Position numbers and translations under genes: made by a program
The notes under the pieces: generated by a model
What the model was told of the DNA's origin: nothing
Database searches by the model: none
What the model saw: only the letters and a program-made list of their open reading frames with translations
Shown: in pieces, positions 1-64,000 of the stretch
Position numbering within the stretch: position 1 is the stretch's first letter
Layout: each line of letters starts with the position of its first letter
Origin: Candidatus Latescibacterota bacterium
GTDB taxonomy: Bacteria; Latescibacterota; UBA2968; UBA8231
Assembly (NCBI GenBank): GCA_965248265.1
Contig: CBDFJF010000002.1
Span: forward strand, 1,600,001-1,664,000
DNA: 64,000 nucleotides
Reading direction: 5' to 3'

Positions 1-452
1 ACGGTTATAACGAAACCGACCTTCTGGTCCTGGGGGAGGGTAAGCTGCTGGCTGCAAGTCGCACAAACAGAACCGCCGAGACCGGGATTTTCGCCTCGAG
101 TGACGCAGGGCAATCCTGGACCTGTCGGGGTCCGGTAACACAGCCCCGGCACATGCCGGCACATCTTCAGCAGCTGCAGGACACGTCGATCTTGCTAACC
201 TATGGCGTGCGCCTGCGGGGTATGCTCGGTGTCTGCGCCAGCATCAGTCGCGATGAGGGTGCCACCTGGGATGATCCGCGTGTTCTGTTCAACACACCAG
301 CCTACCAGTCGGATACCAGCAGCAAAGGAACGGACGGAGGGTATCCGGCCAGCGTGCAGTTAACCGACGCCACCATTGTCACTGCCTACTACTGCGAACA
401 CATTCCCATGCATTCTCGCTATCACATGGGTGTCGTACGGTGGCGGCCATGA
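1..452 (+). CDS. BNR/Asp-box (sialidase-like) protein, 5'-truncated by window edge
   Basis: Frame open from nt 3 (GYNETDLL...); Asp-boxes SSDAGQSW and SRDEGATW; C-terminal DGGYP...TAYY typical of BNR propellers. Confidence 0.8.
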   Translation, partial: GYNETDLLVLGEGKLLAASRTNRTAETGIFASSDAGQSWTCRGPVTQPRHMPAHLQQLQDTSILLTYGVRLRGMLGVCASISRDEGATWDDPRVLFNTPAYQSDTSSKGTDGGYPASVQLTDATIVTAYYCEHIPMHSRYHMGVVRWRP

Positions 453-1057
453 ATGAGCTGCTTCCCGGTCTGCACCACTGGCGGACCCACAATTCCGATA
501 TTGATGGCGATGTCGACTGCTACTGGGCAACCTCTGCCGGCGTCAGCTATGTGTTGGATCCTCTGGCGCCCTCAGCAGGCCTTGATGTCTTCGATGGCGA
601 CAGGGCGCCTTCCCACGTTTACATGACCAACCGCCTGCACGATCGCAGCTGCGATGAGTTCGCGCAACGATTCGGCGCTACCGTGTGGTGTCCGCGCGCC
701 GGTCTGCATGAGTATGCCGATGGCAGCTTGAACGTCACCGCCTACGATTCCGGTGAGCTGCCTGGAGGCGTGCTGGCTTTCGATATCGGCGTCATCTGTG
801 CGGACGAAATGGCTTTGTTGCTACCGGTGGACGATGGCGTGCTGGCCATTGCCGACAGCTTCATTCGTTACGGAGATGACATCGGCTTCGTACCGGACTA
901 TCTGATGGGTGACAATTCCGAGGACATTAAATCGCGTACCAAGACTCGGTTTCTGGAGCTGTGCGAGGAAGTCGACTTCGAGCATCTGGTCTTCGCTCAT
1001 GGTACGCCGATCATCGGCGGGGCGCGCGACATCCTGGGGCGGTTCTGCGAAGGGTAG
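449..1057 (+). CDS. Metallo-beta-lactamase-fold protein, degenerate metal motif
   Basis: ATGA overlap with upstream stop; VLDP, MTNRLHDR (variant of THxHxDH), IADS, VFAHG. Confidence 0.65.
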   Translation: MNELLPGLHHWRTHNSDIDGDVDCYWATSAGVSYVLDPLAPSAGLDVFDGDRAPSHVYMTNRLHDRSCDEFAQRFGATVWCPRAGLHEYADGSLNVTAYDSGELPGGVLAFDIGVICADEMALLLPVDDGVLAIADSFIRYGDDIGFVPDYLMGDNSEDIKSRTKTRFLELCEEVDFEHLVFAHGTPIIGGARDILGRFCEG

Positions 1058-1160
1058 GTAGGTACACCGCGAGCACCGTGTGGGGGTGTGAAGCGACGCT
1101 ACTTCCCGGGTTCTGGCCAATCTGCTACGCAGGTCTCTTGCCCCGCGAACCGTTGGCAGT

Positions 1161-1189
1161 TGGTTTTATGCTTACCCCCTACGTATATT
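1161..1189 (+). promoter_or_regulatory. Putative sigma70 promoter giving a leaderless mRNA
   Basis: TTGGTT(1161-1166)-N17-TATATT(1184-1189); ATG 7 nt downstream; no Shine-Dalgarno. Confidence 0.45.
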
Positions 1190-1196
1190 CTAGATT

Positions 1197-1646
1197 ATGA
1201 AAATGCCTAAGGAAATCCGTGAGCAGTTTCGGCGTCACGGCCGCGACGGCGGCCAGGCTCGGGCAGAGCGCATGAGTCCGGCCGCGAGACGAGCGGTGGC
1301 ACGTCGAGCCGCAACTACGAGGTGGATTCGACAACGTTTCGGGGCTTCGAGTTTTGAAGCACTGGGCTTGCCCGGTGGAGAGGTGATCGACACTGGTCTT
1401 GCCGATCTCGCCGCAGGAAAAGCGACGGAGGAGAGCATGCTAGTCTCCCTTGCGGCGTCTCGCCTGCGTCGAGAAGGTGTGCCCATCGGGCAGGTTCATT
1501 CAGACCCTGAAGATCGTCTCTACGATCTGCTAGCGCGTTCCAGCGATCTGGCACACGCTCGGTACGGCGCCTACCTGCGCCAAGCCACTTCCTTTGCAGA
1601 CGCGTGTCACGTAGCACGCATCGATCAGCGCGAAAGTGCGCGGTAA
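1197..1646 (+). CDS. Hypothetical protein with basic N-terminal helix motif; partner of DUF6036 NTase
   Basis: 149 aa; GRDGGQARAERMSPAARRAVARRAATTRW then GLPGGEVIDTGLADL...; overlaps next gene by 11 nt. Confidence 0.75.
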   Translation: MKMPKEIREQFRRHGRDGGQARAERMSPAARRAVARRAATTRWIRQRFGASSFEALGLPGGEVIDTGLADLAAGKATEESMLVSLAASRLRREGVPIGQVHSDPEDRLYDLLARSSDLAHARYGAYLRQATSFADACHVARIDQRESAR

Positions 1647-2175
1647 GCTCACACGCGAGGGGCTCAAGAGCCTGATGAAGGAACTCGCGCGGTCATCGGC
1701 GGATTCGCAGTCGAGCAGAGTCTTCATTGTCGGGGGTGGGACGGCGGTTCTCTCAGGTTGGCGCGCTTCCACCATCGACGCCGACCTGCACAGCGACAGC
1801 GACGAAGTCTTTCGAGATATCCAGGCTATCAAGGAGCGCCTCCAACTAAATGTCGAGTTCGCGCGTCCTGAACAATTCGTTCCCGAACTCGCCGGTAGCG
1901 AGACACGCCACGTCTTCATCGAGACGATTGGTAGCGTGAGCTTTTTCCATTACGATCCCTACGCGCAGCTGTTGTCAAAGATTGTAAGGGGGTTCGACAG
2001 GGACTTGGAGGATGCCAGGAACTTTTTCTCGAGCGGAATGGTCGATGTGGAGCGCTTCCGGTCCCTGGTGTACCAGATTCCCGAAGCGGCTTACTCATTG
2101 TACCCGGCTCTTTCCCGGACAGCCGTCGAGGGAGCCGTGGATGGTTTCCTGGATGAAGGGGAGAGCCAGTCTTGA
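1636..2175 (+). CDS. DUF6036-like nucleotidyltransferase (Pol-beta superfamily, AbiEii-like)
   Basis: VFIVGGGTAV..GWRASTIDADL (GG + TxDxD), SKIVRGFDRDLED. Confidence 0.75.
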   Translation: MRGKLTREGLKSLMKELARSSADSQSSRVFIVGGGTAVLSGWRASTIDADLHSDSDEVFRDIQAIKERLQLNVEFARPEQFVPELAGSETRHVFIETIGSVSFFHYDPYAQLLSKIVRGFDRDLEDARNFFSSGMVDVERFRSLVYQIPEAAYSLYPALSRTAVEGAVDGFLDEGESQS

Positions 2176-2208
2176 CCCAGGAAGTCTCCACGTTCATCGT
2201 TGCCCTCT

Positions 2209-3273
2209 TCAAGACTCGAGCTGGGCCGCGACCTGGTTGAGAACGCGATGAATTTCGGCCAGGGCTTCTGAATCGATCCCTTGTCCCAGGAGACGCCAGC
2301 TGGCAGGGTTGGTGCCGCCTGCTTCCAACGGTTCGTAAAGAAACTGGATCGCCAACCGAAAGGTTCCCGCGCGCTCACGGTCATGAAGCGTGGCTCGAAC
2401 GATGCGTCCCAGTAGCCAGAATCGCGGCGGAATTTCCGCACGCACGTCTTCGATGTTGTGGGGCAGGCTCAGGCTGGCTTGGATGGTGAGCAGAACAAGG
2501 TCAGGCCGCTGCAGCGCGCGCTCCATGTTCTTTGCAGCGGACGTCGCTGCCAGCACCAGCGCAAGCTCCTCGTCTCCCTCGATCTGTATTCCAGTCACGC
2601 TGAAATTCACTACCCGCACTGTGCACGGGTCGGAGACTGTGAGTCCTGGAGTGGCTGCGATCAGTCGTTCCTGCTTTTTCTGATTTTCCGGCGCGGGTAG
2701 ATTGGTCAGGCTCAGGGAGCACGCCATCGAAACGTAGCGAACAGCATCACCGGTCGGTAAGCTGTCATTGCCATGCACCGATGAGCCGTCGAAGGAAAAG
2801 CGCATGATTTCACGTCTGTCGGCATTGGTCACTTCACCCTGAGAGCGGACTCTATAGAGCCGTCCTTTCTCCAAACCTAACCGATTCCGCAAGCGCCTGG
2901 ACAGACGCCGGCGGGTTACAAATCTCACCGTCAGGGTGTAGGGTATGCCAGCGTGATTGAAGCGTATGCTCATGAGCTTGGTCAGGAGCCGGACCCTGCG
3001 GGGTGGATCAGAAATGGCGACGTAAAAACCTGTCAGCTTGCGCGAAATTTTCCCCGAGCTGTCTCGCAGGATCAATCCACGACCGCCCCAAGTCTGCTCC
3101 CCGTCTTGGTGACTGGTCACAAAGACTTCGTTCACGGAGACGTCATCGAGGTAGTCGAGAACGCGCCGCCGTTCGTCGCGCGCCTGGCGGCGGCGTAGCA
3201 TAACCACGGCGACAGTGGCCGCAGCGAGGAGGATGAGGAGGCCGGCAAGAGCCCACGATGTATCGAATGTCAT
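2209..3273 (-). CDS. Membrane-anchored PilZ-like (putative c-di-GMP effector) protein
   Basis: N-terminal TM helix followed by RRR; RxxxR (REIMR); NxSxxG (NFSVTG); PilZ-like end GRIVR...FRLAIQF. Start may be 3309. Confidence 0.6.
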   Translation of the reverse strand: MTFDTSWALAGLLILLAAATVAVVMLRRRQARDERRRVLDYLDDVSVNEVFVTSHQDGEQTWGGRGLILRDSSGKISRKLTGFYVAISDPPRRVRLLTKLMSIRFNHAGIPYTLTVRFVTRRRLSRRLRNRLGLEKGRLYRVRSQGEVTNADRREIMRFSFDGSSVHGNDSLPTGDAVRYVSMACSLSLTNLPAPENQKKQERLIAATPGLTVSDPCTVRVVNFSVTGIQIEGDEELALVLAATSAAKNMERALQRPDLVLLTIQASLSLPHNIEDVRAEIPPRFWLLGRIVRATLHDRERAGTFRLAIQFLYEPLEAGGTNPASWRLLGQGIDSEALAEIHRVLNQVAAQLES

Positions 3274-3280
3274 CGTTCGA

Positions 3281-4027
3281 TCAGTAGGTCGCTCGTCCGC
3301 CGCTGACATCGAAGCACTGCCCCGTGGTGAACGTCGACTCCTCCGAGGCGAGGAACAGGATGGTCGCCGCTACTTCCTCGGGCCGGCCGAGTCTGCCGAG
3401 GGGGATCTTCGATGTCAGGAAATCAACGCGTTCTCTTTCCATCCCCTGCAGTATCGGAGTGTCGATCAAGGCCGGTGCTACGCAGTTGACGCGGATGCCG
3501 TCCGTCAGGACTTCCTTGGCGAGTGCCTTGGTAAAGCAGATGACCCCCGCCTTTGACACGGAGTAGGGCGCCATGTTGGCGTTCCCCTCCTTGCCGGAGA
3601 TGGATGCCAGGGAGACGATGGCTCCCGCCTTTTTCGGGATCATGTGGCGGACAGCGGCGCGCGAGCACAGGAAGGTCCCCGTCAGGTTGATGTCCAGGAC
3701 GCGACTCCAGTCCGCCTCGTCGAGGTCCCTCACGGGTGTGTCGCTTCCGACAATGCCGGCGTTGTTGACCAGAATGTCTACGCCACCAAGCCGATCGACG
3801 ACTTCGGCGAAAGCCCGGTCCACTTCGTCTGCCCTGGCCACGTCAGCGCCGACGGCGATGGTGGATCCCCCGATCTGCTCGGCTGCCCGCTGCGCTGCGT
3901 CCAGATCCACGTCCAGGATGGCAACCTGTCCTCCTTCGGTGGCAAAACGCTGGGCGATGGCATAGCCGATGCCCTGCGCCGCTCCCGTGACAACGGCGGT
4001 TTTCTGATTGAGCGGTTGTGCATTCAT
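3281..4027 (-). CDS. SDR family oxidoreductase (FabG-like)
   Basis: TGAAQGIG, NNAG, YSVSK; ATG 4027 overlaps upstream TGA, preceded by GAAGG. Confidence 0.9.
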   Translation of the reverse strand: MNAQPLNQKTAVVTGAAQGIGYAIAQRFATEGGQVAILDVDLDAAQRAAEQIGGSTIAVGADVARADEVDRAFAEVVDRLGGVDILVNNAGIVGSDTPVRDLDEADWSRVLDINLTGTFLCSRAAVRHMIPKKAGAIVSLASISGKEGNANMAPYSVSKAGVICFTKALAKEVLTDGIRVNCVAPALIDTPILQGMERERVDFLTSKIPLGRLGRPEEVAATILFLASEESTFTTGQCFDVSGGRATY

Positions 4028-5586
4028 AGGACACCTTCCTTCGGTGTGCTGTCCGCTGGTCCTCCGGTTGTGAAAACCCGGAAGTGTCCGTCCTGGTATG
4101 TTCTCCGCAAGGCGGTGCAATCCTCCAGCTGTTCCTCGGTGACAACGTGTGTCACTCCATATCGCGATACAATCTCTCGCAAGTGGTGACAACGCGACTC
4201 GGCTGCCCCTTCATAGAATTGGCTGGCATCCTTCACTCGGGCATGCCAGTCTATGACCTCGATGTCTCGGTACGGATGCGTCTTGTAATCCACCAGGATT
4301 GCCGCACCCGTACGCAACCTGAATCGATCCATCCAGATCGGTATCAAATAGAGGTCGCTTTTTGACTTTGTGGCGTCCACGAAGTTCATCATCGGAATGT
4401 AGTCTTCTTCGATGAGATGCCTTTGCTTGAGGTGGAATCCAACGACTCCCGAAAGAAAAAGTAACCCGAGTATCGTCATACAGGACCAATCTATCGACTT
4501 ACGGAATTCTTCAACTTTGTCATTGTGTTTTTGCATGAAAAAGGATACGGCCCCGGCCACCAGAATAGCGGCAGCCAAAGGCATCAGAAAACTGGAAATA
4601 CGCCAGGGAAATAGCAGTGCCATGAATTTGCTCTCAGTCGAGACCTGAATCAGTGTCAGCGACGCGCTCAAGGCGAATGGTATTCCCAGGACAAGACGCA
4701 AACCTCTCTGCTTCCTCAACACGCAGAGCGTCAAGACAATGAGAGCAATCTTGAATGAGGCTCGGCTGTCAATCCAATTGCTGACCACGGCGTGGTGTGG
4801 AATCCGGTAATCGATCAGAATGCTCTGGGCATGATCGAGGCTCTCCGGAGAGGTGGGCGCGAAGGATGCGTAGGTGTACAGAACGACGGGTATGACGATG
4901 ATTACTCCGAGCAAACCAGTATAAAGTGCTTCTCTGTAGTTTTTATCGTGCAGAACGAGTGCGCTCATGTACGACAGGACGAGTGATGCCGCACTCAGGA
5001 GGTACGAGGCGTGCACGGTGGCCGCGACGCCCAACCACAGTACGGCAATCAGTGGTTTCTTGCGGAGGAAGACATATATCGATAACAGCAGAAAGACACC
5101 AAAAGTGCTGGGTTGGAATACCGATCCCAGGATGTATTGCTCTGCTACTCCGTCCTGAAAAAAAGCCCTCATATCGACGCCGGTCGCCTTCGACGTCAGC
5201 CATTGGAAAGCACCAGAGCTCATGCCGGCAACGACAACGAAGCTCAAACGATACGCTCTGCTTGACCGGTCGATTTCCCAGGCAATCGAGACGATCCCCA
5301 TGGTGCTGTAAATGAAGACACCGAGGATCAGTGCGTAGTAGACGTAGAAGAGGACCTCGGATAAGCAGGTATACGTTGTGTGTATCAACAGGCTGAAGAC
5401 AGGGAATGGATCTGTCGTGTTTGCCACCCAATCATCAGCCAGGTGTCCCAGACCGCCCTCGGCCAATCCACGCAACAGGTAGGTGTTTTGATTCGAAGTA
5501 TACAGGGGGCTCTGCACGTAAGCGACGGAAAAAATCGTCCCAAGCCATAGAAACCATACAATCGACGATCGGCGTGATGTGGGCAC
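4024..5586 (-). CDS. DUF6798-like polytopic membrane protein (possible GT-C glycosyltransferase-like)
   Basis: GTG 5586 after AGGAG; many TM segments; SNQNTY..G.L.DDW..NT.DPFP, RIPHH, FPWRIS. Confidence 0.65.
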   Translation of the reverse strand: MPTSRRSSIVWFLWLGTIFSVAYVQSPLYTSNQNTYLLRGLAEGGLGHLADDWVANTTDPFPVFSLLIHTTYTCLSEVLFYVYYALILGVFIYSTMGIVSIAWEIDRSSRAYRLSFVVVAGMSSGAFQWLTSKATGVDMRAFFQDGVAEQYILGSVFQPSTFGVFLLLSIYVFLRKKPLIAVLWLGVAATVHASYLLSAASLVLSYMSALVLHDKNYREALYTGLLGVIIVIPVVLYTYASFAPTSPESLDHAQSILIDYRIPHHAVVSNWIDSRASFKIALIVLTLCVLRKQRGLRLVLGIPFALSASLTLIQVSTESKFMALLFPWRISSFLMPLAAAILVAGAVSFFMQKHNDKVEEFRKSIDWSCMTILGLLFLSGVVGFHLKQRHLIEEDYIPMMNFVDATKSKSDLYLIPIWMDRFRLRTGAAILVDYKTHPYRDIEVIDWHARVKDASQFYEGAAESRCHHLREIVSRYGVTHVVTEEQLEDCTALRRTYQDGHFRVFTTGGPADSTPKEGVL

Positions 5587-5597
5587 GGGTGAATCTC

Positions 5598-5970
5598 CTA
5601 CATGGGCGAGATCAGGTTGCCCCGCATCCCGGTGAGCCAGTCGATGACCAACCAGGTTCCGGCTACCGTCGCCTCTCCCAGTATCAACCCCAGAAACAGC
5701 GGCTTGAGCTTGTAGTAGAGTCCGGCGCCTCCGTACCTGAGGATGGACAGCTTCAGCAGCCATGCCACGAACACGGAGAACCAGATCTGGCCGGTCATCC
5801 AGCCGACACAGATGACGAAACCAAGCGGGTGCAGGGGCCACCAGTGCAAGCGGTGCTGGGCAAGCATCAGTAACCCCTCGATGGCGGCGCCCAAACCGGT
5901 GAACAGCCAACCCCGTATGTCGGGGGTGCTGGGGTTGAGAATGGGACGCGACTCGGTGAGGAATAAATGG
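5598..5970 (-). pseudogene. DUF6784-like C-terminal fragment of a DUF6785/DUF6784 membrane protein
   Basis: WWPLHPLGF, WFSVFVAWLLK..ILRYGG..LY..LKPLFLGLILGE; large N-terminal part absent; no convincing start. Confidence 0.55.
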
Positions 5971-6113
5971 GCGCTTTTCAGACTGGCGGTCAAGAGAGGG
6001 GTGTGAGCCGTTGGCGACGAATCGGTGAATCGCTGAGTTTGCACCTCCTGATGCACAGCCGGCCTGTGTCGCCGGAACATCTAACAAACACAAGGATCTC
6101 TATAGGAGTTACC

Positions 6114-6902
6114 ATGAAACTGGGCTTGATGCAGGTCCACCCGGTGGAACCGAGCGAACTGCGGTCACTGGGTTTCGAAGCAATCCAGATGTTCTTCAAG
6201 GGAAATCAGCACGACGATGCCCTCGATCTCGCAACAGAGGAGATCGATGAGACGTTGAAAGCCGGAGACTCGGTGTTGGCGGCGATGACCCTGCACATGG
6301 ATCTGGTGGGGCCGCAGGGAGCGGTACCGGCCGACATCGAACGGGCGGTGCGTTGCGTTGCCAAGACGGCTGCGTTAAAGGGGCGGTTTGGCGACAACGA
6401 GAAGCCTGTGCTGGTTTGGCATCCCTCCAAGTACCCGGAAGACGATGCGACCGACGACCAGGCGGTAGTCGATGGCCTATGTGAAGGACTCGGGGCGATG
6501 TGCTCGGCAGCGGAACAACAAGGAGTCGTGGTCGCCGTCGAGATCACTCGCCCCGGTAGCGTGGGAGGAGCTGAAGCGTTTCTTCGGATCAAGGATCGGG
6601 TCGGCTCTGAGGCGCTGAAGGTGTGTATGGATGCGGCCAACTTTGTTCCCGACCGCACTCCTCTGAAGCGAGCGGTGAGAATGCTGGGTCCGGATATCAC
6701 CATCGCCCATGGCAAGGATTCGCGTTTTGATGAGAACGGAGAGGCCTGTCACTACGGTCCCACAGGCTCTGGCGTGTTGGATTACCAGGAGTATATCGGT
6801 TGCCTGCTGGAATACGCTTCAGTGCCGTACTTCGTGCTTGAGTACTATCAGTCACGTGAGGATTTACTGAAGGCGCGGGATATCGTCCAGCAGTACCTGT
6901 AA
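6114..6902 (+). CDS. Sugar phosphate isomerase/epimerase (xylose-isomerase-like TIM barrel)
   Basis: AGGAG RBS; metal ligands AVE, MDAAN, HGKD, VLEY; G.G.LDY. Confidence 0.85.
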   Translation: MKLGLMQVHPVEPSELRSLGFEAIQMFFKGNQHDDALDLATEEIDETLKAGDSVLAAMTLHMDLVGPQGAVPADIERAVRCVAKTAALKGRFGDNEKPVLVWHPSKYPEDDATDDQAVVDGLCEGLGAMCSAAEQQGVVVAVEITRPGSVGGAEAFLRIKDRVGSEALKVCMDAANFVPDRTPLKRAVRMLGPDITIAHGKDSRFDENGEACHYGPTGSGVLDYQEYIGCLLEYASVPYFVLEYYQSREDLLKARDIVQQYL

Positions 6903-6929
6903 CACAACATCGGCATGCTCGTCTCGGAA

Positions 6930-6999
6930 GCCACCACGTGAGGTAGCGCTCGAAGACCCCGAGGCCTTTGCTTTGATCCCTTGTCTGTTGCTCGTCCAT
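6930..6999 (-). pseudogene. 5' stub of an Acr3-type arsenite efflux gene
   Basis: MDEQQTRDQSKGLGVFERYLTWW matches the Acr3 N-terminal GxFERYLTxW motif; similarity stops abruptly. Confidence 0.55.
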
Positions 7000-7077
7000 A
7001 CGCAGTGTGGCTACCTTGCCTTCCCGTAGAACAGGTGTTACGGGAATATTGCAGAGCCTCAATACAGCGCGGAGCAG

Positions 7078-7851
7078 ATGATGCAGGAGCAAAACGCAGA
7101 TCCGTTCAAGCTAGTGGGGCAAGTAGCTCTCATAACCGGTGGCGGCACTGGAATAGGTCTCGGGTGTGCCCAGGCCTTCGTGGCCCAGGGCGCCAAAGTG
7201 GTGATCAGCGGCCGTCGCGAAGATGTTTTGAAGAAGGCGGTGCAGGAACTCGGTCCTCAAGCCGATTTTCGCGTGCATGATGTAACCGATTTTTCCGCTG
7301 CCGACGGCCTGATCGAATCAGTCGAAGAGCAGCATGGTGCACTGACCGCTCTGATCAACAACGCCGGCCACGCGGTCAAAAAACCAACGGTGGAGTTGAG
7401 TGAAGAGGAGATGCTCGGCGTCTTCGACGTTCATGTGCGTGGAGTTTTTTCACTGAGCAAACATGCGGCTACACGCATGATGGAGTCCGGTGGAGGCAGC
7501 ATCCTCTTCATGGCATCGATGGCGTCACTGATCGGCATTCCCTACATCGCCGCGTACGCGGCGGCCAAGTCCGCTCATCTGGGCATGGTGCGGACAATGG
7601 CAGTAGAATGGTCGCCGAAAGGAGTACGCGTTAACGCCATCGCCCCGGGATGGATTCTCACCGATATGACCAGGGAGACGGTGCTCAAAGACGCCGAACG
7701 GGAAAAAAAGATTCTAGCCCGCACACCGATGGATGAGTTTGGCGAACCAGAAGACATCGGCTGGGCAGCGGCGTTCCTGGCCTCTCCGGCCGCCCGATTC
7801 ATCACCGGTGTTTGTCTTCCGGTCGATGGCGGGGTTTCGATCGGGTTCTGA
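7078..7851 (+). CDS. SDR oxidoreductase (gluconate 5-dehydrogenase/KduD-like)
   Basis: TGGGTGIG, NNAG, YAAAK, RVNAIAPGWI, VDGG. Confidence 0.9.
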   Translation: MMQEQNADPFKLVGQVALITGGGTGIGLGCAQAFVAQGAKVVISGRREDVLKKAVQELGPQADFRVHDVTDFSAADGLIESVEEQHGALTALINNAGHAVKKPTVELSEEEMLGVFDVHVRGVFSLSKHAATRMMESGGGSILFMASMASLIGIPYIAAYAAAKSAHLGMVRTMAVEWSPKGVRVNAIAPGWILTDMTRETVLKDAEREKKILARTPMDEFGEPEDIGWAAAFLASPAARFITGVCLPVDGGVSIGF

Positions 7852-7852
7852 T

Positions 7853-8749
7853 ATGTTCGAGGGCTTTGAACGCAAAACGGTGGCGGTAAATGAGGTAGCA
7901 ATCAACCTGGTGCACGGCGGCAGCGGTCCTCCTTTGTTGCTGCTGCACGGATACCCGCAGACACATGTCGAGTGGCACAAGATGGCTCCGGAGTTGGCCA
8001 GGCAATTCAGCGTCGTCGTGCCGGATCTGCGCGGCTATGGCGACAGCTCCAAGCCACCCGCTGCCGACGGCGATCTCAGCGTCTACTGCAAACGCACGAC
8101 CGCGCGGGATCAGGTCGAGGTTATGGCTGAACTCGGCTTCGACTCCTTCCATGTCGTCGGGCACGATCGCGGCGTCAGGGTCGGCCAACGCATGGCACTG
8201 GATCATGGCGATTGTGTCAAAAGTCTTACCTCACTCGATGTGGTACCCTCCCAGGCGGCCTTTGAAAGCATGGACAGTCAACTGGCGTTCTCATGGTTTC
8301 ACTGGCATCTGATGCGACAACCGTCGCCGCTGCCGGAGACGATGATCGGCAACAGTGTCGAGATGTACCTGGATTTTCTGTTGGAGACCTGGTGCTCCAC
8401 TGAGGGTGCGATTACGGATGAAGCGCACGCCGAGTACCTGCGCTGTTTCAGGGATCCGGAAACAATTCGTGCCAGCTGTCTTGATTACCGCGGCGTGGAA
8501 CTCGATCTGCAGCATGATGAGGTCGATCGGGGACGCAAGCTGGATTGTCCGGTGCTTGTGCTATGGGGTGGGGTCATGCCCAAGAGGCCCGGCTGGCAGA
8601 CGGGAAGGAGCCTGGACATGCTTGAAGTGTGGCGGGAGCGGGCTCATGACGTGCGTGGGAAGACCTTGAACTGCGGGCACTTCCTGCCGGAGGAGAGGCC
8701 AAAGGAGACAACGGCGGAGATTCTCGGGTTCTTGCGGGAGATAGATTGA
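7853..8749 (+). CDS. Alpha/beta hydrolase, fluoroacetate/haloacetate dehalogenase-like
   Basis: LHGYPQTH, PDLRGYG, GHDRGVRV, WFHW, DYR, CGHFLPEE. Confidence 0.85.
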   Translation: MFEGFERKTVAVNEVAINLVHGGSGPPLLLLHGYPQTHVEWHKMAPELARQFSVVVPDLRGYGDSSKPPAADGDLSVYCKRTTARDQVEVMAELGFDSFHVVGHDRGVRVGQRMALDHGDCVKSLTSLDVVPSQAAFESMDSQLAFSWFHWHLMRQPSPLPETMIGNSVEMYLDFLLETWCSTEGAITDEAHAEYLRCFRDPETIRASCLDYRGVELDLQHDEVDRGRKLDCPVLVLWGGVMPKRPGWQTGRSLDMLEVWRERAHDVRGKTLNCGHFLPEERPKETTAEILGFLREID

Positions 8750-9270
8750 GGCAAGGGAACGATGAATCCGATCAACAGCTGCCGATGACTGACTCAGAGC
8801 AACCTTTGCCCGGGATCCCGGATGGAGATGTCCACAGGTCTTCCATGTGGGGGCTCGATCCGGACTGGACTCTCCTCTTTATCGGCTGGCTCATTGCCTG
8901 CGCATCGACCCTGGGAAGTCTGTTCTTCAGCCACGTCATGGAATTCGCCCCATGCGTTTTGTGTTGGTACCAGCGGATATGTCTGTTCCCGCTGGTCATC
9001 ATCCTTGCGCGTGGACTCTTTCCGCTCGACCAGGGTGTCGTCAAATACGCCTTGCCATTGACGGCCGTTGGCTGGTTACTGGCAGCCTATCACTGCCTGA
9101 TCTACGCGAAGTTGATCCCGGCCAGCATGCAGCCCTGCGGCAAGGGTGTATCATGCACAGAGGAGTACCTGGAACTGTTCGGGTTCCTGTCGATCCCGTT
9201 GCTTTCCCTGATTTCATTCACCACGCTCATGGTCATCCTGATCATCCTACGGAGGAGAAGTCTCGAATGA
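8746..9270 (+). CDS. dsbB: Disulfide bond formation protein (DsbB/BdbC family)
   Basis: PCVLCWYQR, second Cys pair PCGKGVSC, 4 TM helices; start may be ATG 8785. Confidence 0.85.
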   Translation: MRQGNDESDQQLPMTDSEQPLPGIPDGDVHRSSMWGLDPDWTLLFIGWLIACASTLGSLFFSHVMEFAPCVLCWYQRICLFPLVIILARGLFPLDQGVVKYALPLTAVGWLLAAYHCLIYAKLIPASMQPCGKGVSCTEEYLELFGFLSIPLLSLISFTTLMVILIILRRRSLE

Positions 9271-9917
9271 AGCGCATCCTGTTTGCCGCAACTGGCCTTG
9301 TCCTGATCGCGGGTTTCTTTCTTGGCGCCTCGTACTACAAGACATGGCGGGCAGCAGAACTCGGCTTCATGGCTCAGTGGCAGGCCTCGACCTTCGTTCG
9401 GCCTCATTCGCCCACGCTCGGGAGTGACGACGCCAAGGTCTACATCGTCAAATTCACGGATCCCGCGTGCGAGACTTGTGCGTCTTTTTCGCCGCTCATG
9501 AAGCAGGCTATGGACGCCTTTCCGGGCCAGATCAAACTCGTCATCCGCTATGCCCCCTTCCATCAGGGAGCCGACGTGGCCGTCCGCATCCTGGAAGCGG
9601 CGAGGAGGCAGGGCAAATTCTGGGAAACCCTGGAGTTGCTCTATCGGCGACAGGACACCTGGACTCGGCACCACCGTGTACTGCCTGGTGAAATCTGGCC
9701 GTTGCTGCCCGAGGTGGGCCTCGACGTCGAGCGTGTGAAAATAGATGTGAAGGATCCGAGCATCGCAGCGGTTATCGAGCAGGATCTAGCCGACGCCAAG
9801 TCGTTGGGCGTCCGCAAGACGCCGGGTTTCTTCGTCAACGGCAAACCACTCGAGCCCTTCGGGACCCGGCCCCTGGTGGCATTGATCAAGGCCGAGATCC
9901 AGGACAGGTATCCTTAG
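9267..9917 (+). CDS. dsbA: DsbA/BdbD-family thioredoxin-fold oxidoreductase
   Basis: ATGA overlap with dsbB, GGAGGAG upstream; N-terminal anchor; DPACETC; GVRKTPGFFVNG cis-Pro loop. Confidence 0.85.
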   Translation: MKRILFAATGLVLIAGFFLGASYYKTWRAAELGFMAQWQASTFVRPHSPTLGSDDAKVYIVKFTDPACETCASFSPLMKQAMDAFPGQIKLVIRYAPFHQGADVAVRILEAARRQGKFWETLELLYRRQDTWTRHHRVLPGEIWPLLPEVGLDVERVKIDVKDPSIAAVIEQDLADAKSLGVRKTPGFFVNGKPLEPFGTRPLVALIKAEIQDRYP

Positions 9918-9948
9918 AGCCCGCGCCGGGACCTTCTATACCGGCCGC

Positions 9949-12600
9949 TTATCTTCCCTCATCCCGAATCTTCTGCTCCCGGGCGGCGATGAGCTCGAGG
10001 GCCTGATCCAGGGTAACGTCTTCGGGCTCACGCCCCTTGGGGATCGTGGCGTTGACATTACCATCGGTCACGTAGGGGCCATAGCGGCCACTCTTGACCT
10101 GAATCAGCGCCTCGGACTTCGGGTGTTTGCCGAGTTCAGCAAGCACCTTCCCGGAGCGGCCGCGACCGCGTCCGCTGGGTTGCTTGAGGAGTTCGACAGC
10201 CTCTTCGACCGTGATGGAGGCGAGCTTGCCGTGATCGGCTAGACTGCGGCTCTCATTGCCCATCTTCACATACGGTCCGTAGCGGCCATCCAGGGCGGTG
10301 ATCATCTCTCCTGTGGCCGGGTGAGGACCGAGTTCTCTAGGAAAGCTCAGCAGCATGAGGGCATCCTCCATCGTCACCGACGCCACCGACATGTCCGGCC
10401 ACAGACTGGCCATCTGTGGCTTGCCGCCGCGCTTGACGTTGCCCTTCGGAGTCAACTCCGGATCGCCGCGCTGCACGTAAGGACCGAACCGACCGGTCTT
10501 GACGTAGATCGGTTTGCCCGTTTCGGGATCGTGGCCCAGTTCCTTGTCTCCCTGTTCTGCTTCCTTCAGCAGCTGCAGCGCTCGCTCTACCGTCAACTCG
10601 TCGGGAGCGATATCGTCCGGGACGCTGGCACGCAGGTCCTGATCTCCGATCTGCACGTAGGGTCCGTAGCGGCCCACGCGGCAGACGATCTCCTCGCCTT
10701 CGGCGGTGTGTCCCAGCGGAATGGCACAGATCGCGCGCGGATCAATTTCGTCGGCATGGGAGCCGATGAGATCCTTCAGACCTACCTCGGCGAGGTGGTC
10801 GCCCTCTCCGCCGGGTTTCTTGCCGAAGTAGAAATCGTGCAACCATGGAATCGGGTCCGCCTCGCCCCGGGAGATGGAGTCCAGGCCGTCCTCCATGCGG
10901 GCGGTAAAACCGAAATCCACGAGGTCAGGGAGATGCTTTTCGAGCAGATTGACGACAGCAAAGGCGGTGAAGGTCGGCACCAGAGCCGTACCCTTGTGAC
11001 CCACATAGCCGCGGTCCTGAATAGTCTGGATGATGGTCGCATACGTGGACGGGCGGCCTATCCCACGCTCTTCCAGCTCGCGAATAAGGCCTGCTTCAGT
11101 GTAGCGACCCTTGGGCTGGGTGAAGTGCTGCTGCGACTCGATGCGTTCGGCCGCCACCTCCTGACCCTGTTTCACCGGTGGCAGGACCTTCTCCTGATCG
11201 TCGAGAGCAGCCGCGGGGTCGTCACTCCCCTCCACGTAGGCTCGCAGGAAGCCGGGGAAGGTGATGACCTTGCCGGAAGTGGAGAACACGGCGTCGCCCC
11301 GCTCACCGGCCGGGGCGCTGATGCGGACGTTCGTTCGCATGCCAGTGGCGTCCTTCATCTGCGAAGCGACGGTACGCTTCCAGATCAACTCGTAGACGCG
11401 CAGCTGATCGCCATCCAGCTGGTTGCTGACCTGTTTCGGCGTGCGGAAGCTCTCGCCGGCAGGTCGGATGGCCTCGTGGGCCTCCTGCGCGTTCTTGGAA
11501 CGGCTGCGGTATACCCGCGGCTCGTCCGGTAAATACTCCACGCCATAGAGATCTTTCACCTGCGCCCGGGCGGCGTTGAGGGCCTGCGTCGACAGGGTCG
11601 TCGAGTCGGTCCTCATGTAGGTGATGAAGCCGTTCTCGTACAAGCTCTGGGCAAGGCGCATGGTGCGTTGCGCCGTGAAACGAAGCTTGCGTCCCGCTTC
11701 CTGCTGCAGGGTAGAGGTGATGAAAGGGGCGTAAGGCTTGTTGGTGAACGGTTTCTCTGTCACCTGGGTGACGGTGAAGGTCTGGGCGTCAAGCGTTTCG
11801 GCCAGCTCGGCGACGTCGTCCGCGCGCAGGTGAACGACGGCGTCTGCGTCTTCGAGTTGTCCCGTGGTGTCGACGAAGTGCCTTCCCGCAGCCACCGGCA
11901 GCTCTCCAAGCTCGATCAGGCTGGCGGTCAGGCCCCCGTCCTCCTGGGTCTTGAAGTCGGCCTCCAGGTCCCAGTACTCAGCCTGCACGAAGCGCATGCG
12001 GATGCGCTCGCGCTCGACAACCAGGCGGGTGGCCACCGATTGGACGCGACCGGCGGAGAGCTTGGGTTTGACCTTACGCCACAGTACCGGCGAAACCTCG
12101 TAGCCGTAGAGTCGATCGAGGATGCGCCGCGATTCCTGGGCGCTGACCAGTCGCTGGTCGATGTCCCGTGTCGACTCGAGCGCGGCTTGAATGGCAGGCT
12201 TGGTGATCTCATCGAAGACCATACGACGGACCGGCACCTTGGGTTTGAGCACCTCGACCAGGTGCCAAGAGATGGCCTCTCCCTCGCGGTCTTCGTCGCT
12301 GGCGAGGTAGAGGGCGTCGGCTCCCTTGAGGAGTTTGCGGAGTTTCGTGATCTGCGCCTGCTTCCCGGATGGGACAACGTAGAGCGGAGTAAAGCCGTCG
12401 TCGACGTTCACCCCGAGACGAGCCCAGGGCTTGTTGCTGGCGGCGGCGGGGATCTCGCCCGCCCTGGAGGGCAGATCGCGAATGTGCCCGATCGAGGACT
12501 CGACGACGTAGCCCTTTCCAAGGTAGCTCTCGATCGTACGGGCTTTGGCCGGGGATTCAACGATTACTAATGAGTAGTTCTTGTCGGCGGTCTTAGCCAT
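9949..12600 (-). CDS. topA: DNA topoisomerase I
   Basis: IVESPAKARTI, ASDEDREGE, SAGRVQS, ITYMRTDS (active Tyr), QEAHEAIRP; Cys-free C-terminal GRYGPYV repeats. Confidence 0.98.
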   Translation of the reverse strand: MAKTADKNYSLVIVESPAKARTIESYLGKGYVVESSIGHIRDLPSRAGEIPAAASNKPWARLGVNVDDGFTPLYVVPSGKQAQITKLRKLLKGADALYLASDEDREGEAISWHLVEVLKPKVPVRRMVFDEITKPAIQAALESTRDIDQRLVSAQESRRILDRLYGYEVSPVLWRKVKPKLSAGRVQSVATRLVVERERIRMRFVQAEYWDLEADFKTQEDGGLTASLIELGELPVAAGRHFVDTTGQLEDADAVVHLRADDVAELAETLDAQTFTVTQVTEKPFTNKPYAPFITSTLQQEAGRKLRFTAQRTMRLAQSLYENGFITYMRTDSTTLSTQALNAARAQVKDLYGVEYLPDEPRVYRSRSKNAQEAHEAIRPAGESFRTPKQVSNQLDGDQLRVYELIWKRTVASQMKDATGMRTNVRISAPAGERGDAVFSTSGKVITFPGFLRAYVEGSDDPAAALDDQEKVLPPVKQGQEVAAERIESQQHFTQPKGRYTEAGLIRELEERGIGRPSTYATIIQTIQDRGYVGHKGTALVPTFTAFAVVNLLEKHLPDLVDFGFTARMEDGLDSISRGEADPIPWLHDFYFGKKPGGEGDHLAEVGLKDLIGSHADEIDPRAICAIPLGHTAEGEEIVCRVGRYGPYVQIGDQDLRASVPDDIAPDELTVERALQLLKEAEQGDKELGHDPETGKPIYVKTGRFGPYVQRGDPELTPKGNVKRGGKPQMASLWPDMSVASVTMEDALMLLSFPRELGPHPATGEMITALDGRYGPYVKMGNESRSLADHGKLASITVEEAVELLKQPSGRGRGRSGKVLAELGKHPKSEALIQVKSGRYGPYVTDGNVNATIPKGREPEDVTLDQALELIAAREQKIRDEGR

Positions 12601-12638
12601 GTATCAATTGCCTTCAGCTTGATTATGGGCGACGCAAC

Positions 12639-13655
12639 TCAGACACGCTGGCTGTTGTTCGCTGCCCTGATGATTCCGGCCATGAACCCGACGGCAAAGG
12701 CGTACCCCTGGAACTGCGGGCCGGTATCATTGATGGTGCGGGGCAAGTGGGCTACCGCCAGGAAGGAGTCCACTCCGACTTCATTGAAGGTGCGGACGAC
12801 GTCGAAGAAGTCGCAGTCGGCCTCGTCGAGAAAACACTCGTTGAATCGGGGCACCGTTCCCTGGACCCCTTGAGCGTGGCCGTATAGGATCTGGTCGCGC
12901 TCGCCGAACTGCCGGATCGAAGCCGGGATATCGGTCCCCATGGCGGTCCAGTTACCCAGACACAGATTCACCGCACTCGCCGGGCTGTCAGCCAGGTCCA
13001 GGGCGCGCTGGAATCCCTCCGGGTTGTGGAAGATTCGCGCCACTCCACCGACGCTCGGAGTCGGCGGATCGTCGGGGTGAAGCCCCATGCGCACGCCGGA
13101 TTCCTCGAGGACCGGCACCACGGCGCGCACGAAGTATTCGTAGTTCTCCCACATCTCCTCGGCGCCGTACTCCCGGTCGCGAAACAGGGGGGCCTTGTCT
13201 ACGTCCGCCATGTCGAGGAGGTCGCTCTGCGCACCACCTCTGGACGGATAGCTCGTGGAGGTTCGTGTGGAAAACCGCTGCACTCCCGGGCCGACCATCC
13301 AGTTGTATCCGTAATAGGGAATGCCGGCGCGCCCCATGTTGCGAATGGTCGTGAACAGATTCTCCAGCTGCTGTTCCCGTCCCGGCAGACCCAGCATTAC
13401 GTGATCGAAACACCAGCTCGGGTGGGGATTTTCCATGCTGGCCAACCTCATGCCAAATGCTTCAACGCGCTCGCGCAGCTGCAACAATTCGGAGTAGTCC
13501 CAGTAACACCCCGTCTGATCCTCGACGTCCGGCGGAAACTTGCTTTTGAAGTCGTGAATGCTGTTAAACCCGCCGACTATGTCGGTAACCCCGTACTGCT
13601 GTAGGAATTGGAGAAAATCGTCGCCGACGTCACTTATGATGACTCCCACTCGCAT
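12639..13655 (-). CDS. Mannonate dehydratase (UxuA)-like protein
   Basis: IRNMGRAGIP..GYNWM, LHPDDPP, NLCLG, F.ECFLDE. Confidence 0.8.
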   Translation of the reverse strand: MRVGVIISDVGDDFLQFLQQYGVTDIVGGFNSIHDFKSKFPPDVEDQTGCYWDYSELLQLRERVEAFGMRLASMENPHPSWCFDHVMLGLPGREQQLENLFTTIRNMGRAGIPYYGYNWMVGPGVQRFSTRTSTSYPSRGGAQSDLLDMADVDKAPLFRDREYGAEEMWENYEYFVRAVVPVLEESGVRMGLHPDDPPTPSVGGVARIFHNPEGFQRALDLADSPASAVNLCLGNWTAMGTDIPASIRQFGERDQILYGHAQGVQGTVPRFNECFLDEADCDFFDVVRTFNEVGVDSFLAVAHLPRTINDTGPQFQGYAFAVGFMAGIIRAANNSQRV

Positions 13656-13853
13656 GGTTTATTGTCCCTTCGTTCGTGAAAACGCCCTGCCAAGGCTCAG
13701 CGGCGAAGTAGCATCTATATTCTCCGTGAACGGATTCCCGCGACAGCGGGTTCAGATCTGGGGTCTGCAAACAGTAGCCAACCACCACAGTCCGGGCAAA
13801 AGGCAGACAATCGCAGGGCCTCGTGTAAGGGAACTGCGCATAAGAGGATTACC

Positions 13854-14720
13854 ATGACGACCAGACCAATCAAACCCGGCGAGCAGTTCAGCGAGGCAAG
13901 AACCCGGGAAATCGTCGAACAGTTGCATCGTGATGGTTTCGTGCACATTCCCGGGGTGCTGACAGCGGACGAGGTTTCCGTCTTGCGCGACAAAACCGAC
14001 GAGCTATTTGCCGATCCTGTCCTTGCCGAACGAGTGAATCTCGAGCTCGCCGACAGGAGATACATCGAGCTGAGGGAACATGAGGAATCGGGGGAGAAAC
14101 TCCCGCTCCTTTTGAGAAATACGATCGAGCTCGATCCGATCTTCAGGGATATGCTGCTGCGGGAGCCGATCTTCGGCCTGGCTGAAGCGGTGGTGGGAGA
14201 AGACTGTAAGTTCTGCGGTCAAAATGTCATCCGGAATCTTCCGGGAGTGACTATTAACCGATGGCACGTTGATGGGCCGGTTCATTTTCCATTGCCGGAG
14301 AACGTCCCACGGCACGATCCGCGGATTCGGATGCCAGTCTTGTGGCTGACTGTCCAGATCGCGCTGTCTGACACCCCGTCAATCGAGTACGGCCCGACAC
14401 AGTACGTCCCTGGTAGTCATTGTGCCGGGCGTGTGCCCAACGATCCGGACCACCCGGAGTTCGAGGGGCGAGGGCCCACTTCAGTTTTCTGCAAAGCAGG
14501 CGACATCTATTTGCACGACCCCCAGTGCTGGCACCGGGGCGCTCCAAACCGATCCGACCGTACTCGCTATCTCATGCAAACGGAGTATGCAGCCCCGTGG
14601 GCATGGTGGCGGTTCAACCTGTCCAATCGTGTTCCCGTCCCCGACAAGGCGCTCGAGACCGCGAGTGAACGGCTGCTGCGCGTATTGGGTCTGAATCGCG
14701 CGAACGACAAGGAGAGGTGA
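13854..14720 (+). CDS. Phytanoyl-CoA dioxygenase (PhyH) family Fe(II)/2OG enzyme
   Basis: WHVD, GPTQYVPGSH, WHRGAPNRS..TR. Confidence 0.9.
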   Translation: MTTRPIKPGEQFSEARTREIVEQLHRDGFVHIPGVLTADEVSVLRDKTDELFADPVLAERVNLELADRRYIELREHEESGEKLPLLLRNTIELDPIFRDMLLREPIFGLAEAVVGEDCKFCGQNVIRNLPGVTINRWHVDGPVHFPLPENVPRHDPRIRMPVLWLTVQIALSDTPSIEYGPTQYVPGSHCAGRVPNDPDHPEFEGRGPTSVFCKAGDIYLHDPQCWHRGAPNRSDRTRYLMQTEYAAPWAWWRFNLSNRVPVPDKALETASERLLRVLGLNRANDKER

Positions 14721-14758
14721 GAGTCAAGCTGGAAACTGAGCGCCGAGGCAGCGTTGCT

Positions 14759-15559
14759 CTATCCGGGAGACCCCACCTCGGTCGATCGTGAGTGCTCAGG
14801 GAAATCCGCTTCGTAGCGCTTGAGCAACGCCGGGATATCCGAGGCTGTCACGTAGATCCTTCCGCGCAGTCGCTTGGTCTGGGCGGGCTGAAGATCGTCG
14901 ATCCTGAAGTCCGAGTGCAGACAGGCGATGATCCCCTGGAACAGATTCTGGTAGGGTTGCCAGGCGGCCGCCATCACCAGCTTCTCATCCTTGGAGAAAC
15001 ACCCGATCAGTCCGTTGCTGGGGACCAGGTCGCTCAACGGGTGCGGCTCGACATCGCGGCGATCGACGTGCGCCGGACACCACACCTGGCCGGGCATCTC
15101 GATCGCCTCCACGGCCCAGGGCTCGACGGGTAGCCGGCGCAACTCGCCATCCAGGAATATGAAGCACTTTGGCAGGTAGGAGTGCTTGTCGGCACCCGTG
15201 AAGGCATCGACGATGATGCATGGCGCGCCCCAGGCCACGTCCGACGGCTGCTCGCCGTGATTGGTCGCGGTCACGTCGAATTCGACGACATCGCCATTTA
15301 CCGTGATCCGGTGCTCGACGACGACCCCGTCTTCCAGTTCGCAACGCAGTTCCAGCCACCGGCCGTCGGGATCGGCAGCCACCAGAGCCGTCGTGTGGCG
15401 GGTGACCGCTTCGGGGAAACTGGCATGTGAGCCGGGGCGCATGTAGAGCTCTACATACCACACGCGGATGCAGCCCGGCAGACCGTCACCGTTGATGACG
15501 ACGTGGCCGATGCGCTCTCCCGGAGTCCAGGACAGGTGAAGGGTATGTTCGTTCGTCAT
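14759..15559 (-). CDS. Conserved hypothetical protein
   Basis: Good coding bias; ELYMRPGS, PGQVWCP, SNGLIGCFS, LFQG..ACLHSDFR; start may be 15571. Confidence 0.7.
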   Translation of the reverse strand: MTNEHTLHLSWTPGERIGHVVINGDGLPGCIRVWYVELYMRPGSHASFPEAVTRHTTALVAADPDGRWLELRCELEDGVVVEHRITVNGDVVEFDVTATNHGEQPSDVAWGAPCIIVDAFTGADKHSYLPKCFIFLDGELRRLPVEPWAVEAIEMPGQVWCPAHVDRRDVEPHPLSDLVPSNGLIGCFSKDEKLVMAAAWQPYQNLFQGIIACLHSDFRIDDLQPAQTKRLRGRIYVTASDIPALLKRYEADFPEHSRSTEVGSPG

Positions 15560-16112
15560 TGTGCTGACCATTCCATGTCGATTCCGGCAAGATAGCAGGA
15601 TCTACGCCTGTTGCACAGGTCGTGGGACGGGACGAACTCGCCGTCCCGGGCAAAGCGGATCTTGCTGAGCCTTGAGTACGACTGCCGCACATTGGTGCCG
15701 CGACAGACACTTCCCCGGTTTCATGCTGTCGCACTGTGACGGACGGTGATTGGTGCCATGCGAGCCTGCGGCTTGCCTTCGCCAAACGCCGTCCGGCGAA
15801 GCCCAGAGCCCGCCAGATTGGCCGTCTTCGATCAACACTGCCGGAAGCGCCGTGCGACTCGCCCTCCGCACAGCACGAATATCGTCTGAAAAAATTGCCC
15901 GCAGTGACAATCGCGTCTCACCACCAGGCCGTTGTATCAAAACCATTCTCAGACAGAAGGGTATTTGCGATGGCAATCACGAACGGATGCCCACGCGTTG
16001 ACAGTACTTTAGTAAAGTGTGCTAACCAATGTTGCCAACTCAAAGCGCGGCACAATCGGACTATTGTGTTCAACCTGTTGCAGTCGAAACAGTTACGGAC
16101 ACTACGAAAAAG

Positions 16113-16128
16113 GGGCACAGAGCTTGCT
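16113..16128 (+). promoter_or_regulatory. Sigma54 (-24/-12) promoter
   Basis: GGGCAC-agagc-TTGCT, exact GG-N10-GC spacing, about 90 nt before the kinase start. Confidence 0.65.
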
Positions 16129-16219
16129 ATCTCCGTGGTGAACACCTACTCCTTCGACGGAACGGCAGTCTCGGACAAAAGCTGCCCCCTGAAGCAGCCA
16201 TCATAATTAGGAGCACGAC

Positions 16220-17884
16220 TTGCTGCGTCAATCCATCAGGACAAAACTGATCGCCAGTATCGGGATCCTTGTAATCTCAATCGTCTCTTTCGGACTGATC
16301 TACTTTCCGGACCGGCTCCGCGAGCAGGCAGACGAATCGTTCGACCATGAGCTGGAGATCTTGTGCAAAGCGCTGGCTCTCGGGATCGGAGTCGGCCTCG
16401 AACACAACGATTTCGAAAGCATTCAGAAAGCCATCGATTTCGCCAAAGAGGACAAGGGCGTCCAGATGATCCGTGTTCTCGATATTGATCAACAGGTGAT
16501 CGCCGCTTTCCCGGAGACGGCATCAGATGAGTTTGCCGGTCTCAGCGTGGGTCTGACGAGAACCTCTGATTCAGTCGCGTTCTGCTCGCCCTTCTACACG
16601 GGCGAAGAGCAGTACGGGTATGTGGTTATCATCAAGTCACGTCACAGAATCGAACAAGCTGTCAATCTGGGGAGGAGTCGGTTCCTCGCGGTCGGAGTCT
16701 GCATCCTTCTGCTGTGCACGGTTGTGGTTTTCTTCATTTCAACGATGGTCTCCAAACCAGTCAACGAGCTCATTGACGCAACGGCCAAGTTCTCCAGAGG
16801 GGACTACGAGGCTCGAGTCAAAGTCTCTTCGCTGGACGAAGTCGGGATTCTTGCGGAGAGCTTCAACGAGATGGCCGAAACCATTGACGGTGCGTTGACC
16901 GAGATCGGACTGCAGCGCAATGAGGCAGCCAACACCGCCGAGCAACTGGAGAAGGAACTCGTTCGGCGCAAGCAGACGGAGGCGGATCTCCAGAGCGCTC
17001 AGGAAGACCTGGAAGACCGTGTGCAAGCGCGAACAGCGGAACTCACCGAGTCCTACGATCATTTACGCCAGGAAGTCTCGGAGAGGGAGCGGGCAGAGAA
17101 GGAACTGGAGGAACAGCGCGTCCTGTCCGTGCGCTCTGATCGCTTGCGATCTCTGGGTGAAATGGCAGCCGGAATCGCGCATGAGCTGAATCAGCCTCTG
17201 GTTGCGGTTCGGGGTATGATGGAGCACCTCCTGATCGCCCAGGAAAAGGGCTGGGACTTCAGTCGTGACAGACTCCGAGACAAGCTGGTTCAGGTCGTGG
17301 ACCAGGCGGATCGAATGGCGCATATCGTCAACCACGTGCGCCTTTTCGCCAGAGAGGCGGGCAAACCCGAACTCGGGAACGTGGACATCAACGAGGTCGT
17401 CACATCGAGTATCGACATGCTTCGAGCCCAGTTCAATTCACACGGCGTCGTTCTCGATGTCCAGCAGGAAACCGATGTCTCCAATGTTCTCGCGAACGCG
17501 TTTTCTCTCGAGGAAGTCTTACTGAATCTTCTAAGCAACGCCCGTCACGCTGTGGAAGGAAGCTCCAATGGCAGCGTGGGTACCGTTCGAGTAAAGACGA
17601 AGTCAGCGAACAGGCAGTTGGGAGGGGTGGGGGTCATGATCGAGGTGTCGGACAACGGGACCGGGATTCCGGAGGAGATCCTCGAGAAAGTGTTCGATCC
17701 GTTTTTCACCACGAAGGGCCCGGATGAAGGAACAGGTCTTGGGCTCTCGGTTTCGAAGAGTATCGTCGAGACCTTCGACGGACGACTGCAGATCGAGTCC
17801 ACGCCAGGGGAAGGAACGGTCGTCTCGGTTTACCTGCCAGTGACCGAAGCGACCACGGGCGCAGAAGTAGTGGATCCCACTTGA
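16220..17884 (+). CDS. Membrane sensor histidine kinase (HAMP, coiled coil, NtrB-type HisKA/HATPase)
   Basis: AGGAG + TTG; 2 TM; HAMP DEVGILAESFNEM; GIAHELNQPL; NLLSNA; DNGTGI; FDPFFTTK; GTGLGL. Confidence 0.93.
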   Translation: MLRQSIRTKLIASIGILVISIVSFGLIYFPDRLREQADESFDHELEILCKALALGIGVGLEHNDFESIQKAIDFAKEDKGVQMIRVLDIDQQVIAAFPETASDEFAGLSVGLTRTSDSVAFCSPFYTGEEQYGYVVIIKSRHRIEQAVNLGRSRFLAVGVCILLLCTVVVFFISTMVSKPVNELIDATAKFSRGDYEARVKVSSLDEVGILAESFNEMAETIDGALTEIGLQRNEAANTAEQLEKELVRRKQTEADLQSAQEDLEDRVQARTAELTESYDHLRQEVSERERAEKELEEQRVLSVRSDRLRSLGEMAAGIAHELNQPLVAVRGMMEHLLIAQEKGWDFSRDRLRDKLVQVVDQADRMAHIVNHVRLFAREAGKPELGNVDINEVVTSSIDMLRAQFNSHGVVLDVQQETDVSNVLANAFSLEEVLLNLLSNARHAVEGSSNGSVGTVRVKTKSANRQLGGVGVMIEVSDNGTGIPEEILEKVFDPFFTTKGPDEGTGLGLSVSKSIVETFDGRLQIESTPGEGTVVSVYLPVTEATTGAEVVDPT

Positions 17885-17949
17885 TTCCCGGCAAGTCACA
17901 ATACCTGGATGGTCAGGCCTTTCTGACCTATCTGTGTCAGGGGTATGTG

Positions 17950-19848
17950 TTACTTCCATTTGACGACGACCAGGTTATACAGCCACAGATGCGGTACCGC
18001 GAAGCTCACGCTCCCGGTGCCCGCTGTCGCCTCGATCTTCCTCACCGAACCGGGGGAGAAGTCCGGGGACATCACGGTGACCGCGTCGAGGGATCTGCCT
18101 TCCGGTTTGCGCAGCTCGACCGCCATGTCCTCCGCCGAGAGCTTGGCATCGTAATTGATCATGTGGACCAAGGTAGTGTTCAGTTGAGTCTTCTCGGCGA
18201 CATTGATCAGCGTTGTGTTGGGTGCGTCGACGCGGATCTGGCGGTCGCCCTGCACTGCATAGTCGATCGCAGCCTCGATCTGCTCCAGGCTTGCTGGCAG
18301 GGCCTCGCGCCAGAAATCCTCTTCAGGTTCTCCCGGCAGGTAGACTGAGCGACCACGGCCCACCTCGTTCCGTACCGCGTCTTCGGCGGCCTGACCATGG
18401 TGGTGTCCGAAGACCTGGCAGAGGGCGAAGTCATCTCTGATCCGATACTTCTCATCGTACAGGGAAGTCGCACCGGTAGCGATGACCGCCCCGCCCCGCT
18501 CCACGAATCCGGCGATGGCCTCGGCTTCCTGGTCGCTCATGCAGGCCACATCGGGCAGGACGAGTACACGGTAGCCATGGTCCTGCAGGACCTGGCGGTC
18601 GACGACGACATTGAACGGGATATGGAGTTCGGCCAGCGCCTGGGCCATGCCCTGAATGCTCTTGGGCAACCCGCCCCTGCGGACAGCCTGGTCGGGGTGG
18701 TACCATTTTACCGTAGGGGCAGAAACGAAAATGGCGACGTCCGCCGGTTCGATGACATCGTTGTAGAACTGCTGGTTGTTTTTCAGGAAGGCGTAGTAGC
18801 GTTTGACGCCGGCTCGCTTGACATCCTCCTGTTGCAGTACGTTGGCGATGATGTACTGATACAGACCACCGAAAGCGATCGACTCGGCGATTCCACGCAT
18901 CGAGTCCTCAGGAGTGTAGACGTTGTCCGGCGAGTGGGCTCTTGAGAAGACTGGCTTGTCGCTGAGGGCGGTCGCGTACTTCCAATCCACCGCCGCGTTT
19001 ATCGGCCTGGGCAGGCCGCCGGCAATCCCAATACGCGGCTGGGTGTTCCCTTCGAACAATAGGATGTCCACGACGTCGGCTAATTCCGTCGTCGCCGAAC
19101 CCTTGGCCCCACCTCCACCCACCCAGGGCGGGCATACGTTGGGGTAGACGACGATCTCCGGTTTCAGCTGCTTGGCGTGGGCGACAATCATGCGGGTAAC
19201 ATCGACCAGGCTGGCGTCTCTGAAGTCGATGAAAGCCTGCCACACAGGGTCGTCCCAGTCGGGCTCCGGTGGCAGAGCGCAGGGCCAACCGAGCCTGTCC
19301 TTCGTGTACGCCTCGAACTGCTCACGGCAGACGTCGCAATAGCAGGCCCAGGACCGGAAGAATCCCTCGCTCTCGGCGCCCGCCAGCCGGCTGGGGATGA
19401 AGTGATTGTCGTAGAACAGGCCGTCGACATCCAGCTTCACAGCCTCCGCGATCATCTCCTTCAACAAACCCCTCCAGCCGGGGTTGTTTAGGCACCCCAT
19501 GTAGCGCTCGGGGTCAGATCCGTAGAGCGCGGGGGTACCGTCCTGGCAGAGCATGATCCAGTCCTTCGACTCGGGGCGCTCGTGGAACATCGGTCTCCAC
19601 TGCAGGTTGGTCGTCTTCATGTAGGTGCTGACCCTGATGCCAGCTTCATGTGCCCGCTGCACGAAGGACTGGATCGCCTTCCACTTCCAGCGTTCGCGTC
19701 TGCCCGTCGTACCGGTGAAGCTGACGAGCGTCAGGTTGGCGTCGACCTCACGGGCGATGTCGATCGCTGTGTCGCCGTCCAGGTTGATGTAGGCACTGGA
19801 CATGTACCGGACCGTGCCCCGCTGGGCCCACTGCTGTGAGTCTGCCAT
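17950..19848 (-). CDS. Putative glycoside hydrolase (TIM barrel + GH42-type trimerisation/GATase1-like domain)
   Basis: CLNNPGW, VDGLFYDN, CYCDVC, YRVLVLPDVACMSD....I..FVE.GG. Confidence 0.75.
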   Translation of the reverse strand: MADSQQWAQRGTVRYMSSAYINLDGDTAIDIAREVDANLTLVSFTGTTGRRERWKWKAIQSFVQRAHEAGIRVSTYMKTTNLQWRPMFHERPESKDWIMLCQDGTPALYGSDPERYMGCLNNPGWRGLLKEMIAEAVKLDVDGLFYDNHFIPSRLAGAESEGFFRSWACYCDVCREQFEAYTKDRLGWPCALPPEPDWDDPVWQAFIDFRDASLVDVTRMIVAHAKQLKPEIVVYPNVCPPWVGGGGAKGSATTELADVVDILLFEGNTQPRIGIAGGLPRPINAAVDWKYATALSDKPVFSRAHSPDNVYTPEDSMRGIAESIAFGGLYQYIIANVLQQEDVKRAGVKRYYAFLKNNQQFYNDVIEPADVAIFVSAPTVKWYHPDQAVRRGGLPKSIQGMAQALAELHIPFNVVVDRQVLQDHGYRVLVLPDVACMSDQEAEAIAGFVERGGAVIATGATSLYDEKYRIRDDFALCQVFGHHHGQAAEDAVRNEVGRGRSVYLPGEPEEDFWREALPASLEQIEAAIDYAVQGDRQIRVDAPNTTLINVAEKTQLNTTLVHMINYDAKLSAEDMAVELRKPEGRSLDAVTVMSPDFSPGSVRKIEATAGTGSVSFAVPHLWLYNLVVVKWK

Positions 19849-20024
19849 GGTTCAAACTCCTGTCTTTCGTTGCCCGGTGGATACCCTTTTTGCCTCGGCG
19901 CTAGAGGCTACGCCGTTGACAGGCCGGACACAAGATGGCTCATGTACGGTTGCCATTTACGCCGCTCCCGGGCTATGCTCCTTGGGTGTACGTCCACACA
20001 GACCAAGCAGACCAGGAGAACGAC

Positions 20025-21344
20025 ATGAGCAACATACCCATGACCCGTGCCGAAGAGGCCCTGGCGATCCACGAAACCCGGTACTTCCACGACTCCTCCT
20101 TCGTTGAGCTCGACGACGGCCGCATCATGCACTCGGCCTACGGGGTCTTCACTTTCTCAGATGATGGCGGGGTGACCTGGTCGGAGGAGTCGCGCCACCG
20201 CGACCGCAACGGCGACCCCGTCGGTGGCAGCGGGACCTCCCTGGTGAGGTTGTCGGAAAAAGGCATAGGCCTCGGGGTGCGGCGCCTCAATCAGGACGGC
20301 AAGGTCGGGCAGGAGGCGAGTGTCATCTTCCGGCGCTCTGAGGACGGCGGTGAGACATGGGAGCCGCCCGTTGAGGTCAGCTCCCCCGGAGTCGATACCC
20401 ATGCCTACCAGGACGTGCTGTTGCGCACCTCCTCGGGACGACTCATCTATCCGGTGTACACGGCGATGGGGAAGGGCACGACGAGTTTGAACGACTCGGA
20501 GCGGCCCGCTGTTGGCAAGCTCGTGAAGGGCCAGTGGGTTGCGGTGGGCGCTCACGATTACGACCCCAGGTTCACGACCGTGTACGTCTGCTACTCCGAC
20601 GACGACGGTCGCACCTGGGAGCGCAACCAGGACGGCGACCTGTTCATCCTGCTGGATTGGAATGCCTCCTTCAGCTACATCAATGAACCATCGGTGACCG
20701 AGGTAGCGCCAGGCACGCTGCTGATGATGTTGCGCACCGGTCTGGGCCGTCACTTCCAGGCATGGTCCTATGATAATGGCGAAACTTGGACGCGCCCGCA
20801 GCCCACGTCCCTGGCTTCGAGCACGACGCCATGCCAGATACGGACCCTGCCCAACGGCCACCTGCTGATGGTCTGGAACCAGGAGAGCGAAGCGGAGATC
20901 AAGCAGGGTTACGCCAGGACACGTCTGTCCGCCGCGATCAGCCGCAACGGTGGCAGCGTGTGGGAGTTTTTCCAGAACGTGGAGTCGATGCACGAGACCA
21001 CACGAGTCGAACCGGGACCCATCTGTCCGACACGCCCCGCCGAGATGCATTTCGATCCCGGGTCCGCCTCCCCCGAGCGGGAGGTCGAGCACATCCATCC
21101 GGCGGATGCGCACGGGCGGTGGGCGTACCCATCAGCGTTCGTGCTCAAGGACCGGGTCATCATTGCCCACACCTATTCTTACTATAAGGAGCATCCGACT
21201 GAGGCCCGTCTGGTTTCTAGCCGGACCGAAGAAGGGGCACCGAATCAGAAGCAGAAGGTGCTCCCACTGAGCTGGTTCTATGGCGGCAAGGAGCCCGCGG
21301 ACAACCCATTTCTGACCACGACACGAGAGCCGGCCCAGCCGTGA
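20025..21344 (+). CDS. BNR-repeat sialidase-family protein
   Basis: AGGAG RBS; five Asp-boxes (SDDGGVTW, SEDGGETW, SDDDGRTW, SYDNGETW, SRNGGSVW); AYPS. Confidence 0.85.
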   Translation: MSNIPMTRAEEALAIHETRYFHDSSFVELDDGRIMHSAYGVFTFSDDGGVTWSEESRHRDRNGDPVGGSGTSLVRLSEKGIGLGVRRLNQDGKVGQEASVIFRRSEDGGETWEPPVEVSSPGVDTHAYQDVLLRTSSGRLIYPVYTAMGKGTTSLNDSERPAVGKLVKGQWVAVGAHDYDPRFTTVYVCYSDDDGRTWERNQDGDLFILLDWNASFSYINEPSVTEVAPGTLLMMLRTGLGRHFQAWSYDNGETWTRPQPTSLASSTTPCQIRTLPNGHLLMVWNQESEAEIKQGYARTRLSAAISRNGGSVWEFFQNVESMHETTRVEPGPICPTRPAEMHFDPGSASPEREVEHIHPADAHGRWAYPSAFVLKDRVIIAHTYSYYKEHPTEARLVSSRTEEGAPNQKQKVLPLSWFYGGKEPADNPFLTTTREPAQP

Positions 21345-21454
21345 GGCCGCTGGCAGCGGGGCGCCACAGCATCCCGAGGTGAGCTCTGCTCTGGCGATGT
21401 TTCAGAGGTTGGGAAGTTCTTGCATGGGTTGCACCCGACACGCACAATGAGGTC

Positions 21455-22720
21455 ATGGAGAACGCCGCACCCAAAGCCCGCATTTGCTGCCTCGATCTGG
21501 ACACGTTCTTCGTCTCGGTCGAGCGATTATTCCGGCCGGATCTGATTGGAAAACCGGTGGTGGTCGGTGCCCTCCCGGGAAGCCGGGGTGTGGTCACCGC
21601 TGCCAGCTATGAAGTGCGCGCCTTCGGGGTGCGCTCCGGGATGTCAATCGCCGATGCCTATCGGTTGGCACCGCATGCGATCTACCTGTCCGGGCGGCAC
21701 GGGGAATACAGCCAGTACGCCTGCCGGGTGAAGGAGATTCTCGAGCGTTACACACCGATCGTCCGAACGGCAAGCATCGATGAGTACTTCCTCGACTTCC
21801 GTTACTGCGAAGGAATGTACCGCGATGACGGTGACCGCGATGACGATGCGACCATCGAACGGGTCGTGCGCGAGGTGTGTCTGGCAATCAAGAACGAGAC
21901 CGGTCTGCCAGCCAGCGCCGGTATCGCGACGTCGCGACCGGTAGCGAAGATGGCCTCGAATGTGGCCAAGCCGGCGGGGGTGCGAATGGTGCGCTCAGGT
22001 GAGGAGCGCGCATTCGTCATAGCGCTTCCGTGTCGCAAGTGGCCCGGTGTGGGACCGGTTGCCGACGAACGGCTCCGCAAATCGGGCATCAACACGCTCG
22101 GCGATCTGCTGGCGGTGCCGGAGAGTTCACGCGAGCGATCCCTGGCCACGTCGGTGCGTCAGGTGGTTTCGGGTGAGGCCGACAACGGGCTCGGGCGTGA
22201 CCGGCCGGCGTTCCGCGAGCACGATCCAAAAGGGTTGACCCTTGGCAGCATCTCCAACGAGAGCACCTTCGGACATGATGTCGGCGACCTGGACGCCATC
22301 CTGGATCGTCTGCGCTCCCTTGGCGAGCGGGTCTGCTGGCGTGCGCGGCAAAGGGGCATCCTGGCGCGTACCATCACCCTCAAGCTCCGTTACGCTGACT
22401 TCGAGACCCTGACCCGGGCCCGCACCATCAGGGCGACGAATGTCGAGGCTCGGGTTCTCGCGTGTGTGAAGGAGCTCTTCCGGGATAACTACGACGGGCG
22501 TCGCCAGGTCCGTCTCCTCGGCATTGCCCTCTCAGGGCTCCAGGAAACGAGCTGTCAGCTCGAGTTGCAGTTCGACGAAGAGGCGCGTCCGCCCATGGAA
22601 AAAGCCATCGACGCTGTCCGCGAGCGCTTCGGATATGAGTCGATCCGCCTCGGACTGGCAGAGCGGTCGAGGCGGCGCTACCGCAACCGGCCCAAACCCG
22701 GTGCAAAAGTGGCTGGCTGA
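21455..22720 (+). CDS. dinB: DNA polymerase IV (Y family)
   Basis: DLDTFF.SVE, AASYE.R.FG, SIDE, AK.AS...KP.G; C-terminal QLELQF clamp-binding-like motif. Confidence 0.95.
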   Translation: MENAAPKARICCLDLDTFFVSVERLFRPDLIGKPVVVGALPGSRGVVTAASYEVRAFGVRSGMSIADAYRLAPHAIYLSGRHGEYSQYACRVKEILERYTPIVRTASIDEYFLDFRYCEGMYRDDGDRDDDATIERVVREVCLAIKNETGLPASAGIATSRPVAKMASNVAKPAGVRMVRSGEERAFVIALPCRKWPGVGPVADERLRKSGINTLGDLLAVPESSRERSLATSVRQVVSGEADNGLGRDRPAFREHDPKGLTLGSISNESTFGHDVGDLDAILDRLRSLGERVCWRARQRGILARTITLKLRYADFETLTRARTIRATNVEARVLACVKELFRDNYDGRRQVRLLGIALSGLQETSCQLELQFDEEARPPMEKAIDAVRERFGYESIRLGLAERSRRRYRNRPKPGAKVAG

Positions 22721-22938
22721 CCAGAAAAAACTCCACCACCATTTCTGACGCAGTGTGACGCAGTTGAGCTATTGTGATTGAGGCAATATAGTATTACATG
22801 ATAGAATTTTACAGAAAGTAGTATAGAATGTCATGAAACCGCCGATAGATATAGACAGAGCCGAAGGGGTTCTCCCAGAATTCCTTCATCAACGGGTAAC
22901 ATTCAGAGTTCAGGCACACCAAGCCTGAGGAGGGTCAC

Positions 22939-23244
22939 ATGCGACGGACAACACCGACTACAGTGTACGGCCAGGAAGCATTCGCCGAAGAGCTATCGAT
23001 TGGGGTCGCTGAGGCACCCGCGGTCATCGCCGACGTCGAGATGGAGGCTGATTTAGTGGCGTGGATCGATGAGTTCGATGGAGCTGGCAGGGTATTCGGT
23101 CTGGAGGGAGATACCTGGCTCGCCGAGCCGGAGCGGCAGTATGGGGATCAAATAGCCGAACTGTTCGCGCTGGCCGAGGAATTCGGGGAGTGTGTCAGTC
23201 ACACTGAATCGGATGAGTGGATGGACGAAAACGAGGCAGGATAA
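22939..23244 (+). CDS. Small acidic hypothetical protein
   Basis: 101 aa, Asp/Glu-rich, strong GAGGAGG RBS. Confidence 0.6.
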   Translation: MRRTTPTTVYGQEAFAEELSIGVAEAPAVIADVEMEADLVAWIDEFDGAGRVFGLEGDTWLAEPERQYGDQIAELFALAEEFGECVSHTESDEWMDENEAG

Positions 23245-23360
23245 CTGAGCAGAGCCTCGTTGTCCATGACCATCAGGCTGTTATGGATTTCGGATAGATT
23301 GTCCAACGCGTCGTCCCTGCCGCGGGTTTCCTCGGGGAGCAAGGCCGTTCGCTGGTTGCC

Positions 23361-24071
23361 CTACTTGTCCTGCTGCGCCTTCCACTGTTCATACTCGGCG
23401 AGGGTTTTAGTGTTCGGCGGATAATTGCCGACCAGACTGGCCCCATTCTCGATGCGTTTGATGATGAACTGCTCCTTCAGTTCCTGGGCCGCCGCCGCTT
23501 CGGCTACCTCATCGGCCAGGTGGACGGGGACGACGACGACCCCCTCGCTGTCGCCGACGATGATGTCACCGGGAAACACGGCAACGCTACCGCAGGCAAT
23601 CGGCACCTGAATCTCGCTTGGATGGTGGACGGTCTTGTTGGTGTGGGCATTCATGGCAGCGGCATAGGCGGCGATGCCTAACTCGCCAATAGCTGGACTG
23701 TCGCGGTATGCACCGTCGGTCACGATGCCGACGCCGCCCTTCTGTTGGATTCGCGTTGCCAGAATGTTGCCCATGGTTCCCGCACTGGTGATTCCTCGCG
23801 CGTCAATGACAAAGACTTCGCCCGGTGACATCTGTTCGATCCCCACTCGTTGCGGGTCAGTGAGGTTGTCCGGCTCACCTGCATCCAAGTCCTCGCGCGC
23901 GGGGATGTAGCGCAGCGTATAGGCCGGACCGGCCATCCTCATGCCCGGCTTCAGCGGCTGGACCCCTTGCATATAGGAATTGGCGAGTCCCTGTGCCTTG
24001 AGCGCGGAAGTCAGGGTGGCGGTGCTGGGTTGCATGAGTTTGTTCAGCGTATCGTTCGAGATCGCAGTCAT
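23361..24071 (-). CDS. RraA/HMG aldolase family protein
   Basis: AGPAYTLRYIPAREDL, G.ILATRI...G..GIVTDGAYRD, V.PGDIIVGD.EGVVVVP. Confidence 0.85.
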   Translation of the reverse strand: MTAISNDTLNKLMQPSTATLTSALKAQGLANSYMQGVQPLKPGMRMAGPAYTLRYIPAREDLDAGEPDNLTDPQRVGIEQMSPGEVFVIDARGITSAGTMGNILATRIQQKGGVGIVTDGAYRDSPAIGELGIAAYAAAMNAHTNKTVHHPSEIQVPIACGSVAVFPGDIIVGDSEGVVVVPVHLADEVAEAAAAQELKEQFIIKRIENGASLVGNYPPNTKTLAEYEQWKAQQDK

Positions 24072-24192
24072 TGGCCGTACGGGTTGGGAGGGAAGATTGC
24101 GACCCGAAAACGGTAAGGATGTCCCCACGTTTGATCAACCGTGCCTCGTTCCGGTAGCCTGCGACAGGGAAGATCCGATTTCATCCAGTCCC

Positions 24193-24478
24193 ATGACGCT
24201 GACTCCCAGCGAGCCTGCGGCAAAGACAGTCTCTCTGGACGCGGCTTTTGAAGAAGCCTCACGGTCCACATCGTTCGCATCAACAGACCACATCGACTGT
24301 GATGCCGTGCGTGCCGAACTGACGGAACGCCTCCGCTCAATCCGAATGCCTGAACAATACATCCAACGATCTGGTCCGTTCTGCAATCCAGCGTCAGATC
24401 GACGGAGTACTGGGACAGCTCGAGGACCTGGAGGATGACCCGAGTTGCGCCGTTGTCGGCAGTGAAGTCATCGAGTAA
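24193..24478 (+). pseudogene. Possible frameshifted small helical protein
   Basis: Frame A ...AELTERLRSIR continues in the +1 frame from 24347 as CLNNTSNDLVRSAIQRQIDGVLGQLEDLEDD...*. Confidence 0.3.
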
Positions 24479-24762
24479 CCAGATCGAATACAGACGTAGT
24501 AGTCACCAGGCTCCACGGCTTCACCCCAATCCGCGTGCAGGGCCAGTCGTCCGTGGCCCGGCAAGGCGGTACGACTGTTGAGCGACGACAGCTTGAATGG
24601 TTCCCCAACACGAGGCTGTGATCACAGCCGGATTAACAGGCAGCAAAGCAATAAGGTCAATGACCCTCGTTGACCGGCAGCCATCAAGCCCGGTGGTTAT
24701 ACTAGCGGGATGGCCAGCATCCATTAGGGTCCACCCGACACTCGACGAAAGAGCAAGGTACC

Positions 24763-25776
24763 ATGGAATACCGCAACATGGGCCGCACAGGCCTAAAAGT
24801 CTCCGAAATCTGTATGGGGACGATGACCTTCGGTAGCGGCACGGATGCGGATGAGGCCCGACGCATGGTCGATCGGGCAATCGACGTCGGCATCAACTTC
24901 TTCGACACGGCGAATTCATACGGAGGCGGAGAGTCCGAGCTCAGTCTGGGAAAAGCGCTAGCGGGCAAGCGAGACCGCGTGGTCGTGGCCACCAAATTCT
25001 TCAACCCGATGGGTCCGGGGCCCAACGATTCCGGTATGTCGCGGGTCCACATCATGCAGGCAGTTGAGGCGAGCCTTCAGCGATTGCAGATGGACTACGT
25101 GGATCTCTACTACATCCATCACGTTGATCCCGAGACGCCGATTGACGAAATGCTACGCGCCCTCGACGACCTGGTGCGTCAGGGGAAGGTTCGGTACACC
25201 GCCTGCAGCAACTACCAGGGATGGCGGCTGATGAAGGCGTTGTGGACGAGCGATGTCGAAAAGCTTGCCCGCTTCGACTGTTATCAACCGCAGTACAACC
25301 TGGTGGTTCGCGACATCGAGCAGGAGTTGATCCCGATTTGCCAGTCTGAAGGGCTTGGGGTCGTCGTCTGGAGTCCGCTGGCCGGTGGTTTCCTCTCAGG
25401 GAAATACAAACCGGGTGAGCGGGTTTTGAGCGGGACACGGTCCGCTGATGACTGGGCATATCCACAGCAGTACTTCGCCGCCAACGCAGACGAGACGCTA
25501 CAAGTGGTGGCTGAGGTGGCCACACGGTTGGGACGCACTCCGGCACAGGTGGCGTTGCGTTGGTGTCTGGAACAACCTGCGATCACTTCCGCTATCGTCG
25601 GAGCGCGCACGCAGGTGCATCTGGATGACAACCTGCACGCGGCCGACTTCCGGCTCGTGGGCGAGGTGCTCGAGCGACTCAACAGCGTGTCCCATCTACC
25701 CGATCGCTATCCCGAGGCGATGGAGAAGCACATGGACGAGCGCCGTGCCGCCCGCGTCCAGATGCCAGGCTCCTAG
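24763..25776 (+). CDS. Aldo/keto reductase
   Basis: GLKVSEICMGTMTFG, FDTAN.Y, ATK, SLQRLQMDYVDLYYIH, WSPLAGG. Confidence 0.95.
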   Translation: MEYRNMGRTGLKVSEICMGTMTFGSGTDADEARRMVDRAIDVGINFFDTANSYGGGESELSLGKALAGKRDRVVVATKFFNPMGPGPNDSGMSRVHIMQAVEASLQRLQMDYVDLYYIHHVDPETPIDEMLRALDDLVRQGKVRYTACSNYQGWRLMKALWTSDVEKLARFDCYQPQYNLVVRDIEQELIPICQSEGLGVVVWSPLAGGFLSGKYKPGERVLSGTRSADDWAYPQQYFAANADETLQVVAEVATRLGRTPAQVALRWCLEQPAITSAIVGARTQVHLDDNLHAADFRLVGEVLERLNSVSHLPDRYPEAMEKHMDERRAARVQMPGS

Positions 25777-27035
25777 GCTGAATCCGTGCGACGAGGACTC
25801 AGAGACGACAGGGCCCCGAGCCGCCTCAATGAGGGGAAGAGGCCGGTCCAGGCGGCAACTACCACCAGGGTGCCGATGCCGCCGCTGATCACTGAGATGA
25901 CCGGTGTGAAGAAGTGGGCGACGGTTCCGGATTCGGCGCCGCCGAGCTCGTTGGACGAACTGACGAAGATGGCGTTGACGGCGGAGACGCGGCCGCGCAT
26001 TTCGTTGGGCGTGCTCATCTGCAATACGACATGACGAATCACCATGCTTACGTTGTCGAGGGCGCCTGTGAGAGCCAGCATGGTCATGGCCAGCCACAGG
26101 TTGTCGGTCAGACCAAAGCCTATCGTGGCCACGCCGAAGCCGGCGACAGAAACGAGTAGCATCCTTCCCGCTCGTTTCATCGGGGGCAGGTAAGCCAGCA
26201 GCAGGGCCGCGGTGAAGGCCCCAACAGCGGGTGCGGCGCGCAGCCATCCCAGGGCTGCCTCCGCGCTGATGTCGACACTGCGCAGGTCGATGATATCCCG
26301 GGCGAAAATGGGCAACAGGTAGACGGCGCCACCCAGCAGGACGGCGAACATGTCGAGGCTGGTGGCGCCCAGGACGAGTTTTGTACGCCAGACGAATTGC
26401 AGCCCTTCCACCACCTGACCCGTCATGTTGCCCCGCGGGCTGCGAGGGGCGTCCGGTAGAGCCATGAAGAACAAGAAGAGAATGAACACGGCCGAGGACA
26501 GCGCACTCAACAGGTAGGCTGCCGGGATGCTGAAGGCGATGATGAGCCCGCCCAGCGCGGGGCCGGCTATTCCGCTAATCTGTTGAAAGATGGTACGCCA
26601 CTTGATCGCATTCTCGAAAATCGGGGTTGGAACAAGCAAAGGCATGATGGCGCTTCGGGCCGGCCAGCCCAGGCGCAGGAACAGTGAATCGAGAAAGAGG
26701 ATCGTGTACATCCAGAAGATCGGGGCCTGGTACCAACTGCACACGGCGAGCGCGATGGACGTGAGTGTGGCGCCTGCGAGACTCAGCATCATCAACTTGC
26801 GGCGGTCGAAAACGTCGGCCAGGTAACCGGCGGGCAGGGTGAACAAGAGCATGGGTATCGCCTGGACAAGACCGACCATGCCCAATGCGAAGGCCTCATC
26901 GGTGCGTTCGTAAATCTCCCAACCGATGGCCAGACCCTGGCCGGCAGTACCTATGTTGACGAGGTAGGAGGTGATCAGGTAACGCCGAAAGAGCGGAACT
27001 CGCAGGGCGCTGTAGGGATCGTGGCCCTCGGTCAC
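25773..27035 (-). CDS. MFS transporter (DHA3/EntS-like)
   Basis: 12 TM; GYLADVFDRRK motif A; P.EMRGRV. Confidence 0.9.
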   Translation of the reverse strand: MTEGHDPYSALRVPLFRRYLITSYLVNIGTAGQGLAIGWEIYERTDEAFALGMVGLVQAIPMLLFTLPAGYLADVFDRRKLMMLSLAGATLTSIALAVCSWYQAPIFWMYTILFLDSLFLRLGWPARSAIMPLLVPTPIFENAIKWRTIFQQISGIAGPALGGLIIAFSIPAAYLLSALSSAVFILFLFFMALPDAPRSPRGNMTGQVVEGLQFVWRTKLVLGATSLDMFAVLLGGAVYLLPIFARDIIDLRSVDISAEAALGWLRAAPAVGAFTAALLLAYLPPMKRAGRMLLVSVAGFGVATIGFGLTDNLWLAMTMLALTGALDNVSMVIRHVVLQMSTPNEMRGRVSAVNAIFVSSSNELGGAESGTVAHFFTPVISVISGGIGTLVVVAAWTGLFPSLRRLGALSSLSPRRTDSA

Positions 27036-27054
27036 AGGCGAGGTGCTGTGACGG

Positions 27055-28170
27055 TCAATGAATTACCCAGAAGGCAGCTGCCGCCAGCGTTGCCGCCACC
27101 GGCAGCGTGACTACCCAGGACAGAATGATTCCGGAGATGACGCCTTTGTTTCCCGTCCTGGTGACCGTGCCGATTCCGAAGAGCGATCCAACCGAGACAT
27201 GTGTCGTCGACACGGCCAAGCCCAGGTGGCTGGCGAAGATGACGAGAATCCCTGTTACCAGGTTCGCGGTGAACCCCTGGCCGTGGTTCAGTGTGGTGAT
27301 TTCCTTGCTCATTTTGTGAGCCACTCTTCTGGCGCTCAGCAGCCCACCCAGAGCCATGGCGATGGCCACCGACCCCATGCTCACCTCGATAGCCATAGCC
27401 TCAACCGCGATCAACATGGCCACAATCTTCGGGGTGTCATTCAAGCCCCTGGCGAAGCTGACTACGCCGGCGCTGAGGTAGTGCAGTAGGTCAAGAAGCT
27501 TCTGTGCGTTGACTGCCAGGAACTGGCCGCTGTACCGGACGGAGCAATTCGGCTCCAGGTCCATCGAAACATCGGGAGCCGTCATGCAACGGAGGGACAT
27601 GGTGGCCGCGGGTTGAGGAATGGCGACTATCCGCTCGGTTTGACCGACACAAAAACACATCTCCTTGGTTACGCCGAAACGGATTCTGACGCATCTGAGG
27701 ATCATGTAGAAGATCGAAGCGAGGACAACGGCGATGAGTGGGCTCAGCAGAAGGGGCAGGAAGAATTTATTGCCGAGGATCAGCAGATTCACCTGGGCGC
27801 CCACGGCCATCAAACCACTGCCAACCAGGGCACCGATTAGACTGTGTGTGGTTGAAACGGGAAATCCGGTCAAGGTAGCCAGAATGACCGCCAGCGCTGC
27901 TCCGATGACGACGGCGAGGAGGAAGTCAGGTTGGCCGGCAACCACATTCGGAACCAGACCCTTGCCGGAGAAATTGTGGATCAGTGTTTGTGCCAAGAAG
28001 ACGGAGCAGACGGAACCGGCGGCCGTTGTCAGCGTTGCCCACCACAATGCCCGCCTGTAATCAGTGGTGTCGCTGCCGAACAGGGTTGCGACCCCTTTGA
28101 AGTTGTCGTTCGACCCATTGGCATAGGCCAGAAAACAGGTCGCAACGAAAAGCGCGGCAGCGAGGATCAT
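27055..28170 (-). CDS. PiT-family anion (phosphate/sulfate) permease
   Basis: NGSNDNFKGVATL, PVSTTHSLIG, ARGLNDTPK, VSTTHVSVG. Confidence 0.85.
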   Translation of the reverse strand: MILAAALFVATCFLAYANGSNDNFKGVATLFGSDTTDYRRALWWATLTTAAGSVCSVFLAQTLIHNFSGKGLVPNVVAGQPDFLLAVVIGAALAVILATLTGFPVSTTHSLIGALVGSGLMAVGAQVNLLILGNKFFLPLLLSPLIAVVLASIFYMILRCVRIRFGVTKEMCFCVGQTERIVAIPQPAATMSLRCMTAPDVSMDLEPNCSVRYSGQFLAVNAQKLLDLLHYLSAGVVSFARGLNDTPKIVAMLIAVEAMAIEVSMGSVAIAMALGGLLSARRVAHKMSKEITTLNHGQGFTANLVTGILVIFASHLGLAVSTTHVSVGSLFGIGTVTRTGNKGVISGIILSWVVTLPVAATLAAAAFWVIH

Positions 28171-28283
28171 GCAGAGGAAGTTTAACCCACAGCGAACATG
28201 AGTCCAAACGACAAAAGGTCCGGCAACACCGCCTGAGCGGGATCGCCGGACCTGGGCACATCGTCAAAGTGGGGACGAGAACG

Positions 28284-28895
28284 TTACCTGAATCCTCGCT
28301 TGACCTGCCCCCAGCTCTGATCTTCCACTGCGGTGGCCGTGGAAATGGTCAGGGCGGCGGCGTCGACGTCCCCACCACTATCGGCTTCGTCTGCATCCCC
28401 CCGTCTGCCGTGTGCAGGACGTGATGCTCTGATCTCTTCGAGCAATGCCAGCTGTTCCTCGCTGAGAATTCCCTCGAAGGCCGTGCGGCGATCGTCACGC
28501 AAGGCAATCTTGTCCGCCTTCATGGCCTCCCGCACTTGAGCCAGTGCTTCTTGTTGCTCGTCGGTGAGACCCAGCGCCTCTACCAGCGAGCCACGGGCGT
28601 GTCGCCGGGATCCGCTCTCGCGGATCTCTTCCAACGTCGCCACCTGCTCTTCGGTGAGGACCTCGCGGAAGGCTGCCCGATGGCTCTCCCGCAGCGCCTG
28701 ATTGGCCTCTCCGAAGGCCTCTCTTAGGCCCGCGAGCTCGGCCTGCTGGTCCTCCGTGAGTGCCAGGGCCAGTGACACACGTGCGCCTCCGTGCCCTCTA
28801 ATGCCGCGGCCATGGGCTGACAGACTGATCGCGGAAGCCGCAACCAAGCCCAGCATGACGATCGGGATTACACCCGGGATCACACGCCTATTCAT
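28284..28895 (-). CDS. Secreted Spy/CpxP-like LTxxQ-repeat protein with TAVE..SWG..K tail
   Basis: Signal peptide; four LTxxQ-type motifs; GGAGG RBS; C-terminus TAVEDQSWGQVKRGFR. Confidence 0.75.
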   Translation of the reverse strand: MNRRVIPGVIPIVMLGLVAASAISLSAHGRGIRGHGGARVSLALALTEDQQAELAGLREAFGEANQALRESHRAAFREVLTEEQVATLEEIRESGSRRHARGSLVEALGLTDEQQEALAQVREAMKADKIALRDDRRTAFEGILSEEQLALLEEIRASRPAHGRRGDADEADSGGDVDAAALTISTATAVEDQSWGQVKRGFR

Positions 28896-28988
28896 CGTTC
28901 ATTCCTCCACTTTAAGTGCCGGTCGAAACTGTTCATCTCCACCTCCCAAATGGGCTGCGGAGCGTTTCCTGCCCCGCGGTGTTGGAGA

Positions 28989-29017
28989 TTAGACAGTGAG
29001 ACATGGAGGGACGTTTA
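28989..29017 (-). promoter_or_regulatory. ECF-sigma-type promoter
   Basis: Minus strand TAAAC-N17-TGTCTAA upstream of the Spy-like gene. Confidence 0.45.
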
Positions 29018-29039
29018 ATGGAGTCGAAAAAAAGGCCGG

Positions 29040-29774
29040 TCAATCCAAGCGCAGCGTTCCGGACCATATCTCGCTGGTGCCAGCCTCATCGTCGAGGAGT
29101 AGCTGGCCATTGTCACCGAAGCCCGTGAGGATGCCGCTGCGGTCGCGGTTACCGTCGATGATCCTGACCTGACGACCCAATCCCACACAGCACTTCTCCC
29201 AGCTTGCCCGCATCCCCGCGAAACCGTGAGTCATCCACTCGTCGAGTCTGGGTGAGAGCGGCGACAGCAAAGTGGTCAGTACCTCTTCCGGCAACGGTGT
29301 TCGGCGGGTTTCGATGAAAAGCGAGGTCGCTGGTTGGTCGATCTGCGCCCCTGCCTCAGTTGTGGACATACCGATGTTCAAGCCGATGCCGACGACGATG
29401 GTCCGTGGACTGCCCTTCACCAACTCGGGAAGGATTCCTGCAATCTTACGACCGCTGACGACGACATCGTTGGGCCACTTGGTCTGTGCTTCAACTCCGA
29501 AACCATCCAGGCAGGCTACCACGCCAAGAGCTGCGGCCATCGACAGCGAACAGAGTTGCGCCGGATCTACCGGTGCGCGTAAGACGAACGACGTGCACAG
29601 GTCACGGCCGGGCTGAGAGGTCCATCGATGCTGACCGCGTCCGCGTCCGGCTGTCTGATCCGTCGTCGCCAGAACGTAACCGGAGGGCAGCTGTTCGCCG
29701 GCTGTCAAACGATCTATTAGGACCGAGTTCGTCGACGTGACGCTGTCGACCCATTGAGGAGGGGCGAATTCCAT
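29040..29774 (-). CDS. birA: Biotin--[acetyl-CoA carboxylase] ligase (no HTH)
   Basis: STN, QTAGRGR, KWPND, KIAGIL, GIGLN. Confidence 0.93.
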   Translation of the reverse strand: MEFAPPQWVDSVTSTNSVLIDRLTAGEQLPSGYVLATTDQTAGRGRGQHRWTSQPGRDLCTSFVLRAPVDPAQLCSLSMAAALGVVACLDGFGVEAQTKWPNDVVVSGRKIAGILPELVKGSPRTIVVGIGLNIGMSTTEAGAQIDQPATSLFIETRRTPLPEEVLTTLLSPLSPRLDEWMTHGFAGMRASWEKCCVGLGRQVRIIDGNRDRSGILTGFGDNGQLLLDDEAGTSEIWSGTLRLD

Positions 29775-29833
29775 GGTTGCGCGGACGTTACCAGTCAGGA
29801 TCGAAGTACTTGTCGAAGAACTCGATGCAGGCA

Positions 29834-30459
29834 TCAGATATGGCCGCCATCGCCGCGATATTCCGTGTAGTCCTCGTAGCCCTGCTCCAACTCAGCCATG
29901 ACCCACTCAGCATCGCTATCGGCCAACCAGCAGATGGTATCGATGGTATGAGTGCCGTTGCGGAACAGCATGGCTCGCGCTCCGCTGAAGCCGCCGGTAA
30001 TCGTAAGTACTTCGCCGATTTCCCCGGGCTCAATCACCTTTTCGGCTGCGTGGCGCCAGACGGGCATCCATCGCCTGGTGTGGTCGATGGAGAGGATGGC
30101 GCCGCCCTTATCAACGGCTTGGAGCATGCGATCGGCGTCGGCCAGGCTGGTGGCCAGCGGCTTTTCGCAGAAAATCCCTTTGGCGCCGGCTTCAGCCGCA
30201 GCCACCACTGAGTCAGCGTGCTGGTGATCGCCCGTGGCCACGGTGACGATATCCGGCTGCTCCACGGAGAGCATTTCGCGGTAATCCGTGTAGGTCCTCA
30301 CCTTCGGGAAGTTGCTATTGAATTGATCGGCGAATTCTGTCCCAGCTCTTCAGACAGATCGCAGCCGGCGACCAATTCGGCGGCATCGCCTGCTTCGACA
30401 ACACCCTGGGCATGACGAACGCCGATACCGCGACATCCTATGACTGCAACACGAAGCAT
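29834..30459 (-). pseudogene. Gfo/Idh/MocA oxidoreductase, frameshifted and 3'-truncated
   Basis: MLRVAVIGCRGIG start; 1-nt loss near 30342; CEKP motif in the shifted frame; stops at YRGDGGHI. Confidence 0.8.
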
Positions 30460-30568
30460 GATCTGAAGCCTCCATATTCCTGCTTTGACGATTCGCTCAC
30501 GACTATTCTGCGGGTAAACTACGAAAATGCCTACATTGGCAACCACCCATACTCTACTGGAGTAAGTA

Positions 30569-33427
30569 ATGAAGTTGAAAAAATCGTTTTTCTGGTTGGC
30601 GGCCATCTCGCTGATCGCCTGCGCGGGCAGTATGAAGACGACGAAGGACACCTCGACGTTGGAAGCCTCGTCCCTCGACGAACTGCTGCCAGTTGATTCG
30701 CTGGTAGTCACTGGGCAGCTGGACAATGGCTTTCGCTACCTCATTCGAGCCAACGAAAAACCGGAGAACCGGGCTGAGCTGCGCCTGGTTGTCAACTTCG
30801 GCTCAGTACTGGAGACCGAACAGGAGCAGGGGTTGGCCCATTTCGTCGAGCACATGGCTTTCAACGGTACCGAACACTTTGCCAAACAGGAACTGATCGA
30901 CTACCTCGAGGCCATCGGCATGCGCTTCGGTGCCGACCTGAATGCCTACACCGGTTTCGACGAGACCGTGTACATGTTGACCGTGCCGACGGACAGCACC
31001 CAGTTCATGGAGCAGGGCTTCCAGATCCTCGAGGACTGGGCCCATGGTGTGAGTTTCGATGCCGAGGAGATCGACCAGGAACGCGGTGTCGTCATCGAGG
31101 AATGGCGCCAGCGCAAGGGGGCCAATCAACGCATGTGGGAAAAGCAAGCGCCGATTCTTTTCAAGGACTCGCGCTACGCCGAGCGCATGCCGATCGGTAA
31201 AAAGGCCGTTCTTGATAGCTTCAACCATGACACCTTGCGCGGGCTGTACCAGAAATCGTACCGACCAGAGTTGATGGGTTTCGTCGCCGTCGGCGATTTT
31301 GACCCAGCATGGATCGAGAAGCTGGTTATCGAGCACTTTTCAAGCCTGGTGCCGACGGCCGATGCGCCGGAGCGGACCATCTATCCGGTCCCCGACCACG
31401 AGGAAACCCTGTTTGCTATCGCTACCGATCCCGAAGCAACCGGGAGCGCTGTCAATGTCATCTACAAGCTTCCCGTGCAGAACCAGGGTACTGTCGGAAC
31501 CTACCGACGATCGCTGATCGAAAGCATCTATCACAGCATGTTCAACAAAAGGCTCAACGAACTGCTGCAACAGGCTGAGCCACCGTTCCTCTACGGCTAC
31601 TCCAGTCAGGGCCAGTTCGTGCGCGCGAAGGGGTTCTTCATTCTCGGAGCAGGTGTTGCAGACAATGGGTTCGACAAAGGATTGGAGGCCCTGCTGACCG
31701 AGGCCTCGCGGGTGCGCCAGTTCGGTTTCACGCGAACGGAGCTGCGGCGGGAGAAGGTGGAGATGCTGCGCGGCATGGAGCAGGCTTATCGAGAGCGTGA
31801 CAAGAGCCGGTCCGGCGGGTTTGCCTCTGAATATGTACGGCACCTGCTCAAGGGGGAGCCGATCCCGGGTATACGGAAGGAGTTCGAACTCCATCAGCAC
31901 CTGTTGCCAGGTATCGAGCTGGAGGAGGTGAACAAGCTGGCCAGTGCCTGGGTTGGGGAGGAAAACCGCGTCATCATGGTCGATGCGCCGGAGAAGCCGG
32001 ACCTCGAGGTGCCCGGTGAGGAGGATCTGCTGGCCGTATTTGCCAGGGTCAAGGAGAAGGTGATTGAGCCGTACGAGGACGAGGTATCCGATGAGCCTTT
32101 GGTGGCGGACATACCGGAACCAGCAGAAATAGTCGAACGTGGCGAGATCCCCGAGCTCGCGGTGATAACCTGGACGCTCTCCAATGGCATCCGTGTCTTC
32201 CTGAAACCAACCGATTTCCAGAACGACCAGATCTTGTTCGAGGGTTACAGCCCTGGCGGCCATTCCCTCGTCAATGACGAAGACTACATCGCGGCGACGA
32301 CGGCGACGGCTGTGGTGGAGCAGGGTGGCGTCGCCGAGTTCTCCCTAATCGAGCTGCAGAAGAAACTGGCGGGCAAAGTGGTCAGTGTCTCGCCGTGGAT
32401 CGGCGGCTTACGCGAAGGGATCTCAGGCTCCGCCTCGCCGGAGGATCTGCAGACAATGTTCGAACTGGTGTACGCCTACATGACCACGCCGCGAGCTGAC
32501 CCGGAGGCTTTCCAGGCTCACCAAGCGAGGATGCGAGGATTCATCGAGAACCGGAGCGCCAGTCCAGAGGCGGTCTACGGGGATACGGTCAGCGTCACCA
32601 TGTCCCAGTACCACCACCGTGCACGCCCGTGGTCATTGGATCTGGTAGAAGAGATGGATCTGGAGAAGTCTATGGCGATCTATAGCGAGCGGTTCGCCGA
32701 CACCAGTGATTTCACCTTCGTCTTCGTCGGCAACTTTACGCTGGAGGGGATGGAGCCGTTGGTGCGCATCTACATCGGTGGGTTGCCTGCAGGAAACCGC
32801 AGTGAGACCTGGCGGGACGTGGGCATCGATGCCCCGCGCGGCATCGTCGAGAAAACAGTCCAGCGCGGCCTCGAACCCAAGAGTCGCTCAAGAATCTTCT
32901 TCAAGGGTCCCTTCGATTTTGATGGGTGGCGCAACGACTTCACCCTGGAAGCCATGGGCGACGTACTGCAGCTCAAGCTTCGCGAAGTACTGCGGGAAGA
33001 TCTCGGTGGCACGTATAGTGTTGGAGTGGGCGCCAGCGCGTCCCATTACCCTGAAGAGGAGTACAGCATTTCGCTCGGCTTCGGCTGCGATCCCGACCGG
33101 GTCGAAGAGCTCACGGGTATCATCTTCGAGCAGATTGACAGCCTGAAGACGGTTGGTACGACGGACTTCTATCTGGACAAGGTCAAGGAGATCGCCAAGC
33201 GCAATCGCGAGGTGGCCATGAAGGAGAACCGCTTCTGGTTGAACGGTCTGGGTTGGGTCGACTTCCACGGGCTAGATCCGGTGCGCTATCTGCACTACAG
33301 CGACATGGTCGACAGCCTGACGGTCGAGGCGGTCCAGGAAGCGGCACAGCAGTACTTCGACACGTCCAACTATGCACGGTTTGTCCTGCTGCCTGAGGTG
33401 GTTGAAGCCAGCAGCCTCAGTCGGTAA
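30569..33427 (+). CDS. M16 zinc protease (PqqL-like), probable lipoprotein
   Basis: LIAC lipobox; GLAHFVEH (HXXEH); NAYT.FDET.Y; LREDLGGTY. Confidence 0.93.
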   Translation: MKLKKSFFWLAAISLIACAGSMKTTKDTSTLEASSLDELLPVDSLVVTGQLDNGFRYLIRANEKPENRAELRLVVNFGSVLETEQEQGLAHFVEHMAFNGTEHFAKQELIDYLEAIGMRFGADLNAYTGFDETVYMLTVPTDSTQFMEQGFQILEDWAHGVSFDAEEIDQERGVVIEEWRQRKGANQRMWEKQAPILFKDSRYAERMPIGKKAVLDSFNHDTLRGLYQKSYRPELMGFVAVGDFDPAWIEKLVIEHFSSLVPTADAPERTIYPVPDHEETLFAIATDPEATGSAVNVIYKLPVQNQGTVGTYRRSLIESIYHSMFNKRLNELLQQAEPPFLYGYSSQGQFVRAKGFFILGAGVADNGFDKGLEALLTEASRVRQFGFTRTELRREKVEMLRGMEQAYRERDKSRSGGFASEYVRHLLKGEPIPGIRKEFELHQHLLPGIELEEVNKLASAWVGEENRVIMVDAPEKPDLEVPGEEDLLAVFARVKEKVIEPYEDEVSDEPLVADIPEPAEIVERGEIPELAVITWTLSNGIRVFLKPTDFQNDQILFEGYSPGGHSLVNDEDYIAATTATAVVEQGGVAEFSLIELQKKLAGKVVSVSPWIGGLREGISGSASPEDLQTMFELVYAYMTTPRADPEAFQAHQARMRGFIENRSASPEAVYGDTVSVTMSQYHHRARPWSLDLVEEMDLEKSMAIYSERFADTSDFTFVFVGNFTLEGMEPLVRIYIGGLPAGNRSETWRDVGIDAPRGIVEKTVQRGLEPKSRSRIFFKGPFDFDGWRNDFTLEAMGDVLQLKLREVLREDLGGTYSVGVGASASHYPEEEYSISLGFGCDPDRVEELTGIIFEQIDSLKTVGTTDFYLDKVKEIAKRNREVAMKENRFWLNGLGWVDFHGLDPVRYLHYSDMVDSLTVEAVQEAAQQYFDTSNYARFVLLPEVVEASSLSR

Positions 33428-33869
33428 TCTCGACGATGACCTCGACCTCAACCGTGATCCTGCCGGGCAGGGCGCCTAGGCCGACGGCCGAACGGGCGTG
33501 CCTGCCTTTGTCGCCGAAAACCTCAACGAACACGTCAGAACACCCGTTGATGACCTGCGGATGGTCGGTGAATTCGGGGTCGGAGTTGACCATGCCAAGG
33601 ACCTTGACGATGCGGGCGACGCGCTCGAGTGATCCGAGTTCCTGCTTCAGCACGGCGATCAACACCAGGCCGACGTACCGGGCGTGCTGGTAGGCATCCT
33701 CCGCAGAAACCTGCGACGACACCTTGCCGACGGCGTCGGGCTCTGGGCCCTTGCCGGACAGGTACAACAGGTTTCCGGTGCGTACGGCGTTCTCGTAGTT
33801 GCCACCCTTCTCAGGTACAGGGGGTAACTCGATGTTCAGCTCCTTAAGACGATCTTCTATAGTTTTCAT
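33417..33869 (-). CDS. RidA/YjgF family protein
   Basis: GNLLYLSG, HP.VINGCS, HARSAVG..ALP....VEVE. Confidence 0.9.
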   Translation of the reverse strand: MKTIEDRLKELNIELPPVPEKGGNYENAVRTGNLLYLSGKGPEPDAVGKVSSQVSAEDAYQHARYVGLVLIAVLKQELGSLERVARIVKVLGMVNSDPEFTDHPQVINGCSDVFVEVFGDKGRHARSAVGLGALPGRITVEVEVIVEITD

Positions 33870-33989
33870 GGGGGCGAAAATAGCGGGGTCAATTTGCGGC
33901 CGCAAGCACCGCTTGGATACGTTTGGGGCGGCTGCCTGCCCCGGGACGCAATCCTCACCAGCATGTTCTACGATCAAGGTCGCTATCGG

Positions 33990-34925
33990 ATGGCATACGA
34001 GTTTCAAATCAGCGAGTCCGCGCAGCGGGCGGTTCGCCGCATCGCCCACGAGCAGCTCGGACGCGTCATCACCAATCTGGCGCCAGCGTCAGCACATTCG
34101 GATGAGGCCATACACGAGGCGCGCAAAAGTCTGAAGCGTTTGCGCGCGCTGGTGCGACTGGTGCGCGGGGAGTTGGGAGAGGAAGTCTATCGCCGTCACA
34201 ACGAGTGCATGCGCGACGCGGCTCGCGAGCTGGCCGGGCTACGCGACGCGGCGGCATTGCGGGAGGCACTGGACGAACTGTTGCTATGGTTGGGCAGCCG
34301 GGCGCCCAGGAGCCGGTTCAAGCCGGTCGCGACCTGGCTGGCGTCGCGCCATGCCGATCACTTCGAGGAACGCAGCGCGCAGTTAGTCGAACTCACCTCC
34401 AAGATCCGTGGTCGGTTGCAAACCCTGGATGGGGAAGTGGATGATTGGTCCCAGCATCACGATGGTTGGAAGATCCTGTCAGCGGGTCTGAAACGCGTGT
34501 TTCTGCGAGGTCGCAACGAATACGAGCAAGTGCTTTGGCGTCCCACGGATGACGCCCTGCACCGCTGGCGCAAGCGCGTGAAGTACCTCAGGTACCACCA
34601 TCAGCTGCTGCGACCGATCTGGCCAGACATCATGGATGCGGCGATCGATCTAACGGACGAATTGGGTGAGTTGCTCGGCAAGGATCACGATCTGGCGATT
34701 CTGGCTGCCACCTGCGCTTCCGGATCCCCGCGTCCCGGTCACCCCTCGACGCTGCGTGCTCTGAGCGGACGCATCGTCGAGCGCCGTATGGAACTGCAGG
34801 CCAGATGCCGGGTTCTCGGACAACGTATCTACACCGAACGCCCGAAGGATTTCATTCGCCGCCTCCACGGATACTGGGAATCCTGGTCGGGGGAGCAGAT
34901 CCGTGCCTCAACCGGCCGCGGTTGA
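33990..34925 (+). CDS. CHAD domain (polyphosphate-binding) protein
   Basis: IHEARKSLKRLRA, LRD, LHRWRKRVKYLRY, LG..HDL. Confidence 0.88.
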   Translation: MAYEFQISESAQRAVRRIAHEQLGRVITNLAPASAHSDEAIHEARKSLKRLRALVRLVRGELGEEVYRRHNECMRDAARELAGLRDAAALREALDELLLWLGSRAPRSRFKPVATWLASRHADHFEERSAQLVELTSKIRGRLQTLDGEVDDWSQHHDGWKILSAGLKRVFLRGRNEYEQVLWRPTDDALHRWRKRVKYLRYHHQLLRPIWPDIMDAAIDLTDELGELLGKDHDLAILAATCASGSPRPGHPSTLRALSGRIVERRMELQARCRVLGQRIYTERPKDFIRRLHGYWESWSGEQIRASTGRG

Positions 34926-34939
34926 GGTTCCCGACCGGA

Positions 34940-36103
34940 TCAGGCCATACTCACCCAGGTGCTGTCCTTTTCGCAGGATTCCACGGCCGCGTAGATGAAT
35001 TGCATGCCGCGTAGCCCATCATGGACAGTCGGGAAGTCGTAGTCCTCAGTCTTGAGCGGTTTCCCATCGATATGAGCGCGGATGGCTTCGACAGCGCCGC
35101 AGTAAATCGTCGAGAAGGCCTCCAGGTAGCCTTCGGGATGACCGGGGGGTATGCGTGAGCCCGCCGCCGCGTGGTCCGCCAGATAACCTTGACCGCGCGA
35201 AAGCGTCTCGCGCGGCTTGCCGTAGCGGTAGACCTCGAGGTAGTTCGGGTCTTCCTGTCGCCACAGGATGGCACCTTCTGAGGCGTACACCCGCAGCTTG
35301 AAGCCGTTGTCCTCTCCAGTTGCCACCTGAGAGATGGTGAGTACGCCCTTGCCGCCCCCTTTGAAGCGCAACAGCGCGTTGACGTCCTCGTCGAGTTTGC
35401 GATCGGGCAGGAAGGTGCTCTTGTCTGCGCAGATCTCCGTGATCGGCGTGTCAGTGACATACTCCAGCAAGTTGACGCAGTGGGTACCGATATCACCGAG
35501 AGTGCCGCCGATGCCGGAGCGAGCCGGATCGACACGCCATTCCGCCTGCTTCTGCCCCAGTTTTTCGTGCGCTACCATCAGGAAGTCCTGCAGGTATTCG
35601 ACGATGACCTTGCGAACCGTGCCCAGTTCGCCCGATTGGAACAGATGGCGGGCCTGGCGGACCATTGGATGTCCTGTATAGTTGTGGGTCAGGGCGAATA
35701 CGAGTCCTGAATCCTCGACAATCTTGACCAGACTTTGAGCCTCTTCGAGGGTGTAGGTCACCGGTTTGTCGCAGATCACGTGAAAGCCGGCTTCGATGAA
35801 GGTCTTGCTGATCTCGAAGTGAGAGACATTGGGGGTGACGATGCTGACGCCGTCGATACGCTGATCCGCTGGCAGGGCAGCCTCGGCAGTGGCCATCTGC
35901 TGGTAGTCGTCATAGCAACGCGCCGGATCCAGGTAAAGTTGCTGGCCGGTCAGACGGGTGTTTTCAGGATCCTGGGAGAAGCAGCCGGCCACCAGTTCGA
36001 TCTGCTGATCCAGGGCTGCCGCAATGCGGTGAACGCCGCCGATGAAGGCGCCCTGGCCGCCGCCTACCATGCCCAGTCTGAGTTTGCGTTTCCACGAGTT
36101 CAT
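34940..36103 (-). CDS. Gfo/Idh/MocA oxidoreductase
   Basis: AAAAGGAG RBS; GMVGGGQGAFIG.VHR, CDKP, DIGTH, PPGHPEGYLEAF. Confidence 0.92.
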   Translation of the reverse strand: MNSWKRKLRLGMVGGGQGAFIGGVHRIAAALDQQIELVAGCFSQDPENTRLTGQQLYLDPARCYDDYQQMATAEAALPADQRIDGVSIVTPNVSHFEISKTFIEAGFHVICDKPVTYTLEEAQSLVKIVEDSGLVFALTHNYTGHPMVRQARHLFQSGELGTVRKVIVEYLQDFLMVAHEKLGQKQAEWRVDPARSGIGGTLGDIGTHCVNLLEYVTDTPITEICADKSTFLPDRKLDEDVNALLRFKGGGKGVLTISQVATGEDNGFKLRVYASEGAILWRQEDPNYLEVYRYGKPRETLSRGQGYLADHAAAGSRIPPGHPEGYLEAFSTIYCGAVEAIRAHIDGKPLKTEDYDFPTVHDGLRGMQFIYAAVESCEKDSTWVSMA

Positions 36104-36191
36104 GTTATGCACTCCTTTTCAGGTTCGGCTACTTCACCACTTGCGACGATAGGTCCACAATCGCCACTGCGCTCCGGGGGTGCGGCCATCT

Positions 36192-37814
36192 TCACAATCC
36201 CGCTGCGTGCCGGCCGACCTTCGGATCGCCGGCCGCGTGTACGGTACCATCCTCACCGACGTGCAGCATGACAGGAGTGGCGTTGGGCGAGCTGCTGACC
36301 TGCAGCGGATGGCCGCGCCGGGTGAGTTCGTCGCGGACCGACTGCGGCACCTTGTCATTGATGTCCAGGGCGCCGGCATTCTTGAAGGTCTGCGAGCGGT
36401 CGGGGTTCGGATCGAAGGAATGCTGATGGTGAAAGGTCGAATAGCGCGGTGCCGTTACGGCCTCTGCGGGTGTCATGCCGAATTCAACGACGTCCAGTAG
36501 CAGCTTGATAGCGCATTGGTCCTGCCGGTCGGCGCCGGCGACGCTGATGGCAATCACTGGCTTGCCGTCTTTCAAAACCAGGGTCGGTGTAAGTGTGATA
36601 CGCGGTCTCTTTCCGGGTTCAATACAATTGGGATGGCCGGGTGAGGTGTTGAGGCTGGTCAGGCGGTTGCCGTAGGTGACTCCCGTGCGGCCGCCATCCA
36701 TGTTCGCCGTGTTCACCGTATCGACGTTCGAACTCGGTGTGGCGCTGATGACGTTGCCCCAACGGTCGGCTACGACGCAGGTTGTCGTTCCTGGTCCTGC
36801 CGGCCTGAAGACGCCGTCGGCTTTTACCGGTTTCATCTCGTAGGGATCACCGGGACGGGCCTCAAGGGCGGCCGCTGTCATGTCGATGAGCGGCCGGCGC
36901 ATCTCGGTGTAGGCGTCGGAAAGCAGGATATCGAGCGGTACCTTCGTGAACTCGGGATCGGCGTAGTAGGCATCGCGATCGGCCATGCCCAGCTTTATGG
37001 CCTCGATCACGAGATGTATGGTATCAGCGGAATTGGCCCCCATGCTCTTGATATCGAACCCTTCCAGCAACCGCAACGACTGGCACATGAAAGGCCCCTG
37101 CGTCCAGGGTCCACACTTGCACACGGTGTACCCTCTGTAGTCGACGGTAACCGGATCCTCGATCGGCGTTGTGTGCGCGGCGAGGTCTGCCCGTCGCAAA
37201 AAACCACCGCGCTCGATCCAATCGGCCTCCAACTCTTCGGCTATGTCGTTGCAGCGTTGGCTGCGGCCGTAAAACCGGTCGCAGGCTGCCTGCATTTTCT
37301 GTTCGCGGCTACCCGAGGTCAGGCCCTCTTCTTCCACCATTCGACGCAAGGTCACGGCCAGTTTCGGGTGCCATGCCTCGTCACCGGCATCCAGCAGGGC
37401 GATGGTCGGCGCGATGATCTGTTCGAACGTCATGGTCCCATAGCGTTGCAACGTCGTCACGCACAGATCGACGACGGAGGGAACGGGGGCCATTTTGATG
37501 TCATTATCGGTGGGGATGCCGTTGGCCATGTACCAGTCAACGGCGTCCTGCGACAGAGGTGCTCTGCCCTGGCCGGAGAGAACCTTCACCTCCTGTTTCT
37601 GTGCGTCGTGGATGATCAGCGGCACCTCGCCACCGATCGAGCACAAAACGTGGTCGGTCACGTTTAATGCGAAAATGGTCGCTGCAGCGGCATCCGCGGC
37701 ATTGCCTCCCTGTTCCAACATGTCGATGCCGGCAGCAACTGCGCCGGCTTGACCCGCAGCAACAACACCCACCTTGCTACTGGCGCTCCAACCGATCTGG
37801 TCAACCTGAATCAT
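36192..37814 (-). CDS. Gamma-glutamyltransferase-family Ntn hydrolase
   Basis: GGNAADAA, GG.L...DLA, ADRDAYYADP, nucleophile TTT.VV.D..GN, PGKRPR.TL.P. Confidence 0.88.
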   Translation of the reverse strand: MIQVDQIGWSASSKVGVVAAGQAGAVAAGIDMLEQGGNAADAAAATIFALNVTDHVLCSIGGEVPLIIHDAQKQEVKVLSGQGRAPLSQDAVDWYMANGIPTDNDIKMAPVPSVVDLCVTTLQRYGTMTFEQIIAPTIALLDAGDEAWHPKLAVTLRRMVEEEGLTSGSREQKMQAACDRFYGRSQRCNDIAEELEADWIERGGFLRRADLAAHTTPIEDPVTVDYRGYTVCKCGPWTQGPFMCQSLRLLEGFDIKSMGANSADTIHLVIEAIKLGMADRDAYYADPEFTKVPLDILLSDAYTEMRRPLIDMTAAALEARPGDPYEMKPVKADGVFRPAGPGTTTCVVADRWGNVISATPSSNVDTVNTANMDGGRTGVTYGNRLTSLNTSPGHPNCIEPGKRPRITLTPTLVLKDGKPVIAISVAGADRQDQCAIKLLLDVVEFGMTPAEAVTAPRYSTFHHQHSFDPNPDRSQTFKNAGALDINDKVPQSVRDELTRRGHPLQVSSSPNATPVMLHVGEDGTVHAAGDPKVGRHAAGL

Positions 37815-38031
37815 GGATAATCCTATTCGCGTGGTGAGTCGGCGATGTCTACGACCGGAGTCGCCGAGTCGAGAACATACGGGGAAATGCGGCTATTTTC
37901 ACCTGTTCCGTGTACGGGATTCTGCTGCTGCCGCCAGGATCAAATGAGACCAACTTGACCGACTACCGAATAACATGTTTTATCCCCCGCTGATCCGGTA
38001 TGGAACGAAGGTATTCTATAGAAAGGTTCAC

Positions 38032-39972
38032 ATGGAAACGTCTGCAGCAGGCCGCCTGGGGCACCAAACCACTCCCTGGTCTCGCCTGCTTTTCGATCGC
38101 ACGGTTCTTGTTCTCGGGGTCATGCTCTGTGCGGGCATAGGGGTGGCGCTGTGGAGTATTCGTCAATTCTCACATGATCTGGCCGAATCGACTGCCCTGC
38201 AGTACGCCACTCTGTACGCCAGATCGATCGAGGAGTTTCGCACGCTCTACACATCCGAGGTTGTCAGTCGAGCCAGGGATCATGGAATGGAGGTCACCCA
38301 CGACTATGCCGCTCGGGATGGAGCGATTCCGCTGCCGGCGACATTGAGCATGGCTCTGGGCAGCAGAATTGCAGAGGCTGCATCCGGGGTCGAGGTGCGG
38401 CTGTACAGTGACTACCCGTTTCCGTGGCGCACCGATGGAGGGTCGAGGGATGAATTTGAAGCGGAGGCCATGCGACAGTTGCAGCAACATCCGGAACAGC
38501 CTTTTTATCGCTTTGAAGAGTTTCGGGGGCGACTGTCTCTGCGCTACGCCACCGCAGACCTTATGCGATCCAGTTGCGTTTCTTGCCACAACACCCACCC
38601 CGACACCCCCAAGGCCGACTGGGTGGAGGGGGATGTGAGGGGAAGCCTGGAGGTCGTTTTTCCCCTGGACAACACGGTCAGCGGAATTCAGGCGAACATG
38701 TGGAATCTGTCTGCCCTTTTCGCGGTCATGGCTCTACTGGGGGTGTCCGGGTTGACTCTTGTATTTGGCCGGCTACGCCGCAATTCCGAAGAATTGGAGC
38801 AGCGGGTCGCCAGCCGCACGGCCGATCTGCTGAAGACCACGGAGGAGTTGGGGGAGAGCGAGGCGCTAAAAGGAGCCATCGTGGAAACGGCGCTGGATTG
38901 TATCGTCACCATGGATCGGGATGGAAAGATTATCGAATTCAATCCTATGGCAGAGCAAACCTTCGGATATGCCCGCGAAGATGTGATAGGTCAACCGCTG
39001 GTCGACAAGATCGTTCCCCCCCAATATCTCCGGCACACACAGGGCCTGGCACACTATCTCAAGACTGGCGAAGGGCAAGCGCTAGGCAGACGGATCGAAA
39101 TCTCTGCCCTGGGCGCCGACGGTAGAGAGTTTCCCGTAGAGTTGGCCATCACTTCCGTCAAGCCTAAGGATGGGGAAGAGGTGTTTACAGCCTTTCTTCG
39201 CGACATTGGCGAGCGCATACATGCAGAGAAGGAACTTCGCCTCGCCAAAGAGGAAGCAGAAACGGCTAACCTCATCAAGAGCGAGTTCCTCGCCAATATG
39301 TCCCACGAGCTGCGCACTCCCTTGAACGCCATCATCGGCTACAGCGAGATGTTACAGGAGGAAGCGCAGGGACTGGGACAAGACAATTTCATTCCCGATC
39401 TCGGCAGGATCAACGAGTCGGGCCATCACCTGCTGACGCTGATCAACGATGTCCTGGACCTGTCCAAGATCGAGGCAGGGAGGATGGAGGTCACTCCGGA
39501 GATCTTCGACATCTCAGAGATGATCGAGAGTGTGGTGACGACCATCCAACCCATGGCGGAGAAGACCGGTAACAACCTCGTGCTGCACGTGGACGACCCG
39601 GGGGTGATGCATGCCGACCAGACCCGCGTGCGCCAGTGTCTGATCAACCTGTTAACGAATGCTTGCAAGTTCACCGAGGCTGGCACCGTGTCGCTGGCAG
39701 TGATTCGCGAAGTAGCGGCAGGCAGAGAGGAGGTCGCGTTCCGGGTGGGGGACACGGGCATCGGACTGAGTCCTGAACAGATTGAGGATTTGTTCCAGCC
39801 GTTTGTTCAGGGGGATGCTTCAACTACAAAGGAGTATGGGGGCACAGGGTTAGGGTTGAGCATCACCCGGCAGTTCAGCCGGATGATGGGAGGGGATGTG
39901 GAGGTTGAGAGCGTGCCGGGGGTGGGGTCCACCTTTATCCTGCGGCTGCCAGCGAGGACTGAAGATGACTGA
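38032..39972 (+). CDS. Sensor histidine kinase with periplasmic DUF3365-like c-type heme domain and PAS
   Basis: TM-[IPLPAT, S.YPF, CVSCH]-TM; PAS (FNP.AE..FGY); [11 protein letters not shown]; NACKFT; GGTGLGL. Confidence 0.92.
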
Positions 39973-40030
39973 CCAGCCAAGCATCATCCCAATGGTTGAG
40001 TGGCAACAGGATGAACGCGACATACGGTAG
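39965..40030 (+). pseudogene. Decayed stub of a receiver-domain gene
   Basis: ATG overlaps kinase stop (ATGACTGA); [11 protein letters not shown] then DNA resembling D-N-E-M-N-R-D-I with indels. Confidence 0.4.
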
Positions 40031-40084
40031 CACATCGTGAATAGAACGCCGTTGCGGATCTGAGGGGACTGGGCCTCGGACCTG

Positions 40085-40450
40085 TCAGGTCCCGATGGAG
40101 CACTCCTTTGGAAGAATACGCTGGATCATGTCTCGCAGGTGCTCGAGGCGAAACGGTTTCCTCAGGAAGAAGACCCCTTCGAGTCCCTGCACGCTGTCAC
40201 GAAAACTTCCGGAAATGATGATGAAAGGGAGTTTGGGGAAGCGGGCGCGGCAGCGGTCCAGCAGGGATTTGCCGTTGAGCTTCGGCATGGCATAGTCGCT
40301 AATAACGAGATCGAAGCGCTCGAGCAGTGCCATCGACAACGCTTGCTCACCATCCTCGGCCTCCCACACCTTCCAGGACAGTGCTTCGAAGGCACGTCTG
40401 AGCATGTGCCTGATGGCCGGTTCATCGTCTGCGATCAGTATCTTTGTCAT
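40085..40450 (-). CDS. Single-domain response regulator (CheY-like)
   Basis: ILIADDE, DLVISD..MP, IISG, KPF; GAGGAGG RBS. Confidence 0.92.
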   Translation of the reverse strand: MTKILIADDEPAIRHMLRRAFEALSWKVWEAEDGEQALSMALLERFDLVISDYAMPKLNGKSLLDRCRARFPKLPFIIISGSFRDSVQGLEGVFFLRKPFRLEHLRDMIQRILPKECSIGT

Positions 40451-40591
40451 CAGTCGTACCTCCTCCTCAGAGCACAGCCAGTGGGCCGTGCTTCACTAGT
40501 ATTATCGGCATCAGACGGAGGTAAGTCCGTGTGCACTATCACCGAGACACGGTGTGCCATATCACCGTTTGGAGAAATCAGTGGTGTTTTG

Positions 40592-40607
40592 TGTGATCTT
40601 CTTCACA
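40592..40607. promoter_or_regulatory. CRP/FNR-family-type binding site
   Basis: Perfect TGTGA-N6-TCACA in divergent intergenic region. Confidence 0.55.
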
Positions 40608-40659
40608 CTCCTCTTGTCGTCGACTCGGCATGGCTTTATCTATCGAGTAACCGAACAAC

Positions 40660-41181
40660 ATGCGTACTCTCGACTTCCTGACACCGTGTTTGCTCGCCGG
40701 CATACTCTGCGGCTGCGATCACGGGCTTGATCCGGCTCCTCCCGGTCCCACCGGGATTGCGGGGCAGATTGTGTTCGAGGGGGAGTGGCCAAATCACGTG
40801 GCTCAGGTGGCGGTTGTCGTGTACGCCCAGCAACCGGAGACCGTGAGCGATTTCGGCAACCTGGCCGGCTGGGATACAGACGTGCCGTTGGGAGTTGCTG
40901 CATACGACTATCTGATTGAAATCCAGGGGGAGGGCGAGTACGGTTGGGTCGTCGTCGTATGGCGAGCCGAGGATCAGCTGTGGAACTTCACGTCCCTCCT
41001 CGACTGCTTCCGACGGGACGGTGCATCGACAATCGGCGCCGTGACCGTGGTGCGAGGTGAGATCAGCGAGCAGGTTGATATTACAGTCGACCTGGACGTG
41101 ATCGCTGCGCCGATTCCTTTGAAGGAATGGTCCTGCACCCGTGATCTTCCCGACGAAATCATCGAGCTGGCAGGAGGATAG
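40660..41181 (+). CDS. Lipoprotein associated with TonB-dependent receptor
   Basis: LCGC lipobox, CDHGLDP; stop 5 nt before receptor start. Confidence 0.75.
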   Translation: MRTLDFLTPCLLAGILCGCDHGLDPAPPGPTGIAGQIVFEGEWPNHVAQVAVVVYAQQPETVSDFGNLAGWDTDVPLGVAAYDYLIEIQGEGEYGWVVVVWRAEDQLWNFTSLLDCFRRDGASTIGAVTVVRGEISEQVDITVDLDVIAAPIPLKEWSCTRDLPDEIIELAGG

Positions 41182-41186
41182 GTGGG

Positions 41187-43475
41187 ATGCGTCTCTGGTC
41201 GCTCGCCTCATCACTCATATTGATCGCCCTCATACTCTCAGGGACGGGACGGGTCTGCGCGGGGGACTGGTCCGGGCGCGTCATCGATTCCGAGACTGGT
41301 CAACCCGTGGGCGGGGCCAATGGCGTTATCGTCGGCACCATGTTCGCAGAGCAAACTGACGAAGATGGTCGCTTCCTCTTCGCTGACCTGCCAGGGGGTC
41401 GCTACGACCTGATCGTTTCTCACGTCGGTTTCCGCTCTCACAAACTGACTTCCGTGGCCGTGCCCGAGCAGGGAACGGCGGAGGTCGATATTGAACTGAT
41501 CGCCGATCCACTGGTGCTTGCCGATGTCGTGGTCTCCGCCACGCGCACGGCACAGCAGGTGGAGCGCGCCCCGGTCAGTATGTCCGTCCTCGACCAGCAG
41601 GAACTGGCCAGCTACAACACAATCAATATAGCGGATCCGCTGGACCACCTGCCGGGTGTGGTCAAGATCGGCAGCCAGATGAACATCCGCGGTTCCAGCG
41701 GCTACAGCCGGGGCACCGGGAGCAGAGTACTGCTGCTGATGGATGGATTCCCGATGCTGTCAGCCGATAACGGGGACATCAAGTGGGATATCGTTCCCGT
41801 CGACGAAGTGGCACGCGTGGAGGTCGTGAAAGGGGCTGGATCGGCACTCTATGGCACAGGCGCGTTGGGTGGCGTCGTCAACGTGATTACCCGCCGGCCA
41901 CAGGCACAGCCGCAAACGCGTTTCCGGGCGGTCAGTGGACTCCACAGCCAACCGGCATACCGCAGTTGGCGCTGGCGGGATCAGCCCATGTACATGGCCG
42001 GTTTCGACCTTAGCCACAGCCGTCGAGTGGGTGACACCGACGTGCTGGTTTCGACCGGCGCGAAAAACGGCACCGGGTACCAGGAGAACGGCGACTTTCG
42101 CCGTGTACATCTGTTCGCCAAGGCGGAGCACCGGCTCTCCTCCAGGGTTCTGTGGACCGGTCTGACTACCTACGCCGTCGACGATCACGGTGTATTCCTG
42201 CAATGGAAAGACAGGACGGAGCCGCTGAAGGTGCCGGAAGCGGACCGTTCAGCCTCCACGGTTTCGTGGAAACTCGGCCTGGCCTCGCAGCTGTCGTACC
42301 TGCCCAGCATCGATACCGGCATCGAACTGAGGAATTCCTACTTCCGCACCGACTTCGACAACTCGGACGCAGCGGCCGGCCTGGGTTCGGTGGGACACAA
42401 GATCGGGACGGATTTGCGGCTGGATCACGCCATCGCCGAGAACGCTGACCTGAAGGTCGGTGGTGGCGGGATTATCGACCTGGTGAATTCGCCCGGTGAC
42501 TTTCTCGGACGCCGCAGCGCTGCTAATCTCGCCATGTACAGCCAGCTGACCTACGAGCCGAGTCCGGTAGCCGAGGTCCTGCTCGGCCTCCGTTACGACG
42601 CTTACCAGCGCAGTGCTGGCGAAGCTTCGGCGACGAATTCTCTGTGTGGTGGGGAGTTCGCCATCGGCGACAACGGCGACAGGAGGGAGCACCAACTGAG
42701 TCCTCAGCTGGGTCTTACGATGCAACCTCTGTCTGCAACATGGCTGCGAGCCTCAGTGAGCCGGGGCTTCCGGTCGCCGTCGGTGACGGAGGTTCATGCT
42801 CAAGCCGATGCTGCCGGGATCCTGGTGTGCCCGAATCCGGATCTGGGCTCTGAACGCAGCCGCTCCTTCGAGGTTGGTGCCAGGCAGCGGATCGGCTCCC
42901 TGGCGAGTGTTGATCTGGCCCTCTTCTGGAATACCTACGACGGCTTGATTGAGGCGAGACCCGAGCCGTTGGAGGACAGCGGTGTCGCCCGCGCCCGCTT
43001 TCGCAACATCTCTCGTGCTCGCGTCCGCGGTATCGAGGTCGAGCAGAGAGCGACGCTGCCCCGTGGGTTGCAGTTGAAGGTCGCCTACACCTACCTCGAC
43101 GCAATCGAGTTCCTGGAGGACGGCACACCGCTGCCGCCCTTCTGCCAGGAGGGCTTGGTGCCGGGTGAGGAAGCCCCTCTGCCCTTCCGCCCGCGCCACG
43201 CGGCCAGCGCGGGGTTGGCCAGCTTTCTTGGCAGCTACCGCGGTGGAATTGACTTCCGTTACATGAGCCGTTTCGAACGGGTCTCCGGACTGTTCGCCGA
43301 ATGTGACCGCGATCATCTTCCGGTGTACCTGGTGGATGTATTCGCCGGCCGCTCCCTCGGCAGGTTGCAGCTCACCCTGCGGGTCGACAATCTTCTGCAG
43401 TACCACTACCTGCTCACGGAGCGGAAAGTCAGGCCGACACGCACATTGACGTTCGCTGTCAGTGGCGACCTGTGA
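41187..43475 (+). CDS. TonB-dependent receptor with N-terminal carboxypeptidase-regulatory-like domain
   Basis: VVVSATR, LPGV, IRG, VEVVKGAGSALYG.GALGGVVNVIT, GFRSP, NP.L..E.S, DNL. Confidence 0.92.
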   Translation: MRLWSLASSLILIALILSGTGRVCAGDWSGRVIDSETGQPVGGANGVIVGTMFAEQTDEDGRFLFADLPGGRYDLIVSHVGFRSHKLTSVAVPEQGTAEVDIELIADPLVLADVVVSATRTAQQVERAPVSMSVLDQQELASYNTINIADPLDHLPGVVKIGSQMNIRGSSGYSRGTGSRVLLLMDGFPMLSADNGDIKWDIVPVDEVARVEVVKGAGSALYGTGALGGVVNVITRRPQAQPQTRFRAVSGLHSQPAYRSWRWRDQPMYMAGFDLSHSRRVGDTDVLVSTGAKNGTGYQENGDFRRVHLFAKAEHRLSSRVLWTGLTTYAVDDHGVFLQWKDRTEPLKVPEADRSASTVSWKLGLASQLSYLPSIDTGIELRNSYFRTDFDNSDAAAGLGSVGHKIGTDLRLDHAIAENADLKVGGGGIIDLVNSPGDFLGRRSAANLAMYSQLTYEPSPVAEVLLGLRYDAYQRSAGEASATNSLCGGEFAIGDNGDRREHQLSPQLGLTMQPLSATWLRASVSRGFRSPSVTEVHAQADAAGILVCPNPDLGSERSRSFEVGARQRIGSLASVDLALFWNTYDGLIEARPEPLEDSGVARARFRNISRARVRGIEVEQRATLPRGLQLKVAYTYLDAIEFLEDGTPLPPFCQEGLVPGEEAPLPFRPRHAASAGLASFLGSYRGGIDFRYMSRFERVSGLFAECDRDHLPVYLVDVFAGRSLGRLQLTLRVDNLLQYHYLLTERKVRPTRTLTFAVSGDL

Positions 43476-43694
43476 GAACGGATTCTTACCAATCAATAGC
43501 GGCCTGATGGTCTGCCAGCATAGGGTTCGGGTGACCGACCTCACGTTTGGCAAAGCACCCAGGGATTAGGTTCCTAGGCGGCAGGCGATTTTCGACTATC
43601 GAAAACGCACCATTCCGACTTATACTGTCGAGTCCAGTAGTTTCTGAGGGAGGACAATCCAACCGATGCATGGCGCATCGTGGGAAGGCAACCG

Positions 43695-44768
43695 ATGAAA
43701 AGTCTACACCAACGAATAGTACACGGTACACTGACCATCGCACTGTGCATTCTCGCTCTGCCCGTCAATACCCTGTCCCAGACCGAGGGTGGTTTCAGCC
43801 TGGGGCTGCGGGCAGGAGGGTTGAAAGGCAGCACCGAACTCACGGACAAGGCCAATGTGCAGGCTGGCCTGGCCCTGCGACATCCACTGAGCGGCCGACT
43901 GCTGTGGGAGTTGGATGCTGGGTTTGCCAAACTTGACGGTTCCAGCTACGCCACCAACATGGCGATGGGGGAGCTGCGATTTCTATTCGCGAAGCGCTCA
44001 GGCCGGGTGCGGCCCTTGGTCTACGTGGGGGCGGGAGCCACACGCTACACCCTCAAGACTTCCCCGCCCGAACGAACTGCCGACGTCGACCCCCTCGGGA
44101 CCGCAGGCATCGTCCCCGCTGGACTGGGCCTCCAGTTCGTGCTCGGAAATTCAGCCGCCCTCGAGATCCTGGGTGGGTATACCTATTCGCTGGTTGACGA
44201 TCTCAATGGTGCGACCACCGAAAAGGGCAACGACTCCTTCTTGGGACTGACCGTCGGTCTGACCTTCGGCAACTTCGGTCCCGGCGAGCGTGAAGAGCCT
44301 GCGTTGGAGGTGCCGTCGCCGCCTGTTGTTCTGCCTCCAGTTGAAATCAAGCCTGAATTCGAGGTGGTCGAGCCGATTGAAGAGCCGCCACCTGAGCCGG
44401 TCGTCGTGACGCCACCCGAGATCGTGGAGGAGATGCCGGCGCCACCTGGACTGGTCCTGGCCCCCGTGTACTTCGCCACCGGCAGTGCCAGGGTAGGCCC
44501 CAATGGCAGGAGCTTGATCGCCGAGTTCGTGAAGACGATTGAAGACCACGAAGTGGTTCTGCTGGAGGTGCGGGGCTATGCTGACACCAGGGGATCACGG
44601 GGTCGGAACCTGAGGTTGGCGATGCAGCGTGCAGCGGCGGTGAAGGCGGTCCTGGTGGATGAGGGCATCGACGGGTGGCAGATCACCATCCTGGCCATAG
44701 GCGAGACCCCGCCGTTGGAGGAAGGAATCTGGCACAGCCGCCGAGTGGAGATCGTGCCAGTTGAATAG
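43695..44768 (+). CDS. OmpA-family protein (beta-barrel + Pro/Glu linker + PG-binding domain)
   Basis: Signal peptide; VYFATGS, GYADTRG....N..LA..RA..V, SRRVEI. Confidence 0.88.
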   Translation: MKSLHQRIVHGTLTIALCILALPVNTLSQTEGGFSLGLRAGGLKGSTELTDKANVQAGLALRHPLSGRLLWELDAGFAKLDGSSYATNMAMGELRFLFAKRSGRVRPLVYVGAGATRYTLKTSPPERTADVDPLGTAGIVPAGLGLQFVLGNSAALEILGGYTYSLVDDLNGATTEKGNDSFLGLTVGLTFGNFGPGEREEPALEVPSPPVVLPPVEIKPEFEVVEPIEEPPPEPVVVTPPEIVEEMPAPPGLVLAPVYFATGSARVGPNGRSLIAEFVKTIEDHEVVLLEVRGYADTRGSRGRNLRLAMQRAAAVKAVLVDEGIDGWQITILAIGETPPLEEGIWHSRRVEIVPVE

Positions 44769-46146
44769 CATCGATCAACATCACCTGCTGACGGATCAGC
44801 AGATGCAGCAGTTCATACGGAAGGGGTATATCGCCGTCAGCATCGATATCCCGCCCGCCTTTCACCAGTCCATCCGACGGCAGATGGATGATCTGCTGGA
44901 GCAGGAGCCGAATCCCGGCAACAATCTGCTGCCTCGCATTCCCGACCTGGCTCAGATCTATGAGGATGATGCCGTCGTGGGTGCGCTTCAAAGCATTCTG
45001 GGTCCGGATTACCAGATGGAGGATCACCGTTATCCCCACGTTAACCAACCCGGTAGCGAGCCACAGAAAATTCACAAGGATGGTGCGCAGCGTGGCGACC
45101 ATCGGGTGCGCCATGCCTTCGGTTTCTATTATCCCCAGGACACACCGGAGACCCTCGGACCGACGGGTGTTTTGCCGGGAAGTCAGTACTTCAGCGAGCA
45201 ACCGCAAATCCCGGTGTTGCCACTGGTCGCCGAGATGGGTGTCGTCATCATCGCACACTACGAGATCTTCCATCTGGCGACAGCCAACCAGGAGGACCGT
45301 GCCCGCTACATGATGAAGTTCCAGTTCACGAGGACGGATGAACCGGAGACCCCATCATGGAATCTTGCTGAGCCGGAGTGGAAAACGGACAGCCGGATGC
45401 ACCAGGCCATCTGGGGGTGGCATCTGGGCGGCGGATCGCCCAATGGGGGCGGTCCGTCCAATGCTGAAGAGTTGGATCGAGATGTGCTGACGAGACAGCT
45501 CGCCGATCCGTCGGAGGCGGTGCGCAACGAGGCCGCCTATAGCCTCGCCGTGCTGGCCGGTCAGAATGATGACGTCATCGATGATCTGGTGAGTGCGTTG
45601 AAGGGTGCAGACAACAAGGCCGCGCAAAGTGCCGTGTACGGTCTTGCTGCAATTGGCGCTGCTGCGGTCGAGCGCTTGGTCCCGTTGTTGGATGATGCCG
45701 ATGATGACATCGTTCGCTTCGCCGTTCATGCGCTTGGCGAGATGGGAACGGCGGCGGCGGATGCGGAAGCGGCGTTGCGTGGCAGGCTCGCCAATGAGGA
45801 TGCGACCATTCGGTGTCGGGCAGCGGAGGCCCTGGGGAACTGCCAGGGATCGCAGCCGAATCAGACAATACCGGCGTTGATTGAGCTTCTCGACGATCCA
45901 GACAAGGGCGTGCCTCGAGTGGCGGCGGCTTCAATCAACAGGCTGGCGGGTCATCCTGAGACGGATGCTTCGACCGCTGTGATTCAGGATCTCAAGCGGG
46001 CGCTGTCCAACGACGATCGGTACGTGCGCGGGTTAGCTGCCAAAGCACTCCAGCGCTTGGGCACACCGGAGGCGATGGGGATCGTCATCGATTGGCTGCA
46101 GGTGTCGCGGTGGTGTCCGCTGACGACGGCCAAGAGTCCGTTTTAG
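44761..46146 (+). CDS. PhyH-type dioxygenase fused to HEAT repeats
   Basis: HKD, GPTGVLPGSQ, FH; C-terminal VR..AA.AL repeats. Confidence 0.8.
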   Translation: MNSIDQHHLLTDQQMQQFIRKGYIAVSIDIPPAFHQSIRRQMDDLLEQEPNPGNNLLPRIPDLAQIYEDDAVVGALQSILGPDYQMEDHRYPHVNQPGSEPQKIHKDGAQRGDHRVRHAFGFYYPQDTPETLGPTGVLPGSQYFSEQPQIPVLPLVAEMGVVIIAHYEIFHLATANQEDRARYMMKFQFTRTDEPETPSWNLAEPEWKTDSRMHQAIWGWHLGGGSPNGGGPSNAEELDRDVLTRQLADPSEAVRNEAAYSLAVLAGQNDDVIDDLVSALKGADNKAAQSAVYGLAAIGAAAVERLVPLLDDADDDIVRFAVHALGEMGTAAADAEAALRGRLANEDATIRCRAAEALGNCQGSQPNQTIPALIELLDDPDKGVPRVAAASINRLAGHPETDASTAVIQDLKRALSNDDRYVRGLAAKALQRLGTPEAMGIVIDWLQVSRWCPLTTAKSPF

Positions 46147-46151
46147 CTGCT

Positions 46152-47363
46152 TCAAGCGCTGCGGAAGATGGCGCTTTCCCTCCCGAACATTTTCGAACAC
46201 ACCAGCAGACTCAGCGCGGCCAGGGCGATCAACGAGGCGTAGACCATGGCCAGCAGTGGCGCCGTGGCCGCTCCGGCGATAATAGCCTTGATCGCCATCG
46301 AGACATTGAGGATTGGAATCAGGGAGGTCGTCGTGCTCAGCTCCATGCCCGGGACCACGCCCGCATAGACGGGTATGATCGAAACCATGATCAACGGCAT
46401 CAATAGGCTCTGGGCTTCCTTGAAGGATTTGGCATAGATCGAAAGGGAAAGGGCTACGGCGGCGAAAAAGATCGTCAGTGGCAGCAGCAGGGAGAACACG
46501 GCGAGGATTGTGGTCCATTCCAGCACGGCGGCGATTCCGGTCTGCACCTGCTCAGGTATCTGGGCCACCGAGCGAAAACCGATATAGAGTCCGAACATGG
46601 AAACGCCGGCGCTGAAAAACCCGTTGCCGACTACGACGATGAATTTCCCGATCAGAATCTGAAGCCTTGTTGCCGGGCACGTCAGCAGGGTTTCCAGCGT
46701 GCCGCGTTCCTTCTCTCCGGCGGCCAGGTCGGTGGCCGGGTGCAGACAACCTGTCAGCGAAAAGATGATGAACAGGTAGGGCAGGAACCCGCCAATGAGA
46801 CCGGCAAGCCGCTCCTTTTCGGACGCCAGATTGTGTTGGGCGATCTCCAGCGGCTCGAGGTCTTTTGGGTCGATTCCAAGCGTGACGAGCCGGCGCTCGT
46901 ACAACCGGTCCTTGTAGGTATCCAGCATGCCAATGATGCGCCCTTTTTCGACGCGTCCTTTGTCTGTCTCTTTGAAGTAGACGGACACCTGTGCAGGCAC
47001 GCCACGTTCGAGCTGATCGTCAAAGTCCGGATCGAAGTGAATGATGGCATCGACGTCCTCTGCTTCGACGAGCTCGCGGCCTTCCTCGAGGGAAACATCC
47101 TCACGCAGTTCAATCGTACCCGCATCACTAGGTTGGTCTATTTCATCCTGGAGAATCTGTCGAAACTCTGAGGCGCCTCCATTGCTGATCAGCGCAACCG
47201 TGAGGGTGCGCTGTTGGGCCTTCTCGTGCTGAGTCGTGATCACCTTCTCCATGACGTTGAATAGGATCGGAAACAGCAGCAGTGGCACCACGAGATTCGT
47301 AATGAGGGTGCGCCGGTCGCGGACGATGTCGAGGAATTCCTTCCTGGCCAGGGTGAAGATCAT
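46152..47363 (-). CDS. natB: ABC transporter permease, NatB-like
   Basis: KE..D..RDRRT, AGEKERGTLETLL..P, KSFKEAQ. Confidence 0.85.
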   Translation of the reverse strand: MIFTLARKEFLDIVRDRRTLITNLVVPLLLFPILFNVMEKVITTQHEKAQQRTLTVALISNGGASEFRQILQDEIDQPSDAGTIELREDVSLEEGRELVEAEDVDAIIHFDPDFDDQLERGVPAQVSVYFKETDKGRVEKGRIIGMLDTYKDRLYERRLVTLGIDPKDLEPLEIAQHNLASEKERLAGLIGGFLPYLFIIFSLTGCLHPATDLAAGEKERGTLETLLTCPATRLQILIGKFIVVVGNGFFSAGVSMFGLYIGFRSVAQIPEQVQTGIAAVLEWTTILAVFSLLLPLTIFFAAVALSLSIYAKSFKEAQSLLMPLIMVSIIPVYAGVVPGMELSTTTSLIPILNVSMAIKAIIAGAATAPLLAMVYASLIALAALSLLVCSKMFGRESAIFRSA

Positions 47364-48133
47364 GCCGGCGGCTCCTCGATGTAGCGGATGAATTCCTCTT
47401 CCATGGAATCACTTGCCGCATGAGCACGGAAGTCCTCGTAGGTGCCGTTGTACGACAGGGCACCCTTGTGGATGATCGCCAGATCGTCACTGAGCAGGCT
47501 GACCTCGCCCATGATGTGGGTGGAAAAGATGACGGTCTTGCCCTGCTCGCGGCAGCGGCGGATCATGTCGATGATGGTCCGCGAGGTGATCACGTCGAGG
47601 CCGACCGTAGGCTCGTCGAAGACGACGACTTGAGGGTCGTGGATCATCGTCCGCGCGATCGAGACTTTCTGGGTCATGCCGGTGGACAGCTTGCCGATGC
47701 GCTTGCTGGCGAAGTCGTGCATGTCGAGAGTGGTGAAAAGCTCATCCGCGCGTGCTTCAAAGGTGGCTGCGTCAACGCCATGAACATCGGCGTAGAACTT
47801 GACGACCTCTTTTGGCGTTAGCCGGTCGTAGAGTTTCGTCGAGCCGGTGAGAAAACCGATATGCCGGCGCACCTGAACGGCATCGCTGACGGAGTCATGC
47901 CCGCAAACTGTAATGGTGCCGGATGAGGGCTTCATTAGCGTCGCGATCATCCGCAGGGTTGTGGTCTTGCCAGCGCCGTTGGGACCCAACAGTGTAAAGA
48001 TGCGGCCTGGCCGACAGCTGAGAGAGATTCCCGCCACGGCGTGGGCGTAGCCGCCCTCGTGCTCGGAGCCGATCTCCTTCCTCTGCCGGCGCGACAGCTT
48101 GAAGGTTTTGAACAGGTCGCGGATGTCGATCAT
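47360..48133 (-). CDS. natA: ABC transporter ATP-binding protein, NatA-like
   Basis: GPNGAGKTT, LSTGM.QKV, VFDEPT.GLD, STH. Confidence 0.9.
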   Translation of the reverse strand: MIDIRDLFKTFKLSRRQRKEIGSEHEGGYAHAVAGISLSCRPGRIFTLLGPNGAGKTTTLRMIATLMKPSSGTITVCGHDSVSDAVQVRRHIGFLTGSTKLYDRLTPKEVVKFYADVHGVDAATFEARADELFTTLDMHDFASKRIGKLSTGMTQKVSIARTMIHDPQVVVFDEPTVGLDVITSRTIIDMIRRCREQGKTVIFSTHIMGEVSLLSDDLAIIHKGALSYNGTYEDFRAHAASDSMEEEFIRYIEEPPA

Positions 48134-48262
48134 TGGCGCTGGTTAGGTGATCTGGGGGTAGTGGGTGGCTCGGGTTCAGGCGAGCAATAATACGATGTCG
48201 ACAGGTCTGCGACCACATCGACAGACGGGTTGCGCAAAACAGCCCACAACTGGAATTCTGCG

Positions 48263-48395
48263 GCAGAACCTCGTATCGAAGACGGGCATCTGGTTATTCC
48301 GTGTGCCCCCGGGGTTCGGCGTGGAGTTGGCCGATGATCTTGAGGAGAGGTTTCCGTAAATCGAGGGATCTTGGGCGGAGAAGGTTGAGAGGTAA
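48263..48395 (+). pseudogene. 3' remnant of a mandelate racemase/enolase-superfamily gene
   Basis: AEPRIEDGHLVIPCAP[+1 nt]GFGVELADDLEERFP*IEGSWAEKVER*. Confidence 0.6.
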
Positions 48396-48401
48396 AGAGG
48401 G

Positions 48402-49118
48402 TCAGCAGTTCAGCAGATACATGACGAAGGGAGCGCTGGCCACCAAGGCGTTGCCAGCGCCATGGAAGACGACACATAGCAGAAGTTTTCCTGTTTTTTC
48501 GTATATGAATGCGCCCAAAAGGCCAAACAGAACGATGCTTACTGCGTGCGACCAAGTTATTCCTGTGGTCCCAATAACGATTAGATCGATGAATTTGATA
48601 TGCCAAATCAAGAAAATGGTCGTCGATATCGCATATGCGCGGATTCGTCCAATGGCTAACAGGGATCCAAAGCACACACCACGAAAAAGCGTCTCCTCGA
48701 TCAGGGGCAGTATCAACGACAAATTGAGGGCATCAAGAAGTACGAATGCTACATAGCCGTCGTGTCCAAAGTAGGTGGGCAAACTGGTCGCCTGAGCGAG
48801 TCCGCGAATGCTCAAAACGATTCCAAGCAATCCGAACTTGAGGCTCTCCCCAATGCGAGGCAGTTGCTCCAACAGAAGCTTCTTCAGATCGATGTGGCCT
48901 ACCTCCTTCAAAACGAGCAGGAGTAGGCAGAAGAGCAGGATGTCCAGTGTGTTGCTGATCGCCACTTCTCGTACTGTCGTAAGAGAGAGGCCTATTCCAG
49001 ACATGGAATTGAGTGCGATTTCCCCAAGGCGCAGCGCGACGAAGAGACAGAGCGTTAGTACAAGACCGCGGGGATGATCGACTAACGGGTCCTGTATACT
49101 GTAGAAAGCACTTCTCAT
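48402..49118 (-). CDS. CPBP (CAAX protease/Abi) intramembrane metalloprotease
   Basis: EETLFRG, FLIWH, HGAGN; multiple TM; visibly AT-richer. Confidence 0.85.
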   Translation of the reverse strand: MRSAFYSIQDPLVDHPRGLVLTLCLFVALRLGEIALNSMSGIGLSLTTVREVAISNTLDILLFCLLLLVLKEVGHIDLKKLLLEQLPRIGESLKFGLLGIVLSIRGLAQATSLPTYFGHDGYVAFVLLDALNLSLILPLIEETLFRGVCFGSLLAIGRIRAYAISTTIFLIWHIKFIDLIVIGTTGITWSHAVSIVLFGLLGAFIYEKTGKLLLCVVFHGAGNALVASAPFVMYLLNC

Positions 49119-49189
49119 GGAAGCACCGACAAGCAGATGGGCGTCTTGGTAGAGGTTTGCGAAGGGCTGTGCGTGACTACTGATCGGTA

Positions 49190-49612
49190 CTAGTCGTCTT
49201 TTGCCTCTGCGCGCCGATGAACAATTGAACCCCCAGGCACCGGCACTTTTGTCGTCACGATAACGCTATCTTGTGTTACCTCAACTCGCGGCCCCATAGG
49301 TTCAAACGACACCCTATCCTCTACGCCTCGTCGGGTTTCCACTGAGACGATATCGATGTTACCGTCCGCATTATAATCGTCAAACAACTCCCCTACTATT
49401 TTCTTGGTTCCTTCCCAACCCCTGTATGGACTCGCCGGATCGAGACTGAACCAATCGAGAGCCGCCTCATAGGCATAAACCATGCCTGGAGCGGCCCCAT
49501 AGGGACGTCGTCGGTTTTTCACCAGTTCCATTTTCACGTTTTGCAACTCCTTCTTGTAGGGAATGCACAGCCCTCCGCGGCCACAGACGTGTGATAGCAA
49601 GCGGCGGACCAA
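49190..49612 (-). CDS. Hypothetical protein or C-terminal fragment, AT-richer
   Basis: 140-codon ORF, TTG start with no RBS; start uncertain. Confidence 0.4.
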   Translation of the reverse strand: MVRRLLSHVCGRGGLCIPYKKELQNVKMELVKNRRRPYGAAPGMVYAYEAALDWFSLDPASPYRGWEGTKKIVGELFDDYNADGNIDIVSVETRRGVEDRVSFEPMGPRVEVTQDSVIVTTKVPVPGGSIVHRRAEAKDD

Positions 49613-49804
49613 ACGCGTTTGTCTCTGGCGACGGTGGGGAAGGCGACCGATCGTGTTACTTCAGGGCAACATTGCTGGGTGCTTTCGGATACAGACAGCA
49701 AGGCGGGCATGCCTGCTTGCTATCAGTCGATGGTAAAGAGAAACACCACGCGTGCGGACCAGGCAGCCTCCCGTCCCCGGCCATCACGTGTGCAAGAGTT
49801 CAGC

Positions 49805-50581
49805 TCAATCCGGGTTCTCGAGCTTGATAATGGAGAACACGGCGCCCTGGGGATCGGCGAGCACGGCGAAGCGGCCGATTTCGGGGATGTCCTGTGGTTC
49901 CATGTAGATCTGCGCACCTGAGGAGGTCGCCTTTTCGCATGTCGCATCGCAATCTGCGACGGCGAAGTATACGCCCCAATGTGGTGGGACGGCGCCCATC
50001 TCCTCGGAGATCGGCATCAAACCACCGGCTGCGCGTTCGCCGTTCTTGAAGAACGTATACTGGGTTTCGTCGTCCTTCTCGGCGGTCCAGCCGAACATGA
50101 TGGTGTAGAATTTTGTGGCCGCGTCAGTGTCTCTGGTCATCAGTTCGTTCCAGCAGAGGGTGACTGGCTCGTTTACCAGGCCAGCTCCGGGGTGCTGATT
50201 CGGTTGCCACAGCATGAACACGGCGCCGGTAGGATCTTGAATGACCGCCATGCGTCCGGCTTCCATCACGTCGAAGGGTTCGCCCATAACGGTCGCGCCC
50301 AGTTCAGTGCAGCGGCGGGCAGCCTCGTCGGCGTTGTCGACCTTGATATAGCTGTTCCAATGTGGTGGAATGCCCGCTTGCTCTTCTCCCTGTTGGAAGA
50401 GTCCGGCAATTTCCTGGTCCTTGACTTTGGCCAGTGCGTACGAGCCGCCATCGGGGATGGGCACACTGTCGAAGCTCCAGTCGAACAGCTCGCTGTAAAA
50501 CTTCATCGCCCCATCGGGGTCGCTGGTGGCAAGATCGGTCCAGTTGAAGGTTCCTTCGGGGTACTCCTGCATCGCAGTCAT
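49805..50581 (-). CDS. VOC/glyoxalase family protein (two domains, Cfp30B-like)
   Basis: W.DL.T.D...A..FY..LF.W repeated; DP.GAVF twice. Confidence 0.9.
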   Translation of the reverse strand: MTAMQEYPEGTFNWTDLATSDPDGAMKFYSELFDWSFDSVPIPDGGSYALAKVKDQEIAGLFQQGEEQAGIPPHWNSYIKVDNADEAARRCTELGATVMGEPFDVMEAGRMAVIQDPTGAVFMLWQPNQHPGAGLVNEPVTLCWNELMTRDTDAATKFYTIMFGWTAEKDDETQYTFFKNGERAAGGLMPISEEMGAVPPHWGVYFAVADCDATCEKATSSGAQIYMEPQDIPEIGRFAVLADPQGAVFSIIKLENPD

Positions 50582-50676
50582 CTTGTTCTCCTATATGGTC
50601 GTCGGCACCGTCAGCAGTGTTCCATTCGGCAATATCCTATCCGGCCGATGCTACCGTCGCAAGCGAAAAATCGCCG

Positions 50677-52128
50677 TCAAACCGTGTAGGAGCTGGACAC
50701 GGTATCGCCGCCATGCCCGGTCCAGTTAGTGTGAAAGAATTCACCTCGGGCTTTGTCGATGCGCTCGTAGGTATGAGCACCAAAATAGTCACGCTGGGCT
50801 TGCAGAAGATTGGCCGGCAGGGTGGCGCTGCGGTAGCCGTCGTAGTAAGCCAGGGCGCTGCTGAAGGCCGGCACCGGAATGCCGAGTTGCACCGCGGTCG
50901 AAACCCCTCGGCGCCATGATTCCTGGCTGTGGGCGATGGCGTCGGAGAAATAGGGGGCAAGCAGAAGGTTGGTCAGGTCCGGGTTGGCATCGAAGGCTTC
51001 CTTGATGTCACCCAGAAACTGGGCTCTGATGATACAGCCACCCCGCCACATCAAGGCGATGCTGCCGTAGTTGAACTGCCAGTCGTGTTCGACTCCCGCC
51101 ATCTTCAGCAATTGAAAGCCCTGGGCGTAGGAGCAGATCTTGGAGGCGTAGAGGGATTGCCGCACATCCTCGACGAAGGCATCACGATCGCCGTTGAAAC
51201 CAGCAGCGGTTCCTTTGAGCAAACCGGCAGCCTCCACGCGTTCCTCCTTGAGAGCTGAAATACAGCGTGCGAAGACGGCTTCCGTGATGGTGGCGGTCGG
51301 GGCTCCCAGCTGCAGGGCTTCGATTCCCGTCCACTTGCCAGTACCCTTCTGGCCGGCCGTATCCAGGATGACATCGACCATCGGCTTGCCGGTCTCGTCG
51401 TCGGTGTGGGCGAGGATATCCCGGGTAATTTCGATCAGGTAACTATCGAGGACGCCTTCATTCCACTCGCCAAATACTCCGCTCATTTCCGCCGGACTCA
51501 TTCCCGCGACATGACGCAACAACCAATAGGCCTCACAGATCATCTGCATGTCACCGTACTCAATACCATTGTGGATCATCTTGACGTAGTGGCCGGCGCC
51601 ATCGGAGCCGATCCAGTCACAACAAGGGGATCCGTCGTCGACTTTGGCGGCGATGCTTTGGAAGATGTCCTTGACGTGGGGCCACGCTTCGGCGTTGCCG
51701 CCGGGCATGATGCTGGGTCCTTTGAGGGCGCCCTCCTCGCCACCGGAGACGCCGGTGCCGATGTAGAGGAGGCCTTTCTCGGTGAGATCGCGGGTTCGGC
51801 GGATGGTGTCACCGAAGTTGGAGTTGCCGCCGTCGATGAGGATGTCGCCCTTGTCCAATAATGGTATCAACTCCTCTATCACTTTATCGACGGCCGTCCC
51901 AGCTTGCACCATGATCATGATGCGCCGCGGGGATTTGAGTTGGGCGATCAGTTCGGTAGGTGAGTGGGCGCCGACAATGGACTCGTCCTTGGCGCGGCCC
52001 TCCAGGAAGGCATCTACCTTGGATGTGGTGCGGTTGTAGACAGCCACGGTGAAGCCGTGACTGGCCATGTTGAGGACAAGGTTTTCACCCATAACGGCCA
52101 GGCCAATTAGCCCGATATCTGCCTGCAT
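50677..52128 (-). CDS. gnd: 6-phosphogluconate dehydrogenase, NADP-dependent decarboxylating
   Basis: [51 protein letters not shown]. Confidence 0.98.
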
Positions 52129-52197
52129 CTTCGCATCCTTTCGGCTTGGTTATCCTGATTCACAGCTTCAGAGCATGCTGGCGAACCGGTGGAAGAT

Positions 52198-52244
52198 ATA
52201 AACCGTGCTGGTGACACCGCGGTCAAGGTTTATGGCGCATCGTT
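52198..52244. repeat. Direct repeat copy 1 (47 bp)
   Basis: ataaaccgtgctggtgacaccgcggtcaaggtttatggcgcatcgtt; 42/47 identical to 53230-53276. Confidence 0.9.
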
Positions 52245-53186
52245 TCACCGCAAAAACGCAAGATCCTTCGCCCCCTGCGCCAGGATCTCCATCTGTTCAT
52301 CATCGAGGGTGTAATATGGCAGCGGCAAGTACCTCCCGCTGATCCCAAACACTTCCGACAGCCCGTGCCACGCTGAATTCATACTCACCCCGAAAGAGGC
52401 AAGCAGATCCCTGAGTGGATACTCAATCTCGCGAATCATTCGCCATGACTTTTCGTAATCCCCGGCCTTTACGGCATCAAAATACTCCCAGGCAATGTCC
52501 GGCCGGTAACTCATGATCAGGCACAAGTAGCCGTCGACGCCGTAGGGCACCTGCAAGGTGTGATTGGCCATCAAACCACCCGATACCACAGCCCAGCGAT
52601 CGTGCACCATCATGCACATCCGGTTGCCCGCGTCTCCTAACACATCGTCTTTGACCGCGACCAGATTCGGTGCTCCTTCGTAGAGGGCGCGCAGGATTTC
52701 CATCTGCCGCCCCGGTGGCCGCAGGCCGCTCGTCGTAAAGAAGGCGGTGACGATCATCGTCGGCACGTGTGCGCCGACCGCGTTAAAGTGCTGCACCAAC
52801 TGCTCCGGCTCCGAAGACGCGGCCCAATCGGGCGGGAGAAGCATCAGCAGGTCGGCGCCGATCTGCTTGCAATATTCAGCGAAGGCCACGGCCTTCGGGG
52901 TCGCCCAGGAGTTGTCAGCCGCTATCACTTTCGCACGAGCATTGCTGTGTTCGACCACCACTTTTACCAGTTCGGCGATCTGGTCATCCGTCTGCACCGA
53001 GAACAGACTGCCGCCCCAGGTCACCATCAGTGTCCTGGCCTTCCCGGCGATGGCGAAATCCACCTGCGCCCGCACACCATCGTAATCAACCTCTCCGTCT
53101 ACGGTGAACGGAGTGCGAATCGACGGCACCGGGCTGTCCAGAGCGTGGCGTAGTTCCTCAGAACAACCTCTAAATTCTAAACTCAT
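52245..53186 (-). CDS. Dihydrodipicolinate synthase-family aldolase/lyase (not DapA)
   Basis: TPFT.DG.VD, GAD.LMLLPP, Schiff-base Lys in VAVKDD; lacks GTTGE. Confidence 0.8.
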   Translation of the reverse strand: MSLEFRGCSEELRHALDSPVPSIRTPFTVDGEVDYDGVRAQVDFAIAGKARTLMVTWGGSLFSVQTDDQIAELVKVVVEHSNARAKVIAADNSWATPKAVAFAEYCKQIGADLLMLLPPDWAASSEPEQLVQHFNAVGAHVPTMIVTAFFTTSGLRPPGRQMEILRALYEGAPNLVAVKDDVLGDAGNRMCMMVHDRWAVVSGGLMANHTLQVPYGVDGYLCLIMSYRPDIAWEYFDAVKAGDYEKSWRMIREIEYPLRDLLASFGVSMNSAWHGLSEVFGISGRYLPLPYYTLDDEQMEILAQGAKDLAFLR

Positions 53187-53229
53187 CAGTTACTCCAATT
53201 CATCAGGTCAGATTGGTTGTGTAGAAAAC

Positions 53230-53276
53230 ATAAACCGCGCTGACGACACCGCGGTCAAGGTTTGTGGCGAATCGTT
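53230..53276. repeat. Direct repeat copy 2 (47 bp)
   Basis: ataaaccgcgctgacgacaccgcggtcaaggtttgtggcgaatcgtt. Confidence 0.9.
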
Positions 53277-53354
53277 ATTTGTGTAGTATGTGCCAATACC
53301 ATCCAGTGGGTTTCGGTTCGTGACTCCCGCATCCCAGCACGGGTAATTGGTTGA

Positions 53355-54230
53355 ATGATGGTACCTGCCACAATCTACGCCGGCCTCCTCGTCTTCAGCC
53401 TTGGGTGTGTAACTCTGCCGAGGGTCGAAAAAAGACCGATCGAGAAGGAGTCTCCCCCGACTCGCACGGAGTTGGAGAGGAAGATGCAGGAGGAGTTCGT
53501 CGATCTCCACGCCTTGGACACAGGGCGCTACAAGGGTCTGGTCATTCAGGATCTGCAGGACAAGCGGAACGCCAAAGGATTCGTCTATCTCTCCATGATA
53601 GTTGGGGAGGAGCTCGATCCGCCCACGTACAGGGCGATTCCCCAACTCGTGGAAGCGATCAACAAGTTCACGCGGATCAAAGCCAAGGCCGAGAAGCCTC
53701 TCGCTCTACACTCCCGAGATCTGTTCAGAGCGCCCTTTGTTTACATCACGGCGGCCAAGGGCTTCTCTCTGTCGGAGCGGGAAAAAAAGAACCTCGAGAA
53801 CTACATGCGACTGGGAGGTTTCGTGTTCGCAGAAAACAGCAGGCCGCGATTTGAATACGGTCCAGCAGAGGCCTCTCTGCGAAAGATGTTCAAGGACGTG
53901 CTGAGAAAGGATGCCCGCTTCCAGCTTCTCACAAACAACCATCCCATCTACCACAGCTTCTTCGACTTCAACGGCGGACCGCCACCGGGCGGCGAGATCT
54001 TCGGCCGGCGTTCGGAACCGGGCGTTCCTTCGCCCCATCTGGAGGGCATATACCTCGATGGACGACTTGTCGCCGTGTACTCAGACAAGGGTTACGGACT
54101 CATCTGGGAGGACGAATTTCGGAACGAGCCTCAACTGAAGATGGGGATCAACCTGGTCGTCTATGCCCTGACCCAAGAGGGCTCGATCGCTCAACAGCAG
54201 ATCGACTTCTTCATGCGGCGCGGCCGTTGA
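53355..54230 (+). CDS. DUF4159 domain protein, probable lipoprotein
   Basis: SLGC lipobox-like; PFVYIT, E..NL..Y...GGF, HPIYHSFFDF, KMGINLVVYALT. Confidence 0.8.
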   Translation: MMVPATIYAGLLVFSLGCVTLPRVEKRPIEKESPPTRTELERKMQEEFVDLHALDTGRYKGLVIQDLQDKRNAKGFVYLSMIVGEELDPPTYRAIPQLVEAINKFTRIKAKAEKPLALHSRDLFRAPFVYITAAKGFSLSEREKKNLENYMRLGGFVFAENSRPRFEYGPAEASLRKMFKDVLRKDARFQLLTNNHPIYHSFFDFNGGPPPGGEIFGRRSEPGVPSPHLEGIYLDGRLVAVYSDKGYGLIWEDEFRNEPQLKMGINLVVYALTQEGSIAQQQIDFFMRRGR

Positions 54231-54291
54231 GCCACAAGGCTCGGCACCGCCAAGGGTGGACCGGGCTTCGTCGGAGTGATAAACTGAACAG

Positions 54292-55272
54292 ATGCGAATC
54301 CTCATCACCGGTGTAACTGGAAGAATCGGCGCGAACCTGGCGGCAGCGCTGGCCAAAGACGGTCATCAGGTACGGGGGCTTGTGTGGGATAAGGACAACG
54401 ACCGTGATACCAACAAGCTGCGTGACTACGACGTGGAGTTCGTGTCGGGCAGCCTGACCGAGCCCGACTCTCTTCGCGGCGCCGCACAAGGAGTGGAGGC
54501 CGTCTACCACCTCGGTGCTGCGTTCCAGGCTGGTGGACCGTTTGAGACCGAGGACTATTTTGAGATAAACGTTCGTGGTACCTTCAACCTCCTAGAAGCT
54601 GCAAAGGCCCAGGACAATCTGCAGCACTTCTTCCTCGCCAGCACCGACTCAGTCTACAAGAAGTCGGCGCCGGGCGGCATGAAGGAGCCGATATCGGTCG
54701 AGAGGAACCCACCGCAGCCGAGCAATTGGTATGCCCTCTCAAAAGTGCTGGCAGAGGACCTTTGCATCGGCTACTACCGCTCCTATGGCATGCCGAACAC
54801 AGTCGTCCGCTTCTGCAACACGCAGGGAGCCGGCGAATTTATCAACTACGGCGCCTTCTGGTTGAGCAAGATGAAGGACCGCCCCGACCTCGCGGCATTG
54901 TGGAATGGGGAAGAGCGCCTAGTCATCGCGAGGGATAATAATGGCACGCCCTGGAAGAAGCACATGGGCGATGTGCGGGACATGGTGCACGGCTGCACCG
55001 TCGGCCTGGGGAAGTCAGCCGCTTTCGGAGAGATATTTCAACTCGGCGGTCCCAACGCATTCACATGGGACACGCTAATCCCCTACATCTCGGAGAAGAC
55101 CGGCGTGCCTTACGTCGAAGCGAAGCTGAGCGGAGACCCGACCAACTATGAGTACAACCTGTCGAAACCGCGCGACCTCCTGGGCTTCAACCCGCAATAC
55201 GATGGCTTCCGCATGATCGACGACTGCATCGCTTTCCGAAACGGCGAAGATATCGGCGTGCTGCCGACGTAG
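54292..55272 (+). CDS. NAD-dependent epimerase/dehydratase (extended SDR)
   Basis: TGVTGRIG, NV.GT.NLL, YALSK, DVRD. Confidence 0.9.
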   Translation: MRILITGVTGRIGANLAAALAKDGHQVRGLVWDKDNDRDTNKLRDYDVEFVSGSLTEPDSLRGAAQGVEAVYHLGAAFQAGGPFETEDYFEINVRGTFNLLEAAKAQDNLQHFFLASTDSVYKKSAPGGMKEPISVERNPPQPSNWYALSKVLAEDLCIGYYRSYGMPNTVVRFCNTQGAGEFINYGAFWLSKMKDRPDLAALWNGEERLVIARDNNGTPWKKHMGDVRDMVHGCTVGLGKSAAFGEIFQLGGPNAFTWDTLIPYISEKTGVPYVEAKLSGDPTNYEYNLSKPRDLLGFNPQYDGFRMIDDCIAFRNGEDIGVLPT

Positions 55273-55320
55273 GAGTCTGACTACCCCCCGCAGAAGACGC
55301 TCGATGCCCTTGGGCTACCT

Positions 55321-57444
55321 CTATTGCGACGCGTCGATAAGGGCAAGCGCCGCCTCAATGCTGATGATTGCCTCTCGATCCGCCTTCAACGCTTCTTCGA
55401 TCAGCCCTTGGACCTCTGCGCGATCCTCCGCCTTCCAGCCCTTTCTGCTTTTCGCCGTTACGCAGAGATCGTACAGTGGATTCAGCGACTCCAGCTCACG
55501 GTCATAATGCATCGCCGCCGACTCGAGTGGATCCGCTGCTTTGGGGAAGAGAGCGACGAGTTCCCGCATATACTCGGCGGCTACAAGACGTCGTCCTTTC
55601 AAGGTCTCCGCATGATGGCGGGAAATTTCCAGCGGAACATCCTCGGACTCGAACGCCTCACGCCAGAGTTCGTAGGCTGCAAAACCATACGGGATACTCG
55701 GCACTCCATTGTGTTTCATAAATTGCTCATCAGTGTATCTGATGCCCATCGCGAAACCGATCGCGTTCCGAAGAGCCGTCCGATGCATTTCCTTCTCGTC
55801 TGCTGCAGTAGGCTGGACATATACCCTTACGTTGAACCACTCGACAGGATCGGCATGTCCGATTGCGTCGTAGCGAACCGTGTAGGTGTCCGCTACATAC
55901 GGGTGACGCACGGTGTAGGTTTCCTCCGCCTCATTGTATCCGACGATCAAGCCCCAGCAGAACGCATGGTGCGCAGGGTGGTCGCTGGCTTTCTGTTCGA
56001 GGCTCATTGGCTGCCACACCAAGGCGGGGAAGCCCTGTTCCAGGCCCACCCGCACTGAGTCTCTGGCCTCTCGTTTCAACTCCGGAAGATTGACATCCGT
56101 ATCGTGTTTGTTGGCGTGGAATTCATGGAACTCTGCGAGCTGTGGGACGAAGTCCAGCGCCAGGCCCCAGTCGATGTTGTCGTGCATGACTCCTCCGCCA
56201 CCCTCTATCATTTCGAAGTGGAACGCGTGACCCATAAAGCCCTCCAACCGCGCCCTGGACCATTCTGGACGGCCGACGGCTTGCATCAAGGGGCTAAGGC
56301 ATAGGGGAAGAGTGTCGCCCCGGTTCGACGGCTTGACGTCTACCATAATGTTCATCGGTTCGTCTCCTTTCGGTCCGGCATCCGTGATGTTTGTCTCCGT
56401 TCCACCGACGACGACGGCGAGCACGAAGAAGCCCAAAACGCTCGCCAAACTCACTAAAGGAGGGCTCACTAATCGGTCCCTCCCATCTGCTACATCGGCG
56501 GCGAGCAACCGCTTGACGCGCGACAGCAGGGAGCCATCTGTCGCCGCAACTGCCAGAGCTGGACCTCTGAGTTCCTCGAGTGTGGCCAGCGCGAATGCGT
56601 ACGACTTTGGATCGCTGACACCAGCCGCGGCGTCATCGCAGCAGTGCTCTCGCTCGGTCCGAATACCGCGAGACACCCACCACACGGCCGGATGGAAAAA
56701 GAACGTCGTCTCGACGAGCCTTTGGAGCAGGTTGACCAGATTGTCGTAACGCCGGATGTGTGCCAGTTCGTGAACCAGGATCGCTTCGAGCTGATCAGGC
56801 GTCAGCCCCAGGAGTGAGCTTGTTGGAATTAGGACAACGGGTCGAAAGATACCGACGACCATCGGAATCTTTGCCATCGAGGAAGTGACCACCTCGACGC
56901 CGCGACGGAGGCCCTGTCGTTTTGCCAGGTTACGCACGCGAACACACCACACCTCTGGCAGGGGCTGTGTTCCAATCCGCCTCAGGGGGTAGGAGGCCCA
57001 GCAACCACCTAGCAGACGTAGCGACAAGAGCAAAACACCCACAGACCACCATAATACGATTTGCGGTATGTGGTCCTGCAGATTGACAGCCAAGCTCGCC
57101 GGCCAACTCTGATACACAGATGTCGGGCCGTCGTGTCGTTGGGCCGATTCCGTTAACGTTGCCGCAGCCGATGGGGTCGCCGCCATGACGAATGGGGATT
57201 CATTACGGGGACCCAGCAGAGTAGGCCCCGAAGGTCTCTCAGATTGGTGGACCCAAAAGGTGACCAGCGGCAGCACTACCATGACGAGCAAGGCGGCACA
57301 CGCAGTGGCGTAGCGCCATCGCGGGTTTCTCAGAAACATATTCGCGATCGCAAGGACGGCGGCCACTGCAATACCTTGCCAGACGAAATGCAGGAGCATC
57401 CACCCGATCGCCTGGATAGTATGTTCACTCAGAAAAACGCTCAT
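55321..57444 (-). CDS. BlaR1-type M56 metallopeptidase signal transducer with non-PBP C-terminal domain
   Basis: GW.LLHF.WQG, P.VVG..RP.VLIP, HELAH, FFHPAVWW, ERE.CCD; ATGA overlap with blaI-like gene. Confidence 0.9.
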   Translation of the reverse strand: MSVFLSEHTIQAIGWMLLHFVWQGIAVAAVLAIANMFLRNPRWRYATACAALLVMVVLPLVTFWVHQSERPSGPTLLGPRNESPFVMAATPSAAATLTESAQRHDGPTSVYQSWPASLAVNLQDHIPQIVLWWSVGVLLLSLRLLGGCWASYPLRRIGTQPLPEVWCVRVRNLAKRQGLRRGVEVVTSSMAKIPMVVGIFRPVVLIPTSSLLGLTPDQLEAILVHELAHIRRYDNLVNLLQRLVETTFFFHPAVWWVSRGIRTEREHCCDDAAAGVSDPKSYAFALATLEELRGPALAVAATDGSLLSRVKRLLAADVADGRDRLVSPPLVSLASVLGFFVLAVVVGGTETNITDAGPKGDEPMNIMVDVKPSNRGDTLPLCLSPLMQAVGRPEWSRARLEGFMGHAFHFEMIEGGGGVMHDNIDWGLALDFVPQLAEFHEFHANKHDTDVNLPELKREARDSVRVGLEQGFPALVWQPMSLEQKASDHPAHHAFCWGLIVGYNEAEETYTVRHPYVADTYTVRYDAIGHADPVEWFNVRVYVQPTAADEKEMHRTALRNAIGFAMGIRYTDEQFMKHNGVPSIPYGFAAYELWREAFESEDVPLEISRHHAETLKGRRLVAAEYMRELVALFPKAADPLESAAMHYDRELESLNPLYDLCVTAKSRKGWKAEDRAEVQGLIEEALKADREAIISIEAALALIDASQ

Positions 57445-57830
57445 TTGCGTCTCCTTTCCGCCTCTTCCAGCAGTTTCCGGATTTTCGCCAGTTCCTCGGC
57501 AGAAGCTGTCTTCGCGGACAGAGCTCCTGCCACCAACCCGGCTGCGGAGCCGTCAAACACCTTGTCGACGAGCGCCCCGACGAGAGACCGCTGGGTCTCC
57601 TCTCGATCGACAACAGCTTCGTAGATGTGGGCTTTCCGCGATTCGTCGCGCTGGACCAAGCCCTTGCCGGTCATCACCTGAAGTGTTTTCAGTGTGGTCG
57701 TGTAGCGGATGTCCCGGAGCTCAATCAGAGCGTCGTGGACATCGCGAACAGTGCAGGGTCCTCGATGCCACAGAACATTCAGCACATCGAGCTCTGCATC
57801 CGTCGCCTTGCGGCTGTCGTTGCGACCCAT
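57441..57830 (-). CDS. BlaI/MecI/CopY family transcriptional repressor
   Basis: T.AEL.VL.VLW.RGP.TVR.V, YTT.LK.LQ.M..KGLV.R, F.GS; GGAGG RBS. Confidence 0.93.
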   Translation of the reverse strand: MGRNDSRKATDAELDVLNVLWHRGPCTVRDVHDALIELRDIRYTTTLKTLQVMTGKGLVQRDESRKAHIYEAVVDREETQRSLVGALVDKVFDGSAAGLVAGALSAKTASAEELAKIRKLLEEAERRRK

Positions 57831-57869
57831 GCGGCCTCCTATCGGTAGTGTCTCGATTCGATGCCAGCC

Positions 57870-57914
57870 AATATACGACGATAATCGTACATGTCAACGA
57901 TAATTGTCGTATAT
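57870..57914 (-). promoter_or_regulatory. Repressor promoter with two tandem BlaI-type operators
   Basis: Minus strand TTGACA(57897-57892)-N16-TATATT(57875-57870); operators TACGA-N6-TCGTA (57874-57889) and AACGA-N6-TCGTA (57896-57911). Confidence 0.85.
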
Positions 57915-58047
57915 CGAATAGCGGTGTGCGATAGGTCTGAATGATCTCCTGCTCCCCACGAGTGCTTGTCAATGTTCATTGAGTGCCCTACGATCAAACA
58001 CGCATCGTATACCTGAAACCAGGGACCACCTGAAGGTTGAGAGAATT

Positions 58048-60288
58048 ATGATTCCGCTCCGTCGCGCTCTCGCGCTTCTGGTCGTTGTCGCCCCAAGTGT
58101 TCTCTATGCCGAACCGATGGAGTCCGGTGTCGAGCGGACAACATGGGCTCCGCTGGAGTCCACCGATTTTGTCCGCGGCTGGCTCTTGTGCGGCGTGTTT
58201 CCGAACCCGCCGGATGAAACTGGCAAGACGACAACCATCGGCATGGACACCGACTACTTGGCGGCTCATGGAGGAGAGGGCGTCATTCGTCCGGGCGATG
58301 GTATGGCCCACCTGCGGCCAGATGGCACTGAAGCTTCCTGGTTCGCGCACACCTCGCCCCAGGATTTCGTGAATTTCAGACTGGCATTCGAGGGACAGGC
58401 GAGCAGGAATGTCGTCGGATACGCCTATACGACGGTGAACATCGCCGCGGCGGGAAAGGCGGTCCTGTCCACGGGCAGCTCCGACGAGTTCCTGGTATGG
58501 TTGAATGGAGAGCTCATCCACCACCACCCCGGCCACGGCGTTTTCACGGATTCAGACCGAACCGAGATCAGCTTGTCGGAGGGAGAAAACCGGCTTCTCA
58601 TCAAAGTCAGGCAAGCCGCTCGCAATTGGGGATTTGTCATGCGACTCATCGGTGAGGCGGAAGCGAGCGAACTGACTGCCAGGGAGGTGGTACGAGAGCA
58701 GTTGGAGGAATTTCAGGACGCCGAGCTGCGCCCCAGGGGCAAATGGGATTTCATGTTCACCGTGGGAGACTTTCCCGAGATCGTCTGGACCGATCCTGCT
58801 CTGGTCAAATCGTCAGTGGGCGAGTTCTCATATGATGTTCGATGGTTCGACGCCGAGTTTCAGGAGGTGTCAAAAGCCGCAAACCCGGGTCGATACCACG
58901 CCTACATCACTGGCGAGCTCCCGTCTGGAATACCGTTTCGCAGGGCGCTGACTCTGTACTGCCGGCCACCCGAGTGGCGCCCGTGGCGCGACCAGATCAA
59001 GGCTAGTGTGGACTATCCGCCAAACAGCCCTATTGATGAAAAAGCATGGAAAGAGCGTCAAGAGATGATCGCCCTCCGAGTAGGATCTCAATTCGTCCAG
59101 TCACTGGCGACTGAGGAGGCTGGGGCGATCTTGATGGCCTATCTGGACGAGATGGAGCCTCTGGGGAGGGAGCCGCTCCCGTATGAGACTCCGGAAATTG
59201 CCGACGGGGAACACCATCTCCGCCTGAAACGGCGCCTGATGGACACGGAGGATCGATACCCGCCTCTACAACCGCCTCGAAAGACGGACAAGGAATCGAC
59301 TCTCATACGCACGGGAACGCCAGCGGAGGCCGGCGTCAAAGAAGACTCAGCTGACCGCATTCGGGCTATTTGCCAGCAGTGGTATGAGGAGAGTGGGGAA
59401 CCTTTCGTGACTCTTGTCGCCAGGCACGGCGTGATCGTGCTGCACGAATCCTTTGGGCCAGTAGCGCTCGATGCATCGCTCTACATGGCTTCGATTACCA
59501 AGGCGATCACGGCGATGATGTTCGCTCAGTTCCTCGATCAGGGCCTCATCGATCTGGACGACGCCATTGGTAAATACCTCATAGGCTTCCCTACTGAAGG
59601 GGACAAAATCGTCACTCTCAGGCATTGCTTTACTCACACCACCGGCCTGCGAGGGGGCGGTCGGTGGGGCAGCATCCGCAATCCATGGCTGGATAACGTT
59701 ATTCTCAACGGCCTCGACTACCTCGTGCCCGGGCAGCGGTATCAGTACACCGGTTTAGGCATCAACCTGGCTGGCAAGGTCATGGAAGCGGTCAGTGGTA
59801 GGAACATTTTGAGACTCATCCCGGAGAATTTTTTCCATCCCCTGGGACTGAGGAATACGACGATCAACAACCTCACAGGTTCATCCAGATGCTCGGCGGA
59901 AGACACAGCCAAACTCGCACAACTCCTGCTGAACAAGGGCACGTACGGTGGCAGGGTGTTCTTTTCACCTCAAACGTTTGAAAAATTGCTGCCGAGAGAA
60001 CTTGGCGAGTACTATCCGGACCTGTATTACCCGGAACTGGACCTCGAAGTGGGCATCGGCCTCACCTTCATGCGCGCCGATCATCCCACAGCCGGCGACG
60101 GCGACATCCGGAAAGACAGAACGTTACTGAGCAGAAACACCTTCGGACATGACGCGGCTTCGAAGGCCGTCTTCCGCATAGATCCGGACAACGAGATCGT
60201 CGTGGTCCAGGTCAGGAACACAGCCGGCCCCAAATACCGACAGTTTTTCCTCCGATTTCTACAGGAAATCGACGCCAGTATTCTTTGA
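58048..60288 (+). CDS. Secreted serine hydrolase, beta-lactamase (class C/esterase VIII-like) fold with N-terminal PA14-like domain
   Basis: Signal peptide; WLLCG.F, YAYT, D...VWLNG, G.NRLLIKV; catalytic SITK, THT.G, YTG, FGH. Confidence 0.85.
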   Translation: MIPLRRALALLVVVAPSVLYAEPMESGVERTTWAPLESTDFVRGWLLCGVFPNPPDETGKTTTIGMDTDYLAAHGGEGVIRPGDGMAHLRPDGTEASWFAHTSPQDFVNFRLAFEGQASRNVVGYAYTTVNIAAAGKAVLSTGSSDEFLVWLNGELIHHHPGHGVFTDSDRTEISLSEGENRLLIKVRQAARNWGFVMRLIGEAEASELTAREVVREQLEEFQDAELRPRGKWDFMFTVGDFPEIVWTDPALVKSSVGEFSYDVRWFDAEFQEVSKAANPGRYHAYITGELPSGIPFRRALTLYCRPPEWRPWRDQIKASVDYPPNSPIDEKAWKERQEMIALRVGSQFVQSLATEEAGAILMAYLDEMEPLGREPLPYETPEIADGEHHLRLKRRLMDTEDRYPPLQPPRKTDKESTLIRTGTPAEAGVKEDSADRIRAICQQWYEESGEPFVTLVARHGVIVLHESFGPVALDASLYMASITKAITAMMFAQFLDQGLIDLDDAIGKYLIGFPTEGDKIVTLRHCFTHTTGLRGGGRWGSIRNPWLDNVILNGLDYLVPGQRYQYTGLGINLAGKVMEAVSGRNILRLIPENFFHPLGLRNTTINNLTGSSRCSAEDTAKLAQLLLNKGTYGGRVFFSPQTFEKLLPRELGEYYPDLYYPELDLEVGIGLTFMRADHPTAGDGDIRKDRTLLSRNTFGHDAASKAVFRIDPDNEIVVVQVRNTAGPKYRQFFLRFLQEIDASIL

Positions 60289-60300
60289 TCGGCCATGTGA

Positions 60301-61449
60301 TCATATCCGCTTGCTGATTCCGTGTACGGGTATCGCTGAATTTGGCCGGAGCACTCCGATTGGAAGGCCGACAGAATACTCGCACGCCCGGTACAGTTTC
60401 AGGGCAGACTCGTTAGGGGCCGCAACGCGAGCCCGGATTTCCTTCACGCCGCGAGTGCTGAGCCAGGATTCGGCTTCTGCGAGTAAGCCTCTTGCAGCCC
60501 CTTGGCGGCGGTGAGCCGGTGAAACGAACAACCCCCAGAGGTAGCCGGAAGATGGATCCTCATCGGATATGCCGAATCCACACATCGCAATGGGTTCGCC
60601 TTCATGTTCGAAATACGCAATCGACTTGCTGTGTGCCGTGACAGCATCTGATAACCATTGGGTTAGTTCCGCATCAGAGCGTTCCGCAAAGGCTTCAGCA
60701 GTTTCACCAAAGGCATCAGGGTCATTCTGCAGAGCCTTCATCCGTATTCTGCGGAAACGATCGGTATCTTCAGCTGTGAAGTGTAGGACCATCGCCTTGC
60801 TCGTTACCTGTGGCTGGACGCTCGGTGACTCTCTTCCTCTCTTGCTTTGGGCGATCATCTGCTCCACGCGCTCCTTCCAAGGATGAGAGTACCATTTCTT
60901 GCGCCACTCCTCGCGGGTCGACTCCACGTCAGGGGGCGTTTGGCTCCCGTAGCTTAGGGCATCCAAGAAGGACATGATGTTGCTGAGTTTGCCCTCTATG
61001 ATGGAGCAGACTCCAGGACGACCACTCTCACCGTGATACCGATGGATAAGCGTGTCGATCAGGATGAGCCGCTCCCTGGGTGATCGAGCAGCGCTGAAAC
61101 GCCGTACGAACTCCTCGAGTTGTGACTTCATGCGGCCCGCGAACAAGTGTTTGTACTTGATGGTCTTCCGGTAAGCTTCCCAGGGGCATCGCCACTCACA
61201 CTCGGCGCACTCCAACCACTGCCGCTCGTGCTCGACGGTCGCTCCACAGGCCGCACAGGGGGCACGTCCGCTGACGGCGTCTGTGGCGGCCAGGATGCTC
61301 TCGGCCCTCGCAAGCAACGCGTAGCCCACCTCATTGATCAATTCCTCGTCGACGAGGCCTTTCCCGGAGCTTTCGTAGAACCTGGAGATCATCACCTTGC
61401 GGAGGCGCGGGGCCCAGGCCGGCAGTCCGTATTCAGTGTCGTTACTCAT
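60301..61449 (-). CDS. Zn-ribbon hypothetical domain fused to GNAT acetyltransferase
   Basis: CAAC...CAEC; C-terminal R..AL..DP.AFG, LFV.P.HRRQG.A, N..A..LY. Confidence 0.75.
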   Translation of the reverse strand: MSNDTEYGLPAWAPRLRKVMISRFYESSGKGLVDEELINEVGYALLARAESILAATDAVSGRAPCAACGATVEHERQWLECAECEWRCPWEAYRKTIKYKHLFAGRMKSQLEEFVRRFSAARSPRERLILIDTLIHRYHGESGRPGVCSIIEGKLSNIMSFLDALSYGSQTPPDVESTREEWRKKWYSHPWKERVEQMIAQSKRGRESPSVQPQVTSKAMVLHFTAEDTDRFRRIRMKALQNDPDAFGETAEAFAERSDAELTQWLSDAVTAHSKSIAYFEHEGEPIAMCGFGISDEDPSSGYLWGLFVSPAHRRQGAARGLLAEAESWLSTRGVKEIRARVAAPNESALKLYRACEYSVGLPIGVLRPNSAIPVHGISKRI

Positions 61450-61577
61450 TCAGCAGTTAGTGTATTTGGGTGAGGACCGGAGACTCTGAGCCGTGAGCCC
61501 ATCCACAAACTGCGGGCGGTCGACACTGTCACCCAGAGATCTCCGACCTCTACATTCAGGCGTGAGCAGGCGCTGAT

Positions 61578-62693
61578 CTACCAGTTGGTGAGCGAACCGT
61601 CGGCCCTGTGGTAGCGCGGGCCGTGGCCGGGTTTGAACGAGTACGCCGCCGCCGCCTCTTCGTCGAACTCGATGCCCAGCCCCGGCCCTTCGGGGGCCAG
61701 CAGGTATCCTGCCTTGTACGGGACTTGCAGCGGAAACAAGTCCTCCATCACAGTCCGGCCGATCAGGCCGCCTTCCTGCACTGCGAAGTTGTCGACGGAG
61801 ATTCCGAGGTGCAGGCACGCAGCGGCTGACACCGGGCCCAGCGGGTTGTGCGGAGCGATCTTGATGTAGTGGGTCTCGCACCAGTTGGCGATCTTGCGGG
61901 CCTCCGTGAGCCCCCCGACGATTCCCAGGTCGACGCGGGCGTAGTCGAGGAGTTCCTCCTCGATCAGTTGGCGGAACTCCCACTTGGTGGCGAAGTGCTC
62001 GCCCACGGCCAGCGGACAGGGCACGTGCCTTCTGACGGTGCGGTAGCTCTGCGGATTCTCACAGCGCAGCGGGTCTTCGATGAAGAACGGGTCGTAGGGT
62101 TCGAGCCGGCGCCCCAGGCGGATGGTGTCGGGTGTATCCAGACGGGTGTGGACATCCATGATGAGCTCGATTTCCGGGCCAACGGCTTCCCGCACCGCTG
62201 CGAACGCCTCGACCGAGTCGCGAATGGCGGCCACCGGCTCGAGGATTCCGTCGCGAGCCTTCAGGCTCATACGCAGGTAGCGCCAACCCTCCTCGACCCT
62301 CTCCCTGGCGCGTTCGGGGGTGCCCGCACCGGTGTAGCAGACCACCCGGTCGCGCAGCTTGCCCCCGAGCAGCATGTACACCGGTTGGCCGAGGGCCTTG
62401 CCCTTGATGTCCCAAAGGGCGACATCGATAGCGCTCTGGGCCGCCATGTTGATGCGGCCACCGGGGAAGAAGTCACCCCTCAGCAGCAGCTGCCACAGGT
62501 ACTCGGTGTTGAGTGGATCCTGGCCGATCAGGTCCGTCTTCATTTGCTCGATGGCGCCGATGCCAGCCTGCTCCTTCCAGGTCAGACCGAACTCCCCCAT
62601 CCCGTAGAGGCCCTCGTCGGTTTCGACCTTGACGAACATGTAGTTGCGCGATCCGTGGAACACGGGGAAGCACCTGACGTCGGTGATTTTCAT
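61578..62693 (-). CDS. Mandelate racemase/enolase superfamily (galactonate dehydratase-like)
   Basis: VKVETDEG..G.GE, SAIDVALWDIKGK, metal ligands DVH, IEDP, VGE; PHN; PGLG. Confidence 0.92.
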   Translation of the reverse strand: MKITDVRCFPVFHGSRNYMFVKVETDEGLYGMGEFGLTWKEQAGIGAIEQMKTDLIGQDPLNTEYLWQLLLRGDFFPGGRINMAAQSAIDVALWDIKGKALGQPVYMLLGGKLRDRVVCYTGAGTPERARERVEEGWRYLRMSLKARDGILEPVAAIRDSVEAFAAVREAVGPEIELIMDVHTRLDTPDTIRLGRRLEPYDPFFIEDPLRCENPQSYRTVRRHVPCPLAVGEHFATKWEFRQLIEEELLDYARVDLGIVGGLTEARKIANWCETHYIKIAPHNPLGPVSAAACLHLGISVDNFAVQEGGLIGRTVMEDLFPLQVPYKAGYLLAPEGPGLGIEFDEEAAAAYSFKPGHGPRYHRADGSLTNW

Positions 62694-62729
62694 CGTTTCC
62701 GCTCGCTTTCTGGCGTGTGGAGGCCGTCA

Positions 62730-63455
62730 TCAATTCATGGTCTTGCCGACGACTATTGTGCGGTGGCTTGACCGGCCGAAGGGACCTCCGCCGCGCGAGC
62801 CGTAGTACGCCTCGACCGACAAACCCGCTAGTTCGAACATGTCGCGAAGTTCACCTGGCGTGTACAATCGGATCGACGACACGTTGCTCGGACTCTCCAC
62901 ACCGCGGATTATCCATCGAGTGATTACGCGCTGTGTGTCGGCGTCCCACCGCGTCCTCAACAGGACGGTGCCGTAGGCACGCTCCGGGATGAAGTTACGC
63001 AGGATGCGCTCCCTGTTCGGTTGATCGATCAGCAGCCGTCCCCCTCGGCGCAAGGCACGTGCGTAGGCAGCGATTACTGCCGCATTATCAGCGTCGGAGA
63101 AGTACCCGAAACTACCGAACCAATTGAACACGCCGCTGAACTCTTTGTCGAATCCTATGTCACGTAAGTCTTGGACACGGAACTCTCCGCTCAACCCATG
63201 CCGACGAAATCTACTACGGGCCCGATTGATGAACACCTTCCGCAGATCGACACCAGTGACCCTGCAACCGGCGAGCGCCAGGTGGAAAGCAATACGACCA
63301 GCGCCGCAGGGGGCATCAAGCACGGAACTGCCCATCCGCAAACGGAGCGCTTTCTTGATGAATCGTGCTTCGTCAGCACCAATATGAGTTGGTCGTAACC
63401 ATTGGCCAATGTCAAGGGTCTCATACCAATTGTCGGGAGACTCGTTGCTCATCAT
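62730..63455 (-). CDS. Class I SAM-dependent methyltransferase
   Basis: VLDAPCGAGR, VTGVDL, SFGYF, L..GGRLLID. Confidence 0.9.
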   Translation of the reverse strand: MMSNESPDNWYETLDIGQWLRPTHIGADEARFIKKALRLRMGSSVLDAPCGAGRIAFHLALAGCRVTGVDLRKVFINRARSRFRRHGLSGEFRVQDLRDIGFDKEFSGVFNWFGSFGYFSDADNAAVIAAYARALRRGGRLLIDQPNRERILRNFIPERAYGTVLLRTRWDADTQRVITRWIIRGVESPSNVSSIRLYTPGELRDMFELAGLSVEAYYGSRGGGPFGRSSHRTIVVGKTMN

Positions 63456-63597
63456 CTATCGGACGTAAGCGATCGTGCCACCAGCGACTGGACGGTTGAG
63501 TAAATCTCCCTCGAATCAGATGTCGAGAATCCTCTTGTCCGTGCCCTGTCCTCGCACTCTCGGATCAGCTGAGTGCCCAATTCACCAGCCACGCTAA

Positions 63598-64000
63598 TCA
63601 TTTCCATTCCACCACGATTTCGATACGGCGGTTGAGAGCCTTGTTCTCGGGTGTGTCGTTGTTGGCGATCGGACGCTCCGCACCATAGCCGCGTGCCTCA
63701 ACCAGGCTTGGCGTGATGAAGTCGTAGTTTTCTTCCAGAATCATCTCAATGGCTCTGGCCCGTTTCAGCGACAGCTCCTTGTTCGAATGCGCATCACCGT
63801 CCGAATCGGTGTGCCCATCAATGAAAAACCTGGACGGTGAATGGAGCATTATGAACGTGGCCATTTTGTCGAATTCCTGTGCGGCGCCGGCTTTCAGGCC
63901 GGTACCCTGAGCGAACAACACGCTTGAGTCGAGGAGGAGACAGGGCACGACGACATCCCCCTTCATGGCCACTTCATACTCTATCAGTAGGCTGTCCATG
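63598..64000 (-). CDS. OmpA-like C-terminal domain protein, 5'-truncated by window edge
   Basis: LF..G, IDGHTDS.G....N..LS..RA, GYG..RP.A.N....N...NRRIEI. Confidence 0.88.
   Translation of the reverse strand, partial: MDSLLIEYEVAMKGDVVVPCLLLDSSVLFAQGTGLKAGAAQEFDKMATFIMLHSPSRFFIDGHTDSDGDAHSNKELSLKRARAIEMILEENYDFITPSLVEARGYGAERPIANNDTPENKALNRRIEIVVEWK

Follow-up and report, generated by a model that had tools for sequence, protein, structure and literature searches.

The BlaR1-like M56 membrane protease encoded in the window (the whole stretch of 64,000 nucleotides that was analyzed) ends in a previously undescribed sensor-like domain that replaces the penicillin-binding domain, and this is our main new result. 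Together with a BlaI-like repressor gene, the protease gene is read here as a two-gene, self-repressing signalling cassette with the adjacent hydrolase as its most probable local output, a reading to which we assign a rough probability of 0.55. The encoded proteins and domains are:

55321..57444, minus strand, BlaR1-like M56 membrane zinc protease with C-terminal sensor domain, 707 aa (PF05569)
55324..56322, minus strand, putative extracytoplasmic sensor-like domain with a papain-like alpha/beta half and a helical half (M56 residues 375-707, predicted model)
57441..57830, minus strand, BlaI/MecI/CopY-family winged-helix repressor, 129 aa (PF03965)
58048..60288, plus strand, multidomain serine hydrolase, 746 aa (PF00144)
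~58165-58662, plus strand, PA14-like beta domain of the hydrolase (predicted model and PF07691 matches of relatives)
~58720-59307, plus strand, family-conserved middle domain of the hydrolase, fold family unassigned (alignment of relatives)
~59350-60285, plus strand, PF00144 catalytic domain of the hydrolase (profile match)

The three genes are confirmed, with the arrangement that the original prediction had given. The repressor and M56 genes are translationally coupled through an ATGA overlap at 57441-57444, as read from the sequence, and the hydrolase gene is divergent from them across a shared gap of 217 bp. Residues 10-123 of the repressor match PF03965 (E 1e-26, 94 bits against a cut-off of 22.6), and the protein scores far below the NCBIfam equivalog cut-offs of BlaI_of_BCL (51 of 180 bits), MecI (28.5 of 250) and CopY_TcrY (51.6 of 122). 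In the protease, PF05569 spans residues 25-293 (E 1.1e-26, 94 bits). The zinc site HELAH (residues 225-229) has an Asp at +5 (D234) and hydrophobic segments on both flanks, and the hydrophobic segments at 16-34, 47-65, 126-144, 193-211 and 330-348 form a BlaR1-like set. Orthologues of the repressor with 74-85% identity occur in four other genomes of the phylum, and in six cases the genomes listed for BlaI orthologues and for M56-sensor proteins agree in the length of their longest contig. The BlaI-like and M56 genes are thus supported as a genuine repressor–protease pair with its own putative operator. Only two M56 and two PF03965 genes were encoded in the whole 7.32-Mb genome, so the family is not expanded here.

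In Staphylococcus aureus, the BlaI-BlaR1-BlaZ and MecI-MecR1 systems consist of a co-transcribed repressor and M56 protease, a palindromic operator over the promoter and a divergent gene for an exported enzyme. The present locus resembles them in the co-transcribed pair, in the operator over the promoter, in the divergent gene for an exported enzyme of the PF00144-superfamily type and, presumably, in the proteolytic relay. It differs in that it has no penicillin-binding sensor and scores far under the cut-offs of the BlaR1, MecR1, BlaI and MecI NCBIfam models. Its half-site is TACGA instead of the staphylococcal TACA/TGTA, its enzyme is a three-domain protein of 746 aa that is nearest to esterases, and the three genes do not form a conserved set. 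Atypical BlaIR pairs that lack a sensor domain have been described, namely BlaI-BlaR of M. tuberculosis and M. abscessus and PvmSR of P. aeruginosa (10.64898/2026.08.03.742534, available part of the text). The pair described here shares with them the M56 HEXXH motif with Asp at +5, the BlaI-family partner and the independence from beta-lactam sensing, but has a large folded extracytoplasmic sensor of different origin.

A Pfam profile search of the M56 C-terminus did not find a penicillin-binding (class-D-beta-lactamase-like) domain, PF00905 included, and the blaR1_generic model covers only its positions 5-257 of 585, the N-terminal half, with 69 bits against a cut-off of 400. The sensor domain itself, 333 aa long, gave nothing beyond noise at E <= 1 in the Pfam search, no match to PF14399 or PF16169 at E <= 1 and no sequence-level match to PDB chains. 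A PF14399 search of the genome was empty as well, although four sensor-domain matches at three loci exist there. The structure model of the domain (pLDDT 94.9) had AziU3/U2, CcbD and CtaG as its best Foldseek matches (E 2.8e-6 to 7e-4). The top three VIA comparisons of sensor residues 1-330 gave Z 16.9 (288 aligned, rmsd 5.8), 15.8 (268, 4.3) and 15.1 (283, 4.6), and those below them covered the helical half alone (Z <= 11.7). Its neighbours in the ESM Atlas bear BtrH_N, DUF4872 or Peptidase_C39_2 (scores 0.89-0.91). As modelled, the sensor domain shares the bipartite papain-like and helical fold of CtaG, CcbD and AziU3/U2. These proteins and BtrH are papain-like, carrier-protein-dependent amide-forming enzymes (PMC12865890, in the part available; PDB 9QVJ, 7YN1, 7WUW). 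Unlike them, the sensor domain is predicted to be extracytoplasmic and membrane-tethered, is fused to signalling proteins instead of being encoded in biosynthetic clusters, and has Thr/Ser, a variable residue and His at the triad positions in a tentative alignment.

This mapping of catalytic residues is based on an hhalign comparison with the papain-like ligases that reached only 22% probability over 184 columns. The column opposite the invariant catalytic Cys holds Thr/Ser in 18 of 21 sensor sequences, the one opposite the likely catalytic His is variable (Cys in 11/21, His in 0/21), and the one opposite the catalytic Asp is the invariant His140 of the sensor. Judged from this alignment, the Cys-His-Asp triad is probably absent from the domain. 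It could also be an active periplasmic enzyme, a peptidase or acyltransferase, rather than a sensor, as the fold is common to active ligases (PMC12865890, same part) and the copy in the window has Cys at domain positions 8 and 122 in addition to His140. Both the residues in the aligned triad columns and the repeated joining of the domain to signalling outputs speak against this possibility, which we regard as improbable.

The sensor family comprises 1111 representatives at E <= 0.001. Among 24 long representatives, hand-picked from 150 listed, 15 carry ECF/sigma-70 domains and four carry M56, and in P0135 a hydrophobic segment lies between the sigma and sensor parts. As with other C-terminal extensions fused to ECF sigma factors, relatives of the domain stand at the C-terminal end of these proteins, behind a hydrophobic segment. 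No description of it as an ECF extension was found in the literature, including the main text of PMC7826278 on such extensions, where neither 'papain' nor 'peptidase' occurs. Since it is also fused to ECF sigma factors, the C-terminal domain of M56 seems to be a sensor module for the extracytoplasmic side that can be reused.

The third gene encodes a protein with a hydrophobic, signal-peptide-like N-terminus that is predicted to be secreted. PF00144 was matched with E 5e-33 (115 bits against a cut-off of 27), and the structure model (pLDDT 89.5, pTM 0.86) has a beta-rich domain over residues ~44-201. PF07691 (PA14) had no match at E <= 0.1 in the hydrolase of the window; 10 of 28 aligned relatives match it (best E 6.4e-8). 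PF00144 hydrolases classically have Y-x-N as second and K/H-T/x-G as third motif. The original prediction had singled out the second and third motifs of this enzyme as non-canonical, and S482-I-T-K485, Y567-T-G and H701-D-A are indeed present, but they are for the most part not atypical within the family. S482, K485 and Y567 are invariant in the alignment of 28 sequences, the Gly at the third position of motif 2 (Y-x-G) is family-wide, and H701 is at least 90% conserved, followed by G-S/A in the relatives and by D-A in the window protein. By this alignment, of the odd motifs only the Asp of HDA is lineage-specific. In a separate observation, genes of the hydrolase family often adjoin glycoside hydrolase genes.

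Structure comparison of the catalytic domain gave Z 27-30 with family VIII esterases, EstG and a macrolactin acyltransferase, and the bla_class_C NCBIfam equivalog gave 15.2 bits against a cut-off of 415. The modelled enzyme is thus supported as one that keeps the Ser/Lys/Tyr core and has family VIII esterases and EstG, rather than class C beta-lactamases, as its nearest structural neighbours. With family VIII carboxylesterases and PBP homologues (EstG, EstB, the macrolactin acyltransferase, 5TGF) it shares S-x-x-K plus Tyr and the catalytic fold, and 5TGF has Y-G-G at motif 2, comparable to Y-x-G. Unlike these proteins, it has an additional predicted PA14-like domain and a family-conserved middle domain of ~200 aa, and its family differs from them at motif 3 (H-G-S/A, or H-D-A in the window protein). 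EstG of Caulobacter likely acts on cyclic glucan and not on the cell wall (10.1101/2022.04.12.488081, abstract). The hydrolase may have a glycan-borne ester or amide as its substrate.

A classical beta-lactam resistance operon of the blaZ/blaR1/blaI type, in which beta-lactam sensing induces a beta-lactamase, would explain the gene order, which resembles that of the S. aureus bla locus, and the bla-related Pfam names of all three proteins. It is nevertheless very unlikely here: the PF00905 or class-D-like sensor is missing, blaR1_generic matches the N-terminal half only, the sensor fold is CtaG-/CcbD-like, the hydrolase falls far short of bla_class_C and its closest structures are esterases and acyltransferases. 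This agrees with the earlier suggestion of a ligand other than beta-lactams, because a penicillin-binding domain is missing from the M56 protein.

The preferred reading, a self-repressing cassette with the hydrolase as output, depends on the elements in the 217-bp gap:

57871..57914, no strand, putative BlaI operator, a double dyad of 44 bp that contains TACGA-N6-TCGT[A/T] twice (inverted repeat)
57870..57897, minus strand, sigma-70-like blaI-M56 promoter TTGACA-16-TATATT (11/12 consensus positions)
57966..57994, plus strand, possible hydrolase promoter TTGTCA-17-TACGAT, weaker than that of blaI-M56 (9/12 consensus positions, consensus match only)
57989..58009, no strand, third dyad TACGAT-N9-ATCGTA, covering the -10/+1 predicted for the hydrolase gene, 39 bp upstream of its ATG

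The inverted repeat has arms of 18 nt (57871-57888 and 57897-57914) that are 89% complementary, and the -35 and -10 of the blaI-M56 promoter are embedded in it. Its 15-nt unit occurs twice in the window, where 0.20 occurrences are expected, and nowhere else in the genome. The block TACGAC-nnTTATCGTTGACA-nGTACGA-n6-TCGTATA is invariant across four genomes (this one and three others) with diverging flanks, and TTGACA and TATA[T/A]T are kept in G079, G107 and G019. The operator is separated by 41 bp from blaI and by 134 bp from the start codon of the hydrolase, and it lies ~52 bp upstream of the predicted hydrolase -35, so that occlusion of the latter promoter does not necessarily follow. The third dyad, identified post hoc, has the half-site of the main operator and belongs to a type with only two sites in the genome. 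Its TACGA and TCGTA cores are separated by N11 instead of N6, and a single dimer geometry cannot fit both.

The original prediction regarded the three genes as one complete switch. As a conserved unit this does not hold, as the linkage was not found in relatives when approached from the hydrolase side as well as from the regulator side. In 162 loci encoding hydrolase relatives, profile HMM searches (E <= 0.01) gave no BlaI or M56 gene; 86 of the loci encode true family members, and 60 of these 86 extend for 2.5 kb or more to each side. Conversely, at 22 other sensor-domain loci no hydrolase relative was found up to ~8 kb from the sensor gene, nor was one found at the second BlaI-M56 pair of the genome or at the orthologous blaI loci of G079 and G005. 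The hydrolase family was found in only 2 of 40 relatives, as distant partial matches only. Of the four other genomes with an orthologous repressor, one has a sulfatase gene next to it, another aldo-keto reductase fragments together with transposases and a third an HTH_17 gene, and the fourth retains only a remnant repressor. Since the triplet is not conserved and the neighbours differ, the conserved unit is the two-gene autoregulated blaI-M56 cassette.

The hydrolase might then be an unrelated neighbour, next to which a portable cassette inserted by chance that regulates only itself or distant genes via degenerate sites. This is a serious alternative, if somewhat less probable than regulation of the hydrolase. 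The triplet was seen at no other examined locus, the flanking genes differ in every genome, IS elements surround the cassette in G107 and disrupt M56 in G079 (with an HTH gene beside it), and the operator is nearer to blaI than to the hydrolase. On the other hand, a sensor-repressor pair with itself as sole output is hard to rationalise, and the exact operator unit is confined to this gap. In addition, a rare dyad with the same half-site lies on the predicted hydrolase -10, and in two of three cassettes with intact M56 the divergent gene codes for a hydrolytic enzyme (PF00144 here, the sulfatase in G019, whose longest-ORF start is ~48 bp from the operator). M56 is followed by a convergent gene, which also counts for the hydrolase as output. 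As the operon contains no third gene, the genome has no other operator copy and a dyad with the same half-site lies on the predicted hydrolase -10, the hydrolase is the most probable output, and on these cis-element arguments it is probably controlled by the BlaI/M56 pair in this genome.

We infer a mechanism that comprises repressor binding, a proteolytic relay, regulation of the hydrolase, a ligand and a substrate. A dimeric BlaI-type repressor on the two adjacent dyads would cover the -35 and -10 from which its own gene is transcribed. The M56 protease made from the same mRNA would cross the membrane four times and expose the sensor domain outside the cell. By analogy with BlaR1, an outside ligand would activate the cytoplasmic zinc site, the repressor would be cleaved and transcription would rise. 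The cassette would have landed back to back with the secreted PA14-like/middle/family-VIII-esterase-like hydrolase, which would be induced. A more far-reaching idea, which we consider unlikely as it stands, is that a pseudo-enzyme derived from papain-like, carrier-protein-dependent ligases of the CtaG/BtrH/CcbD class serves as a general extracytoplasmic receptor on two unrelated transmembrane chassis, the M56 proteases and the ECF sigma factors. It would report an amine- or acyl-bearing small molecule (an aminoglycoside-like compound, amino sugar or polyamine) and here induce a secreted glycan-binding hydrolase that processes or degrades this signal.

The textbook example of receptor construction from a signal-recognising enzyme is BlaI/BlaR1. 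In the present pair, this protease chassis bears a putative receptor from a quite different enzyme fold, and ECF sigma factors make use of that receptor too. The 'odd' hydrolase motifs mark a whole family of PA14-bearing enzymes and are not the peculiarity of one protein. The two-gene cassette with its mapped candidate operator is a potential reporter, and as the sensor is a defined, foldable domain, a direct search for its ligand is possible.

The original prediction described a blaI-like gene that is translationally coupled to an M56 gene, with a serine hydrolase gene transcribed divergently, and on this the six-frame ORFs, the Pfam assignments and an ATGA overlap agree. The three genes present in the window are:

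57441-57830, minus strand: Penicillinase_R repressor of 129 aa (blaI-like; Pfam E 1e-26)
55321-57444, minus strand: M56 protein of 707 aa (PF05569 over residues 25-293)
58048 (likely start, ATG), plus strand: PF00144 hydrolase of 746 aa (six-frame ORFs and Pfam)

Read from the sequence, the ATGA at 57441-57444 is the repressor stop overlapping the M56 start. The hydrolase start is supported by an identical 746-aa protein in the public collection (P0001), and relatives of the hydrolase align from the Met at 58048. The gene beyond the M56 gene is convergent, leaving the blaI-M56 operon without a further gene, and the GC content of the region is unremarkable. The genome (7.32 Mb, 2 contigs) has just two M56 genes and two PF03965 genes, and thus the window pair is not one of many paralogous pairs. 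The second BlaI-M56 pair (G000:C1:957556-959834; L235:6556-8834, plus strand) has a repressor that is 55% identical and an M56 protein of 627 aa, whose C-terminal ~340 residues match neither the C-terminal domain of the window M56 protein (residues 375-707, below called the sensor domain) nor any Pfam family at E <= 1e-5; an AICARFT/IMPCHase-like gene comes next. Elsewhere in the window, 60301-61449 (minus strand) encodes a 382-aa protein with a C-terminal GNAT domain and a Cys-rich N-terminal half without a Pfam match. This half has a paralogue of 50% identity at G000:C1:759959-760579; of 76 genomes in the taxonomic family, 2 were found to contain the whole protein, the window genome counted. 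Microsynteny around a conserved epimerase showed five relatives with the epimerase alone in common, which gives no island boundaries.

The two 18-nt arms of an inverted repeat (57871-57888 and 57897-57914), 89% complementary, lie in the 217-bp gap between the repressor and hydrolase genes, and each arm forms its own dyad of the type TACGA-N6-TCGT[A/T]. The 15-nt operator unit is present twice in the window (0.20 expected) and has no further copy in the genome. The half-site TACGA/TCGTA is found five times in the gap versus 1.5 times per kb genome-wide. A strong match to a sigma-70-like promoter on the repressor strand (TTGACA-16-TATATT, 11/12) lies inside the inverted repeat. Toward the hydrolase the one promoter-like site, at 57966-57994, is weaker (9/12). 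Its -10 is covered by a third dyad, TACGAT-N9-ATCGTA (57989-58009), of a kind that occurs twice in total in the genome. The spacing of this dyad is unlike that of the operator dyads, and it was noticed post hoc. Looser dyads elsewhere in the genome (C2:242899, C2:3415698 and C2:1273722) are within or next to coding frames and are probably chance occurrences. The orthologous repressor genes of three other genomes (G079, G107 and G019) are preceded by an equal arrangement, and together with the window genome they retain an invariant block, TACGAC-nnTTATCGTTGACA-nGTACGA-n6-TCGTATA, amid diverged DNA. We take this block as the phylogenetic footprint of a putatively autoregulated promoter.

The triplet of repressor, M56 and hydrolase genes is not conserved, and the proposal of a complete three-gene switch does not hold for a conserved unit: in relatives the hydrolase is not linked to BlaI-M56 when approached from either the hydrolase or the regulator side. 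Searches with phmmer using the window BlaI and M56 gave no matches in 83 other hydrolase-relative loci, and profile HMMs made from 14 BlaI and 13 M56 N-domains gave none in 162 such loci at E <= 0.01. True members of the hydrolase family, encoding both the middle and the catalytic domain, make up 86 of the 162 loci, with flanks of at least 2.5 kb on both sides in 60, on one side in 20 and on neither in 6. The relatives P0002-P0013 (55-85% identical; P0002, at 85%, is encoded on a 499-kb contig) were left out of the loci scanned for BlaI and M56. A metagenome scan for closer hydrolase relatives yielded 79 loci, six of them at >= 33% identity. A search of 40 relatives from the window genome's taxonomic family turned up the hydrolase in 2, each time as a partial match.

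The neighbours of the orthologous repressors (G079, G107, G019 and G005; 74-85% identity) differ as well; a closer BlaI, P0293, is 96% identical. G019 has blaI and an M56 gene with two sensor copies, divergent from a sulfatase gene; the start of the longest sulfatase ORF is about 48 bp away from the operator. In G107, fragments of aldo-keto-reductase genes enclose blaI, M56 and several sensor copies in tandem, and transposases are close by. A transposase/integrase pair breaks the M56 gene of G079, where an HTH_17 protein is encoded divergently past an AT-rich gap; the pair (L228:7287-8506, plus strand) consists of an HTH_Tnp_1 transposase and an rve integrase amid fragments of the M56-sensor gene, with repressor and operator intact. 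A truncated repressor is all that remains in G005. No hydrolase relative was found within about 8 kb at any of 22 other sensor-domain loci, at the second BlaI-M56 pair of the genome, or at the G079 and G005 loci. By a weak method (equal longest-contig values), six further metagenomic BlaI orthologues lie on a contig with an M56-sensor protein, and by the same method no credible case of a BlaI orthologue and a hydrolase relative on one contig was found. One coincidence between the BlaI and hydrolase lists (2092 bp) comes from different sources and is too short for both genes.

The hydrolase starts with MIPLRR followed by a hydrophobic stretch, which is probably a signal peptide. Among 8000 candidates scored, 192 relatives were found at E <= 0.001, with mostly Planctomycetes-type source names, in a long form of ~750 aa and a short form of ~580 aa without the N-terminal beta domain. 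Common to all relatives of both forms is a middle domain of ~200 aa, which has no Pfam family and no usable neighbour in the ESM Atlas; in the window protein it covers residues ~225-420 (58720-59307), and P243, W247, W266 and G281 are invariant. All 28 aligned sequences have S482, K485 and Y567, their motif 2 is always Y-x-G (with T in the middle in the window protein), and motif 3 is G-H-G-S/A in most relatives. The YTG and HDA motifs reported as non-canonical are thus present, but in this alignment the deviation is a family trait except for the Asp, since H-D-A is restricted to the window hydrolase and its 85% relative P0002. As for the predicted N-terminal PA14-like domain, 10 of 28 relatives have a PA14 match, but the window protein has none at E <= 0.1.

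The full-length hydrolase model had a pLDDT of 89.5 and a pTM of 0.86. Fold searches with the whole model, Foldseek among them, were swamped by matches to the catalytic domain, which resembles most closely family VIII carboxylesterases, EstG, a macrolactin acyltransferase and the uncharacterised 5TGF (Z 27-30); R61 DD-peptidase reached Z 23.5. Like the hydrolase family, 5TGF has a Y-x-G type motif 2 (Y-G-G), and EstG is described as having esterase activity with a cyclic glucan as likely substrate (10.1101/2022.04.12.488081). At 22 long-form loci the nearest large ORFs (n=43) include GH32, GH31, GH2 and GH5 (twice), and also an FGGY kinase, a LacI regulator and an FGE-sulfatase gene. As raw counts, these neighbourhoods are softly suggestive of glycan use.

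The M56 protein keeps HELAH at 225-229 with Asp at +5, and HEXXH with Asp at +5 is cited as the M56 signature in the PvmSR preprint (10.64898/2026.08.03.742534). Hydrophobic segments are located at 16-34, 47-65, 126-144, 193-211 and 330-348, and by analogy with the BlaR1 topology, residues ~350-707 would lie outside the cytoplasm. This C-terminal part is no penicillin-binding domain. At E <= 1 it had no Pfam match beyond noise, and the NCBIfam BlaR1 model covered the N-terminal half of the protein alone (69 bits versus a cut-off of 400). The AlphaFold2 model of the sensor domain, built from an alignment of 21 relatives (A2), had a pLDDT of 94.9 and a pTM of 0.91 and comprises an alpha/beta half and, after it, a helical one. 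Foldseek gave significant matches to AziU3/U2, CcbD and CtaG alone (E 2.8e-6 to 7e-4, TM about 0.5-0.56). A second, independent all-against-representatives structural alignment gave Z scores of 16.9, 15.8 and 15.1 across the whole domain, with the remaining matches (Z <= 11.7) confined to the helical half. Independently of the fold searches, the ESM Atlas placed the sensor near clusters with BtrH_N, DUF4872 or Peptidase_C39_2 (scores 0.89-0.91); the sensor-family profile had no match among PDB sequences. PMC12865890 names BtrH and AsbE as structural homologues.

Comparison of the sensor profile with true BtrH_N proteins from the same phylum (alignment A4) gave a weak match (22% probability, E about 1e-3, 184 columns) that is collinear with the fold and has a G-Y-D/N motif in common. 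In this 22%-probability alignment, sensor position 4 (a Thr or Ser in 18/21 sequences, with which helix 4-15 of the model begins) stands opposite the invariant Cys of BtrH_N, the variable position 122 (Cys in 11/21, His in 0/21) opposite the likely catalytic His, and the invariant His140 opposite the invariant Asp. The spacings between these positions (118 and 18 residues) are compatible with those of CtaG (117 and 16). Because Thr/Ser, a variable column and His occupy the triad-aligned positions, we tentatively suggest that the sensor has lost the triad and binds its ligand without turnover.

We regard the domain as a putative sensor mainly because it is repeatedly fused to signalling chassis of two different transmembrane kinds. 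A word-indexed search gave 28 relatives, four of them marked as additional M56-sensor fusions, and full HMMER against 1.84 billion representatives yielded 1111 with E <= 0.001, of which 386 reached <= 1e-10 and 104 reached <= 1e-30. Most are proteins of ~330-460 aa, and P0125 and P0127 showed a hydrophobic anchor at the N-terminus. Among the best 150 of the 1111, 38 have at least 450 aa; 24 of these, picked by length, were scanned for domains and comprised 15 sigma-70/ECF, 4 M56 and 2 DUF362 proteins, one ABC fragment and 2 without another domain. One relative (P0135) has a hydrophobic segment at 240-258 between the sigma domain and the sensor. Within the phylum the domain occurs, mostly stand-alone, in 39 of 168 genomes, the window genome counted; L197 and L199 have sigma-factor genes beside their sensor genes, and in L212 a sigma factor and the sensor are fused.

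Further copies in the window genome are a tandem pair in one 806-aa ORF (G000:C1:833445-835601; L236:5371-7791, minus strand) beside a GNAT acetyltransferase gene, and a single copy (G000:C2:1974629-1975642; L237:5384-6652, plus strand) whose flanking genes encode two APH-family phosphotransferases and a GDSL lipase. At 7 of 14 stand-alone loci examined (L195, L196, L201, L207, L208, L236 and L237), the nearest ORFs include one for an APH, GNAT or Antibiotic_NAT (AAC(3)-like) protein. The association with AAC(3)-type acetyltransferases is weak: PF02522 occurs in 147 of 168 phylum genomes, and among the 150 matches listed (357 more fell outside the list) the sensor-adjacent ones all belong to one genus (g22). 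Such neighbours may be lineage-bound or due to chance. In another genome (G009), a 1882-aa ORF (L213:8049-13694, minus strand) contains a stretch like the hydrolase N-terminal PA14-like domain (E 5.7e-7) and, at its C-terminus, a partial sensor-like domain (E 3.4e-9).

A search of openly accessible main texts found no M56 or ECF protein with a CtaG/BtrH-like sensor. The words 'papain' and 'peptidase' are absent from the main text of the ECF re-classification paper (PMC7826278), and atypical BlaIR pairs without any sensor domain are reported for mycobacteria and P. aeruginosa (10.64898/2026.08.03.742534). A beta-lactam function of the system is very unlikely. The conserved unit is the cassette of operator-promoter, blaI and M56-sensor. 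What counts against its control of the hydrolase in this genome is the lack of conservation of the triplet, the operator-hydrolase distance of 134 bp and the odd spacing of the third dyad. Still, we consider it slightly favoured, with a probability of about 0.55, that the cassette controls the hydrolase, since the operon ends with the M56 gene, the operator unit is found at no other genomic site, the two transcription units share a control region with a rare dyad of the same half-site on the predicted -10 of the hydrolase, and the G019 cassette likewise faces a gene for a hydrolytic enzyme.
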